Below, in pieces: positions 1-64,000 of a DNA stretch of 64,000 nucleotides. Position 1 is the stretch's first letter. Every line of letters begins with the position of its first letter. The translations under genes were made by a program, and so were the position numbers. This stretch comes from Tubulanus polymorphus. Taxonomy: Eukaryota > Animalia > Nemertea. Location: NCBI RefSeq assembly GCF_964204645.1, contig NC_134025.1:12958001-13022000 (forward strand), in the 5' to 3' direction. The notes under the pieces are model-generated. The model was not told the origin of the DNA, did no database searches, and saw nothing but the letters and a program-made list of their open reading frames with translations.

Positions 1-727
1 ACACGGTCGGTCGTAAAGTTCACACATATGTCGCAATCGGTCGAGCAGTTTACCTTTATTAGCACCATTCATAAAATCTATGTGGATGAAAATAACCTTA
101 ATTATTGAAATGCAAAAATTGTTACTCAAGTGATATAAAACTGTCCAAAAAAAACTTGCAAACAAAATATGAATTTCATTCCAAAGGCAAATATTTTTTT
201 CAAAGCGTCCACTATCAGATTAGTCAAATCACCATTCAGTTCATGTTCGACTACTGTTCAATTCAGGACACTTCCTGAATGAACTGAGATCAAATAAATA
301 AAGGATCCAAGTTGACTATATCCTTGTTCTATTGTTCATAGCCAAGTGTACAATTTCTGGTTGTACAAAACCCTGAACATCTCTAATGATAAAATACCCA
401 GTAGGTAAATCTGATTCATCATAGGTTAACCTTCCATCTAAAATACCAAAATATTCAAGCACTAAATGTCTTCTAGCACTAAACCAGAGCCATGTTAAGC
501 CAGTTTCCAGCTACCTCATTCCTACTGCTCGCCAAAACGCTGAAAAACTGGTCCCGAGTTGGAAATTGAGCTAGGAAATATACTCGGCAGGAAATTTCTG
601 GCGGGAAACCAAACATGAAAATGCTTACTGCAGCAGTTTTCAGACTGGTTAGATATGTTGGCGAAGAGTACTTTTTACTACTGAAGAGATTTTACTACTG
701 AAATGAAAAGAAGCGTTGAAGTATTAC

Positions 728-842
728 CGGAAAAGTTTTTGCGTTCAACAGCCATCCGATTGCTGACGATAAAATCACACCCTGTCAACTGACAAACAAC
801 TGGATTTAAGTTGTGTTCAAGTCTTAAAGCTGATACAAGATC
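728..842 (-). CDS. FANCM: FANCM coding exon 20 (ERCC4-like domain)
   Basis: DLVSALR...[20 protein letters not shown]. Confidence 0.92.
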
Positions 843-3800
843 CTGGATAGAAAAAAAAAACAACACCAAAATTAAATCAAGAAGCACAGACAAATGCCAT
901 TACCAGTATTCTACAACAGTGGAGAGATAATCATTATTTATATTGTTCATTATTCGCAGGTTGGTTCAGGAAGGAAACAAATTTATGTACCTGTGCACCA
1001 TTGATTTCGCGTGAATCCACTAGAATCACTAGCTTATCCTTACGAGACAATTTCTGGAAATAATTTCAATAACAGATCATACATGTGCACGTGTAAATTG
1101 TATGCAATGCTGAAGACCTATTTCCACAGTTGTCGGTTTACGCAAGACACTTGTTAGAAAAAAATTATCAGTTCATTTCAAATTGTTTTCCACTAATAGC
1201 CAAAATTTGAACCGGAAACTGTGGAAGTGGGCGCTGGTATTCACATACTGGGACATATACATACTGTAGTATAAATAGTGACAAATCAGGGGTTGTTTTC
1301 TAAAAAAAATTTTATATTCAACCTAAATTCAAATGACTTGAGTTAACCCCTAGACCAGTATTGACTTAAACCCGGAAGGTAAAACAATCAATATTGAATT
1401 GAGATAACCCTGGGTTTAAGTTACCAGACCCTAGGTTAAAGGTAAAACTAATCTATACTATAGGACCTAAGGTCCTGAGCTCCTGATGTCCTGATTCATA
1501 ATCGAAATGAAAATAATTTTCATTGATGCAAATTGGTTCATTTTCTACAAGTGTCAAGGGGCACTGGCCACTATTGTCATTATAAAATTTCCTAGCTTCC
1601 CGAGAAAACTGGCAGTGACTAGAACCCAACTAAAATAGTGGCAGTACTGAGACAACAATATACGATTTATAAGACATCAGGTTTTGTGTAGACTGAAATA
1701 TTTTTTCTACAGTTATTGTAAAAGGCATTGGCAAGGAGAGCAGATCCAACTGCTAAGCAATTGACAACGAATGTGTCGTATAATCGAATTTCGAATATGA
1801 CCGTAGAGTCTCAATTTTTACCGAGAGATTCAAAACTATTCTTACCGGTGAAGATGTAAGAGAGTGTAGAACTGGACTAGAAATCTTAGAAAAATTCCCT
1901 GTTTGACGAGAGGACGATCCATTATTGACAACTTGAGAATCTAAACAACTGATCGCCGAAACATTGTTTATACTAGAAGTCTGTTGTTGTTTGTTGCTCA
2001 TTTTCCTGCGAAACTCTTCCTGTTTCTGTTGTTGACGTTTTAACCTTTCCTCGCGCTGTTTATCACCGTTTCTGCTTGGAATGTTGGAAGTAGTCTGACT
2101 ATCACCCAACTGAGTTTGAATACGATTATCTACAACTGGTTTCGCGGATAAATCCTGACTATTATGACGAATATTCGAAATGTTCCTCTGCGAACTTTTA
2201 ACAGCAGCAAATGATACCAATCCATCATTTTCTGTCGTCGGTGGTTCGGACGGCGTCACAAAAGTATTCATTTCAGGAATTTGTATACCCTGAAATTCAC
2301 TATCGCTTAGATCGTCCAAATCGTCTAGTCCTAAATTAAACTGCGGTTCATCATTGATATGATTTACCTCATCAGCTTTTGGATCAAAATCTAACCCTAA
2401 ATCAAATAACGGTCTATCATTTTGAACCACATTCGATAACTGACAATTGTCTTGACTATTTTTTTTCATTTGACAACGTTCGTAGAACGTCGGTGTCCCA
2501 GTTTTTGAAGCAGCGCAATTCCGACTAATTGGCTCGGCCAAAATGTTGCGAGTTTGCGTGCTGTATATATTTCTGATCACTTGATGACTTGATTGTTTTA
2601 AGTCTATTTTCGGTGACTGAACGAGAGATGTGTCACTGTCATCAAGAATTCGCCTATTTTTTGTTTTCAACTTCACCTTGTTTACTGCAGGAGAATTTTT
2701 TGTCGCCTGGGTCGCACATACGCCATTAAGAATATCCTCCTGGTCACTGTCGGATGATCCCTGGATACTTTTGATACGGTGCTTGCCCTGAATAAGACCA
2801 ATTACTTTCTTCTTCTTTGATTTATTCTTTTTCTCCGCTTTTGCAATAGGACTGTCCTCATCACCTAGATGTGGGAAAAGTTACTATGTAAACCATAAGT
2901 CTTTACTCAACACATTAACCTGAGAGCTTGAGAAAGTTCAAGATAATATACTTTAATTGTCGAGTTGTGATTGAAATAAGTATTCATTACCTGTATTGTA
3001 TTGTTATTTTCAAAATTCTAAACATAATGTCGTGGAAATAAACACATTTCACTCAAACTTCCCTTGTAGTATACAGTTGTAAGCAAAGTTTACTGACTTA
3101 AATGGACCACCCTCGCTTGTGTACAAAGGAATAAACGCTTTTTATAGATGCAGAGTAGACTCCTCCAAGAAGTTTGAATTAATTGGAACCAGTAATTTTT
3201 GTTTGCGTAAGGGGATAATTTGAATCAGACAATGAAATTTCCATTGCAATGGTTCTAAGATTTGTGTTCGAGTTTATGAGATATTTTGACTCAACGACAT
3301 TTGAGTTTAGAAGAGTCTACTGCTTATTTCCGAAGGAAAACTCTTACCAGAATTCTCGTAGTCACTTCCAACACAGAAGCTGTCCATTTCATAGTCATCT
3401 AGATCTTCCTCTTGAATTGCCTGAGAATAGACATTCATACTATGGTGTTGGTTGTACTGTAATTTGAATCGTCCAGGCATTCTGTTAGCAGCCGAATCCA
3501 TTATTGATCGCATATACACTGCCTGCATATCCATTGAAGTATCTGCAGTTAAAAGAAATATACTCTGTACTACAGTAGACTCCACCTAAAACCGTACAGT
3601 TGGGGCCTTCATTTCATGTAACTATTTTACCGGATAGTGTGGTATTACCAAATAGAGCGCTACCAGACTAGGTGATATTCATGTATGGAAACAGTTTGAT
3701 ACATATACATAGAAGGAAACTGTTTGATTTCATGTGCAATCTTGCAATGTCAACAATTTTCCCTGACTTTTCCCTGATATTTAGTTTAAAAAAAATAAAA

Positions 3801-6800
3801 TTCCCTGATTATTCCCCAACCTTTTCGAAGAGAAGGAAATTCCCTGACTTTTTCCGGATTTCCAGTAAGAAGCCACCCTGTTATTACAGGCGCTATCAGG
3901 ATGCAATTTATGATCACCAGTCATCAGAATACGGTATTATTTTCAAGTTTGAGAGGAATATGATAAAATACCGCGGTATTGATAATCAGCAGGTATGCAA
4001 CAGTTGTTGGTGAATGCAGGAGCAAAATTTCCCTACAAAACTTCGAAAATTGCTGATTTTGGTGAGTTCAAGTTACACATTTACAACACTCGCTTTAGTG
4101 AATCCAGTTTGGTAAATCGTTTATGGACACAGTTTAGTAACCAGTTTGTCAAATCAACTATAGTTGGTGAGCAAGTTAGTTGCAATTTAGTAACCAAAAT
4201 CCAACATGGCGTCCTCTTCAATCATGGCTTAAGACACCTATTACAGACCATCATCTATCAATGATTTTGTCACCACTACGCACATTTTCTTTTCAAGTCG
4301 CCACCTTAAATTGATTCGACTCATTGAAGAGAAATGATTAGATTTACAATTCCTTTTCGATTTCCGACGTAAAATCGGATTCAGCTATAAACTGAACCAG
4401 ATTAAACTAAACTGAATCAGATTCAATTTCATAGAAAGCCTCTCGATTCACCAATGGAAGGATGAACAGACGCTCTATCGGATAGAGTGAATGCAATATC
4501 CGTCTAGAGCTTTGCCCCTAGCAACCTAAAAATATTCCATGCCCATTAATTGCACTTTTATGAAGTCTTTAGTTATTGTTAATGGGTATTTCTTAATGAA
4601 ATTTACCATTATGTACTTTTGCAATTACAGTACTCATTAACAATACAGCAGTGGGTTTAGATTCCTAATAGAGTGCTTACCTTCTTGAGTCATCCGAGAG
4701 TGGTCGTTGATAAAACTTGCTTCGAGACGGTCCAGGTGGCTTTCGTCTTCATCCGAAGAACAATTATTGTATTCATCTGATAATTCTGCTTCTTCGTCCA
4801 AAAAATGACATTTTTTCTTCTTAGGTTTATTTTTGGTTACCTGGTTTTCTTTCAGTGACCCTTTTAGAAAGAAATACATAAAATGAATTGTGCATTATAC
4901 AATTCTGTTGACAGCAATTTCTTTCCCTCATGTAACCTTTGCTAGTAATTGTTGGAACTTTCACTTCAGAGCACTCAAAATCTTCATCACTTGAGCCCTG
5001 TTCAAATAAAAAAACTGTAACAATGAATAAATGTAAACATATTATGAATAGGTCAAAAAATAAATAAATAGATTTTCTTCATTTCTAAAAATGATCTTTA
5101 TTCTCAAATCAAATTCTTCTTGATGTGATAGAACAGCGGCTCTCCCAGTAACATCATCATCATGAAAACTAGGTCAAGCATCGATTAGTAGAACACAGCT
5201 GATCCAAAAAATCAAACTACAAACCTCTAGTAAGCTCTTTTTCACCCTCGAATGGTCTTTCATACCAGTAAGTGGCCCGAGAGGAGTTTTGAATTCTGTA
5301 GCCATTTGTTCTTCTGCTTAAATTTCAAACAGACACACGTGTACATGAGAAAATAAAGTACCTATAAATTCAATAGCAATAGTCATATACATCAAAGTAA
5401 AATTAACCAAATTGAGAGGCATGGGGTGCATGGCGAGACCAGAGAGGGATGAACTTGAGAATATTTCATGCTGTGGAAATACCTGTAAATTCTGGCGATT
5501 CCACAATAACAGCCTTTTTCTTTTTTTTCATGACAATTTCATTTTCAGATTCCAGAGAACATGGTGACTTCTTAGGTTCCAAAATTGTACGCCGTTGAGG
5601 CAGTTGAAATCCTTGGCTAGCGCCCGAGAAAGCTCCTGCTTGCTGGACAGCCCCATCTAAATCAGCCCATGTTTTTTCCCCTAAGCCATTCAAAAAGTCA
5701 TCATCCTCATCACTGAACAGTTCGCAGCTGGAAACCTGCATTTTTTGTACATCGGTCTGTTTCGAATCGAGAATGTTAGCCTCATCCACAGTTTGAAAAC
5801 CTTCGAGATTTGGCTTTTTAGCGTCTTTCTGTAGAGAACTATCATTTATCGAATGTGCCCGTTTTCGATTCAGCTTCAAGGAAAACAAATTTTTTGATAC
5901 ATCTCCTCCCGAAAAATTCCTGGCCACCGATTTTGGCGTCTTTATAATTGAGGGAGAATATCTCTGATATTCTTTTATTTCCTTCTCTGTTTCAATTGTA
6001 TCTACCGCATCAGCATTTTTCAAATTATCGGCATACAGTGGTGGGGTTCTAATCTGACTAGAGGTTAACATCGACGGTTTCAGATGCAGGTTATCTTGAG
6101 ATGGGGGGATTATGTCATTATCTTCGTCAAAATCATCAAATTCAAATCCTAAATCAAACAGAGGCGGACTCCCACCATTATCCCTGACAGCTTCCAACAC
6201 AACATCACTGGATTTAGAAGCACGAGCAGCATCTTTGTTTGTTTTCTGTGCAGTACCAATAGTTGTAATCTTATCAGCATTGCAAGGTATTTCACCGAGA
6301 CTTTCTAAAGCTTGAGTAAATGTCAACTGACTTGTCGAATGAGATTTTACAAATTTCCCATCTTCTTTCATTATCAATTGTGGCGGCTGCATGGCTGCTA
6401 ACAATAAATCATCATTATCATCGAACAAAGAATCACAGTTTGAACCAAACTTCTTCCTATCAGCAATAAGTGGTGTACTGCAAATCTTGTTCATGTGTGA
6501 AGCAGAATTTTGGGTCACATTGCCCATATGTTTCAATTCTAGATGTACTGGGCTTTGGGCACTTTTTCCATGAGGGGTGTTTCCAGCAAGTACCTTAATT
6601 GGTGTAATGGTAATAGGTGAGCACGTTTTCTTCAAAATGATATTGTTATTATTACGATTCACCTGTTCTGGTTCCAAGTACTGTTTGAACAAGTGATTTT
6701 GTATATTTTCCGGATTCAAATCCATCTTTCCGAGAGCATCCTGAAAATCTTCATCAGAATCATCAAAAAGATCATCAGATACATTATTGACAATTGCAAA

Positions 6801-9800
6801 ATCTGGAGAGACAGCAGCGACTTTCCTCAAGGTCTTCTCAGTGATAGGCTTTTCAATTACCTCAAAATCGGGTTTTAGCACATTTTTTCCAGACATAGGA
6901 TGAACATCACTAAATGGATCTATTTTCACTGTGTCTCGAACAACTGAAACCTTTGCTCCAGGCTTATCTCCCTTCTTGACTGGTTTTGGAGGTTGGTACA
7001 TGTCCTCATCCAAGAAATCAAAATCAACGTCAAAATTGGCAACTTGGTCATCACCATTCTGGTTTGTTCCATTAATCTCTACTGTTCTTTCATTACCGAT
7101 GTGTTGTTTTTCAGCTTCCCACATATCTATAAGTCCTAAAACATCCACCGGAGATAACTGTTCTTTTTCACCCAATTTACCGACAATCTGGTCCAGTTCC
7201 GATAAACAAGGCGGGCTCGGCACATGATTATTTTTTGACATGCTTGGAGCGGGTAAATTTTCAGGATCTGGACATGAATTCAGTGTTGAAAGATTGAATG
7301 GATCTTCATTATATTCGATATCATTGGAAGGAGAATTGACCATTTTTGCTGTCTCAGTTGTACTTGTACTACATTTTACGACAGGCACTTTTGGACTGAT
7401 ACATCTATCAGGTTCACCAATAAATTCTCCCTCGTCATCCGCATCACTGAGCAACTGTATCAGTGACGTTCGGCTTAAACTGGCAACAGATGCCTTCTTT
7501 TTCTTCTTTTCCTTCAGAACTGGTGTCACTTTTTTTCCGTTGTTAGTTGGTTTAGCTGGTGCCTTGCGAGATTTAGGCTTTTTATTTATACGCAGATTAG
7601 AATGGTTTTCCTCCATAGGCAAAGATGACTTTTTTTTCACCGAAACTCTGCACTCTGATTCTTCACACAGCATCTCAAGGTTATCAATAATTTTAACATC
7701 ATTGGTATCACTGTCATATCCATTCAATTCTTCTTTATTATTCTGAATATTTATTATTTCTTTTTTCGTGTTCTTTACTTTAATTGTATCAAAAGCAGGT
7801 GGAAGATCTGCATCACTATCACTGTTTTCCTCTTCAGCATCGAACTCAGGTAGACGAGCACCACGTCTCTTAAATTTTTTTACTGCTTTCTTTTTACTGT
7901 CAATACTCTTTTCTGTATCCTTCTCAACAGTTGTACAAAACTTTTCTATGCCCTCTCGAATATTGTCATCTTTTTGACCTGGTTCTAGCACGTCAGCTTT
8001 GTTCAGGTAAGCAGACATTTCAATACCGTAGTGGTCTTCTCCATCAGGATTGCAACCTATCCAGTAAATGACTTAATATTACATAACATAGCCAGCTGTT
8101 CTAAAATTTGACTTTAAAACGCGTACCAGTATATCTTAACTACTTCACCAACTACTGGATCAAATAATAGACCAGAAATTTCGAACTAGACCCTTTTGGT
8201 TTGCAAAATTCTTTGGTGACTTACTCTGAATTTCCATGAATTCCATCAGTTCAACCATGTTCTTTGTTTCAATGGAATTATCAACTAGGAAAGTCGTTTG
8301 AAGTCGATTTTGCCAAGGCATCCATTTAGCCAAATCCATTACCCTCGGATCAACAGTTATCTATAAAATAGAAATGAAGCAACAGGATTATGTACTGTTT
8401 CATGTGTTTGCACACAAACAGATTTTTTTCCGCACAAAACGTGAACTAGAGAAACCTGTGTCTTTTCCTGGTATTTGCTGAGGGAAACAAAATCATTATG
8501 TCCAGGAAGCTTTGGTAAAGATTCAATTACTCTGTACATTCCTTGCCATTTTTCAAATTCCTCATTGGTCAGGAACCCATCACATTCACTAGCTTTACTA
8601 CCTAACAAAGGCATGAAAAATATCAAATATCAAAGAAAGGTCACACAGAATACATTAAGTTGTTATGGCAATCTGTTAGGTATACCTGTTGGAAGTGAAA
8701 TTTGTTTCTGAGCTGCAGTGGATGTCATCTTTCGATGGTTTGTATTGACAAACTTTTTATCGACTGTTATATGCATCTTCAGAGCTACTGGATTCAGACC
8801 GAGTGGAATCATGCGTGGGTTATGATCGTAATAACGTAATGACTTAGTACCATTGAGTATAGCTTTGTGAATACTTTTCTTGCTGCTAACACTTTGATTA
8901 TAAACCTTCAATAATAGAGTACAGTACAAATAAATCCAAGAAAAAAACAAGAGCCCCATGGGGCTTAATGCAGCAGTTTCACAAATCCAATCAAAGATTT
9001 TTAAACTAGGCTTATTTTATTGATTGCATGTTTAATGGATGAGTTTTTTGGATGATTTAGGCCATTTTGACTTGACTTCCGACTATGGCCTATGGAATCA
9101 GACCCTGGCTATGTTTGAGTCAGGTGAACTTCTCAAAATCTTGAATAGTAATTTAGCAATTAAATTAAGAGGTTATTAAGTGATGGTAGCCTGGTTAAAT
9201 TTTATACTGAGAAACTGAGGCACTCTGGTCTTAGAAGTATAAATATGTGGACCAAAAGTTAACTCTTACACTCTCTTCTTTGCCCTCAGTGACAAGCATG
9301 ACTATTCGCCCTTCACGTTTTCTTCCGGTCCTACCCATTCTTTGGACGAGTCTGATTGGACTTTTATGGGCGTCAAAGCATATGATAAGGTCAACATCAC
9401 CAATATCAAGACCTTCTTCACCAACGCACGTTGACACTAAAGTGTTGAAAGAACCTTCACGAAATTCTTTCATAACCTGGAAAATTAATTCACAAGACAT
9501 CTTTCACAACCAAAGACATATTTCACTCATCTTTACTGCAGCCTATGCTACTATAGTAAACGTCTATACATTCGTACCCAAATTTGCTATCTTTGCTGAA
9601 AAACGTGGGTAATAAGTGGAGTTTGAGGTCCGTACCCGGGTATAGACAGACCTGGGTTTAAAACGCCCTGTATAAAACGAGGTATTAGTCCAGATCAATT
9701 AGCACCAATGAAATTTGAAATTTATCCCTTTCATGAGAAATCCCGATTACACAAAATGCGGTACTCTTCATTTTACTCAAATCAATTAGGACCAAGTGAT

Positions 9801-12800
9801 TTTAGTTCGTCTAAGTGATAATTCAAGGAAATCTGATATATCTTCCATTACAGTGGTTCAATATGAATCTTTCAATTTCCCAGCATAGGCCTTTTTTCAA
9901 TTTTCTTATTTACACACCCGTAGCTGTTCCTTTTGAGTGAAACCTTTTTTAGCAGCTTTTCCCACTGAAGATTGGCCAATGAAGCTCATCACTCGGACTA
10001 GTGGTTTTTGTCGATTTAGCATGTCCTGAATTTCGGAAACAGAGTCTCGATATTGAGAGAAAATCATGATTCGTGTGTCTGTAGTTCCATGTGCTGAAAG
10101 CGTGATAGAAAAGGGAAATTCATTAGTCACTCAGGCTGCACACTTCTAGTCACAGGGTGGCCACTACTATTTTACTATCCGCTGACATTTCAGTTGTTTT
10201 CCACAGTCAAATACCTAAGAAATCAATGGTTTTTTTTTAAATTGCCCGACTTTTTAAGAAAAGAAATTTCCCTACTTTTCCCTGATTTCCAGGTAAGTGG
10301 CCCGAGACACCATTAGTCAGTAATAACTAGACTTACGCCTTGCGGCCTAAAATACCCCCCAGCAATACACTCTCCCTCAGGGAGCCATTATCATTCAGAT
10401 ATCAGTTTTGTTGCAGGGGACAGAATGTAACCTTGAAACTTTGCCAAGAGATGGCTACCCTGGCGGTAATATTTGATGGCTGATGATCTCCATTTTCGAT
10501 AGGGCTTTACAGCTTACTGGCCCCAATCCTCACACTTAGTTTCCTTTAAGAATTGTAGGCTGTATCATACTAACAAGAAATTTAAGATGGCTGCTCTAGC
10601 ACCCATATTTGATGGCCAATAACCTCGATTTTCATTAGTGGTGGACATCTCACCTGCCCCAATCCTCACACTTTCATGAAAATCCTTTAAGAATTGTAGG
10701 CTGTATCATGTGAACAAGAAATTAAAGATGGCTGCCCTAGTGTCCATTTTTGATGACTTACATCTGTGATACAGGCACTACTCACTAAATCTTATAAGAA
10801 TCCATCAAGAATTACACGCTGTATCGCACTTACAGGGCTGCCAACCTTTCAAAATTCCATTTAGGGATGAATGGCAGATTAATTAGGAATATTGAAGGTT
10901 TCAATAGGAATATATCGAAACCGAAGAAATTGTGACTTTTCCAAGTAGGAATATTTTGCTTTCAATTAGGAATACCTTTCACGTGTAATATATGAAAGCT
11001 GGATATGAAAATATGGAATTATTAGCAAAATAAAAAATCAGCAAATTCTACAGAATGTATTTTTTCTTTATTATTTTATGAAAGATAAAAATCAACAGTG
11101 TTTATCAAAAATATACAATAGACTAAAAAATAAGAACATAAAACTGGCATAAATTGTCAAACGAATTACATAACACTATACAGCTGTCATGCGAATATAT
11201 CCATTTCCAGCATCAATTCCACGATACTGTCCAAGAGAGACTCCACGTACAGAACTGAAAGATACAAACAGTAAAAAGTCTCTAAATCTACATGCTACTC
11301 GATGGTGCTGCCATCTGCCAAATATGCGAACTAAAAGTTTACTTTGAGATGCACTGCTCAAAAGCATCTTAAATTATCTTTTTAAATCAAACTAACACAA
11401 GAGTGACAACATTAAGGTTCAAACTAGCAAAGCAATTGCTTACCGAAACATTTCAAAGAGTCCACACGTTGAAATCTAACCCGGATCTTCGAATGCTAAT
11501 CGCGCTGCGAAAACGAGCTAATTACCGCAGTAAACCGATTCTTCTCCGAAACGATGCGGAGCAATTTGACAATAGCAATCACATTTTGCCACATGTCATA
11601 ATATTTTCACAAAAATGATTGAAAACAACGTATTTTAAAACGAATGAACTTTATTTTTATTCTTGAAACAAATTAAAAAGCTGCTCTCCTACTACGAAAT
11701 AATCGTACGCCATGCGTAGATAAAATCAATAACACAGCTACTCTCATACACACACACGCACGCACGCGCGCGCTAGTAAGCGCTGTTTATCGCCTGACCC
11801 ACGTACACAGTATATAGCCACGCACTCATCCACCGCGGGCGTGCATATAAATTCCCCACCTATTCAATTCTGTTCTACCAAATCATCATATTGTGTTACA
11901 ACGCGCTGGCGGGTGGAAAATCGGACATCGCCGAAAAAGAAAAAAAAAAGTCGGAATTTTGTATACCCGATCGTATCGTCGGAATTTCTTCACGCAAATC
12001 GGGAGGATTCCGAATAATTCGGGAGGGTTGGCAGCCCTGCACTTACTAGAAATTCAAGATGGCTGCCCTGGTGGCCATATTTGATGGCTGATAACCTCCA
12101 TTACCAATAGGGGTGGACCTACCGTAATCCCCCAGGTTTATATAATGAAATATGTTTCGTTTACAAGGTGATCTGAAATAATCACTTTTTCAAGTACCAG
12201 GTATTCAACACCCTCTGATGGCCACATGGAATATCATGTGACCTGGAAACTTCATAGTGAAACTCAAGTAAGTTTTAAAAGCATCATTATTTAATTCTTA
12301 CTCCAATTGGTTGAAAATTCAATCCTTAAAGTCAAGATTCATAGCTCATAAAACCAGTCATGAATCATGTGAATTAAACAATATGTGGGGTTTGTTTATA
12401 TGGTGGCTGATAAGGGCCATAGCGTAAAATTCCTGGTATGTTAATGAGGGTGCCAGAACGCCAAAACGAAAAAAAAACAAAGAATATTCCGTTTTGGCGC
12501 CCCTCCAAAACGAACTTTCATTTTGGCGCCCCCGCCAAAACAACGAAAAACGTCGAAATTTCATTTTGGCGCACCAAAACAAAGAAAATTCCATTTTGGC
12601 GCGGTTATTTCCGTTTTGGCGCCCCCGCCAAAACAAGCATTCAACCACAGTAAAGTTATTTTTCAATTTGGCGCGTTGATCTTGTGTGTAATTTGCATAA
12701 ATTTGCATATATAGAATTATTTTACGTGGTTGAAAGTTCGTTTTGGCGGGGACGCCAAAACGGAATATTCTTTGTTTTGGCACGCCAAAACGAACTTTCA

Positions 12801-15800
12801 GAGAAAATTGGACGTTTTTTTCGTTTTGGTGTTCTGGCGCCCTCATTAACATACCAGGAATTTTACGCTATGGCCCTTATCAGCCACCATATGTTTAGGA
12901 CTGACCTTCCTGAAACTTAGTGAAATGTTCGACCACAATATCCTGTAGTCTTCCTAGTTTAGGGTGACTGATGACAAATGGTTTACTCTGAGTAGAGCTG
13001 AAACTTCCATTCCTTCAAAGAAATGATGAAATACCTTACTGCTAAAGCGTCATGAAATGAATAACAAATAATTCTAATATACAGTGTAGGTTATCACTAT
13101 ACATATCATAAGAATCAGGGTGAACCAATTCAAGTGTTCTATTAGCTAAAATACCCCAACGTATGTGGGTCGATTGCAGTATTCATGATACAGGTACTCA
13201 TTGGAGGATCTATCTTCTGGACCAAAATAAGCATGTGAATTCATCATAAAACTTTTACTCAGTTAAATGTTTGTGTAGAACTGACTTATGATTAAAGGCA
13301 TAAAACTTACAGGGTCATTTGTGGTTCAAATTTTTTATGAAGTATTTCCATGACAGAGTCGAAGATAGCGTTTTGAAGTAGCTGACTACGAGTGCGACCA
13401 TTACCCTTCTCTCCATTGACTAGACTGTTGAGGTACGTGTAAAGCGACCGCAATCCGTGAAGTTGCAGTAACTCAAATCCGTGGTAAAGCGAAATTAGCA
13501 ATGCGAATTCACCCTCTACTATACCATATTGATGCGGCTTCGAAAATTAGAAGTAGAGAATTTTGAAAATCGAAGCATACGTCCTTAAAATAAGCATCAT
13601 TAAATAGGGGTCCAGGGACACCATGCCCACTTGGGAAGTGGTTTCAAATGACCAAAAATCTAACAATTTCAATATTCAACGCCCCCTGGTGACCATATAA
13701 CCAATGACCTTGAAACTCACCAAAATCATAGATCATGTCAGCAGCAATGATTTTGTAATTCATTATGATAAAAAAATATGCCTACTTACCAATTTAATAT
13801 GGAAGTTATTCTACTATTCAACGCCCCCTGGTGATAATAGGCAAAACCAAAACTCACCACAATTATAGTCTAGAAAGAATCTTTCCATGTGGTCGGGTAG
13901 AAACAATTTCTGTCTGAGACACTCAGGGACCAGTAAACGTTACGAACTATACCGTTCAACAACAGACCACTGCCACGCGAGGAACAAAACTTGTACGCCG
14001 CTACGGGGTCACAGCCTGCGTTCCTCCTCGCTGCCGTGCCAATGTTCCCATTGCCGTGCCAACGTTCCCGTTGCCGTGCCAATCCGTAGCTGCTCTGTTG
14101 CATAATCGTCTCATCAACATACCTTAACATCACATTGCAGTGCAAGTATGAAGTAGGGTCAACAAGTCGATACCAGTATAGAGGCAGGATCGTAGCAACC
14201 AAATCACATCAATATCTGCGTTTAATTTCAAGTATATACTACACAATGTTGGTCAACCAGTACGGTGTTTTTTAATGCAAATTAGTATTGTTTTAAATTC
14301 ACCTGCATATCGATACAAATGTTTTTTTCGTGAAGATGACCCCGGGCGTATGCATAATCAATTTTAGTTCAAATATTTTCAAACAAATTTTTTTCTATCA
14401 ATAGATTATCCTTTATCTGAAAATTAACTGCTTCGTTGATTTTGGTGAGCTACACGTGTTACTAAAACGATGGCGCTATCATCACAGCTCCGCAGTAAAT
14501 ATTGAAAACTATGCCGCGCATCAACATGGAATTTTCAGCACAGTACAAGATGCTTATTATTAATCTTTCTTATCTTTCTCCGAATCTTAGTTAGAGTAAA
14601 TCGGATGACAACAATTAATTTCATTTAGTTCTCAACTTTTGAAGTGAGGATCGGACAACTGTATTAGTCACGTGAAACATGATGAACCGGTTTTCGGAAT
14701 ACACAAATCTTAGCTGCTTAAGCGCATGAGAAGTGCTGGTTTTATGTCCTTGCCCAGGCCTCATATCATGTCCAAATATACGTTGTTAATTTAAATTTCA
14801 TCAAAAATGTTTTTTAGGCCTATGATATACAATACAACAAGTAGCGGCACATCTCAACGAGTAGGAATTCTTTTTTTAGAAAGGCCGATCATCACAGCCA
14901 TATCGGTGCGCAAAAGTCAAGGGATATCCCGATATGACATCAGGCGGGAAAATAATAATTTTTTTAGAGAATTCCTTCAATTTCTTCTTTCAGAAATAAA
15001 TTCATTCTTTCTTTTAACAAACTCAGGGAAGCGCAACAAATTTCAAACTGACTGAGCAAGTTACAAAGCTATCTTATGTCAAATAACAGAGAAAAGTGGG
15101 AAAATGAAGTGCAAGTCGAACCACTAAAACATTGCTACGCAACCCGACCACAAAAATATCATGAGGTACAACTTTGCAATTGATCATGGTAACAAAATAT
15201 GCCTAGGTACCAATATAATAAGGAAATACTAAGTTATTCAATTATACAACGCCCTCTAGTGACCATGTAGAATAACTTATGACCTTGAAACACACCACAA
15301 TCATAGAACATGTCATGAACTACAACTTTGCAATTGATTGTGGTAACAAAATATCCATAGGTACGAATATAATATGGAAATACTAAGTTATTGTATTATT
15401 TAACGCCCCCCTGGTTGCCATAAACAAAAACCAATCACCTTGAAACTCACCACAATCATAGAACACGTTATGAGCTACAACTTTCCGATTGATTGTGGTA
15501 ACAAAATATGCTTAGGTATCATTATAATGTGGAAAAACATTTTTCCACCTACAAATGAGTACTGATGACACCAACATGGCCGCCAATTGTGTCATATGTG
15601 GCTAATCAAAAATACCTGTCTCAGGTATAAAAGATCCCTTTCCAAAAATACTCATCACAAATTAAAATGAAAAATGGCAAACCAGTAGGAAGCTACAGGA
15701 CTCAGAATTCGGGCCAAAATTGACATTTTTGCGCACAAAAAAGGTTATAGAACGGCCATCTTGAGTTCAATCGACTCAATTTTTCTTATGCTGATGGACC

Positions 15801-18800
15801 CTTAGAGGATTCAAATATATATGAAAGATCAAGGTAATTCATCAAACCCTCTTCAAAATTTCCCTCAAAAAGTTAAAAAATGTGTAAAAGTGCTGATTTT
15901 GACGAAAAACAATGGCTGCCAGTCGGCTAGGAGTCCACAAAAAAGCAGAAATAAAGCACTAATCACCTGTAAGTTTGGGGGTGGATTTTGTCGAAATGAT
16001 TCTCTTGATTTCAGCAGAAGAAACTTTGAAAGACTGGTAACCTCTCGGTTATAAATGACTCGCATTTGTTTTAAGCGGTCAACTCGTGCAGACAACAACT
16101 GAAAGAAAGCAAGAACAAGAGGACCATAAAGCCCATTTTTGGGTTTTGGTGAACAGAGCAAGCAGTACATGCCGTGAGAAAACCATACATTACAAAAGAA
16201 CAAGACAAAACTTCACCTCAATGTATTTAGCTTTCACACCAGCCAACTCTTCACCGAGGGGTACAACGATTTTTTCTACCTTTCTTTCATGAGAATACGG
16301 CTGAATATCAATTGAGTCTTCCGTACGAAGTTCAATAACTGATATGAGTAGATTTTCGATTACTTGTTGGACAGCCTGAAAGATTTGTTTACAAACTTCA
16401 ATAGATTTACACAGAAAATTATGTGAACGATATGTATAAGATGAATCTCCCAATAAACCGATCAAAGGGTTTATATAACTTCCTACTACACTTCTCGAAG
16501 GTACATCAGCATGTTTCTGTACACCAAAGAAATACAATGATTTTCACAAAAATGTTCAACTTGCTCTTCACAGATCTACCGGTATTAGATTTGTTTGCGG
16601 AGACCCTAGTCTCCAGGTACACAAGAAACAAAAAAAATTAATTTTAATAAATCATTTGACGCCTTCGTCATTCCACCAGCATCCCCATTCAGGTTCTTAC
16701 TTTTATATCAGACTTCTGCATTGTGTATACATCCGCCATTTTGACCGAATAATCCGATTTACTTATCATTTCTATACATCCCTGCCGCTTCTGATGCAAT
16801 CAATTCTACATCTTTGTCAATAATGTTTTGCCCAGTAGCTATGTGTACACATAGGCCTGTGACGTTTGCACATCGATTTACGGTTGTCATTCATATAATA
16901 TGCTGAATAGTTAATATTGTTTAGGTTTCATAATGGTAATATTTTATAAGGCGTCAAACTGGGGGTCGGGGGACACCATGCCCACTTGGGAAGTGGTTTA
17001 AAATGCTCAACAATCTAACAATTTCAATATTCAACGCTTCCTGGTGACCATATACAAAAACCAATGACCTTGAAACCCACCACAATCAAAGAAGATGTCA
17101 GCAGCTACGATTTTGTAATTGATTGTGATAACAAAATATGCCTCGTTACCAATTTAATATGGAAATACTAACTTACTTTACTATTCAACGACCCCTGGTG
17201 ACCATATGCAAAACCCAATGACCTTGAAACTCACCACAATCATAGAACATGTCATGAACTACAACTTTGCAATTGATCATGGTAACAAAATATTCCTAGG
17301 TACCAATCTAATAAGGAAATACTAAGTTATTCTACTATTACCACCCCATATAGACCATATAGAATAACTAATGTCCTTAAAACTCACCACAATCATAGAT
17401 GATGTCATGAGCTACAACTTTGCAATCAATTGTGGTAAAAAAATATGCATAGGTACAAATATTATATAGAAATACTAAGTACTGTAACACCATTTCGTCT
17501 ATAGACAGAAAAAAAGTGATGCTATTGAATAGCCTACTGGGACTCAAGTCATAAAAAAAAGTCATGGACTAAAAAACCTTCACTTTTTTTGAAACACTGT
17601 AGACAGTATATAAAATTCAGACCTACCTTAATGTCACTGCCAGGTGTAGCACTCAGGGCCAAAACTCTGAAATTTCGATCGTACTTCACAAGTTCTCGGA
17701 CAACCTATGATTATTCAGAAATTGTAAACGTTAGTCTGTATTCTTATATCAATAAAGTCAAAACAGTGTAACACCTACTATAATTCTATTCCCGGATGGG
17801 TACAAGGTCAATTCTATCAAAAGTAAATAGCAAGAAAAGTAGAAGGTGATAATTGTGATTAACGTTGAACTAGACTTTACAAGACTACAATCTGGTTTCA
17901 TCATTCTAGAAACGAAATTCGATCCAAGAGGAAATCCAATTTTAGGCTTCTAATGTAGACGATGATCTTGGAATAGCGATTTTACAAATCTAATCGAGAC
18001 ACATTTTACTAACACTTGTACTTATATACATATGGAGAACATAAATTAGTGAATGTAAAATGAATTGTTCAATATCATGATTAGGCCGTCAAATAAAACT
18101 AACCTGGCAATAGGCATGATTTCCCGTTGCTTTATGGGCCTCATCTACGACCAGACATTTGATATCACTGGCAGGAAACGCTCCTCGGCTGAGATCATTG
18201 GTCATCACTTGGGGTGTGAGAAAAAATACCCTCTTATTCCGCCAGGCATTCACACGTTCTGGTGGTGCCATGGCACCTACAAGAAAACGCTCAGCGCATT
18301 AGTAAAATCAAGATTGATAACGCCATTCATATGCTGAAACACTAGTGCCAAAATGTAGCTTTACAGCAGTCTCCTGTTTTAAACCTGATTGACATATAAG
18401 GCTGAGTTTTAACTTAAGATAAGATATCATTCGATTTTCTTAGATGCCTGAGAAGTTTGTAATCATATCTATGGGCGGCCATCCCCGCAAAACAGACGCT
18501 AAAGTCATCACGTGAAGGATAAACCCATAACGTGAAGTATAATGTAGTAACGTGAAGGATACACTCATAACGTGAAGGATAATGTCATGACGTGAAGGAT
18601 CAACCTTAATCGATTGTGAAGGATAAACCCATAACGTGAAGTATAATGTTGTAACGTAAAGGACAACACATAACGTGAAAGATCAACTCACGTCATCAAG
18701 GATAAACCTATTATGTCACCAGATGGCGTGCCGGTCGGAAATAGACTGGCAACCAGTCTAAAATAATTTCGGTTAAAATGCAAATTCATTTTATTCATCG

Positions 18801-20700
18801 TACGATTCAAATTCAATTCAATATAACTCTATATGGTTGAGAAGCGTCGTAAGTTGTACGGCGGACAAGTGGAGGTGAGAAAAAGTTTATCTCGAAAAGT
18901 TTTGTATAGTATAGCGTGCTCGAGTACTATTGTCTATTATATATGGGGTACTTCTGCAATTCAGTAGGCTCAAATGAATAGTGCAATTCAAATGGATGCC
19001 TCGATTGAACGTGCTCGAATTTATTTCAAACGAAGGTTAAGCGATCTAATATTGGACGTTGAAAATGATAGCGGAAATTAAAATCACCTGCACTCCACCT
19101 TAGAAAAATACGCATTTTAACCAAAATTATTTTAGACTGGTTGCCGGTCTATTTCCGACCGGCACGCCATCTGGTGACATAATAGGTTTATCCTTGATGG
19201 CGTGAGTTGATCCTTCACGTCATGACATTATCCTTCACGTTATGAGTTGATCCTTCACGTTACAACATTATACTTCACGTTATGGGTTTATCTTTCATGT
19301 TAGATTAAGGTTGATCCTTCACGTCATGACATTATCCTTCACATTATGAGTTTATCCTTCACGTTACTACATTATACTTCACGTTATGGCTTTATCCTTC
19401 ATGTGATGACTTCAGCGTCTGTTTGGCGGGGATGGCCGCCCATACATATCCTTCAGGGTTCTTAATTTCTTATAGAAAAACCCCTAAAAGTTGGTTTTTC
19501 ATGGCATGTTTTTTTTGTATTTGAAGCCAGATATTCTTTGTTTGTTATATATTAAACTAGGGGTCCTGGCACATCATGCCCATTTGGTTAAAGGTTTGAA
19601 ATGCTCAACAATTTATGTTTCAATATTCATTGCCACCTGGCAAACATGTTATCAAATATCAAGATTATAAGTTAAAACCTGTTGATATTTTCCTCAGAAA
19701 AACCTTTTCTATCTATGAATGAGGACTGATGACACTAAGATGGCTGCTGATTGTGTGACATTTGTCTGATCAAAAAACTTGTCTGACATGTTAAAGATCC
19801 CATCCCAAAGTATATTCATGGCAAATTTCAATGAAAAATGGCAAACCAATAGGGCCTTGGAATTCAGGCCAAAAATGAACTTTTTGGGAACAAAAATATT
19901 GAAATATTCAGATGTTGACAACGCTATATTATTCAATTACCAGTCATTTCTGCAGTGTCAACTTGTGGAATTCCCATTATGTTGTAGCAGGCTTCGATTT
20001 GCTGCGCGACAAGTGGCTTCGTCGGAGCCATGAAAACGATCTTTCCACGCGGGTACCATCGATAGAAATTATACATCATGACAGCCGCGATGAAAGTTTT
20101 CCCTAATCCCGTCGGCAACGTAACTAAAGTATTCTTATACAGAGCAGTTTCGACGATGTTGAACTGGTAATCTCGCACCGGATAATTCGTCGGGTACACC
20201 CACGTGTCGCCGGCATTTTTATCAAACCCGGGCAAGTCTTCGATCACTGTTGCCCTGGGTAAAGTATTCAGGTCATTGTTGGAATGCGCCGAATCCAATG
20301 GTCTAGCCGCAGATGTCCCCGTTTTATTTGACGGCACATCATCACTGATTTGCTGAAACAACAGGGCAGGATTTTTGGTCATAGTACTATTACTATCATT
20401 CCCATGAGTACCGCTAAACTTTGGCCTAGTTATTGATGATTTCGCAGGATTATTTTGAGCTGTGAAATGCTCTAAACCGGTATCCATAGTGTTGATTTGT
20501 TTGAGACTCTCTTCCATGGCCAAGGTGAGTAGGGCATCATCATCATCATCACACAGATCGATAAATCCTGAAGAAATTGAGGACAATGGACCTACTGCTG
20601 GCTCATTCGAGCAGACTTTCTTTTGCAACTTTTTCGTCCCCCATGTTTGAAAAAGTGTGCATTGCTTTCGTGTTTCATTCTCCCGGTTTCTGTTAGCCAT
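728..20700 (-). CDS. FANCM: Fanconi anemia group M DEAH helicase/translocase; 20 coding exons in window, 3' end lies beyond position 1
   Basis: Exons join in phase through GT-AG introns (6805 nt). Motifs: N-terminal [17 protein letters not shown] (I), DEAH (II), LSATPG (III), QRMGRTGR (VI), MHF-binding region, FLDEEAELS, and start of ERCC4-like domain (ILVDSRE...[13 protein letters not shown]). Confidence 0.97.
991..1053 (-). CDS. FANCM: FANCM coding exon 19 (start of ERCC4-like domain)
   Basis: [21 protein letters not shown]. Confidence 0.9.
1846..2864 (-). CDS. FANCM: FANCM coding exon 18
   Basis: Extends the 307-aa ORF upstream to the AG at 2865-2866; GTAAGA donor. Confidence 0.85.
3150..3322. 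mobile_element. Degenerate pogo/Tigger-like MITE
   Basis: Inverted termini AGTAGACTC ... GAGTCTACT. Confidence 0.45.
3348..3542 (-). CDS. FANCM: FANCM coding exon 17
   Basis: [10 protein letters not shown]...VYSQ...[13 protein letters not shown]-conserved blocks. Confidence 0.9.
3750..3880. repeat. Dispersed TTCCCTGA-rich MITE fragment (relative at 10152-10303)
   Basis: Repeated TTCCCTGAY motifs ending GCCACCCTG; the copy at 10152 begins CAGGGTGGCCAC. Confidence 0.5.
4681..4860 (-). CDS. FANCM: FANCM coding exon 16 (MM3-like acidic motif)
   Basis: FLDEEAELS...SSDEDE...SFIND; GTAAGC donor. Confidence 0.88.
4937..4997 (-). CDS. FANCM: FANCM coding exon 15 (predicted)
   Basis: [20 protein letters not shown]; phase 0 to 1. 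Confidence 0.65.
5225..5316 (-). CDS. FANCM: FANCM coding exon 14 (predicted)
   Basis: [15 protein letters not shown]...KKSLLE; phase-compatible, low conservation. Confidence 0.6.
5483..8056 (-). CDS. FANCM: FANCM coding exon 13 (2574-nt exon encoding the disordered central region)
   Basis: Covers the 850-aa ORF; in phase with neighbours; MM2-like LFDLGFEF. Confidence 0.92.
8225..8360 (-). CDS. FANCM: FANCM coding exon 12 (MHF-binding region)
   Basis: [35 protein letters not shown]; GTAAGT donor. Confidence 0.88.
8456..8601 (-). CDS. FANCM: FANCM coding exon 11
   Basis: [16 protein letters not shown]; phase 1 to 0. Confidence 0.85.
8686..8905 (-). CDS. FANCM: FANCM coding exon 10
   Basis: VYNQS...[18 protein letters not shown]. 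Confidence 0.88.
9270..9476 (-). CDS. FANCM: FANCM coding exon 9 (motifs V/VI)
   Basis: [23 protein letters not shown]...[12 protein letters not shown]. Confidence 0.96.
9918..10093 (-). CDS. FANCM: FANCM coding exon 8 (motif IV)
   Basis: [13 protein letters not shown]...FIGQ...GFTQKEQLR. Confidence 0.93.
10325..12150 (+). mobile_element. HINE-like element with about 140-bp internal tandem repeats, interrupted by a TIR element
   Basis: Unit AAGATGGCTGC...ATATTTGATGG recurs at about 10446, 10584, 10725 and resumes at about 12056. Confidence 0.6.
10833..12039. mobile_element. Non-autonomous DNA transposon (1.2 kb)
   Basis: TIR CAGGGCTGCCAACC...GGTTGGCAGCCCTG; target duplication CACTTA (or GCACTTAC if the ends are 1 nt shorter); subterminal RGGAAT/CGGAAT repeats. 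Confidence 0.85.
12399..12891. mobile_element. IS3EU-like MITE
   Basis: About 80-bp TIRs, TATGG...CCATA termini, 6-bp TSD TGTTTA on both sides; internal TTTTGGCG/CGCCAAAA repeats. Confidence 0.88.
12906..12997 (-). CDS. FANCM: FANCM coding exon 7
   Basis: [19 protein letters not shown]; phase 2 to 1; not in the ORF track. Confidence 0.9.
13311..13537 (-). CDS. FANCM: FANCM coding exon 6
   Basis: [27 protein letters not shown]; AAG acceptor, GTAAGT donor. Confidence 0.9.
13602..15925 (+). mobile_element. HINE/pearl-like element copy, interrupted at about 13870-15152
   Basis: Same 5' module (TAGGGGTCCAGGGACACCATGCCCACTTGG) and about 180-bp core repeats as 21701-22788. Confidence 0.8.
13888..15152. 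mobile_element. Putative non-autonomous TIR element nested in the HINE
   Basis: 11-bp TIR TGTGGTCGGGT/ACCCGACCACA; interrupts a HINE core repeat; internal 20-bp tandem repeat (TGCCGTGCCAA...) x3 at about 14031-14083; no clear TSD. Confidence 0.55.
15967..16098 (-). CDS. FANCM: FANCM coding exon 5 (insertion domain)
   Basis: [18 protein letters not shown]; 132 nt, AG/GT. Confidence 0.9.
16217..16375 (-). CDS. FANCM: FANCM coding exon 4
   Basis: [12 protein letters not shown]...[26 protein letters not shown]; 159 nt. Confidence 0.93.
16655..16958. mobile_element. Possible small MITE
   Basis: 11-bp inverted ends TTTGACGCCTT/AAGGCGTCAAA. Confidence 0.35.
16957..17575 (+). mobile_element. HINE/pearl-like element copy
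   Basis: 5' module, three core repeats and a degenerate 3' module (AAAAGTGATGCTAT...CTGGGACTCAAGTC). Confidence 0.8.
17627..17704 (-). CDS. FANCM: FANCM coding exon 3 (motif III)
   Basis: [26 protein letters not shown]; not in the ORF track. Confidence 0.93.
18104..18276 (-). CDS. FANCM: FANCM coding exon 2 (DEAH box)
   Basis: [11 protein letters not shown]...[18 protein letters not shown]; AG/GT ends, phase 1 to 0. Confidence 0.95.
18470..19444. mobile_element. IS3EU-like foldback MITE
   Basis: About 310-bp TIRs containing about 21-bp tandem ACGTGAAGGATAA units; TATGG...CCATA termini; 6-bp TSD CATATC at 18464-18469 and 19445-19450. Confidence 0.9.
19555..19905 (+). mobile_element. Internally deleted HINE/pearl-like copy
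   Basis: Degenerate 5' module joined to the ACTGATGACAC..AAGATGGC module. Confidence 0.65.
19941..20700 (-). CDS. FANCM: FANCM coding exon 1 (PIP-like motif, helicase motifs I/Ia)
   Basis: [31 protein letters not shown]; GTAATT donor at 19940; a TTTCAG acceptor 8 nt before the ATG implies an upstream non-coding exon. Confidence 0.95.
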
Positions 20701-21700
20701 CGTAACATCTGAAATTGAGAATTGAAGTAAACATCACGTTGATTATATAGGCCTTATTCATCAGGCCTTACTCAAGGTTTACTCAGTCCTGGCAGTGGTT
20801 GTCGCCACAGAGATCTGCATCGCTCTACGATCCTAGTGTATCCACCCACTGACCCAAACACAAGCATTCAAATTTGGCTGACCAGGATTTGGTCACCTTT
20901 TATTGTCTGTGTTTATACTGTGATATCTCACCTCATAAACAATTGATTTTGATAAATGACCTTAATGACATTCTGTGTTCGTTCGTTACATAATTTTGAC
21001 GATAAAACTGATTTTAACATGTTTAAATCCAGGAAGAAAGACACTCTAAATATTTGGATGGATATATGAAAGCTGTGGGTACTGGAGTGTGTAATGGGTA
21101 GTGTAGTGTGATCTGTGTGCATTTGTGGCCAGCACACAGATCACATTGTTCAATGGGGTTTGGTCCAGGACTCGCAAGATTTTCAACAACACGGAAGTAA
21201 CGTGTAATAAATGATGACTTGAATTGCATGACTACCTACCACCCCTCATTATTGTTGGAAAACTAAACGTTCGGCACTGAATAAAAATTAGTAATAACAT
21301 TTTAGAAATGGCCAGAATTTTAACTTAGGTTCTATCTCATTTTTATTTTACAATTGTGATTGGTATAATTTTTTTTTAAACGGCCGTTAAGGCTTCATGT
21401 TTCGTCTGCAATTCACTGCAAATAGTTACGCAACCACGCACATTTCAGTGTTTTTGACAGCTGTACACTCAATCAGCACCGTTCGTCACTAGCTTCACTG
21501 CGGAATTATCATTAATTAACATCGCCATATCACATCATCAACTTATATTGTGCCTTAAAACCCTAACAGCCGAAATAATTGAAATGCACACACGATTTCT
21601 ATCATTGAAAATTGAGAGAGTGGCCATGTTTGTGTTTGCTGCTTCGCGTAAATCCCGCGCGGTGCCACCGCGCGGAGTGGGGCCGATACGTCTAGGATAT

Positions 21701-22788
21701 AACTAGGGGTCCAGGGACACCATGCCCACTTGGAAAGTGGTTTCAAATGCTCAACAATCTAACAATTTCAATATTCAACGCCCCCTGGTACCCATATACT
21801 ATAACCAATGACCTAGAAACTCATCACAATCATAGAACATGTCATGAGCTACAATTTAGCAATTGATTATGGTAACAAAATATGCCTAGGTACCAATATG
21901 ATAAGGAAAGTTACTATATACAACCCCCCTGGTGACAATATAGATTAACTTATGACCTTGAAACTCACCACAATCATAGAGCATGAGCTACAACTTTGCA
22001 ATTGATTGTGGTAACAAAATATGCATAGGTACGAATATAATATCGAAATACTAAGTTATTGTATTATTCAATGCCCCTGGTGGCCATACAAAAACCAATG
22101 ACCTTGAAACTCACCAAAATCATATAACCTGTTATGAGCTACAACTTTGCAATTGATTGGGGTAACAAAATATGCTTAGGTATCAATATAATGTGGAAAA
22201 ACGTTTTTCCACCTACGAATGAGTACTGATGACACCAAGATGGCCGCCAATTGCGTCATAATTGGTTGATCAAAAATACCTGTCTCAGCTATTTAAGATC
22301 CCTTTTCATAGAATAGCCACCAAGGATTTCAATGAAAAATGGCAAACCAGTAGGAAGCTGCAGGACTCAGAATTCGGGCCAAAATAGACATTTTTGGGCA
22401 CAAAAAAGGTCACAGGACGGCCATCTTGTGTCGGATCGACCCAATTTTTCTGAAGCCAATGGGCCCTTGGGGGATACAAATACACATGAAAGATCAAGGT
22501 AATTGATCAAAGCGTCTTCAAAATTTCCCTCAAAAACTTCAAAAATGTGTAAAAAGTGCTGATTTTGGCAAACAAAGATGGCTGCCAGTCGGCCATCTTG
22601 AATCTGACAGGGCCAGTTTTTTGGGCTACAGATGTGTCTAGGGTAGACATATTTGTAACACAAATATAAAGACATTACATTGAAGCGTCTTCAAAACTTC
22701 TAAAAATAACTGGATTCCGTCTACAGACGGACGGACGAAAAGTGAACGCAATAACCCGCTGGGACTTAAGTCCCAAGTGGGCTAAAAA
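21701..22788 (+). mobile_element. Apparently complete Helentron-associated interspersed element (HINE/DINE-1/pearl-like)
   Basis: Subterminal inverted repeat GCCCACTTGG (21724) / CCAAGTGGGC (22773), about 180-bp core tandem repeats, (GACG)n microsatellite, 3' palindrome TGGGACTTAAGTCCCA, A-rich ends. Confidence 0.8.
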
Positions 22789-23059
22789 TTATGCGCAGTT
22801 TAGCGATATCGAGACCATGCTCCCCAGGCAGGGATTCAAACCTGATGGCATCCCTACACTCAGCCACAGCACGAACCCCTGCCACACTAGACCGGGTGCA
22901 CAGGTACAAACGCAGCTTTGCCGCACGAAAACTTGCAGCACCAATCAGAATGCTTGTTGTATAATCACTAAGGAAAATTTCATGGAAGAACTATAAATGG
23001 GAAAACCCGGACTAAAATAAAACCGTATTTCTAAATGGCTAATAATAGCATCACCTAAA

Positions 23060-23165
23060 CTTTAGGGTGAGGGTTTCGATAGGGTTAGGGTCTAGAGGGT
23101 TAGGGTTAGGGTGAGGTTTAGGGTCCATTTTTACCCCTAGGGATAGGGTTAGGGCAAGGTGAGGC
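23060..23165 (+). repeat. Degenerate interstitial telomere-like (TTAGGG) repeat
   Basis: Several TTAGGG/TAGGG/TGAGGG units. Confidence 0.75.
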
Positions 23166-23199
23166 TGTAAGTAGTGAAAACTTATGGGCGGTTTTGAGT

Positions 23200-23272
23200 G
23201 AGCCCGTTGGTCTAGTGGAAAGACATTAGGCTAGCAATCTGCTGGTCCGGGTTTGAATCCCGCTCTAGGCTG
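23200..23272 (+). pseudogene. tRNA-derived sequence (SINE head or tRNA pseudogene, AGC anticodon-like loop)
   Basis: A box TGGTCTAGTGG (23208), B box GGTTTGAATCC (23250), loop CTAGCAA; stems imperfect. Confidence 0.55.
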
Positions 23273-24132
23273 CTATTTTCTCTAACTCTGTTCTCCACAC
23301 TTTCCGTGAAAGTCACGCACCTTAGTGCGCAGGCGCGGCATCAAAAAGGCAATCAGAACGCGCCATTGGCAAAATAGCGTTAACATGAATAATGCTGTAT
23401 TGGCAAAATAACACCAACCCCGTGTCTGACTAAATCAGAACAATATCATAAATTTTCAGTAATATCTGAAGTTTTTCAATAACGAGCGTGTAATGTACAA
23501 TATGACACTGGATTGAAAAAAAGGGTTAATTTTACTTTATTTTGCATTACACTTGTGTTTTTTTCTTTCAATTGTCAATATGATATTGTACATTTGTAAT
23601 ATCGGCATGATATGTGCAGATAGTAATTGTCAACTCCTAACACTACTAGGCCTAACACTTAAAGGTCAAGTGCCCTCTAATTCCTACTTTTTGAGGTTTA
23701 CTTTCCAAATGATACTTAAGTACATAAATGATGACCTGGGATCAGCCTTATAGAAAAAAAAATCACTTATGTGTCTTAAATCAGTAAAATTAAATAACTG
23801 GATCATTGACCTATATAGTGTGTGCACCTTGGCCGCAGCCGCGTGTCAGCGCCACATTCATGCATCATCTTTGCCAAACAAACATACCCTACACGTGTGT
23901 GAACTCAGTACACATAGCCTATATATAAAATCTATAAAACAACATCATTCCTTCGCTTTAATCACAGCTCTACTGCTGCTGGCTATCCATTGTATGTTTG
24001 TTGTGTTATGTATAACAGTATCAACAGTATCGTCGGAAGGAATTTAGGATCTTAAACAACTTCTAAAAGGATTAAATACATAGTGTCCTAATTTGAACCG
24101 TAGGAACTCCGAATATTTAGCGAAACTTACTT

Positions 24133-24168
24133 GTTAGCTTTCGTCTGTTTCTACAGGCTTGATCACAC
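24133..24168 (-). ncRNA. Minimal hammerhead ribozyme variant (pLTR copy 1)
   Basis: GUGAUCA-A-GCCUGU-AGAA-ACAGAC-GAAA-GCUA; one stem II mismatch. Confidence 0.65.
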
Positions 24169-24850
24169 TGATGATGTCACTGCTGACGTCATCCGGGATT
24201 CCGGTCTTCCCTCGAGAATCAGCTGTGTGTGTGCCCCCCTCCCTAGAACGGGACAGCACGTTGTTCCAGACGGCCGGGAGATGAAAACGGCCCCCGTCTT
24301 TGTTGAGAGAAGGGTGCAATGTACGGATGTGGATTGCTTCTTTGACACCTCTCTCAAACCATCTGGGTTCAACACCGAGAATCCTAACGTTGTCAATGTC
24401 AACTGTGTGACCCAGTTGGTCGACATGAAGGTGTTTCGACACCTCTGACGTAACGGAGCTGGGGCGTCTGTGTTCCCTGAATCTGGCTCTTAAGGATCGT
24501 TCGGTTTCACCTATGTACGAGTCACTACACTGTTCGCACTTGATATGATACACCGGACTCACTACTCTCGATTTATCCAGTTTGTCCTTAGGTCTAACCA
24601 AAATCTGCCGTAGAGTGTTCATGGGTTTGAAGAACACCGGTACTCCGTATCGTTTCATAACCCGACATGTTCTGAGGTACCCTTAATATATGGTATCACG
24701 ACGGGAGCGATTTTCCGCCTTTCGGATTGTGTAGCTTCTTTAGTATTATTAGCCGGTTTGCATGGGTTCGGTGACATGATCCAGGCAGGATAGTCGTTAA
24801 AACTCAGAGCCTTCTTTACATGGTTGACCTCCTCTAACTTATCCACTGGA
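24134..24850 (-). pseudogene. Penelope linker plus GIY-YIG endonuclease, frameshifted near 24658; RT core missing
   Basis: IPYIKGTSE...FKPMNTLRQILVRPKD...VYHIKCEQCSDSYIGETERSLRARFREH...ERGVKEAIHI...LNKDGG. Confidence 0.9.
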
Positions 24851-24887
24851 TCCGGAATCCTGGATGACGTCAGCAGTGACATCATCA

Positions 24888-24923
24888 GTGTGATCAAGCC
24901 TGTAGAAACAGGCGAAAGCTAAC
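24888..24923 (+). ncRNA. Minimal hammerhead ribozyme variant (pLTR copy 2)
   Basis: GUGAUCA-A-GCCUGU-AGAA-ACAGGC-GAAA-GCUA; perfect 6-bp stem II, palindromic AGCU stem III. Confidence 0.72.
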
Positions 24924-26285
24924 AAGTAAGTTTCGCTAAATATTCGGAGTTCCTACGGTTCAAATTAGGATACTATTCATATTACCCGAATAGATGAACA
25001 TACATCAAAGGATTAAATACGCTACGAATGGTGATTATGCGGTGCGGGATTAGAGACTGGAAACTGCTGGATTATTTCAGACGTTTCACCACGGATTGTT
25101 TTAAAATCTATAAAATAAGTTCATTGTTTTGAATCAAATCTATTAGTTTGCCATAGCTTCGCTATTCATTAAGCGCACCAAAAGTTAGTTATTCTTCAGT
25201 GGCACAACGCACGTGGAAATGTGTGTTTGACTACAATGACGTCAGCAATTGTGGGTTTTTCACTGCAAACGCGCACATGCTGTGTACAGCAAACTGGTGA
25301 AAATAGCCGTCTTTAAAGTCTTATTTCTCAGTTATGGCTTTACTTAAATCAAAATTAGTAACACACTTATCATTTATACACATATCACATTTAGAAAATA
25401 GGTTTTACACGATATTCTATTTAGAGGGCAATGACCTTCAACTCGTCACTAGTCAGTACAAAAAAATGGAAACTTAACAGTGTTACATCTTCAAAATGGT
25501 GGGGCTTCCTTCTCTTTGTTGCCAGTTTGTTATTGATTAGGTTCATCACTTAGCCTATATCAGATACAATGACGTCTAAATCTATTAAATCATCGCAATC
25601 CTGGTCGCGGTAGGCGCCATGTACAGCAAACACTGATTACAGCAGAGAACCAATGCGACTGGTTGGCGGTGAGAGGTCGTTAACAAATATTTTTTTCTAA
25701 TTCATTTTTCATTTTGACCAAATAAATAACGCAGAATCATCGATTGATATACAAATAGATTAACTTAGTCAGGTTACTTCCAAAAAATGATTCAACGCCT
25801 GCAAGCCATTGTTGTTATTTTCAGTGTGTGCTGTATCTTTAGGCACGCAAGTGAGCATATAGGCCTACAACAGATCAATAGAAGTAGGTTGCCCCGGTGA
25901 TAGCCAGCTGATAGATGTACTGTATTGAGTGCATGCAGGAAGACACGTGTATGCCAGCGGTCTGTGTAACACAGTGATGTTGATTGGATGCTTGGCGCGT
26001 ATGTCAACTAGCAAAACGCGCGGAGTGCGCTTAAAATAAGGACTCCTATTTTAGTTTTCGATTATAAAATCAACATGTTTAAACTTCTTTCGCGACATAT
26101 TTTTAAAGAAACGTAACATTGCTCGAGTTTTTCGTAAAACATAATGAAAATAGATTAAAATCGTATTTTTGAACACCCACTCGTAACAACGTAATGCTCT
26201 CAAGTCAGGTTGAAATAGACATTAGCAATCGGTTTGTTCACCAAGAATCTTAGTGTCTGATAGGATCGTAGAGCGATGGAGATCA

Positions 26286-26725
26286 GTCATCCTTATTACC
26301 GAGATGACGTATTTTACCGAGATCAACCGAGATGAAATGAAATATAACATATCTATTTATTCCTTATCGATTTTAACAATTGACATCATATCATATCAGT
26401 GACAGTAATAAATGCCTGCTGGAGTAATATTTTACATATTTTGTCGGATATTTTTGTAGAAAAATAACTTAACTTTTCCGAGATGAGATCGTCGATCAAT
26501 CAAATTCAATGAAATTTTATTGCTAACCGAGTTTACGTATTTGAAGTAAAAATTATTTTAATAAATAAAATATGTAAAATATGACTCTGGAAGGTATATA
26601 TTACTGATATAACATGATTTCAAGTGTTAAAATCGATAAGGAATAAATAAATATGCTATATTTCATTTCATCTCGGTTCGTCTCGGTTCTAAAATACGTC
26701 ATCTCGGTAAAGGATGACCCACCAC
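26286..26725. mobile_element. Palindromic MITE
   Basis: About 150-bp imperfect TIRs (GTCATCCTT..TACCGAGATGACGTATTTT); flanked by a GGAGATCA duplication at 26278-26285 and 26726-26733. Confidence 0.75.
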
Positions 26726-26936
26726 GGAGATCACTGGTGGTGGAGACAACCACTGCCAGTGCTGGGTGAATCGGTTTGGTGCACAGACAGGGGCTTGTCA
26801 CACTTGTACCGTACACCTACCCCATTGAACGAGTGAATAGGCCTACGATTTCCTCAAACTCAAACTTTCGTTTCGAATACTGCGGGTGTTGTGGACATTT
26901 CTCATTCCCGTGAGGTTTAAGGATGGCTCCGATAAC

Positions 26937-27510
26937 GTACAAGTACAAATGCAAATACAAATACAAATAAAGTTTATTGAGCCTTAGCTATACAAAATCA
27001 CCATCGGTTTGGTAACAATAAAGTGGACAGGACAGAGATGAAATTTGCAATATAAGAGTTGGATATATATGATACAACATGCACTTAATCATAAGCAACG
27101 CTTTCAGTGAGTTCCTTCACGAGAAATTGCTAGATTATCAATTGATTAGATAGTAACAGGCTCTACGCCAACGGCCCTGACGCTGACTCACTGACACCTA
27201 GTGGATAGAGGGCAACAGGATGTGAATTTCTCCCGACCTAACCAGAAGGAGGCTTTTACACATATCACATCCTCGCTTGCCAGGGGTCCAGTATCACTCC
27301 CGAACTCGCTTGTTCGGGGAACTGCTTTAGCGTAGTGGGTTCGAATCCCTTGACGGGTGAAGACGCACATATCATTGAGATCACTAAAGTTGTTGAAAGA
27401 ATCTAGGTGTTGGGAATGTGGCACTTAGATAGAAAATGTGTTTCGTCCTCTAAACGTAAGATTCCTCATCGTAGCTGCGCCATCGATGTATCTTGATGTT
27501 TTGACCGGTT
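26937..27510 (-). mobile_element. Fossil 3' end of a non-LTR retrotransposon (LINE)
   Basis: Minus-strand translation SKHQDTSMAQLR*GILRLEDETHFLSKC resembles a LINE ORF2 C-terminus with an internal deletion; ends in AATAAA plus a (TTTGTA)n tail at 26937-26978. Confidence 0.65.
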
Positions 27511-28139
27511 GACGCTAACGTGACGGTCACTCTTCGGATGCCAGGACCACACTCTCATCTGGATAATTTGCGTTACAAAATATGCTTTGTTTTAATCTAG
27601 TCAACGCGCAGGACAAAACTTAGTACGGCTATTTCCAAATCTCGATTTAAGCAGCCAAAAGCTTGTGGCGGCCGCTGCGCCTCAGTGCCCGAGTCGGTTC
27701 AGACTGGGTTGGATGATTGAAGTTACATGCACCGCAACTGAAATTTCCAATCTATTTTGATTTAAACAAAGATGTTAAATTGACCGTTGATCATAAAACT
27801 AAGTACTACTTCGATTTCCGATTAGTCAAAATAGACTCTCTTCAATTCGCCAAAATTCGGAGAAACCCCGGGAACATTAATCAATAATTAATTGATAATA
27901 GATCAATGAAATAATCAATTAATGTTTCTTAATTCCAACATTTATCAGGATTTGCACCATCAGTTATACTTTGTTCTGATTGAACATGGTCCTTGATTTT
28001 TATGATTCAAATGGCGACCGGTATAACGGCATTATTTTCACCAGGTCGTAAGCGTTCTCTATAAATTGATGTTTATCATCGAATATACCTAATAGAATAA
28101 GTAAACATCGATAGATTTTGACTATTTTACAGTGTAAAA

Positions 28140-28331
28140 TGTGACGGAAGTCCTGAAAACCAGCGCATCTAAAAGATCTGATTTTCAAGATTTTCTTTTG
28201 GAGAGGCCCCAAACCCCTCCTTGGAGACATCGCGCTTTGGGCATTCGACCTCGGATTATGCACCTGCGGCGCATAATTTAGCGTGTCCTCTCATTTCAGA
28301 CCCGCAGCCCATAATCATAGATCCGCCCCTG
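28140..28331. repeat. GATCCGCCCCTG-ended MITE fragment (possible relative near 34060-34245)
   Basis: Terminal GATCCGCCCCTG and internal CCCC-N-ACCCC motif. Confidence 0.4.
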
Positions 28332-28499
28332 GATACGAAGACCGTACTTAAACAACTTCTTGGCCGAAAGGACTCGGCAGTGTTCGAAAGAATCGCGGAT
28401 TCCTATTGAGTTAATCGATCCTTATTGTGAAACTGGCCCCGTGTAGATGATCATCATCTCATCTGCTAGTGCATTTGAATCACATTTCATCACTCTCTG

Positions 28500-28923
28500 A
28501 TCCGGTACGAATCCAAAAATTGGGCGGCTGCTACTTAACCGCGTAAATTGGCAGATATTCTCGGAGCCACCCCGTTTAATCCTCATAGAGAAATCCTTTT
28601 GCGATGACGTCATTGGAAAAGCCTAAACAAGTAAACATTGCCAGATTGGGCAAGTCTAAACTCAACGGTTTTTTAACGGCCAATTCATGTAGGCCTACTA
28701 CTCAAGCCCCAAGACAGTTGAGAGTTGAGCATCAATGACAGAAAAGTGGATGAGTACCCTGAGAGAAGACTATTTGAATGATTGAGTGCAGAACGTCCAA
28801 CGACAACGTCGTCGTCAACGAGAGAAGTCTCCTCCCAGACAGAAGAATTAGAAGTAGAATCACAGTCCAGTCAGACACTGAGGAGAGTGTGTATGACCGA
28901 GTGAGAACAGACTGAGGGGAAAG
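28500..28923 (+). promoter_or_regulatory. Putative MAP10 promoter and non-coding first exon
   Basis: CRE palindrome TGACGTCA (28605), several CCAAT/ATTGG boxes, AAG|GTGAAT donor at 28924 and a TTTCCTTTAG acceptor at 30652. Confidence 0.5.
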
Positions 28924-29079
28924 GTGAATTATTATAACATTAGTTGATTTTAATAATCTGCAGATAGAGGGAAACTGTAGTAGACTAGAGGAGTAGGTCT
29001 ATGCACCAGTCAGTGGTAGGCCTATAGACAGTCTATTTATTTTCTATTGTCCACGATCCTTTTGGGATATTTCGCTTAA

Positions 29080-29706
29080 TTACAGGCACTTGAATATATT
29101 GGTGTGTTACAAATGATAAAATTTATTGTAATCTACGATAAAAACACCACCGGGGTTGCCATCTTAATTATCCATTATGCAACTGTTTTACCAATGATCC
29201 AATGTGAATCCCTCGTCTAACTATACTATACAGAAAGGCTGGAAATGCTCCTATCTCCATAATGCTTAAATATACCTGCAAATATCGGGACAGATGACGT
29301 CACAGCCTGAGCAATCCCGAAGAGGCATCGCAAATTTTTAAACATCAATTTTGTTGCCAGTGAAAATCTTTAATGGAGCTAAAACAGTGTCAATGTTTCC
29401 AAAAAATCATCTACAATTGAAATTATGGGCGCTCCTTATACTTCAGGATTACAATTGACACTTGGGACGTACTTCGGCAATCATCGGCAGTGTTCGGCTG
29501 TCCCGATAATTGCGGGTATATTTAAGCATTACGGTGATAGTAGCGTTTCCAGCCTTTCTGTATAGTATAGTTAATCGACGGGCGCGCGTTGCATCATGGG
29601 TAAATTGTTATAAAACATGGCGGATTATCAAAGTAGGAACAACGTATCGCTGGTGAATTATTAAATATTTATCCATTATCAAAGCCCATATTCAAGTGCC
29701 TGTGGC
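29080..29706. mobile_element. Foldback MITE flanked by TTAA
   Basis: Outer ACAGGCACTTGAATAT/ATATTCAAGTGCCTGT; inner about 75-bp inverted arms 29218-29293 and 29498-29573. Confidence 0.75.
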
Positions 29707-29735
29707 TTAATTTTCGGTGTGCATACGTCAAATTT

Positions 29736-29894
29736 GGTCATACTAATTAGCGTCAACAACCGTCAAATAGCGTCAATGGTTCAGAATTTAGTGTCAACAT
29801 TTCAGGATTCAATGTCAGAATGTCTGAATCCCCTCGAAAACAAAAGCAACTTGTTGACCCTGGTTGACGGTTGTTGACGCTAATTAGTATGACC
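29736..29894. mobile_element. Short MITE with perfect 31-bp TIRs
   Basis: GGTCATACTAATTAGCGTCAACAACCGTCAA and its exact reverse complement. Confidence 0.8.
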
Positions 29895-30692
29895 GCCTCA
29901 AATAGGTCTTAATCGAATCAGCAGAGTTGTGCAGTCCAGATAAACCATGCACAGGCAAGTGCACAGGTGCAGGGATGAATGGCGCTATATATGAACTGCT
30001 AAGTGCAATTAAATTCAAAATATCACAGAAATACCTTGTGTTAATATTGTTTATTTATCCGCTATTAAGTTCCGTTAAACAATTGGATGTAAAGGATCAG
30101 TTGCTATCAGTGGTAATAGAGTTGCAACCGGTGATACTGATCCTTAAACATCCAACTGATCCTTAACTCTTTGCCTGCCTCGCCTATGCTGCGCTTTGCC
30201 AGGATGTCCATGTTTTTCACAGATTTATAAAACAAAAACTAGAAGAGATATTTTCATCGAATTTGTTTTATTTTATTCATCTGGTTCCTTGCTTGTTCAT
30301 GTAAAATCGGCAGCATTTCTTCCAAGAGTGATACAGTCTGTAGCAATCACCAATGCAGAGGGGGTATTTTGCAGAAAATATGCCCATTCATGCGTATTCA
30401 GCCCCATTTCAAAAGATGACGTCACTAACACATTGCATAGAATGACTGATGATAATAAGTTAAGAACTTAGCTGGTCAACCCTGTGTGAAAGTCTCTTCC
30501 ACAAGTTTAGAATTTGCAATGCAGTGGGTTTTTAAATGTTACTGTAAAGTATTGTCAAAGTTATGATGAGTATCTGTGAAGAGTGGTGGATATATAGAAA
30601 CTCCTATAAACCTTCATGGTAATACATCATATTTTCCATATATTTCCTTTAGGTTCTGGTAATTTTCATTTAAAGAAACCAAGCAGCCTTTG

Positions 30693-33494
30693 ATGTTGGA
30701 GAACATGGCTCTGAAAGAATCACTGTTTTCACTGGAAGTCGTTGTTGAACACTTAAACCTGGCAGATGTGACCTGTCGTTTTCCAGCCATAGCATTCCGT
30801 CTGCTAGACTTTCCGACATTGCTAATCGAGCACGTCCAACCAGATCTTGCAAATAAGATTCTGCAGAGTTTGCAACTGGACGTTAATCGTGAAATTCCGC
30901 GTCAGATACCAGAATTGCAAGATCGAAATGGCACATTCATACTCAAAAAAGGTAAATCTTGTCTGTTCAAGATTGTCCTCGATACCCTATGCGGCCACCT
31001 GGCGAGTACTCCTTTATACGTTCTGTTAACCGACAACTTTTCCGATCCTCCAAAGTTAGTTGGAAGCTGTTTAGTATCTCTTCATAAAACCGTCCAGCTC
31101 ATATCACAAGATGTAGCTGAAGCTGGTCTCTCCGTGCCATCAGTGCATGGTGAAAAGGGGACATATAAATTGTATAATTTGATGGGAATTGAAATCGGCG
31201 ATATTACCCTCGCTGTCCGTCTGTTAAGTCTAGGAGAAGGTCTCATTCAGCATATTCCGGACAGTCAGATCGCGAAACCAAGCAAAGGACCAGCGCGTCT
31301 TGTCGAGAATAGTAACAACGATATCAATGACAATGAGGGAGTACAGGAAATACAACAAGGTTCGTCGAAAAGTTTCGCAAAGAAAAAAACCATTTCTGAC
31401 AAACCTCAATATAGAGATGTGCTTATTCAGGATTTAGAAATTGCGGATGAAAATCAGCCTCAGCACATTGTAGTTTCTGATATTCAAAATGTTGTGTATC
31501 AGCCTACGAGACCATCGATGTCAATGGCAACGCAGACGGCCTTTGATGTCGGTGTTCAAACTCGTACGAAAACTGTCAGTGATGATAACGAAGAACTTGA
31601 TGAGCCGTTTCTATCCAATGTTTATTGTCCTCCGTCCCTTTACTTCAAAAAGGATGGGGAAGAAAAGCGTCCAGCTCCAAAATATGCAATATTCCATTAC
31701 AATGAGATCAAACCAAAAGAAACTGATCTAGAAAGCGTTCGAAGTGATGATGCACTTTTCGATTTGCTGGAAGATAATCTGTCCCAAACTCAAGTAAAAT
31801 CGAAAGTACCTCAGTTTGTTGCTTATCAACAACTTGAATCTCAACCGGTAGTTTCTGAGAGTCAGGTTGTTCCACAGCCTCCAAATTTGAGGCAAATGTT
31901 GAGTTCACCAAATTTCCAAGCGGACCAATTTCCATTCCTACGTGCTTTAATGGCAGAGCTGAGTTTCATTCAGGGTGTCCCGATGCAACAACAGCAGCCT
32001 CAACTACAGCCACAGCAAACAGAGCCTGCTAAACAGTATAGGCCTTTAGTAAATCGATCATCCCCAAAAACAGCTTGGCAGCCTAGTCGTACTAAAGAAA
32101 AAGAAAACCAAAGCGATTTTGTTGCAAGATTAGCAACACCAAAACATATTGTTGCTGAAGAGCATGCTTGTAGTAGGAAAGGCCGTCATGACTGTACCCA
32201 TGACCATAGTGCCCTGAAACAGAAAAGTTGGATTCGTAAACAGCCACAGTTTGGTCAGAAACCGAAATTACATTATGGACTGACGAATACTATGCGTCTT
32301 CGATTAGCCGCTACTAATCCTAAAATGCTCAGAACTCTGGAGGATGAAGAAATAGCGAACAGAACGTTCAAAGTGAATCAGATAGATAATCATGTTCCAG
32401 TTAGATCAACAAAAGTAGGCCTATCAGAAAATGGAGTTCAACATCGTAAACCAGTTCCAACCCCGAGACGACCGAGTTTACCGATTGAAGTAGCTGAGAT
32501 TGACGAAGCAGAAAAACAGGCAGCTTCGGAGGAAAGGAGCGTCATGGTTCATAGTCCATCAGCAAGCGATCATGATGAAACTGAAAGCGATGTCAGTATG
32601 AGTGTACAGTATGCTCATGCTCTGCTCGATGATACTGACGAAAAAATTGATGTCAAGCCACCATCGGGTCGTCTGAATACTTATCCTCCTTTCGCGAATA
32701 ATGTTCAAGCTCAGAAACCAGCCACTGCCAATAGTAATAAAGAAAACATGGCTCAATTTAGTGAATATGTCGATGATTCAAAGCTTTGGATGTCAACTGA
32801 TGAACCAGAGCTACAGGAGTTGAGAGATTCTGAGGAATCGGCATCAGATAAGTCAGCCGATGTGAAACCGGTAAAGGCGATTCAAGAACTCGTTTGTACT
32901 GACTTACGGGACTCACTGAAAAAGGTCATCAATCCTCGATCATCCGATAAATCACCAGTAACAGCCTTACGTATGTCTCAATCAGTCTTGAACAATACCG
33001 ACCATAAAGAAGAAATAGAAAGTCCTACCCCGAGACCACGGCGCCTAAGTTCTCTTGAGGACATCTTCAAACAACGTAAGCGAAGCGTGTCATTTGAGGC
33101 TTTTCCTGAATCTGAAGATACTACCTCGCCAACTGCAAAGAAAAGCTTGTCTCCGCTATCAAGTCAGGAAACATCTTCATCTCCTTTAGTATCAAAAATT
33201 CAAACGCCAGTCGTTTTACCGCAGATACCAGCACGATCGTCGTCCGTGGAGAGCACTGAAGATCTAACGTCGCATAGAACTAAGTCAAAAAATCGCAAGC
33301 CCGTTCCGAAATTACCTCTGTCCCTTCACACAGATTCAGTGAGCTCGTATATGCCATCGGATTTGGAACTCGAGAATTTAGCTAACATTTCCGTCGATGA
33401 TGAATACACGGAGGACTTTGAAGGCAGCGATGATGATATAAATATCAATCCATTTTTGAAAATCCCTCCATCGTTACTAGGCTACACTGCATAG
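30693..33494 (+). CDS. MAP10: Microtubule-associated protein 10 (KIAA1383-like), intronless CDS, 933 aa
   Basis: N-terminal LFSLEVVVE...PAIAFRLLDFPTLLI...GKSCLFK...PLYVLL...LYNLMG..IGDI.L..RLLSLG, CPPSLYF, ALMAELS, LHYGLTNTMRLRLAATNP, TDSVSSYMPSD. The first ATG is at 30693 (the ORF track start is TTG); the ATG at 30705 has better Kozak context. Confidence 0.92.
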   Translation: MLENMALKESLFSLEVVVEHLNLADVTCRFPAIAFRLLDFPTLLIEHVQPDLANKILQSLQLDVNREIPRQIPELQDRNGTFILKKGKSCLFKIVLDTLCGHLASTPLYVLLTDNFSDPPKLVGSCLVSLHKTVQLISQDVAEAGLSVPSVHGEKGTYKLYNLMGIEIGDITLAVRLLSLGEGLIQHIPDSQIAKPSKGPARLVENSNNDINDNEGVQEIQQGSSKSFAKKKTISDKPQYRDVLIQDLEIADENQPQHIVVSDIQNVVYQPTRPSMSMATQTAFDVGVQTRTKTVSDDNEELDEPFLSNVYCPPSLYFKKDGEEKRPAPKYAIFHYNEIKPKETDLESVRSDDALFDLLEDNLSQTQVKSKVPQFVAYQQLESQPVVSESQVVPQPPNLRQMLSSPNFQADQFPFLRALMAELSFIQGVPMQQQQPQLQPQQTEPAKQYRPLVNRSSPKTAWQPSRTKEKENQSDFVARLATPKHIVAEEHACSRKGRHDCTHDHSALKQKSWIRKQPQFGQKPKLHYGLTNTMRLRLAATNPKMLRTLEDEEIANRTFKVNQIDNHVPVRSTKVGLSENGVQHRKPVPTPRRPSLPIEVAEIDEAEKQAASEERSVMVHSPSASDHDETESDVSMSVQYAHALLDDTDEKIDVKPPSGRLNTYPPFANNVQAQKPATANSNKENMAQFSEYVDDSKLWMSTDEPELQELRDSEESASDKSADVKPVKAIQELVCTDLRDSLKKVINPRSSDKSPVTALRMSQSVLNNTDHKEEIESPTPRPRRLSSLEDIFKQRKRSVSFEAFPESEDTTSPTAKKSLSPLSSQETSSSPLVSKIQTPVVLPQIPARSSSVESTEDLTSHRTKSKNRKPVPKLPLSLHTDSVSSYMPSDLELENLANISVDDEYTEDFEGSDDDININPFLKIPPSLLGYTA

Positions 33495-35771
33495 TAAATG
33501 TAGTCAATCTCAAATGCCTACCTAGTTTGGATAGACTTGTGACCTGTTGGATGCCTTAAGCAATGATAGTTTCTCTATATTGTACTCTACATTATGTACT
33601 ACCGTATTTATCATTTCTGATAACAGTACCCGTATAAGAAATCCTTTTTTAAGATGAACAAAATTGGGACTACAGTGGAACCTCGGTACAACAAACTTTG
33701 GCATACTAAAGGGTTGTTTATTTCTTATGTATGCAAGGTTTGGAGTCCTGAGGTTGCATCCAGCATGCAGCAGACTATTGCATTTTGATAAAAAAAACAA
33801 CTAGTGAAAATGTATCAAACTTATTAGTCGAAAAAAGCAATAAAGAAATATTTCTGAAATTTTGACTGTAATGCTACATATGTGTGCAAAAGGAGGGGCA
33901 TGCATTTTCCCTACTAGAGCAGGGTAGGGTGTCCCCCAAGTAAATATTTCAATTAAAACCTATACAGTCAACCCCCGATATAATTTAAATTGCGTTACGG
34001 ACGATGGACCGAGTCATCATCACCAAATAAATCATTTACTTTCAATAGCAAAAGTATGTTCAGAATGCACTTCATTGTGGCCATTTTTCCAAAATTGTCT
34101 GGGAGTGCCCCCTAGACCCCCCTAAATGGCTTCATGCATACAGTGCTCCCCCTAGCCCTACAGTGCTCGTGCTGGAATGGCTTTGCCATCGAATTGCTTT
34201 CAGTTGCCCCACCTTTTCAAAGTGGTCGGGCAACATTTCTCCCTGAGGTTCCACTGATAAATGTGAATGATGAAAAATAGGACAATTTTTTTTCACCTTT
34301 TTGATAATTTTGACCCATATGTTTTGATTCTATTGGCATTGAAATATATCCAGTTTCCCACGGTTGTATTTCCAAAATGGCTGAACAACCTTATGATGCT
34401 TCACACAGCATGAATCGCAAACTGAAGCCAGAGATCTTCATGCAGTAGCTGAAAGATTTGTTACTTAGTCAGAACACCGCCAAATAGTTTTTTGACATTC
34501 ATATAATATTTTGACACATGATCGCTAAAATTTGTAGAACAGCTGCTAGATTTCAATTTTCTTGTTGTCTTGCTAGTTACTTCTACTGTTTTGCCAGTTA
34601 CTTCATAAGATTCTGAGCGATAAAAACTAGAAATATGTATGTACAAGTATATTTATCACCCTGTTCAAATGTATGATAATGAATCCATAGAATGCATCTA
34701 AGAGTACTCAATTATTTCAAAAAACTTCTGTGCTCAATCTTTACACGCAACCAAAAAGTTCCACTATGAAAATGCCTTACTTCAGGCGTTTCCACTAGCC
34801 CCTGCATCTCTAATTCAATTTTCTCTCAACGCAGTTTTTGTTGTCCCAATTTTTTTGGTACACCTGTAATAAATCTTGTCTAATCACAGTAGCATATAAT
34901 TGGACACATTGTGATAGAAATGTATTTCTGCTGGCATTTTGGTAGTTCTAAACTTAAATTCTGCTGAACACACTGGAATCACTAGGTATTTTGACCCATA
35001 TGTTGAAAATCTCATTAAGATTAGATTATCAATCATAATGATTGTGATAATTATTATACCAGTATTATGGTAACGAACTTTATCCATCATCCCAATTAAA
35101 CACAATTGTATGAGTATGATTTATTATTTGATGAGCAGGGCTTAGAATCATTTATGGTCTTTTCAAAAGTAGATTTTATACCGGTATGGAATATGTACTT
35201 TTAGCTTTAGTTGAATAGATCCTATGGCACTTAACTATTTAAAATTATTCATTTATACATACTACCATAGATTTTAATAAATTATATATATTGATAGACA
35301 TTTTAAGATTTTATGGTTGATTTAACAGGTATATTTTTTCTTGTGGAATGTCAGACAAGCATATCCTCCCATAAAGTAAGTTGACAGCATGTAACTACAG
35401 GGAACAGACCAATGAATATTTTTAAAGTTAGACTAAGTAGTCTGGCAGACGCATCAGTCTGTCGGGACATTAAAATTCAGAATTAACATTCAAACACCTG
35501 TGCTGTTCAGCTCTGTCTATTGGAGGACTTACATAGTGCATTAAAGGTAGATATGGTTTGTCAAATCTAAACTGAAATTTTGAAAGATTAAAATTACAAA
35601 CATACCTCTTGATTTCTCACGTGAAAAGGTATTGTAGTACCACAGTACTGGTATCTTTTACACGCTGATGCTATTGGGATACAGGTGTGTTTAATGAATT
35701 GAAATCTGTAAAATTGTCTGCATTTATATGATATCTATATACGGTACAGGACCACATTAAAATCCACAAGG

Positions 35772-35942
35772 ATGACTATGCTGCAAGTGGATCAATGCTA
35801 TTACGAGACATTTCTTTTGGAATTAACTGTCGAAAGGAACCGTTCTGTGGAGCTATTCCCTTGTTTTTTCGAAGCCTATCATGCTCTGCAGACCGAGGCT
35901 GCAAAACATCGAAATGCAGTGAAAATTGAATACATATTCAAG
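35772..35942 (+). CDS. CatC-like gene exon 1
   Basis: MTMLQVDQ...AVKIEYIFK|GTGATT. Confidence 0.72.
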
Positions 35943-38648
35943 GTGATTTCACGATTCCATATTTTCATTGTTTACACGTACTCCACAAGCAGTCTATGAA
36001 TTGAACTTCAGTGAATATTTGCTTTCTAATGTACATTTCAGGTGACAGCTGAAGAAAAAGTTCTTGTCGGTAAGTTGCATTTTTGTACAAACTAATAGGT
36101 TCATCGAAAGGAGAAAAGTAATGGAAAAGATGATGATTTCTAAATCCTTTCATTCCCATTCCATTTGATAAAGAATTTTTTCTGATTGCAGTAATTGTGC
36201 GTGATTATGAAGATAGTTCAACCATAAAGTGACTTAAACTATGAAGTGATATTGGTTATCAGATTGTTTTCTATTGTTTAATGCTGACTAGCGTCGAGAT
36301 CATAAGATCATGTGAAATTTGTCCACAATGCAACCCGGGTCACATTTACCTCTTGTCTGTGACCGTGGGCTAACCTTCATTATATGATAACACGCTTCTC
36401 TCCTAAATTGCGCTGTAGCCATTTCATTCAAATCAATCGACCGTGTGAGAAACTTATAGAAATGATAACAAAGCTTGTCCCCGGGGAGAGGCAGGCTTCT
36501 TTACGCGATAAGTTTTATCATTTTAGTCGAGCTTTTTGTGGTATAAAAGGCTGCGAATACAAATGGGTATTGGAGGGTAGCCTAATCTCAGTGTAATTCA
36601 GTCAATTGATAAGTCTAAGTTTCCGTGCAAGCTGGCGGCGGGGCTATCGATAACTGTTTGAGAAGATTGCCGAACCAAGCTACTACTAGATAAATGATAT
36701 TACAATGAATAACTGGCATTTTGCTTAGTGTCACAAGATCGAGATAGATTGACTGGCAAAGAATAGAATTCTCCAGGTAATTGAACAAACACCGCAGCAG
36801 ACGTTTTTGTCATATTGATATCATTTGACTGTCATTTATTTGCCATTTAGCAATTTTTCTGATGGAGAATCCATGCTTTGCGCAGGTTTTGTGTCGATCT
36901 TTTCTCGTGACTGCCTTATGAGAATAGCAATATTCTAGCAAAAAGAGTTATTATCTGGGTATCACCAAGTCACCATTTTTAGCACAAAGGAATGAGTTGA
37001 AGTATTTTTCGTATTTTCATATCACTACTCAGTTCACCCTTGGAGTAATTCAAACTAAAATATGCCATCCCTCACTCAAGTCTACTAGAGTCGACAATTC
37101 TAAAAAATAGCCCTACTTTTCATCTGAATACTGGTTCATTCAATGCTAGGTCTACAAACAAACCTTTTCTTGGTGGATGCGGCAATGTGCTGTGGCTAAT
37201 AACAGAATTGCTCAGCACACGTTGGGGTCCAATTTTAAAAGTAGATCAAGAACATAGCATAGGCATCATATAAGTTTTGTTTAAATTCTGATCACTAAGA
37301 ATAATCACTCTTAGATTTTAGTAAGAATTTTGTATATGTTTTCTTTTCTAGTCGTAAAAGTCTTGGAAGTCAATATTGTTGAGGCATTGATTGACGCAAT
37401 AGGTCAAGCACTCCGTGGTGGCATCACATTTTCTGTGAAATGTGTGCCTCTTCGAGGATATGATGGGTTTGCCCATGATGTCCTTGGTCTCGAGCAAACT
37501 GTTGTAGAAAATGGACAACAACAATTATCTGGTGATCATCTTTACTGGTGGGAATTCAGTATAGAATTTAAAGGTATTTCTCTAACAGTGTCTATCATAT
37601 GTCATAAGAAATCTTCCAGTCACTGATGATTACTGTATGTCAGTGTCCCAGCATACAGTTTCATGCGAAAGGTCAGAAAAGCTTTGTGAGGAGAAATTCT
37701 GAGATGTCTGACATAATAAAGTACTTACCATTGAATAACTACATGTAGTTATATATACAACAAACATAGTTATATGAAATTTATACAACTAGCTGTGTAA
37801 CAGTGTTCAAAATGATAACTTCATGTTAACTGCGCTAGCTCTGGTTAGTGCTACCATCTACTTGTAGCTCTGGTTAGTGCTACCATCTACTTGTATGTGC
37901 TTGAACTATTATTCAATGTGTAACTCACTTTTATAGATATGTCGTTTGAAAATTTTGTGGCGAATTGGAAAGAAGAAGCTGCAGCTGAGCTGGGTCTAAC
38001 ATCCAGCATGGAACTGAATATGGATGTTTATAAAGTTGTAGCCGAACGAAAGGTACAAACAAGCCTTTCTAGTACTTCAAAATCAAATACCCTTAAGATA
38101 AAAATAAATTGATCGATTTGTCAAATATATTCAGTTACATTTTGACCTAATCACTATGAGCCAGTTTTTTAAATGACCCGTTGGGTTGAAATGTTACCGA
38201 ATGGACAGTAGAACTCACAATTCGGATGACTAGGGACTGCCCAGATTTCTTTAAATTAAAATCTGAATTATGAATAATAGTTTACATGGTTCCAGGTTAA
38301 ATCGACCAAATATTTCATCCGAATCAAATGAAAATCTGGATTGGAAAATCCAAATAGAGTTCTACTGTATAACATCTATGTACCATTTAAAAAAAAACAT
38401 TTTTAAACGTTGCTGTTGAAATAAACTTTATTGAAACTTAGGTGCACTGTTTCATCAATACACCAAATCAAGAGGAACTCGACTTGATGACATTTCAACT
38501 TCCGATCATGAAATCAATGGGCAACCAAGTGCAGATACATTGCAAGTCGATCCAACATTTTAGCGACTTTCTGAATGAAAATTACTACGAAAAAACTTTG
38601 TTGAAAAGATTTTTGCATTGGTGTCATCATTTCAAAGGATCTTGGTGA
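35772..38648 (+). CDS. Five-exon gene, 247 aa, tandem muconolactone delta-isomerase (CatC)-like dimeric alpha+beta barrel protein
   Basis: Exons 35772-35942, 36042-36069, 37352-37573, 37937-38052 and 38442-38648, all GT-AG and in phase (744 nt); internal repeat YIFKVTAEEKVLVVV / DVYKVVAERKVHCFI. Family call is by recalled pattern. The start could lie further upstream (acceptor at 35749). Confidence 0.8.
36042..36069 (+). CDS. CatC-like gene exon 2 (28-nt microexon)
   Basis: Branch point CTAAT, TTTCAG acceptor, GTAAGT donor; VTAEEKVLV. Confidence 0.75.
37352..37573 (+). CDS. CatC-like gene exon 3
   Basis: VKVLEV...VKCVPLRGYDGFAHDVLG...HLYWWEFSIEFK; strong pyrimidine tract. Confidence 0.82.
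37836..37895. repeat. Perfect 29-bp tandem duplication
   Basis: TAGCTCTGGTTAGTGCTACCATCTACTTG x2. Confidence 0.95.
37937..38052 (+). CDS. CatC-like gene exon 4
   Basis: DMSFENFVANWKEEAAAELG...DVYKVVAERK; not in the ORF track. Confidence 0.82.
38206..38369. mobile_element. pogo/Tigger-like MITE
   Basis: CAGTAGAACTC ... GAGTTCTACTG|TA. Confidence 0.6.
38442..38648 (+). CDS. CatC-like gene exon 5
   Basis: VHCFINTPNQEELDLMTFQLPIMKSMGNQVQIHCKSIQHFSDF...W*. Confidence 0.82.
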   Translation: MHCFINTPNQEELDLMTFQLPIMKSMGNQVQIHCKSIQHFSDFLNENYYEKTLLKRFLHWCHHFKGSW

Positions 38649-41600
38649 TCTGGCACTTTTATTTAACAATGAATTGATTGTTAGACATAAGCTGTATCGT
38701 TTAAGTAATTAGTGGTAATTATAGCCATGACTACACAATATTTGATAATCTTATAATCCCATATAGCAATGATAAATCTATTTAAACAAACAGAAATATA
38801 ATAACAGGGTCATTGTCATTTTATATGCTTCGTTCGCACTGCTGAAAATAAACTGGATCCTTCGTATTTTTACTCTTGTTGCCTTTTGCTGATTGATCTT
38901 TGTTGTTTTGGAATATCAGAGATCAGCATAAGTCTAACTTGATACAGTTTCAACTAGATCAGATTGATGTACATATATTGGGGCAAATACGTATAATGTC
39001 TACCATATTTCATTTTTAATGCTCAGCCGTATGTGGCCATAACTATCAATTTTCGTACCGGTAATGAGTAATTATACAAAATTGTGGGATTTCTCGTGAT
39101 TCAACCTGATTTCAAGACACTTTTTGCCAAGACTTCAATACAGTGTAAAATCGATTAAAAATCAACATTGTCTATTCAGCTGCCTATCCATTTTAGCAGT
39201 TAAAAACCTATTTCAGGTACTCCCAAAATTGACAAAAGGGTCATGGCAATTTGAAATCAAATCAGTATTACTGTAACGATAGGCCCAGTTTAGTATCCTA
39301 ATAGACACATAGCAGGGCATAGGTCAGGGTAGTATAGATGAGTATCATAAATCATACTCCTATTCTAGATCATGTAATTTATCTATGTATTATTGAGAAA
39401 TTTTGCCCAAGATATGGCTAAAGCTGGGGGCACACTTCTGTCAAAGCTGCCACAACAAGTCTGCTAGTGTCAAAGTCGCCTCGTGTGGGTGAAATCTTCA
39501 GGCGTACTTGACGCTTGCAGCTATGACACCAATATCTAACATGTTTGATATTTTTGTCGCAATGTGACAAGTGCGCCAAGTGTGCGCCTAATCCAGCGTC
39601 GTTGCTGCTGGTTTTAGTCGGATTGAAACGATGGATTAATTATGTGACCTACAATAATGGCAGGTGCAGTACACGAAGCCGCCTAGTTGTTGCTAGTGTG
39701 GGGGAAACAGTTTTCGACATCATTGTGGCTGATTATTGCCATGGCGGACATGTTGTGGTGGCTGTGACGCTGGTGTGCAGCCTAATGACAAAATGTAGGA
39801 AATCAGGTGTTACCCTAGAAAATTTTCACAGGGATCATTCATTTATAACGGGCATATAAAGAGGATTGGAGAGTCAGTTCAAATGTGTACTGATGTGTAA
39901 AGGGGAGAGGGTTTAAGAGGTGATTGTACGTACATGTACATACACTAAAATGTAACACCTACCAATCTCCTATTTGTTGTCCTCTAACGTCCTCTAACGA
40001 GTGATGGTGTTCATCATTGCATGATAGCTCTTCATAAAAAATGATATTTGGTTAGTGATTAGAACTGGGTTTAAGATGAAACAATACTGAACAACGACCA
40101 TAGATTTGTGACTTAAATATATTTTCGGAATTGAATCCCTGAGATTCAGTAGAGAGACAGTATGTATGCAAGGCGAGGGAGTACTGAAACAAGAAAGCTA
40201 GTGCACCAGCGGGAGGGGTTTGGTAAAAAGATAGAGATTTTATGGGTACCTAATGAAAAATTTAATGTTGTAAAGGTGGCAGTGACAACAACTGACTGAC
40301 AGTTTATTGATAAATTTTCCTTCGTTATTAATTTGCAAAATTCATACTGTTAGAGTGATAATCTATTTTTTACGGATTACATCATGACACGTGTGTCAGG
40401 AAATCCAAGATGACATTTGACAAGGGACAATGATCGTCACAGTCATCAATTTGCTCTCCATTAATAAACGATGAAATCATAGTCTATTGTCACTGTGCGC
40501 AAACCGTAACAGTTTCTTAAAAGATCAAATCCTAATAAATAAATGCTGTGCTTGATTAATTCACTGTTAAAAAATCTCTTTTGATTGATCATTGAAAGTT
40601 GTTGTAAAAATTAATCAAGCATAGACTTGAGTTATACGTTGAAAGATTGTCTTGGCGTATGGTCATAGTGACTTATGCTGGCATGGCTACTTGGACCTAG
40701 TAGTCCAGTTTCTATTCTCTGCAAAATGTCATGTTTTGTAAACTTTTTGGAGGTATTTTAGATTTATTGATAAGTAAGGCTTCGGATGTTTCATTAATCT
40801 GAGAATATGCTTCAAACTTAAGCCATTAATCCCGTGCCACACACAGATGATTAGCACAGTCTCAGCTGTATTAATCCTGTCCGCCGTCTGCAGAAGCATT
40901 TGTTTTGAAGGTCAGCCGCCGTCTTGGCTGTTCGATGGCAGCCAACGGGTCGTCTTAATTACAGAAAACATGAAAAGAATCTTACAAGGCTCTCGTAGTG
41001 GTTTCTAAACCTCAAAATTAATGAAGTTACCTTATTTGCATATAAAACTCATTGTTTCTAGCGCTAACAAGGTCGTTAAGAACGAAATCAGCTTTAGCTT
41101 AGTGTACTGGCATTTGTATCTTGTATACCGACAATTTGTCATATGTCATATTAACACAGATTAGAGGCGAACTGATTACCAAGCGCAGTAGATTTCTTGC
41201 TTCATCCCGACTGACTATGCTGTTGAAAACTTGAAAACATGCCATGTCGGTTTGAGGTTGTTGCAATGGCAATAGGGTGATTCTCCAGGGGGGCACCCTA
41301 ATGTCATTAGTCTTCTCATAAGAAATTATACAGTGCGATTTGTCTCCATCATGTTCGGTTCCTTTTCATCCTTTGTCATTAGAACGCGAGTTTTCCTGTC
41401 GTTTGTCAATAATCAATGAAGACTTGTCACAGGGACCATTCGGAAACCCTGTCGATTGTAGATGACCAACTCCTCGTGTCAAATTTAATACCCTGGAGTT
41501 TGCGGTTTGATAAATTATCAAACCTTCCTTTCAGAGATCTCATTGTGAGTTTCCTACTCTATGATCAGTGTGATGAACCTAACCCATGCCTCAGCTGAAT

Positions 41601-44600
41601 TTAGATTAGTTTTTCAAAAACTTTTCTGAAAATGGGATTAGCATGGAAATCATCAAGTCATTTTTCTATCCATACCCTTTCAATGTGTATTTTTTTTCCA
41701 TCTGCGACAATGTCATTAAAAGTGTCACCTCAAGTCTCTCGCTAATCTACTTGATAAGTTTTGTTTAGTACAGTATTCATGCAACTGAAAATGAATACAC
41801 AGGCATTTCTGAAATTCAAATTATTATATAGCTGGAATATAGCTTATTTCTGGGTGGTACGTGTTATTTCCTGTTTATTAAAAATGTATGTTTTGTGTTG
41901 GGGAAATTGTTTTACTAAGTTGCTATTTTGTAGTTATTGATGGCAATAAATAATTCTTACGTATAATACATTATTCACGATTTGATGTGATAAATAATTT
42001 TTCAGAGGTCTCCAACGAACTTTTATGGCCAGATAATGCATAGATCAAAATGATGTTCAATTTACTCCCTATAAGAACGTCTGACAATTTAAACGACACA
42101 TGATTTATAATCGCAAAAAGCCTTGGGAATGGTGCTATTGTGACAATATCATTTGATTGTTGCTGTTCCAAATCTATGACCTCATTATAAATACTAGTTT
42201 TTAATGATAATAACAGTTGGGTAACAAGACAAATACTGTTTTAAACGTGACTATTTGATGTGCCTAAACTAAAACTATACATCTACAATGTATTCATTTT
42301 AGCAAAAATGAATGAAGAAATTCACGGTACTTCTTAGTTCATCGTGTATATACTTGATAAAGGCTGTGTTCAATATCGAATATACATTTTGTATCATATT
42401 TTCATTCTTTTGTACTTTATATTTTGAAATTCACCGATTATCTGGTTATTGATAGTTTAGGTTACCTTCTCCATGATCGCAGATGTCTAATGAAGATGGG
42501 TGTGAAAAGTCCTATTACAATGCCGAACTTCAGGAGACCAGAAAATATGTTAGTTATAACTGGTACAGTTGAACCGCACTATAACTTCACAGGACCAGAA
42601 AATATAATCGTTATATCCAGTATGAAATTAATCAAATTGTCTTACTTGGGATGAATTTCTATATTTGTTTTATATGATGAATGTCGTATCTGAATTTGTT
42701 ATAACGAGCACTGTAGTTTGTTAGATATGGGGTGAAATTAATCAAAGTCTTGATGAAATTCTAGATTTGTTATCAGTTGGTGATAACAAGGTTTCTGCTC
42801 TTTAATATCTTGGGAAGAAAGATCAACAGGGGCAGATGCCCGTTGTCTAAACAGTCGTTTTGGTTTAGAGGGCACTTAATAAAAAATACTACAACTCCAG
42901 CATCCCCGGAGGATGTGGTTGAAGGCCACATAATGAGACGTGATGCCCCTCATGCTAGAGTCCAAATGGCCTGTGTTACTTTGTGATGTAGGCCAGGGAG
43001 GCAATTTTTTTTTCATTTCCTATGCCTAGATGCAATTTGATTTTTCTCCTACAACTTCAATTGGTCATCAAACTGGAGAGAGTCAGTTTCAATACGCACT
43101 AAGAACAGCTCCTTCGAATGCTGAAATGTTGCAATATATAAAAAAAGAGACCACCATCTCTAGTTGGTTTAGATATCAATTAAGTCGCCAACATAAGACA
43201 AAACCTCATTTTAAATGACTGAACAACAGTTATTTTTATTCTCATTTAGTACAGTAGTAATTTACAATCTGATGAATCTGGTTTTACAGCTCTGTGGAAC
43301 CACTTCAGAAATCTAATATTTTCTCTAATAAAACATTTTTATTTAGACTATGATACAATATGTCACTGATCAGCAGTGTCTTTTTAAATATAACAGCGCC
43401 CTCTGCAGGCCTACGCAAGTAGATCCATCAAATCTATCTCGATGGTGCATCCATTGAACTGGAATTGTAAGATAAGTTTCTTCCATTTTGGGAGAAAATC
43501 ATCGGTTACATTCTGAATTGGATGCAAGTTTATTTGAACCAGTTTTCAATTCACTCTGAATGCAAATGAAATGAGTTTTTCAGAGCCAGTTGATAATTAC
43601 AAAAATACAACAATACTCTGACTTCATAACAAAGTCTTAGTAGTCGGAATACTAGTATAAACAATATACACCGATCATAGGATTTGTCATACAAATAACC
43701 AATAATGAATAGCTTTTCATCATTATGCTATTCATTTAACTGACTCTGGTTTACCTTCGCACACGAATGAAAAACATCTCGACTCACAGAAAAGTTAGTA
43801 AGTAGTGTGAAGAGAAATACCGTAAAATGATATCTTTATGGCGCGACCATAACATACAAAAATTCACTTTTTTGCCATGTCACTAAAATAATACTTTGTA
43901 TCAAAATGCTACGAAGTGTTCCTTTTCGAAAAGTTAAGCATATCGTACGAGGGAACGAATATAAATGAAATCTTCAATTACAGTTCTGGATAAGGATTTT
44001 TCAATTATCTAGACACCTCTCTATCATTTGCTCCCATACAACTAATTTTACTCTGAACAAAAATTTTGTAATAACTCGTCAATATTCATTAGATGGGATT
44101 ACAGATTGAACAAACTGAATTAATGTTGCTCAAAATTGCCACTATTTTTTGCAGACCAATTGTAATCATCAATATCTGTGTTTATCTAATCTCGTGATGG
44201 CTCAAGCGAAGGTGAAACTTCTTCTCGGAATTCAACGGGAGTAGATATGACACGCATGTAACATGCACAAAAAATACTGAGTTGACAACAAGAAACACCC
44301 ACCATTTGCCGGTTCAGTGACTAATCACAGATCCCTTCTTCATAAACGTTAAAAATAAAATCTTATGTATATTACACGTTATCATTTTTTTACCAATATT
44401 ATCATTATTATAGCTAATACTGAATATATATTAATCTATGCAGCCGAGTGAACTCGAACTGCGCACAAAATAAATTAGTATTATTCATTTTTTGTGTTGG
44501 GAATGATGCTTCGATGACCATTTCTCAGAACAAACTCTTATGTACATTCATTATTGTACATGTGATGGGTGTCCACGGACAGTCCATCCAATTAAGTAAA

Positions 44601-46738
44601 TATGTCGATGATGAGGTAATTATACGAAATAAGGTCCCAGAGATTTGTCAACCATCTGCGTGCGCACACAGAAATGACATGATGTGGCCCCACTTGGAGA
44701 TTACCCATGTACCTTAAACAATAGCAGATCATTTTTGTACACAAAGTGGAGACACATGCAGATGCGTGGTGGAGATAACTTCTTTTAAGGACCAAAATGT
44801 CATGAATTTTATTTACTTATATTATTCCATTCTTTAAACAAAAAAATTTACTAGATCGCAATCTATTTTCATAGAGCAGATGTAGAAAATAAATTCACCT
44901 GACCCAAGTGTGTATTTTCCCCTTTAAGATCAGAACCAGTTTCAAGGTTGGCATCATAATATCAATTATATGTATGATCCAACTGACTACGGCTGGTTTT
45001 GGTTTTCAAACCATGGGTAGGTACATTTAGGTACATCATAAATTGAAAAATTTCATACATAAAATGCATACCCTAGATTTTGTATTCAGTTACCAGCATA
45101 TATTTACAAGATTATATAATCTATGAATGAAGAAATGACAAAATTTCGCCTGCCAAATATCCAAGCATTGTCGATATACATTACAATCAGTACGCTAATG
45201 TCCATGTGAAAGTCAGTTTTAAATCTTGAAGATATTACCTAATCACAATGCCCAGTCACAATACAGGCTGCATTGAAACAATCCATGGACTGAAAAGGTT
45301 CCATAAAATTTGATAAGAATCCTGTGTAGACAAAGCTATATTATGAATAAAATCATTTAAAAATCTCAAATAATGCCACTAATTTGTGTTGTCGGGGTAT
45401 GCCAAAAAAGGATGTATTTAATCGAAAGTATTTTCGACAAGCGACCATTAAAATGAGTACTAAAAATATATCTTTTTTCATTCATTTTGATTATAAAAGC
45501 ACACTTGATATTACAAACATAAAACGCTATATGCTATTTTGAAAATCATAGAGACCAGGAGGCTGTTTTACATCGTATCCATTCATCATTAAAATTTGCC
45601 CAATAAATAAATACCAGATCACACAAATGATTTCACAATTAAAAGGTAATCGTAGTTACTGAGTTATATTTATCTATACACCATTCCAGAGACAATATAA
45701 AAAGTGAGCAACGCAAAGAAAGTGAAAATGAGCAAGTAATTATCAGTTTTTTGCCTCCTATTGACAAAATAAAATCAAACTCCCATCACTCGTACACAGA
45801 AATAATAATAAAGTACCGGTACATAATAATATGCAATATTAAATGAGTTTTTTCTCTAGTTGGCACTTGAATATCTAATTATCAGACATCAGCAAACTTT
45901 TTTAAAATGGTGTTGTTTAATTAAGGTTTAAAGGCATAGATTCTAACATTTATTCTGCGATGAGAACCACCCAAATGAAAATTGCTGACAACTGACTGCC
46001 TTTTAGGCAATATTTTCAATATAGATCTATAAAATATAAAAGAATCGTAACCCTGTAATCCTTGTTTATGACGCAGAATGAAATTTTTTCACGATATTCA
46101 TCGTCTCTTAAGAAAAAATCACACTTCCTGGTATATTATTCAATTCCAGAATCTTCAAATCCATGTTGGCTAGAACTGTTTAAAAAGTCGAGCACATTTA
46201 ATGTGCTGTTTAGATAAAACAGAGGGGTCATAAACAAACTAAGCGCATATGCACAGCTTTAGGGGTATTGAGGGTAAACAGGGGCCAAACTGAATTGCTA
46301 CTGCTGGGGTATAGTTAAGGGCTGTACTCCAATATACTGTCACAAAATTGAGTAGTCCATGACAGTTATATGTACCGCACACAACCTAGCTTTTTCCTGC
46401 TTGCAAAATATACATATACAAGGCCTAAGGTTTATTTTACACACTCCATTGACTAGGATTTTTATGTCATTCGTCAGTTACAACCTACATCTCTTGTCGA
46501 CAGTGACGACATGGTCATTCAGTTAAGTTGAGACTTTCCTCTGGGAGTTCAATCCCACATTTGCAGTCATTCCTCGCCAGAATCAGATCCGAGGGATATT
46601 CCACTCATGTTACATGTTTCGTATCCACACTACTAGCTGACTGAAGCCACTACAATGCCCACTTTGACATCAGTGGCATTGAATTTGTTGTTGTTGATTT
46701 TTATAGTTATTGCTTAGTTGCCTATACATTTTTTGTCA

Positions 46739-46992
46739 TTAGCCGGCGTGAATATCTTGTAAAGACTGTCCCATTGTATCTACACCGTGGTGTAAGGGTG
46801 GGCTTTGGGTGGACTGGAGACCCATATGTCCATGATGCCCCATGTGGCCACCGTGGGCCATCATCATATGGTGCGGATGCCCCGGGATGAGCATGGCTTG
46901 TGAGTGTACAGGTGGACGTAGTTGCTGCATCTGAGAATAGGAATTTGTGGGTGGAGCACCATACATTTCAGCACCTGGCATACCTTGTAACC
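46739..46992 (-). CDS. MEIS: Meis last coding exon (C-terminal activation region)
   Basis: GLQGMPG...HMMMAHGG...QDIHAG*, like the vertebrate DIHAQ-type C-terminus. Confidence 0.9.
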
Positions 46993-49900
46993 CTAAAAAG
47001 TAATATATGGATATTAGAATTAAAATTTCAAATCACTTACAATCCTTATAATTACAAGTAGAATAGAGTGAAATCTACGACCCTTACCTGGTGGCCTCAT
47101 ATGAGGTGGCATTTGGTTGTTATCCATATACCCCATACCACCATCAGGACTATATGCTCCAGGTCCTGTAAGATAAAAAATAGAAATATTTGATAAGTAA
47201 AGAAGTATTTTGCACAATATCAGTCAACTTAACCATGAAATATATTATAAAATATGTCCTTCAAGGCAAACAATGTTTTAAAGTTCATTTTCATTCGAAA
47301 TACATTTTGTTTATTGATATCCTGTTTAGATTCTTTCAAAAAGGTGACAAAATTTGAACAAAAATGTTAGTGATATTGAAAGCATATCATCAGAGATTCA
47401 ATATAGACTGACTATACTACATGCAGCACATTTCTGCATTGTATTTCACCATTGATTTTATAGCTAATTTGAATGTACCAGCAATGCAAAAAACTACCAC
47501 CTTCAACCTTTTTGGACAACGTTATAGCTAATAAAATTTGGAAAAACATTTTCCTCGATCAGTTCCATGGCAGTATTATACAATTCTTAAATTCAGCTCC
47601 TCATTGCACAGGGAATTTTCATCAACAAATCGGTCTTTTATGGGTTAGAAAGAAAATATACTGTGTTACACCTTGGAGTAATCATCTTATTACTCCAAGG
47701 TTACACAAATGGCTAGCAGACTTAGATTTTAGATCAATAAGCAAATCTTTCAGAATAGACTCAAGTAGTGCGAAAGATCAGAAGCATCCAAGAAATATGC
47801 ATTGAGCTATATATCAATTTCTACGACTTCATTTATCCAAATCATTAAGCAGATTAATCACTCTAAAGTTATCAGTTGTTAATGCACAAATCACATAAGA
47901 CGCATTTATTTTTTTCAAAAAAATGTTATACTATTCAACACTGTCTAGTAGAAATAGTAGTAGTAACAGTAGTAGTAGTAGTAGTGGTAGTAGTACTAAT
48001 GGTAGTAGTAGTAGTAGTAGCAGCAGTATTCACAATTAGAAAATAGTCACCTGGGAACTGCGAATTGGCGACTGAAATAAAAACAATGAAGAAAAACCTA
48101 AGCATTCTGTGCTGACTACACTTTCCGAGATTTTCAAAATGGAACATAAAACAATAAGACATTATTAACGATTCTCTATCTAAAGTTAGCGATGGATTAA
48201 TGAATTCGATTCACTTTTAATTGCTTTCATGTTTTTGTGCGACTTTTTGTTTATTCTAACAACACCCGTTCAGCGAAGATGCTACTACTTTGAAAATATG
48301 GTGCACACTGAAATAATCCACTTGATCTGAAATCCGTCTGGGGGTATTGGTGATGCGGTGATTGCTTGCGATTGTGCGCGATATTCTTTTTCAATTATGT
48401 CCTAGTCATCTGGATTAAGATGCTTTCGAAATCATGTTTGACCCTTAAAACGAGAAACCCATTCGAGAAACTAAGACTACGTTGAATGACTCGGAAAGCA
48501 TAGATGAATGTTTTAAGCTGAGCTGAACGTTATGCATGGATAATTGACTTTTGGGCCGGGAGCGAGTTTTTGAGCGTCAGCTGGAGAAGCCTCATATCAG
48601 ATCATTGCTAAAACAATGCGGTGAACACGGGCTAGAGGACCTGACATTTATTGTTACTGTGTGTCTGAAGCATGTGTCTGTATCTGAACAAAAGGAAGAA
48701 CAATTCAAACGATTTGACACTGATGAAGAAAATCGATAGTTCCTTAATGAAACACACACCACAGTGAATATAACTTAAACAGATATTTACTAGTACAGTG
48801 CACACAATTATGCCACTCTAATAGAGTAATTACGATATCCAGCAACTTTGTCAATTCCTGCTGATGCCGGAGCAAAACACAGGACATGTGCAAGTGGCAG
48901 GTCTCCCACAGGTGCACGTGATGAGCAATTGAATTGACGGAGATACAGAATCCGTGATTCTGGCACGGCTGCATGGCTATATCGAACAGCTTATTAGCTC
49001 GAAAGCTTCAACCCCAAAGCGTTATCCTCCTTATTAGAAGCGAATGCGGGGACACACGTATCAGGTTACAACAATTAAATCCAACATCGCCAAGTTATTG
49101 CAGCTGAAGCGTGCAAGAAACTGACAACTCCCGGTTCAAAACTGAAATGGACGCAACGAGATCGGGCCAATTTTGATCAAAGGCATGACATACGTATAAA
49201 CTAATTTCCAGTTCTAGTAATATCCTTTGAAGCGTCTTAAAGCATGCATCGCGGAGAAGGCAGTTTTTTGGCTCAAGGCCTAGAATATGATACGTTGGCC
49301 ATAAACACCCATTTTCGTTTACTTCCCCATTTAAAATCCTACTGCCCTGTAATTTAAACATATCCCGCTGATATTATTTTCCAACGAACAATACCCATTC
49401 ACTGTGTTAAAAAAATCAGTGCCCTGATTATAAAGAGAAGTTTTGAAGATTAGCCGCCGGGGCCCAACAGACTGATGTCGATCATATGCGACTTGAATCC
49501 TGTTCATAACACTTAACTTCAGTTTTTATGCAAAAGCGAAAATGCATGCTAAATTCAATCTGCCGACAACACGAGGGCAATCCGTGGAAATATTGGGCCG
49601 GTCACATTTTGACAGATCTTAACAAAATTAAAATGGAATTTTCTCAGCTAGATGAAAATGACCTATTATTGGTGCAGCTGGTGGAGTATAGCCATATTGA
49701 ATTAGCAGTAATTTGGTAAAAGCTTCAGACTTTGCGCAGCAATGAACACCTATCACAATGACTGTTTTGTCCCGAGGTGTCGGCTTCATTATGAAAATCA
49801 CTGGATAAATTTTAAAACAGAAAATCAGTTTGTCACTCATTTGACAGTTATATGAATTCATTCTACCCAAACTTTTGACGCCGACTCTTACTGGTGATAA

Positions 49901-51244
49901 CAAAGAAGTTTGTGTAGCGGCGAACAAAATTTAATGAAAAACTGACAAACTCATGAAGAAATTCGACGCTTGCTTATGAATTTTTCATCAACGCATAAAT
50001 TGCTATCTTGTTATAAACGACTTTTGTAAGAGTAGACATACAAATATGAATACAACATATTTCAGATCTTAAATGAGTTGGAAAAGCCGAGACGATATGT
50101 TTTTAGATTTTTAGATTGGAATCTTCAATAACAACCGTGAGGATTTAACTTTTTGAAACTACCGGTATAAACTGAGATATGAAGCGGTTAGAGCTGTGAG
50201 GCAAAGTACTGCATATTAGGTCTTCATATTTTCAATCAAGGTTTTAACGTATGGAAACGTATGAACAGCCTTTTCAAATGCAATAAACGCCTAATTCCCC
50301 CCCCCCCCCCCCGAAAAAAAGCGACAAAATTTATGCTAATTTGGAACAACTTGTATTGTAATAGAACATGTTGTTACAGAAGTCATAGTCGATCTGTCCC
50401 AACTGATAACAAGTTCCATGACAATGCATGCTTGATGGATCGCACTATTATTCAAATGAACCAATCACTGATAAACACAAAACATCGATTCGTGAAATTC
50501 AATTTTACCACGCCGCAATTCGATCAAACCCTTCAATGATATTTTGGACCACCGACCAAATCAGGCATAATGATAAATCACTTCTGTCCAAAACCGCTTC
50601 AAATTTGGGGGTCTGTTTAATAAAATCCAATCTCACAAACCCACATTACACTTGGCATTGATTGATTGATCGCAGTCAGACAAACGTAATTGAACAGAGA
50701 GAAAATGGAAAGTTTTGATTTCTATCAGTGGTCTGGTTTAATGTTCGACAAAGAACCCGGCAAAATCAATGCTCAAAACATGTATTGGTAATTGCCATTC
50801 TTAATGATTTCATACACAATTAAAATCTGCAATTTTTTCCATGGTAGTTTTTTCCCATGGAGATAATGATATAAGACATGATAACTCAGGTTGTCAATAG
50901 AGAAATCCATAAATCTAAAAATACCGAGAATTCTTCTGGTTTTCATAAAAATCCACAAATATAAAAAACCGAGAATTCTTCTGATTTTCATAGATAAAAT
51001 GTAACCATATGGCTCATTTCAAAAGTTTCTCATTGTCAACGTGGTAGTTATTCATCATTCTAGTTTAAGTATTTCAGCCTATGGAGATACTCAACCTATG
51101 AAACCGCTCCAGTTGTCTTGTTCTCTTAGACAACTGGTTGAATGATGCTTTCCCAAGGGAAAGTTTTTCAACAGGAAATACTTGCCTGCACGATTTGACT
51201 GGTCTATCATTGGTTGCACTATTCGTCTCCGAGCGTTAATGAAC
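46739..51244 (-). CDS. MEIS: Meis/homothorax TALE homeobox gene, last three coding exons (upstream exons beyond position 64000)
   Basis: WFINARRRIVQPMIDQSNRA + GPGAYSPDG...HMRPP + GLQGMPG...DIHAG*, all in phase. Confidence 0.95.
47088..47165 (-). CDS. MEIS: Meis penultimate coding exon
   Basis: GPGAYSPDGGMGYMDNNQMPPHMRPP; GTAAGG donor. Confidence 0.9.
47945..48027. repeat. (TAG)n microsatellite
   Basis: Imperfect TAG/TGG/CAG run. Confidence 0.9.
50903..50992. repeat. About 45-bp tandem duplication
   Basis: AATCCA.AAAT.TAAAAA.ACCGAGAATTCTTCTG.TTTTCATA x2. Confidence 0.85.
51186..51244 (-). CDS. MEIS: Meis exon, homeodomain helix 3 (59 nt)
   Basis: (W)FINARRRIVQPMIDQSNRA; TTGCAG acceptor, GCAAGT donor. 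Confidence 0.96.
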
Positions 51245-54200
51245 CTGCAAAGAGGAGGAAAAAATACGGGGTTTTATTCACAAGTTCTTATCGTCTGCTT
51301 CAAAGTAAGGAAGTAGCGTAACAGCAATTAAACCGAGTATCAGCTTGTTGTGGCATCTGAAAAATGGCTGAGTGAAACAGCCAGTACGTTACTTGTCAAA
51401 AATAACAATACTTGTCAACTTTAGGGTGAAGTTACCCCTCCTAATTAAATAGATTAGAAATCCTGCCACTAGTTATCGCGGCATTTTCGTCAACTATGAT
51501 AAATTTATGGATCACACACAGCTCTCGCTACTGATAGCGTTCTCTAGAATTTGACACTAAAAGGAAATAACTGCACCTAATTTCGGTGAATGCTAGCCGT
51601 AATGAGGTTGTTATCTGCTCTCTTAAAATTCATATATGCAAATGACGCATGGGGGCACCATTTCTTGCCGTGACGATTTGAAGAAAACCACCAGGAAACA
51701 AGATTGCGGTTTACCGAACTTGTCTGAAAAGACTTGCAGCAGGTCGTGAATAGGTTACGATACAATGAGGATGATAGCGTGGCTGCCATAATGGCCCTAA
51801 TGTTATGCGCCTAATCATGATGGGGCCATCAATTTCACCTAATAGGCTGGAAAATGACTACCTGCACACATCAAACAAACTGATCGAGCAAATTGATAGA
51901 CTTGCACACGATTTATAATACCTGATTTTTCACCCCAGCCGTCATTGTTTTCTTTTTTACGCAACGCTAATGAATGGAACTGATGACCGAGCACTCGAGA
52001 ACGAATCGTAATCTATAGCTTCTTAAATCAGAAATTAGTGATTCCGAGTTTCCATCATTGATTCCGATACTTGCAATCAAATCTGATTAACTTTATCAAA
52101 CTAATAGGATGTTAGAAAAAGGTATAGATGTAAGTTAATTGATGAGAAAAATGAATGAAATTTTCTTCGGATAGAGATTTTGATCACTCTTGATAGTGCT
52201 GCCACCTGTGAGTAAAAATCCCCGATACATCTGTGCTGTACACTACGACACAGCCCTGTCAAATCTGACATCACCCTGTCAAAAGCTCGACAGTTCCCAA
52301 CGCCCAGAATGACAAATCTTGAAATGGTTTACATATGTTGCATGACAGTTTTGGACAAGCTTTGAAGTAATGGTGAAAGTTGAAACATGATGGCAAAGGC
52401 TACATTGATCATCGCAGTATGGTTTAGATAATTTATATATCTGCCAGTGAAATATAGGTGCATTTATATATCAGCAGATACTACATGGATTTGGCAGACT
52501 TTAAAGCCAAACTGATAAATAAATATGTATCAGTTTCATTCCCTTGATACGGATGCACTGCGCTGAAGAATGAAATCTCAATAGAAATCGTTTGAACTAA
52601 TTATTATCTGCTTTCTTTAAAAAAGCAGGAGATTAACACACATTACAGCACTACAGGTTGTCTGAAAAATGAAAATATGTTCGTTTCTGTACTATATCCA
52701 ATGATTTTAGCATATCAAATCTGAGCATTACCAGGAATATACAGTGCATGAAGGGTGTTTATCAATCGCCCTTTTCTCATACGCTATATATACATAGGAT
52801 CTTAACAAACAGTAGAAAACACAAAACGGCAGCAATGTGGGTCTTTAGACAAGAAGTCTTATTTATTTTGAATGTTTAGTAGTGGGATTGAGTGTTTACT
52901 TCAGATATCTACCTAGCGAAAAGACCACATCATAAATGTTTAAAACAGGAATATAACAAATGAGCTTGTGATTCAGTAAACAGTGAAATCTGGTTTTTGT
53001 ACAAATTTCCTATATATAGTTGATCTATTGAAGTTAAATGTACTACCCTCTTGGTGGTCAGAACCCTTTTTTCTGGTCTTCAAGAAAAGACAAGTTTTTG
53101 AACATTTATTAAGTCCCCGCCAACAAACATCCAACAATTTATGTCAATAGGACAAAATTATTTCCTGCCTTTTAGACTGTGGCAAAAGCTGAAGGGCAAA
53201 TACCAGTCCAAGACATTGGTAAAGTACTTTCACTTGCTCTGACACAAGGCCGCTATCTTCCACAGAAGAAGCGGCTACATTAAAAACAGTTTTCAAAAGT
53301 GCCATATTTCAAAACTTCCACCGCATCCACCAGATATGCCCTGATGATACCTCCTCTTTTTCATAGAAATTTCAGAAATGGTGGGGAATCTCAGCGTGAA
53401 AGGATGATAGTCCTTATCGGAACTCTGCAGCGAAACTATCCTCACGTATATTTAGAAGAGAAACTATCTTCGTGTATATTTAGAAGAGTTGCTTGATAAA
53501 AGTGCTTTCAAACAGGTGTTTATGAGAACATGTATATAAACACTGGAGGCAACAAATCAACTAAAGTTGTTTAGAAGGCACCGGTGACTTTGTTAAACAT
53601 CTTCTAGCGTGCCAATTCTGTTTTATGCTGAAGGAGTCTTTGAGAAACAATGTACCAATTAAAAGAGTAACAGAACAACCCCTTTTAGAATATTAATAGC
53701 CAACAGATGCTATGGCGTAATTACTAGAATTTTTTTTCAAATTTATTTTCGTTGCAGAAAATATTCCGATTGCCATAGAAGTTTTCAGGTAAATCTGTTA
53801 CCTATTGTGAGATCTTGAATTTTAATTTGTCATTCTAATCTGTCCTCAATGAGTTAATTACAGTTAACCATACTATCTATTACACTCGAAGGGATTTACT
53901 TCTCAGCAGACAGAAGATGAAATGACAAGATAGCCACATTCACCCCAACGCCAGGCCAAGAATAGAACAAATTAAAGCCTCAGAGTCATTTACCTGTAAA
54001 TGAAGGAGAAAGCCAGATAAAACAGCAAAATGGGCAATCATTGCCTTCAGGGAGTTATTAGGCTTGATAACAAGAACCTGCCTCCAAATGCAATCATCGG
54101 TTCTCATTATCAGCAACTTTACAAAATGACCTGCTTTCTCCCCTTGAGGACGGTTCTCATGTGATGAGAAACTGTCCAGAGGAAAAGTCCTGATTGAACC

Positions 54201-55530
54201 GGGTATCAAGTTTGACAAGTCATCACTCCTGCGAAAAAATACACAAGTCACCATTGCAAAAATATATCCCCTCAGGATGGTGAGATGCATTTCTTTCGAG
54301 AAGCCAATGCCCTGAATGTTTTAAGAAGAAACTCTTTTGTTAATCTGATGCAGTTCAAGCATCTTAATGCGGTATTGCCTCACACAACATTTTGGCCACA
54401 ATCGGTCTCCACTGTTTCTTGAGACATTTCTGTATGGAATGAAGAAGCCACAAAACATCCCTGTCATCAGAGTCACTGTCACATGTAGGGTCAGTCCTCA
54501 GTTGTATTAGTCTATCGGTGTGGAAAGATACCAGCATTAGAAACCGCAAGACCACAGATAAAATGGTGCTCATCACAAATACCTTTCACATTTCAAAACA
54601 CTTTGAATAGCCATTCATAGCCATTCATAAATCACTTAATCTGAAGAAATCACTTAATCTGAAGAATCAAACTGGTATTATTATGCAACATAGGTGTGCA
54701 ACTGTTCTTAGACCAATAATTTTTACATGTAAAATCACAGGGGCAGAATTAGATATTGTGTTATTGCGTCATAAGGTCTGTCCTAAAGCTTCTACCTGGA
54801 CTATTAGATACCTGATTGTAATGCAAACAGTGATTGTGGAGGACTTATCAAATGATGAAATCATTGTCAAAACACAATGGGTAATGGAGCTTGACTATTT
54901 GTAATCCCTTGCATTCTCTAGTAAGCCATGGTGGTCATCAATTGAGGGGAAATAGCCAATTCATCTAGTTGATCAATTTTGAGGCACAATCTGTTAGAAA
55001 TTTTGGGATAATCTGATACTATGCATCAGCCCTCGATATGACCTGAGATCAGAACAGGTGAATATTCTATAATACGTATGACGTAATGAAGTACATCATT
55101 TGCATCAAATCTTGTATTGAGATTACGTAAATCAGTCATTTGTGATCATAGTAAAGGCACCTGCATGGGGAGGAGTAAAGCACAGATGATTTCATGAGTC
55201 CATTATCTAAGTCGCGGATTAGTCTTTGAAGTGAATTACTCAGAATAATCTGCAAATTTCTTATAAGAATACATATAAGAATGTATTCCAGCTTCTGAAC
55301 AAATATAGGAATGCTGAGAAACACAAATATGACTGTTAAACTAAATTAACAAATCACGCAAGAGACTGATGAACTGTTATAGAGAATGTACAAAACGGCT
55401 GCTCAATATTCAAAATGGTTCTCATATTTGTCGGGGTATGAACCGTTCATTATCAATTAACGGCATAACAAAAAGAGAGAATGATATAAACATTTCCCCT
55501 ACAACCAAAAGCATTTTCAACTTTAATTAA

Positions 55531-55569
55531 GTGTGTATGTGTGTGTGTGGTGTGTGTGTGAGTGTGTGT
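55531..55569. repeat. (TG)n microsatellite
   Basis: Imperfect TG run. Confidence 0.9.
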
Positions 55570-56339
55570 AAATTGAGGATAGTTCCTGGATGGAAATTTG
55601 CATGTTTTAATTGATTTATTAAATATCCGAATATTAAATTTGGCGGCAATCAGAATACTCCTCGATCATGATGATTGATCACGTTTGCTGATTACATTCA
55701 GGATAAGATTACTGGGGCACCACGAAAAATAATACATTGCCGAAACTTGAAACTGAATACACTAAAACTGAGCCTGACTGATATACTACACCACTTAATC
55801 ATTACCATTCGTTAGAAACCAAGGAACTTTATTATTTAGTCATGCAAAGTGCATCTCTTTAGTCTCAGTAAAACTCGGAATTATAAAATATTTGGGAAAT
55901 AAGTAAAATCTAGCTGATTAAATGAAGTAACACGACAAACCATGAGGGAGGATGGTTGACGGTGTGGTCTTTTTTGAATGGCCAAGGAAATTGAAACCAT
56001 GTAAATGAAATCCAACAAATCATCGATCCCGGGAAATTTCAATTTTTTCTAAGCAGAAAGTAACTTGAATTGCATAGTGAACACATGCTTTTTAACAAAC
56101 CTAAAGCCCTATCCAACTTTTAAGTGAAACTGAAAGTAAGCATCATTCATATGGTCAATCTGGGTTTTACTTATACCTGGTCTATGCGACTACACTTGGG
56201 AAATCCTGTTACACTTAAAAAAATGATGCCACATTGCCGCGGCCACCTATTTATTTATTGATTTTTGAACTGGCCAGGTCTAACGGAAACTATGGATGTA
56301 TAAACTAGTTTATACGTTCATGAGGCAACTAAACCCATA

Positions 56340-56684
56340 GCCACAATCACACAAGCATTTTAGACCTGGGCCACATTTGGGCGGTGCCAAATTAGCTCCT
56401 GGCCAACCGTTCACACTGCTGTCAAATGGGCCCCTGCCAGTTTGACATCGTACAAACTTGGCCCCACCAAAAATGCAGGACCAGGAGCCAAATTTTTTAT
56501 GGATCAAATTTTTCCTTATGAATACTAAGTGGTTCTGGAAGTGAATCAACCCACTAGCCAAAGTATCATTCTGATAGATTTTAGTACTGAGTGAGTGATT
56601 TACGTTTTCTATTTCGCAGGCCAAATTTGATTCCGTCTGATCTGGGCCAGATTGTCCCGAGCCAAATTGTTGTGTGATTGTGGC
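56340..56684. mobile_element. Harbinger-like MITE (partial relative near 61540-61660)
   Basis: 15-bp TIR GCCACAATCACACAA/TTGTGTGATTGTGGC; internal GGCC-rich repeats. Confidence 0.7.
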
Positions 56685-59600
56685 TTATGCTTGGCTCAGT
56701 TAGAGATTCAAGAACAGTTGAAATGAATTTAAAAGCTTTTTTCAACACACTTCAAGAATTTCGAGAATATCTCTTCAGGGATTTGCCGGTAAAAACATTT
56801 TGGCACTGCTATTAACGGGAGATTTGTACTTAATGTCGGATTCATTCAGAAGCACCGAGTCTTAGCATCGACTTACCCCTCCAGGGATCATCAATATATC
56901 TCGTAAACTTCAATTTCAGTATTTCCCCTGTCATTTCAAACTGTCGTCACAATTCAACGATGCCAGTTGACAGTTATACTGAAACGTTCTCCAAATTTAT
57001 TGTCAGCAAAAACTGGCATTCGATATGAGATAGAATAGATCTTATTTGAGTCATATTGATTTCATCGAGAACCCAGTTTATTCAGTAGCATTGTTACTAA
57101 TAATACTGATAAATTTGAATCTGCATTCTCATTTTAGATATTTGACTCCCGGTATAAATCTATTTGCTTCGGAACAGCAGGAATTTCACACATCAGAAAA
57201 AATATTTCGACTCACAATAAGCCAGCTCGATCTACATAGGTAAGTAAGAAACATCAGATGGCATTTGAGAGCATACCAACTTTCTTAAACATCATAAGGG
57301 TGTGTAACCGGATCGCCGGAACAGCTGTGTTTTCGTGCAACACTGTTTTACCTGAGAAGTTTCTCTTACGCTGAAAGAGCTGCTTCTTTCAACGATTTTT
57401 ATGGATCGGGAGAACACAGGCTGATCTCATCAGCTACAAGATTACAAAATCTAAATCGTTGTTGTTATGTCCGCTTCTTCGTTTTTCGTAACAACCTCAG
57501 CCTCTATACCGCTTAACAAGCGACAGTTCGGAAGAAATATATTTATGACGGGGCAAAATTTTCATTCTCTCATCTCTTTTTCTGGATCTCTCTCTCTCTA
57601 TTCTCCGAATGAACAAATAGACGGAGAAATCAAATTAGTGAAATGAATTTATTGAAAAAGAAATCGTTGACAGGCTCATATATTATGTCTTTCTCGAATA
57701 CATGTGATACGTGGAATGATTGATATGGACGCTATAACGGAGGTCAAAAACCCCACGCATTGCTAGTGCAATAATTAATTAAATGCGATGAATGCTTGTC
57801 ACTAATGACTTGATTTCTTTCGGTGACAATTGGTCACCAAGCAATTCGTACAACGCTATGAGTAGTCTACTAGGGACCATGTAGACTTATTGCACCCAAA
57901 GTCATTTTCAGTATGAATTTCCATAGATTTCATCATTTTCATACAAAGGAACAGATTAATTTCCCTTCAGACGAGAGAATTGTCGTAAACTGCCTCATCA
58001 CTCATCCGAAACAACAAATATACTTAGCTTCAAATGGCTCATCAGTTGGCCAGTGACGGCTTGACTTGCGGAATCCAATATTCTAGATATGGACTTCAAA
58101 ATGCAATACACTGTTTTCCGTTATGGCTATCAAACGCATCCACAGGGAGTCGTGCTATACATCAAAATCTGACCATCTCAACAAATATATGGTAATCTTT
58201 TCCATGACGGAAACATGTCTCATGTAAATCTAAGCAAAAGATTTAAGCACTCTAAGACAGAACTAGCACCAGGAAAAAAAATGAAAGACCTTTTGCCAGC
58301 TTCTATCATAATAAACATCTGGAGACATTTTCAACGACTCAAAATTTTAACCTGAGATTTTCCTGTGTTGATGAATCATGCCTCGCAATCAAAATTTTAA
58401 GTAAACACCCACCAGGCTCTAAACTCTCCACAAATCACCAAAAGCATGATGATACCCCTATTTATCAGGAAGAAGACATTTGTCATTCTCTGACAAGAGC
58501 CAGCGGTTCAACAGCCTTCAAATTATGCATTAGTGCACTATGATTGAAGCTCCCAAATTGCCAGGGTATAAATTGGTGCTCCTTGAACTGTAGAAATCTG
58601 AGAAAAAAGCAGATGAAATTATGAAAGTATTCAGCATTGAAGAATGATTGAATACCATCATCAATGCGTATCATATTGTTATCATAAATTGAAGTACAGT
58701 AATGAATAAGCATGAACTTCAAGTATTTTTTCCTAGAAAATTTGTATAAGACTTGGTTGGTCGATTCTGTTACACATAATTCCAGTGTCTTCTAGGTCCA
58801 AAGAATTTCGCACAAACAGCGCTGGGTTAGGAACTACATTTCCAAACTCCGAAAGACATTATGTCAGCATCGATTTATCCGATGTCTGAAAGATCTGTAC
58901 GAGTATATAGCGGGATTAACCCTGCCAGGTGGATTTAGGCATTGGGTATCACGCAGTCTTGTGTCGACAGATCCGAAAATCTTGCTCATACACGACTAAG
59001 ATCGTTTTAATCAGGGTAAAATATTAAGCGATGTTCGCTGAAATCTCACCAAGCTTATAGAGCATGATGAGTTATAAGTCTTCATCGATGGTCGGCCTCA
59101 CAACGGCGAATGATGGATAGGAGCTTCGTGACTCCACGTCGTCAGCAAAGCCTGACCAGAAAACTTGGCGTGCTAGCGTACCCAGTGATTGCTCTGACGA
59201 AAAAGGTCAGAAGTAAATTATACGGTCCGGATTGCCAGCAATAAGACTATGACAAAAGTAAGCACTTTTTGTCTCAGTAGTAACGGCATATTTCAAGCTA
59301 AATTCACCAGTTAAATTCACAGCGTAATCACGCCCGAATCACAATAAATAGGAGCACTGTAGCTACTTAACAATCCAAAAAGGTCGGCTTCCATTGAAAG
59401 ATCCTTGAAAAATTCTAAAGACCATTTTTAGCCCAAACAATAAGCCCATTTTATGAAAATCAATACTTTTCTATCAAAAGCAGGTACTTGTTAAAGAGCT
59501 TTTCCGATTTTTTCAAAAGTAAGCAGTTCACGGAATCTTTAAGCCTCATTGGCAATGTTGTGGATTTCCAATCGGATGAGAAATTGTCATCTTATTTTGC

Positions 59601-62600
59601 ACGGGTATTTGGAATGTAGGTTTATTCTGCATATGCACATAAATCTACAAAACAGATGTGTAAATTAGGATCCTAAATCAACACATTCGTCTTTTATATA
59701 CATTATCAAAACGTCGCATGTTTCCTTTATGATTGAAACAAATTTCATTGATGGACAATTTTTATGATTGTTATTTACTAGTCGCAATAACCAAGGCTGT
59801 GCACAAAGAATGGACGTACCGACATCTACGATTATGAGAATGGAAAACACAAAATGGCCCTATATATCTTCTTATGTTTCGCGATTGTTTCTATAAACCA
59901 ACTGTCACAGGTGGTGAACTGACACAGGGAGACCACAGTATGACTTAGGAAAAACATCTGCCAACTGAAAACACGTAGTAGTTTTTGTTGTTCGTGAACA
60001 GCAAGGCAGATACCAACAGTGTCCGGGGGCTATGACAACAATTCAATTTTTAACATGACAACATTCTTAAAAGTATAGTCTCAAAGCACAGTTGTCGGAT
60101 CCTATGTGTAATTTTAAAATGACACTGCAAATGGTCATCAGAAATTATTGCACATAACTAATATTCTAAAACATATATACATCAAACTGCTATGTTCCAC
60201 TCCAAAGCTTGATTATGAATGAGTAACTGAGGCCATTATTGGCCTATTATAACAGCCACTCGGCCACAAGCCTCTTGAGAAAATAAGACCTGAAAATACA
60301 GACTGGTATGGCATCAAATTGCAGCACTGAATAATTTGTCATAAAGCATTTGACAGAGAACAGGTGTATTAACGAAATTACTAGATAATATCACTTTGCT
60401 TCTTGATCACTAGAATTTACGAGGAAGTTTCTAGTTGTTTTTTGAATTGAAAACTTGAAAAAATGAAGGACTTTAAAAGCAATACGAATACGTCCTGACG
60501 GCTGACGGCTTTGAAATGATTAATAGAAGATGGTGTCTTCCTGTTTCTACCATTAATACTTAGAGAGGATACATGCCATCTTAAGCCAGGTGACTTTCCG
60601 ATTAATATTCTGGCGATGGGCTGACATTTTTTAATTTTCATTAATCGCTCGGCAGTAATTTGTCTTGCGGGCCGATTGTCGCTGACTTCCTGAAGATTGC
60701 AGTCTTGCTAGAGAGAACTTTGACAGTTGTACAAATTTGCCATGATCTGTGTTAATATGGACGAAGAAAAGACATGTCACTTTCCACGTGATGGATGGTG
60801 AACTAACATAGTAATATAAATATTAAACGAAAGAACTTTTTAATCTTGAACCACGTGATAAAAGGTCGTGGAGTCCACATAGGAAAAGTATAATTAATCA
60901 GCTTGACTATGTTTGTTCCAGCTATTATTTGAAATACTGACTTTGAAAAAAAAATGGTTCATTCAGCCAAAAGGATCATCTTTCCCGATACTGGCTTGAG
61001 AACTTTCTATTTCTTTTTCAAACTATGCATCAACTAAATTTTTATTACATTCATAACACAATTACTTCTTTTGTTCTCATGGCCCGAGGGATGACATCAG
61101 TAGAATTATCATCAAACCCTATAAATAACTAAACATTCAGTTCAACACGTCTGGTTAAAAAATATGTAAATGCTATTACGAAATCCCGACTGACCAGTGC
61201 TTCCGTAATCCTGCATTCAATTGGTCACTGTGATTTGATAAATATTTGATGCGATTATCGCACAGAAGAGAGCCCCAGAGCATCAAAAAACGTATCTGTT
61301 TTAATACCCAGCTTTCAGATTTCATCAGAACATTACACTCTTGATGCGTGGTCATTGATAACATTCATAACCCTGAGGGGCCATCAACTTTTTACAGAAA
61401 GACAGAAAAGGAGTGCCCTCACCGTAAGCCGTGAAGAAGATCTTGCTCTGATCAATCCATAGTCAAATTTGGCCTGTGTCAAATTTAAACTATGCAAAGT
61501 GAGACACACAGTGGACCCAGTTAGAATTTACATGTAATAATTTGGCGTGCTAAAAGTCCAACATTTTTGGTCGTGCCGAATTAGGCCGGGGCCAAACAGG
61601 CACAGGCCCATTTGGCACCCGTGTGAACAGTTGTTCGAAATTTCTCGTGTGATTGCGGATATAGCTTCTAAAAGGCCTTATTTCAAACCAAATTACATGT
61701 AATTCATGAATATTGGAGCTGAAGGAGCTGATAAGTCAGTTCCTAAGATATCCCATTTTCGGTCATTAAATGAACCCGCCATTAGCTGTGCACTAAAAAT
61801 AGATACGTCAGAAAATGATAGTGAACAGATACCACACCCTTTCTAACCAGCTCCATAACCAAAGACAAGAGTCTCAACGAGATAACTGTTAATGCTGTGA
61901 CAGAATTACTCATACAATTAATGCCACAGCTTAAATCATTTAGCCAGGCGTAAATTTCATTGTTAGTTGAAAAGCGAAGCGTAGAGCCCCCACTGTGCCT
62001 TGGTACCAACTAGGAGAAACGTTTATTGGGACATTATCCGTACCAATTTGACTTCAAGAGCTCTTCAGAGCATAAACATCCAGCTCATCCATTATTGCTG
62101 CAGTTCGGCGACAACATCGCCGAGGAACGGGCGTAACTTGATTAGACCGTCATCGTTCGCGCTTCGTCTCGGGGAAAATCTCTTGTTGTTGCAGACCAGA
62201 GTGCTCGCGTGAACTGCAGAGTAATTATGCAAAATGAAAGCATCCCGAAGAATAAACCAGCCCCGAAGAATGATTTGTCTTTCAATATCTCGTACTGAAC
62301 AGTCCCGACGAAGTGACCCAACAGAAAATTAGTGCCAAAGTGATGTCGGCTTGATAAAATTGAATGATGGATAGGCAGTATTTTGCCCAAGTAGTCAACA
62401 AGGCATTAGAGCTTGTAACCAAGTTACTTGATCGAGTGCGGCTAATGAAATTAGAGGAGCCATTAGGTTAGGACAAATTTATTGAGAATGCCTGCTCAAG
62501 ATAACGGCATCACTTCATAGTTGTCCTGTATTATAGCCATTTTCTGGCAGTAATCTTCCGCGAATACGACCTGGCATGACAAGCAGAAAAAAAACTTGAT

Positions 62601-64000
62601 GAAGACATCTGCGATGTCATTAGCATCAAATGATAAAAAAAATAGTGAGACGATTATGTATCATATCGCATAGCGGTTAATGGCTAAATGGAAAAATTTT
62701 ATTTGTTGGCAATGAATGGACCTCGAAAGTGATATTCGTCATTATTTGCAACAATTTCAAATTCACTTCTGCCGATTCTTGATCTAACAATGCTGAAAAA
62801 GACCGCGTTAACGGCATGAATTACCATTTAATGCAGACGCAGGCTCGACGGTCATTAAATGGCTGTTTTGCGCTTTCACTGTTCAATATTTTACATTTTC
62901 AAAGTTGGAGATTACAAGGAAAAAGCACTAGATCCGTAATTGATTTCTGGTGTCATAGGAAAAACCAAAGAACTCTGGCATTCTATGCCGGCTCCAATTC
63001 AAATGGTAGATTGCAAAATCGATGCAATGACTGCGCGCATGACTGCTTGAATTTCTTTCTTTTGACGCGATCGCTTTTGCCCACAGTCAAATGTATTTTG
63101 AAGTGAGATTGAATTAAAATTGCAAATAAACCAACAAACCGCACTACGGAGATATCGTTTCGATATCCGCATGCATGTAGGAGCCATGGTGCCGGCGGCA
63201 AAACAACGGAAAACCAACACCCACAGCGGCTAAACAAATCACATTGATGACTATCAAACATGATTGACGAAACAACACGACCACCACGATTACACCAAGG
63301 ATCATGATGGAACATGCTGTAACGCTCACATATTCCTGAGCATGAACTAAATTACAAATGCGGAGAAACCTAATTTCAACTTTCTGAACGAACCGTTCAA
63401 TGATCAAGAAGCTCTACTTAGTAAGTATAATGAGCTATAGAAGTTTTTTTACCTCCGATTATCTTATTATCTATTCAATGAAAGAATATTCGCGTCTGAC
63501 ACTAGAATTGACTTATAATAATCGTTGTAGTCGGAAAATACACAGTCAGTCGGTAAACATGCGATGCGGCGTACCGATGCTGGAAAGTCAAATAGCCCTA
63601 AAATGAATGAAATGCACAGGTAAAAATGTAAATAGGCAGAACACTCTGTAAGTTTTTGAAATATTTACTCACATAGATCGTAAGAGAACGAACAAACACC
63701 GTGTAGCTGTCATTCGTCAGTGACTGTTTACCTGTTCTCAGTGACATGATGCTGCAAGAGGCCAATATTACCAGGGACACAATGTTACAGAGCCCAAGTG
63801 CTGGCTGTAGCCAAAATATATTAAACCTTCACGAGTTTCCATGTTGATATATTGAGTGCATTCATTTATTGTGCATTTGAAAGAACCACTTGGATCGGAA
63901 TGAAGCTTTTGATAAAATTCCTAAAAGGTCATTTTTTCATAAATTCTTCTTTCGTACTTCTATTTCAATATGATGAAAGACAAATAGCAGGATTTGGTTA

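Follow-up and report, generated by a model that had tools for sequence, protein, structure and literature searches.

An animal genome with a gene for a protein that resembles muconolactone isomerase (MLI) twice over raises two questions: where such a gene comes from, and what its product does. An earlier note on this locus in the nemertean Tubulanus polymorphus described a hidden five-exon gene for a tandem protein of this type, possibly acquired by horizontal transfer and possibly active on aromatic or halogenated metabolites.

Gene structure and splicing

In the window, that is, the whole stretch of 64,000 nucleotides that was analysed, the coding region is composed of the following parts:

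35772..35942, + strand: exon 1, coding, 171 nt, amino acids 1-57; repeat 1 from strand 1 through helix 1 to strand 2
36042..36069, + strand: exon 2, a microexon of 28 nt, amino acids 58-67, among them the conserved E61; hairpin and third strand of repeat 1
37352..37573, + strand: exon 3, 222 nt, amino acids 67-141; end of repeat 1, linker and first strand of repeat 2
37937..38052, + strand: exon 4, 116 nt, amino acids 141-179; helix with W151-x-x-E154, plus K173 and R178
38442..38648, + strand: exon 5, 207 nt, amino acids 180-247 and stop codon; D193, L199-P200, G206 and the last strand

The joined exons yield 744 nt, encoding 247 amino acids plus a stop, with no internal stop codons, and the four introns are all of the GT..AG type, with phases 0, 1, 1 and 0. 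All four exon joints were found at exactly the predicted places in contigs of run X2, one of five runs and belonging to one study, of which the run type is unrecorded; for joints 1 and 2 the short side is just 29 letters. The spliced X2 contig extends past exon 5 to position 38844. A 7,458-base contig of run X1 crosses introns 1-3 unspliced and is a DNA-type control, and the absence of the joints from the contigs of runs X3, X4 and X5 was not counted against splicing. The five-exon gene with its in-phase frame, microexon included, is thereby confirmed. It is not hidden: the databases already list a protein identical over all 247 amino acids, under the name 'uncharacterized protein LOC141904807 [Tubulanus polymorphus]'.

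Exon 1 reads as lacking a signal-peptide-like hydrophobic stretch, exon 3 carries a conserved P-L-x-x-Y103-[DE]-x-F-A motif, and the C-terminal helix encoded by exon 5 is some 25 amino acids longer than in most relatives. A high-copy repeat (38219..38350, no strand assigned) lies within intron 4, outside the protein, with a summed contig depth in X2 above 3000 and many loose ends. The upstream neighbour on the + strand is a MAP10-like ORF (30663..33491, a stop-to-stop frame) with MAP10_N and HPHLAWLY.

Domain architecture and spread in animals

The internal duplication that the earlier note called clear is not evident from pairwise comparison, as the best local score between the two halves (33) was equalled by 228-238 of 3000 shuffles, but it is clear from profiles. 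The N-half profile matches the C half of the query with P 3.9e-17, the C-half profile matches the N half with P 3.4e-5 (none of 500 shuffles scored that high), and hhalign of the two half profiles gives 99.6%. In the predicted model (pLDDT 91.4, pTM 0.86) a beta-alpha-beta-beta-alpha-beta pattern occurs twice. A single-sequence fold (pLDDT 46.9), which gave just generic ferredoxin-like matches, was set aside as poor.

No Pfam family was found with the whole protein at E<=10 or with single exons, and a weak match to threonine synthase in NCBIfam, far under the cut-off, was dismissed. Homology to the domain of CatC (PDB 1MLI, TIGR03221) and ClcF (PDB 3ZNJ/3ZO7/4FPI), both PF02426, is supported by a transitive link: the query matches a bacterial subfamily of about 104 amino acids with an hhalign E-value of 8e-16, and this subfamily matches 1MLI with E 1.7e-7. 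The Pfam MIase cut-off (PF02426) is passed by 27 of 79 relatives. The proposal of a tandem muconolactone-isomerase-like fold with true kinship to CatC and ClcF has thus held up. Repeat 2 retains the L-P motif, the G/A turn that follows strand 2, and E154, a catalytic-type Glu equivalent to the ClcF residue E27. MLI is a ring-shaped homodecamer (PMC4835899), and the two repeats of the query would form one barrel, as the MLI dimer does.

The ~104-aa proteins, the nearest bacterial kin, are a separate, uncharacterised MLI-like subfamily, mostly cyanobacterial with scattered members in Pseudomonadota and Actinomycetota, and automatically named 'muconolactone Delta-isomerase family protein' or 'transporter'. 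They share with the query the motifs W-x-x-E-A, W/Y-K, R, D, L-P-I-M-x-x-x-G and Y-E-x-F-A, but each has a single domain, and they presumably form homo-oligomers in which neither pocket is lost.

Searches for homologues by word matching, with this one protein as query, recovered nothing but the query, whereas phmmer over cluster representatives gave 80 matches at E<=1e-3, the query included. Two of these (P0050 and P0078), repeat proteins with cadherin/Ig domains, were judged chance matches and left out; the alignments cover 47 (A1) and 58 (A2) of the 80, with most fragments and fusions excluded. Among 30 clusters that were looked up, 14 carry an organism name, of which 3 are bacterial and 11 animal (Sanderia, Stylophora, Trichoplax, Lingula, Mytilus, two of Bradybaena, Arion, Candidula and two of Branchiostoma), and the 7 named members of a second set of 9 matches are all from corals or scallops. 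Relatives are thus known from placozoans, cnidarians, molluscs, brachiopods and amphioxus, that is, from Placozoa to Chordata, with tandem expansion in snails and scallops as judged from neighbouring locus tags. None was found in phages, nor in viral contigs searched with the query and with the bacterial alignment. A literature search retrieved no animal homologue of muconolactone proteins, a weak test in which other subjects dominated the results.

One relative, P0008, groups with Porites proteins (support 100/100) and was used to find ten coral-type loci (L123-L132), with which introns 2, 3 and 4 of the query coincide in position and phase. Intron 4 (phase 0, after E-R-K) is common to these loci, its acceptor being shared in 10/10 and its donor in 5/10; the acceptor of intron 3 is shared in 5/10 and that of intron 2 in 1/10, the lower counts being due to exons that gave no match in the remaining loci. 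In L132, the phase-1 acceptor of intron 2 falls in the same codon and intron 3 (phase 1) has the same position; the 874 bases upstream there contained no match to the microexon. A domain tree (74 rows, 105 columns) unites the animal halves with the bacterial subfamily (99/94), places CatC and ClcF in a separate group (99/95) and joins all 22 animal C halves in one clade (99/91). The spread across animals, together with the three introns matching coral-type loci, indicates vertical inheritance from a time that precedes the split between cnidarians and bilaterians. The family may still have come from bacteria very long ago.

Resemblance to ovorubin

The solved structure closest to the predicted model is that of ovorubin (perivitellin-1, PcOvo or PV1) of the apple snail Pomacea, a link that was overlooked in the first reading of the locus. 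Against 48,161 chains, the model matches PDB 9UAJ with Z 18.9 and an rmsd of 2.5 Å over 181 residues, the next match having Z 11.7; model residues 10-219 superpose on residues 21-204 of ovorubin, which is nearly the whole chain. Foldseek TM-scores by target are 0.75-0.80 for four ovorubin chains, and over the superposed chains the sequence identity is 13-18%. The superfamily and tandem layout of the query are also those of chlorite dismutase/HemQ/DyP, ABM tandem barrels and giant-virus DUF3303 proteins (Z 9-12, Atlas TM 0.6-0.75), and other tandem barrels lie about 7 Z units below ovorubin, with rmsd values of 3.5-4.7.

At the sequence level, at least one ovorubin chain appears among the 5-12 matches of each of six animal-based profiles searched against 177,635 PDB sequences (E<=1 or <=10). 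These matches, to three different subunits, have E-values of 0.042-0.95 and are not significant alone; the best spans 146 profile positions, and in five of the six profiles Lrp/AsnC regulators do as well or better. No ovorubin chain was found in the PDB sequences with a bacterial-only profile or with the single query sequence, and heme barrels were absent from the PDB profile-search matches. The gastropod-only profile performed worst (E 0.95), so PV1 is not placed inside any named gastropod subclade. The motif-level alignment runs across the linker and repeat 2, and in the profile alignment ovorubin has an equivalent of K173 and lacks those of E154 and Y103, the Glu and Tyr that the query keeps.

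According to PMC5696525, PV1 subunits are secreted, glycosylated, hetero-oligomeric carotenoproteins of 196-210 amino acids. That paper and PMC10168382 describe PV1 as having no relatives outside apple snails, and in 2026 it was described as virus-derived, with a giant-virus gene proposed as its source (PMC13336756). Unlike PV1, the query has no N-terminal signal-peptide-like leader by hydropathy: the best 11-residue value in its first 30 amino acids is 0.67, as compared to 2.85-3.26 in the relatives P0061 and P0065 (a crude test, not SignalP). It also has no paralogue within the 64-kb window. Among the papers listed in literature searches, none on ovorubin from 2024 onwards is structural and none from 2025 onwards deals with PcOvo, and nothing since 2023 was found that brings together at least three of ovorubin, structure, cryo-EM and muconolactone.

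The modelled fold suggests that PV1, supposedly an orphan or virus-derived egg protein, is likely to descend from an ordinary animal gene. Its origin becomes directly testable, since an intron-bearing, pan-animal family of the same structure provides an ordinary candidate ancestor and a route from enzyme to storage protein. If this is true, neither the 'orphan' nor the 'viral transfer' account is right for this protein, a key innovation for egg-laying on land.

Active site and competing explanations

For ClcF, we take E27 to be the catalytic Glu, as also indicated by the title of entry 3ZO7, and H87 to act across subunits. In the alignment, repeat 1 of the query lacks the Glu that repeat 2 has as E154. 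Among 47 animal proteins, this Glu is present in the C half of 35 (12 are without it) and in the N half of 8, and 15 of 16 bacterial sequences have it; the Tyr at the position of H87 is distributed the other way round, with 39 N halves and 7 C halves having it. Tyr is found in repeat 2 of six of the eight proteins that have Glu in repeat 1, against one of the 39 that lack it, a covariation confounded by kinship. Across animals Glu, Lys, Arg, Asp and Tyr are retained, and in the ~104-aa bacterial subfamily they hardly vary. The Glu is also missing in five land-snail-clade paralogues. Judged from this pattern, the query likely has one active site and a putative substrate other than muconolactone.

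Our preferred reading, to which we assign a probability of about 0.6, is that the gene encodes two fused MLI-like domains of an old animal family and that the product is a cytosolic acid-base enzyme with one active site and a non-muconolactone substrate, ovorubin being a secreted, catalytically dead offshoot. Of two pockets, the alignment would have one kept, composed of W151, E154, K173, R178, D193 and P200 from repeat 2 and P99, L100, Y103 and F106 from repeat 1. K173 and R178 would hold a small anionic metabolite with a carbonyl group, and E154 could serve as the general base at its alpha-carbon, with isomerisation or elimination as the possible outcome. In snails, duplicated copies would have lost the Glu, and one lineage may have gained a signal peptide and given rise to the carotenoid-carrying egg protein PV1. 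We consider the chances to be even for the wider proposition that this one-site MLI-fold enzyme is shared by animals and cyanobacteria and reached the animal lineage from bacteria close to its stem, that PV1 is a pseudoenzyme descendant and the orphan and viral accounts are wrong, and that the Glu-less land-snail paralogues perhaps reflect parallel recruitment. The family points to a conserved putative reaction in marine invertebrates and cyanobacteria alike, and the small bacterial homologue would be an easy model for it.

It is possible, though unlikely, that the protein is instead a non-catalytic ligand-binding or storage protein for a carotenoid, lipid or other hydrophobic compound, like ovorubin, with Glu, Lys, Arg and Tyr serving binding or assembly. 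Indeed, the one close structural relative that has been characterised is a carotenoprotein, the Glu was lost in several paralogues, the family expanded in tandem in snails and scallops, and P0061 and P0065 have a strongly hydrophobic N-terminus; the query lacks such a leader, however, and the near-invariance of the five residues in the bacterial subfamily and their retention across animals, as well as the 43-51% identity of three cnidarian-type C halves to a cyanobacterial member, speak against this explanation. Heme as the ligand is further disfavoured by the lack of a conserved His: no column in either animal half has His as majority residue (>=60%), in which the query differs from the heme barrels (Cld/HemQ/DyP/IsdG). 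Rather doubtful is the view that the ovorubin match reflects merely a common tandem alpha+beta barrel and that PV1 has an origin of its own, such as the giant-virus gene proposed in PMC13336756. Such barrels arose repeatedly in the superfamily (PMC4835899), viral tandem DUF3303 proteins are close in shape to Atlas models of the animal family (TM 0.69-0.75), and the ovorubin E-values are not significant; yet ovorubin stands apart from the other tandem barrels in both Z and rmsd. Of 12 distinct viral Foldseek targets of PV1 taken from Table S20 of PMC13336756, 8 also rank among the top 25 for the nemertean model, the first two matches being identical in both cases, and the best target, an ABM protein, has 9% identity, TM 0.47 and rmsd 6.6 to this model, so that, as far as that table goes, the viral matches are generic and do not single out PV1. 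The search for PV1 in other molluscs described there used BLASTp with at least 30% identity, a filter by which this animal family would be missed. DUF3303 itself is weakly matched by just 2 of 79 relatives, one bacterial DUF3303 protein used as query found no viral relative, and a search for literature on DUF3303 found none.

Recent transfer from bacteria to the nemertean lineage is scarcely credible. Repeat 2 has 35% identity to a cyanobacterial protein, and close bacterial relatives exist, but the three introns common to coral-type loci effectively refute such an event, and the spread of the family does not support a lineage-specific transfer; animal relatives outscore bacterial ones in phmmer, and the GC content of the gene (0.40; GC3 0.375) resembles that of two neighbouring ORFs (GC3 0.35 and 0.32). 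Improbable, too, is the proposal that the protein truly isomerises muconolactone or dehalogenates halomuconolactones, with aromatic or halogenated metabolites as its substrates. Besides the homology and the retained Glu, it is favoured by ClcF being the top single-domain structural match to repeat 2 (Z 10.5-11.0). However, W44, R45, Y50, N52, Y76 and H87 of ClcF, which we take to be pocket residues, align with Y172, K173, R178, V180, S204 and F219, whereas 30 CatC-type sequences, read by eye, retain the ClcF pattern. The CatC equivalog model TIGR03221 (cut-off 130.6) gives no match with the query; of 12 family members 10 match, with scores of 26-51, as compared to 127.5 for ClcF itself. The beta-ketoadipate context typical of CatC and ClcF is also missing in the nearest bacterial kin: muconate cycloisomerase (catB) scored above its cut-off in none of five genomes bearing the ~104-aa subfamily, an intradiol dioxygenase domain was found in two and not in the other three, and 20 neighbour proteins scanned from 57 loci included no core cat/pca enzyme. 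With pocket residues replaced, TIGR03221 scores far below the cut-off and bacterial kin that lack the pathway, a CatC/ClcF-type function is unsupported. The bacterial neighbourhoods vary; in 4 proteobacterial loci of the 57 a glyoxalase-family gene is directly upstream, and in 4 of the 57 a CMD-family protein is encoded about 3.5 kb away.

The worm gene and its transcripts

The gene occupies window 35772..38648 on the plus strand, with the following exons.

Exon 1: 35772-35942, plus
Exon 2: 36042-36069, plus
Exon 3: 37352-37573, plus
Exon 4: 37937-38052, plus
Exon 5: 38442-38648, plus

Joined and translated, these give 247 aa and then a stop, with GT..AG borders at every intron. All four introns are spliced at exactly the predicted coordinates in contigs of sequencing run X2 (one of five runs examined, from a single study with unrecorded library type), and introns 1-3 are read through unspliced in run X1. 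The five-exon, in-phase gene proposed in the earlier note exists and has an ordinary structure. It is not 'hidden', as was thought: exon 3 used as search query returned one protein, identical across 247 residues and recorded as an uncharacterised protein of Tubulanus polymorphus, so the gene was already annotated. The 'clear internal duplication' is borne out by profile comparison and by the predicted model, and not by pairwise comparison of the two halves, where similarity is insignificant (228-238 of 3000 shuffles score equally high).

The X2 contigs are near-continuous over window 31034-35940, from the MAP10-like ORF (30663..33491, plus) across the intergenic region into exon 1, and continue beyond the stop, over 38871-40500. 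Since neither a 5' end of its own nor an upstream exon of the worm gene is visible in these contigs, which carry no information on strand or start, read-through or a transcript shared with the MAP10-like gene is possible. A 1,165-base X2 contig (36217-37380), in which most of intron 2 is joined to exon 3, could come from an unspliced RNA, from a transcript that retains the intron or from an internal start. Other features in the window are as follows.

38219-38350 and about 30000-30450: short repeats in high copy number, probably fragments of mobile elements
24137-24682, minus: 182-aa frame with a weak GIY-YIG match (E 0.009, below cut-off), which we take to be the likely end of a Penelope-type retroelement
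19936-20733, minus: exon in which a DEAD/DEAH helicase domain begins

An animal family and its bacterial kin

The query has no match in Pfam, and phmmer gave 80 matches at E<=1e-3 among 1.84 billion representatives, mostly tandem proteins of 200-225 aa with 21-37% identity. The Pfam MIase family matches 27 of 79 relatives above cut-off and 12 more below it, and one UniRef record of the family is auto-named 'Muconolactone isomerase domain-containing'. Thirty of the 79 relatives were looked up, 14 of which carried an organism name: 11 animal (placozoan, jellyfish, coral, brachiopod, mussel, land snails, slug, amphioxus) and three bacterial. In a profile search seven of nine matches carried an organism name, all of them corals or scallops. 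Vertebrates, arthropods, sponges and non-animal eukaryotes do not occur among the named relatives, a sampling too thin to mean absence. A literature search, in which subscription journals are poorly covered, found no publication on such proteins, and the query probably represents an unstudied, pan-animal family of one-site muconolactone isomerase (MLI)-like proteins. The main value of the finding lies in this family rather than in the single worm gene. Variant forms include P0043 of Branchiostoma belcheri (780 aa), a fusion with several barrel units alternating with Kazal domains, and P0104 of Porites, with a nearly doubled tandem.

The nearest bacterial kin are single-domain proteins of ~104 aa (57 loci, mostly cyanobacterial). 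As these match both repeat 2 (E 8e-16) and CatC (1MLI; E 1.7e-7), the proposed homology of the query to CatC and ClcF is established. They are not themselves CatC: five members tested score 26-43 with TIGR03221 against a cut-off of 130.6, of five genomes carrying them, none yields a muconate cycloisomerase above cut-off and three lack an intradiol dioxygenase. Their gene neighbourhoods are variable, with no core cat/pca enzyme among 20 neighbour proteins scanned. In four proteobacterial loci (L047, L048, L050, L057) the homologue lies directly downstream of a glyoxalase/VOC-family gene, in two of them with a GMC oxidoreductase downstream, which offers a lead to the substrate class. At G338:C2:127617-127784 the MIase family matches weakly, in a frame that contains one TGA.

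A domain tree (74 rows, only 105 columns; 22 of 47 tandem proteins, cut into halves) unites animal halves with the ~104-aa subfamily at 99/94 and sets CatC/ClcF apart in a group of their own at 99/95. A single clade (99/91) holds all 22 C halves; the N halves do not form one. The tree gives no direction of any transfer, because bacterial rows lie among animal rows. A search with P0008, which groups 100/100 with Porites sequences, gave ten loci with introns. These loci, coral-type by sequence only, have intron positions and phases in common with the worm gene. For intron 4 the acceptor matches in all ten and the donor in five; for intron 3 the acceptor matches in five, with the full junction in L132, the only locus also matching the intron 2 acceptor. 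For loci so assigned, the common introns show vertical descent since at least the cnidarian-bilaterian ancestor, which rules out the suggested horizontal acquisition in its recent, lineage-level sense. An ancient bacterial origin of the family is plausible, because three cnidarian-type C halves have 43-51% identity to a cyanobacterial member. An intronless coral-type gene on one contig (L122:203-874) is probably transcript-derived.

A probable divided active site

E154 of the query aligns with E27 of ClcF, the catalytic Glu according to the title of PDB 3ZO7. Among bacterial rows, C halves and N halves this Glu occurs in 15/16, 35/47 and 8/47, and a Tyr equivalent to ClcF H87 in 16/16, 7/47 and 39/47, respectively; residues invariant in bacteria are thus split between the two animal repeats. 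Repeat-1 Glu accompanies repeat-2 Tyr in six of eight cases, against one of 39 otherwise (counts that ignore kinship). The split suggests that the repeats originally built two pockets between them. Most animals, the worm included, would keep one, in the worm presumably E154 and Y103 with W151, K173, R178 and D193. Loss of one site after domain fusion is known in the superfamily (PMC4835899). Since other CatC pocket positions differ in the worm protein, the Glu would likely abstract a proton from a small anionic substrate other than muconolactone. That the protein is still an enzyme is somewhat favoured. Given these differences and the pathway-less bacterial kin, the worm protein is unlikely to be a muconolactone isomerase, and the CatC/ClcF function earlier envisaged is very unlikely.

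Ovorubin and its origin

Structure prediction, proposed earlier as a check, gave a model with pLDDT 91.4 from 47 aligned sequences. The top match among 48,161 PDB representatives was 9UAJ (released 2025-12-31), the egg carotenoprotein ovorubin (PV1) of Pomacea canaliculata. It superposes on 181 residues with rmsd 2.5 A and Z 18.9, against 11.7 for the next match and 10.5 for ClcF (18.8 against 12.1 in a second search). Four of the first seven Foldseek rows are ovorubin chains; their E-values equal those of chlorite dismutase (TM 0.51-0.55), and their TM is higher, at 0.57-0.61 by query and 0.75-0.80 by target. Run against the PDB, each of the six animal-based profiles returns a short list of matches that includes an ovorubin chain. 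Three different subunits appear across the six (best E 0.042, none significant alone), and Lrp/AsnC proteins score similarly in five; the bacterial-only profile lists no ovorubin chain. In one long alignment, ovorubin has the equivalent of K173 but not those of E154 and Y103, as expected for a pseudoenzyme. We put the probability that PV1 derives from the query family by common descent at about 0.8; the family probably explains ovorubin's origin.

Published accounts differ. PV1 subunits were described as lacking similarity outside ampullariids in PMC5696525 and PMC10168382, and PMC13336756 concludes on a viral origin from GC content, Protrek/Foldseek matches and a tree of those matches, having searched other molluscs by BLASTp at >=30% identity. 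In the part of its Table S20 examined, eight of 12 distinct viral Foldseek targets recur in the nemertean model's top 25 from a viral library, the first and second matches being identical. The best of these reaches 9% identity and TM 0.47 to the nemertean model. Such matches thus reflect the fold in general. A genuine argument on the other side is that tandem DUF3303 proteins of giant viruses match Atlas models of the family (TM 0.69-0.75). No publication on 9UAJ was found in a literature search with poor coverage of subscription journals; its depositors may have noted the MLI-like fold.

In the land-snail-clade paralogues P0036, P0042, P0062, P0063 and P0073, Ser/Thr replaces the catalytic-type Glu, and a parallel recruitment as pseudoenzymes is possible. 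Two Bradybaena copies in this Glu-less group have locus tags 7 apart.
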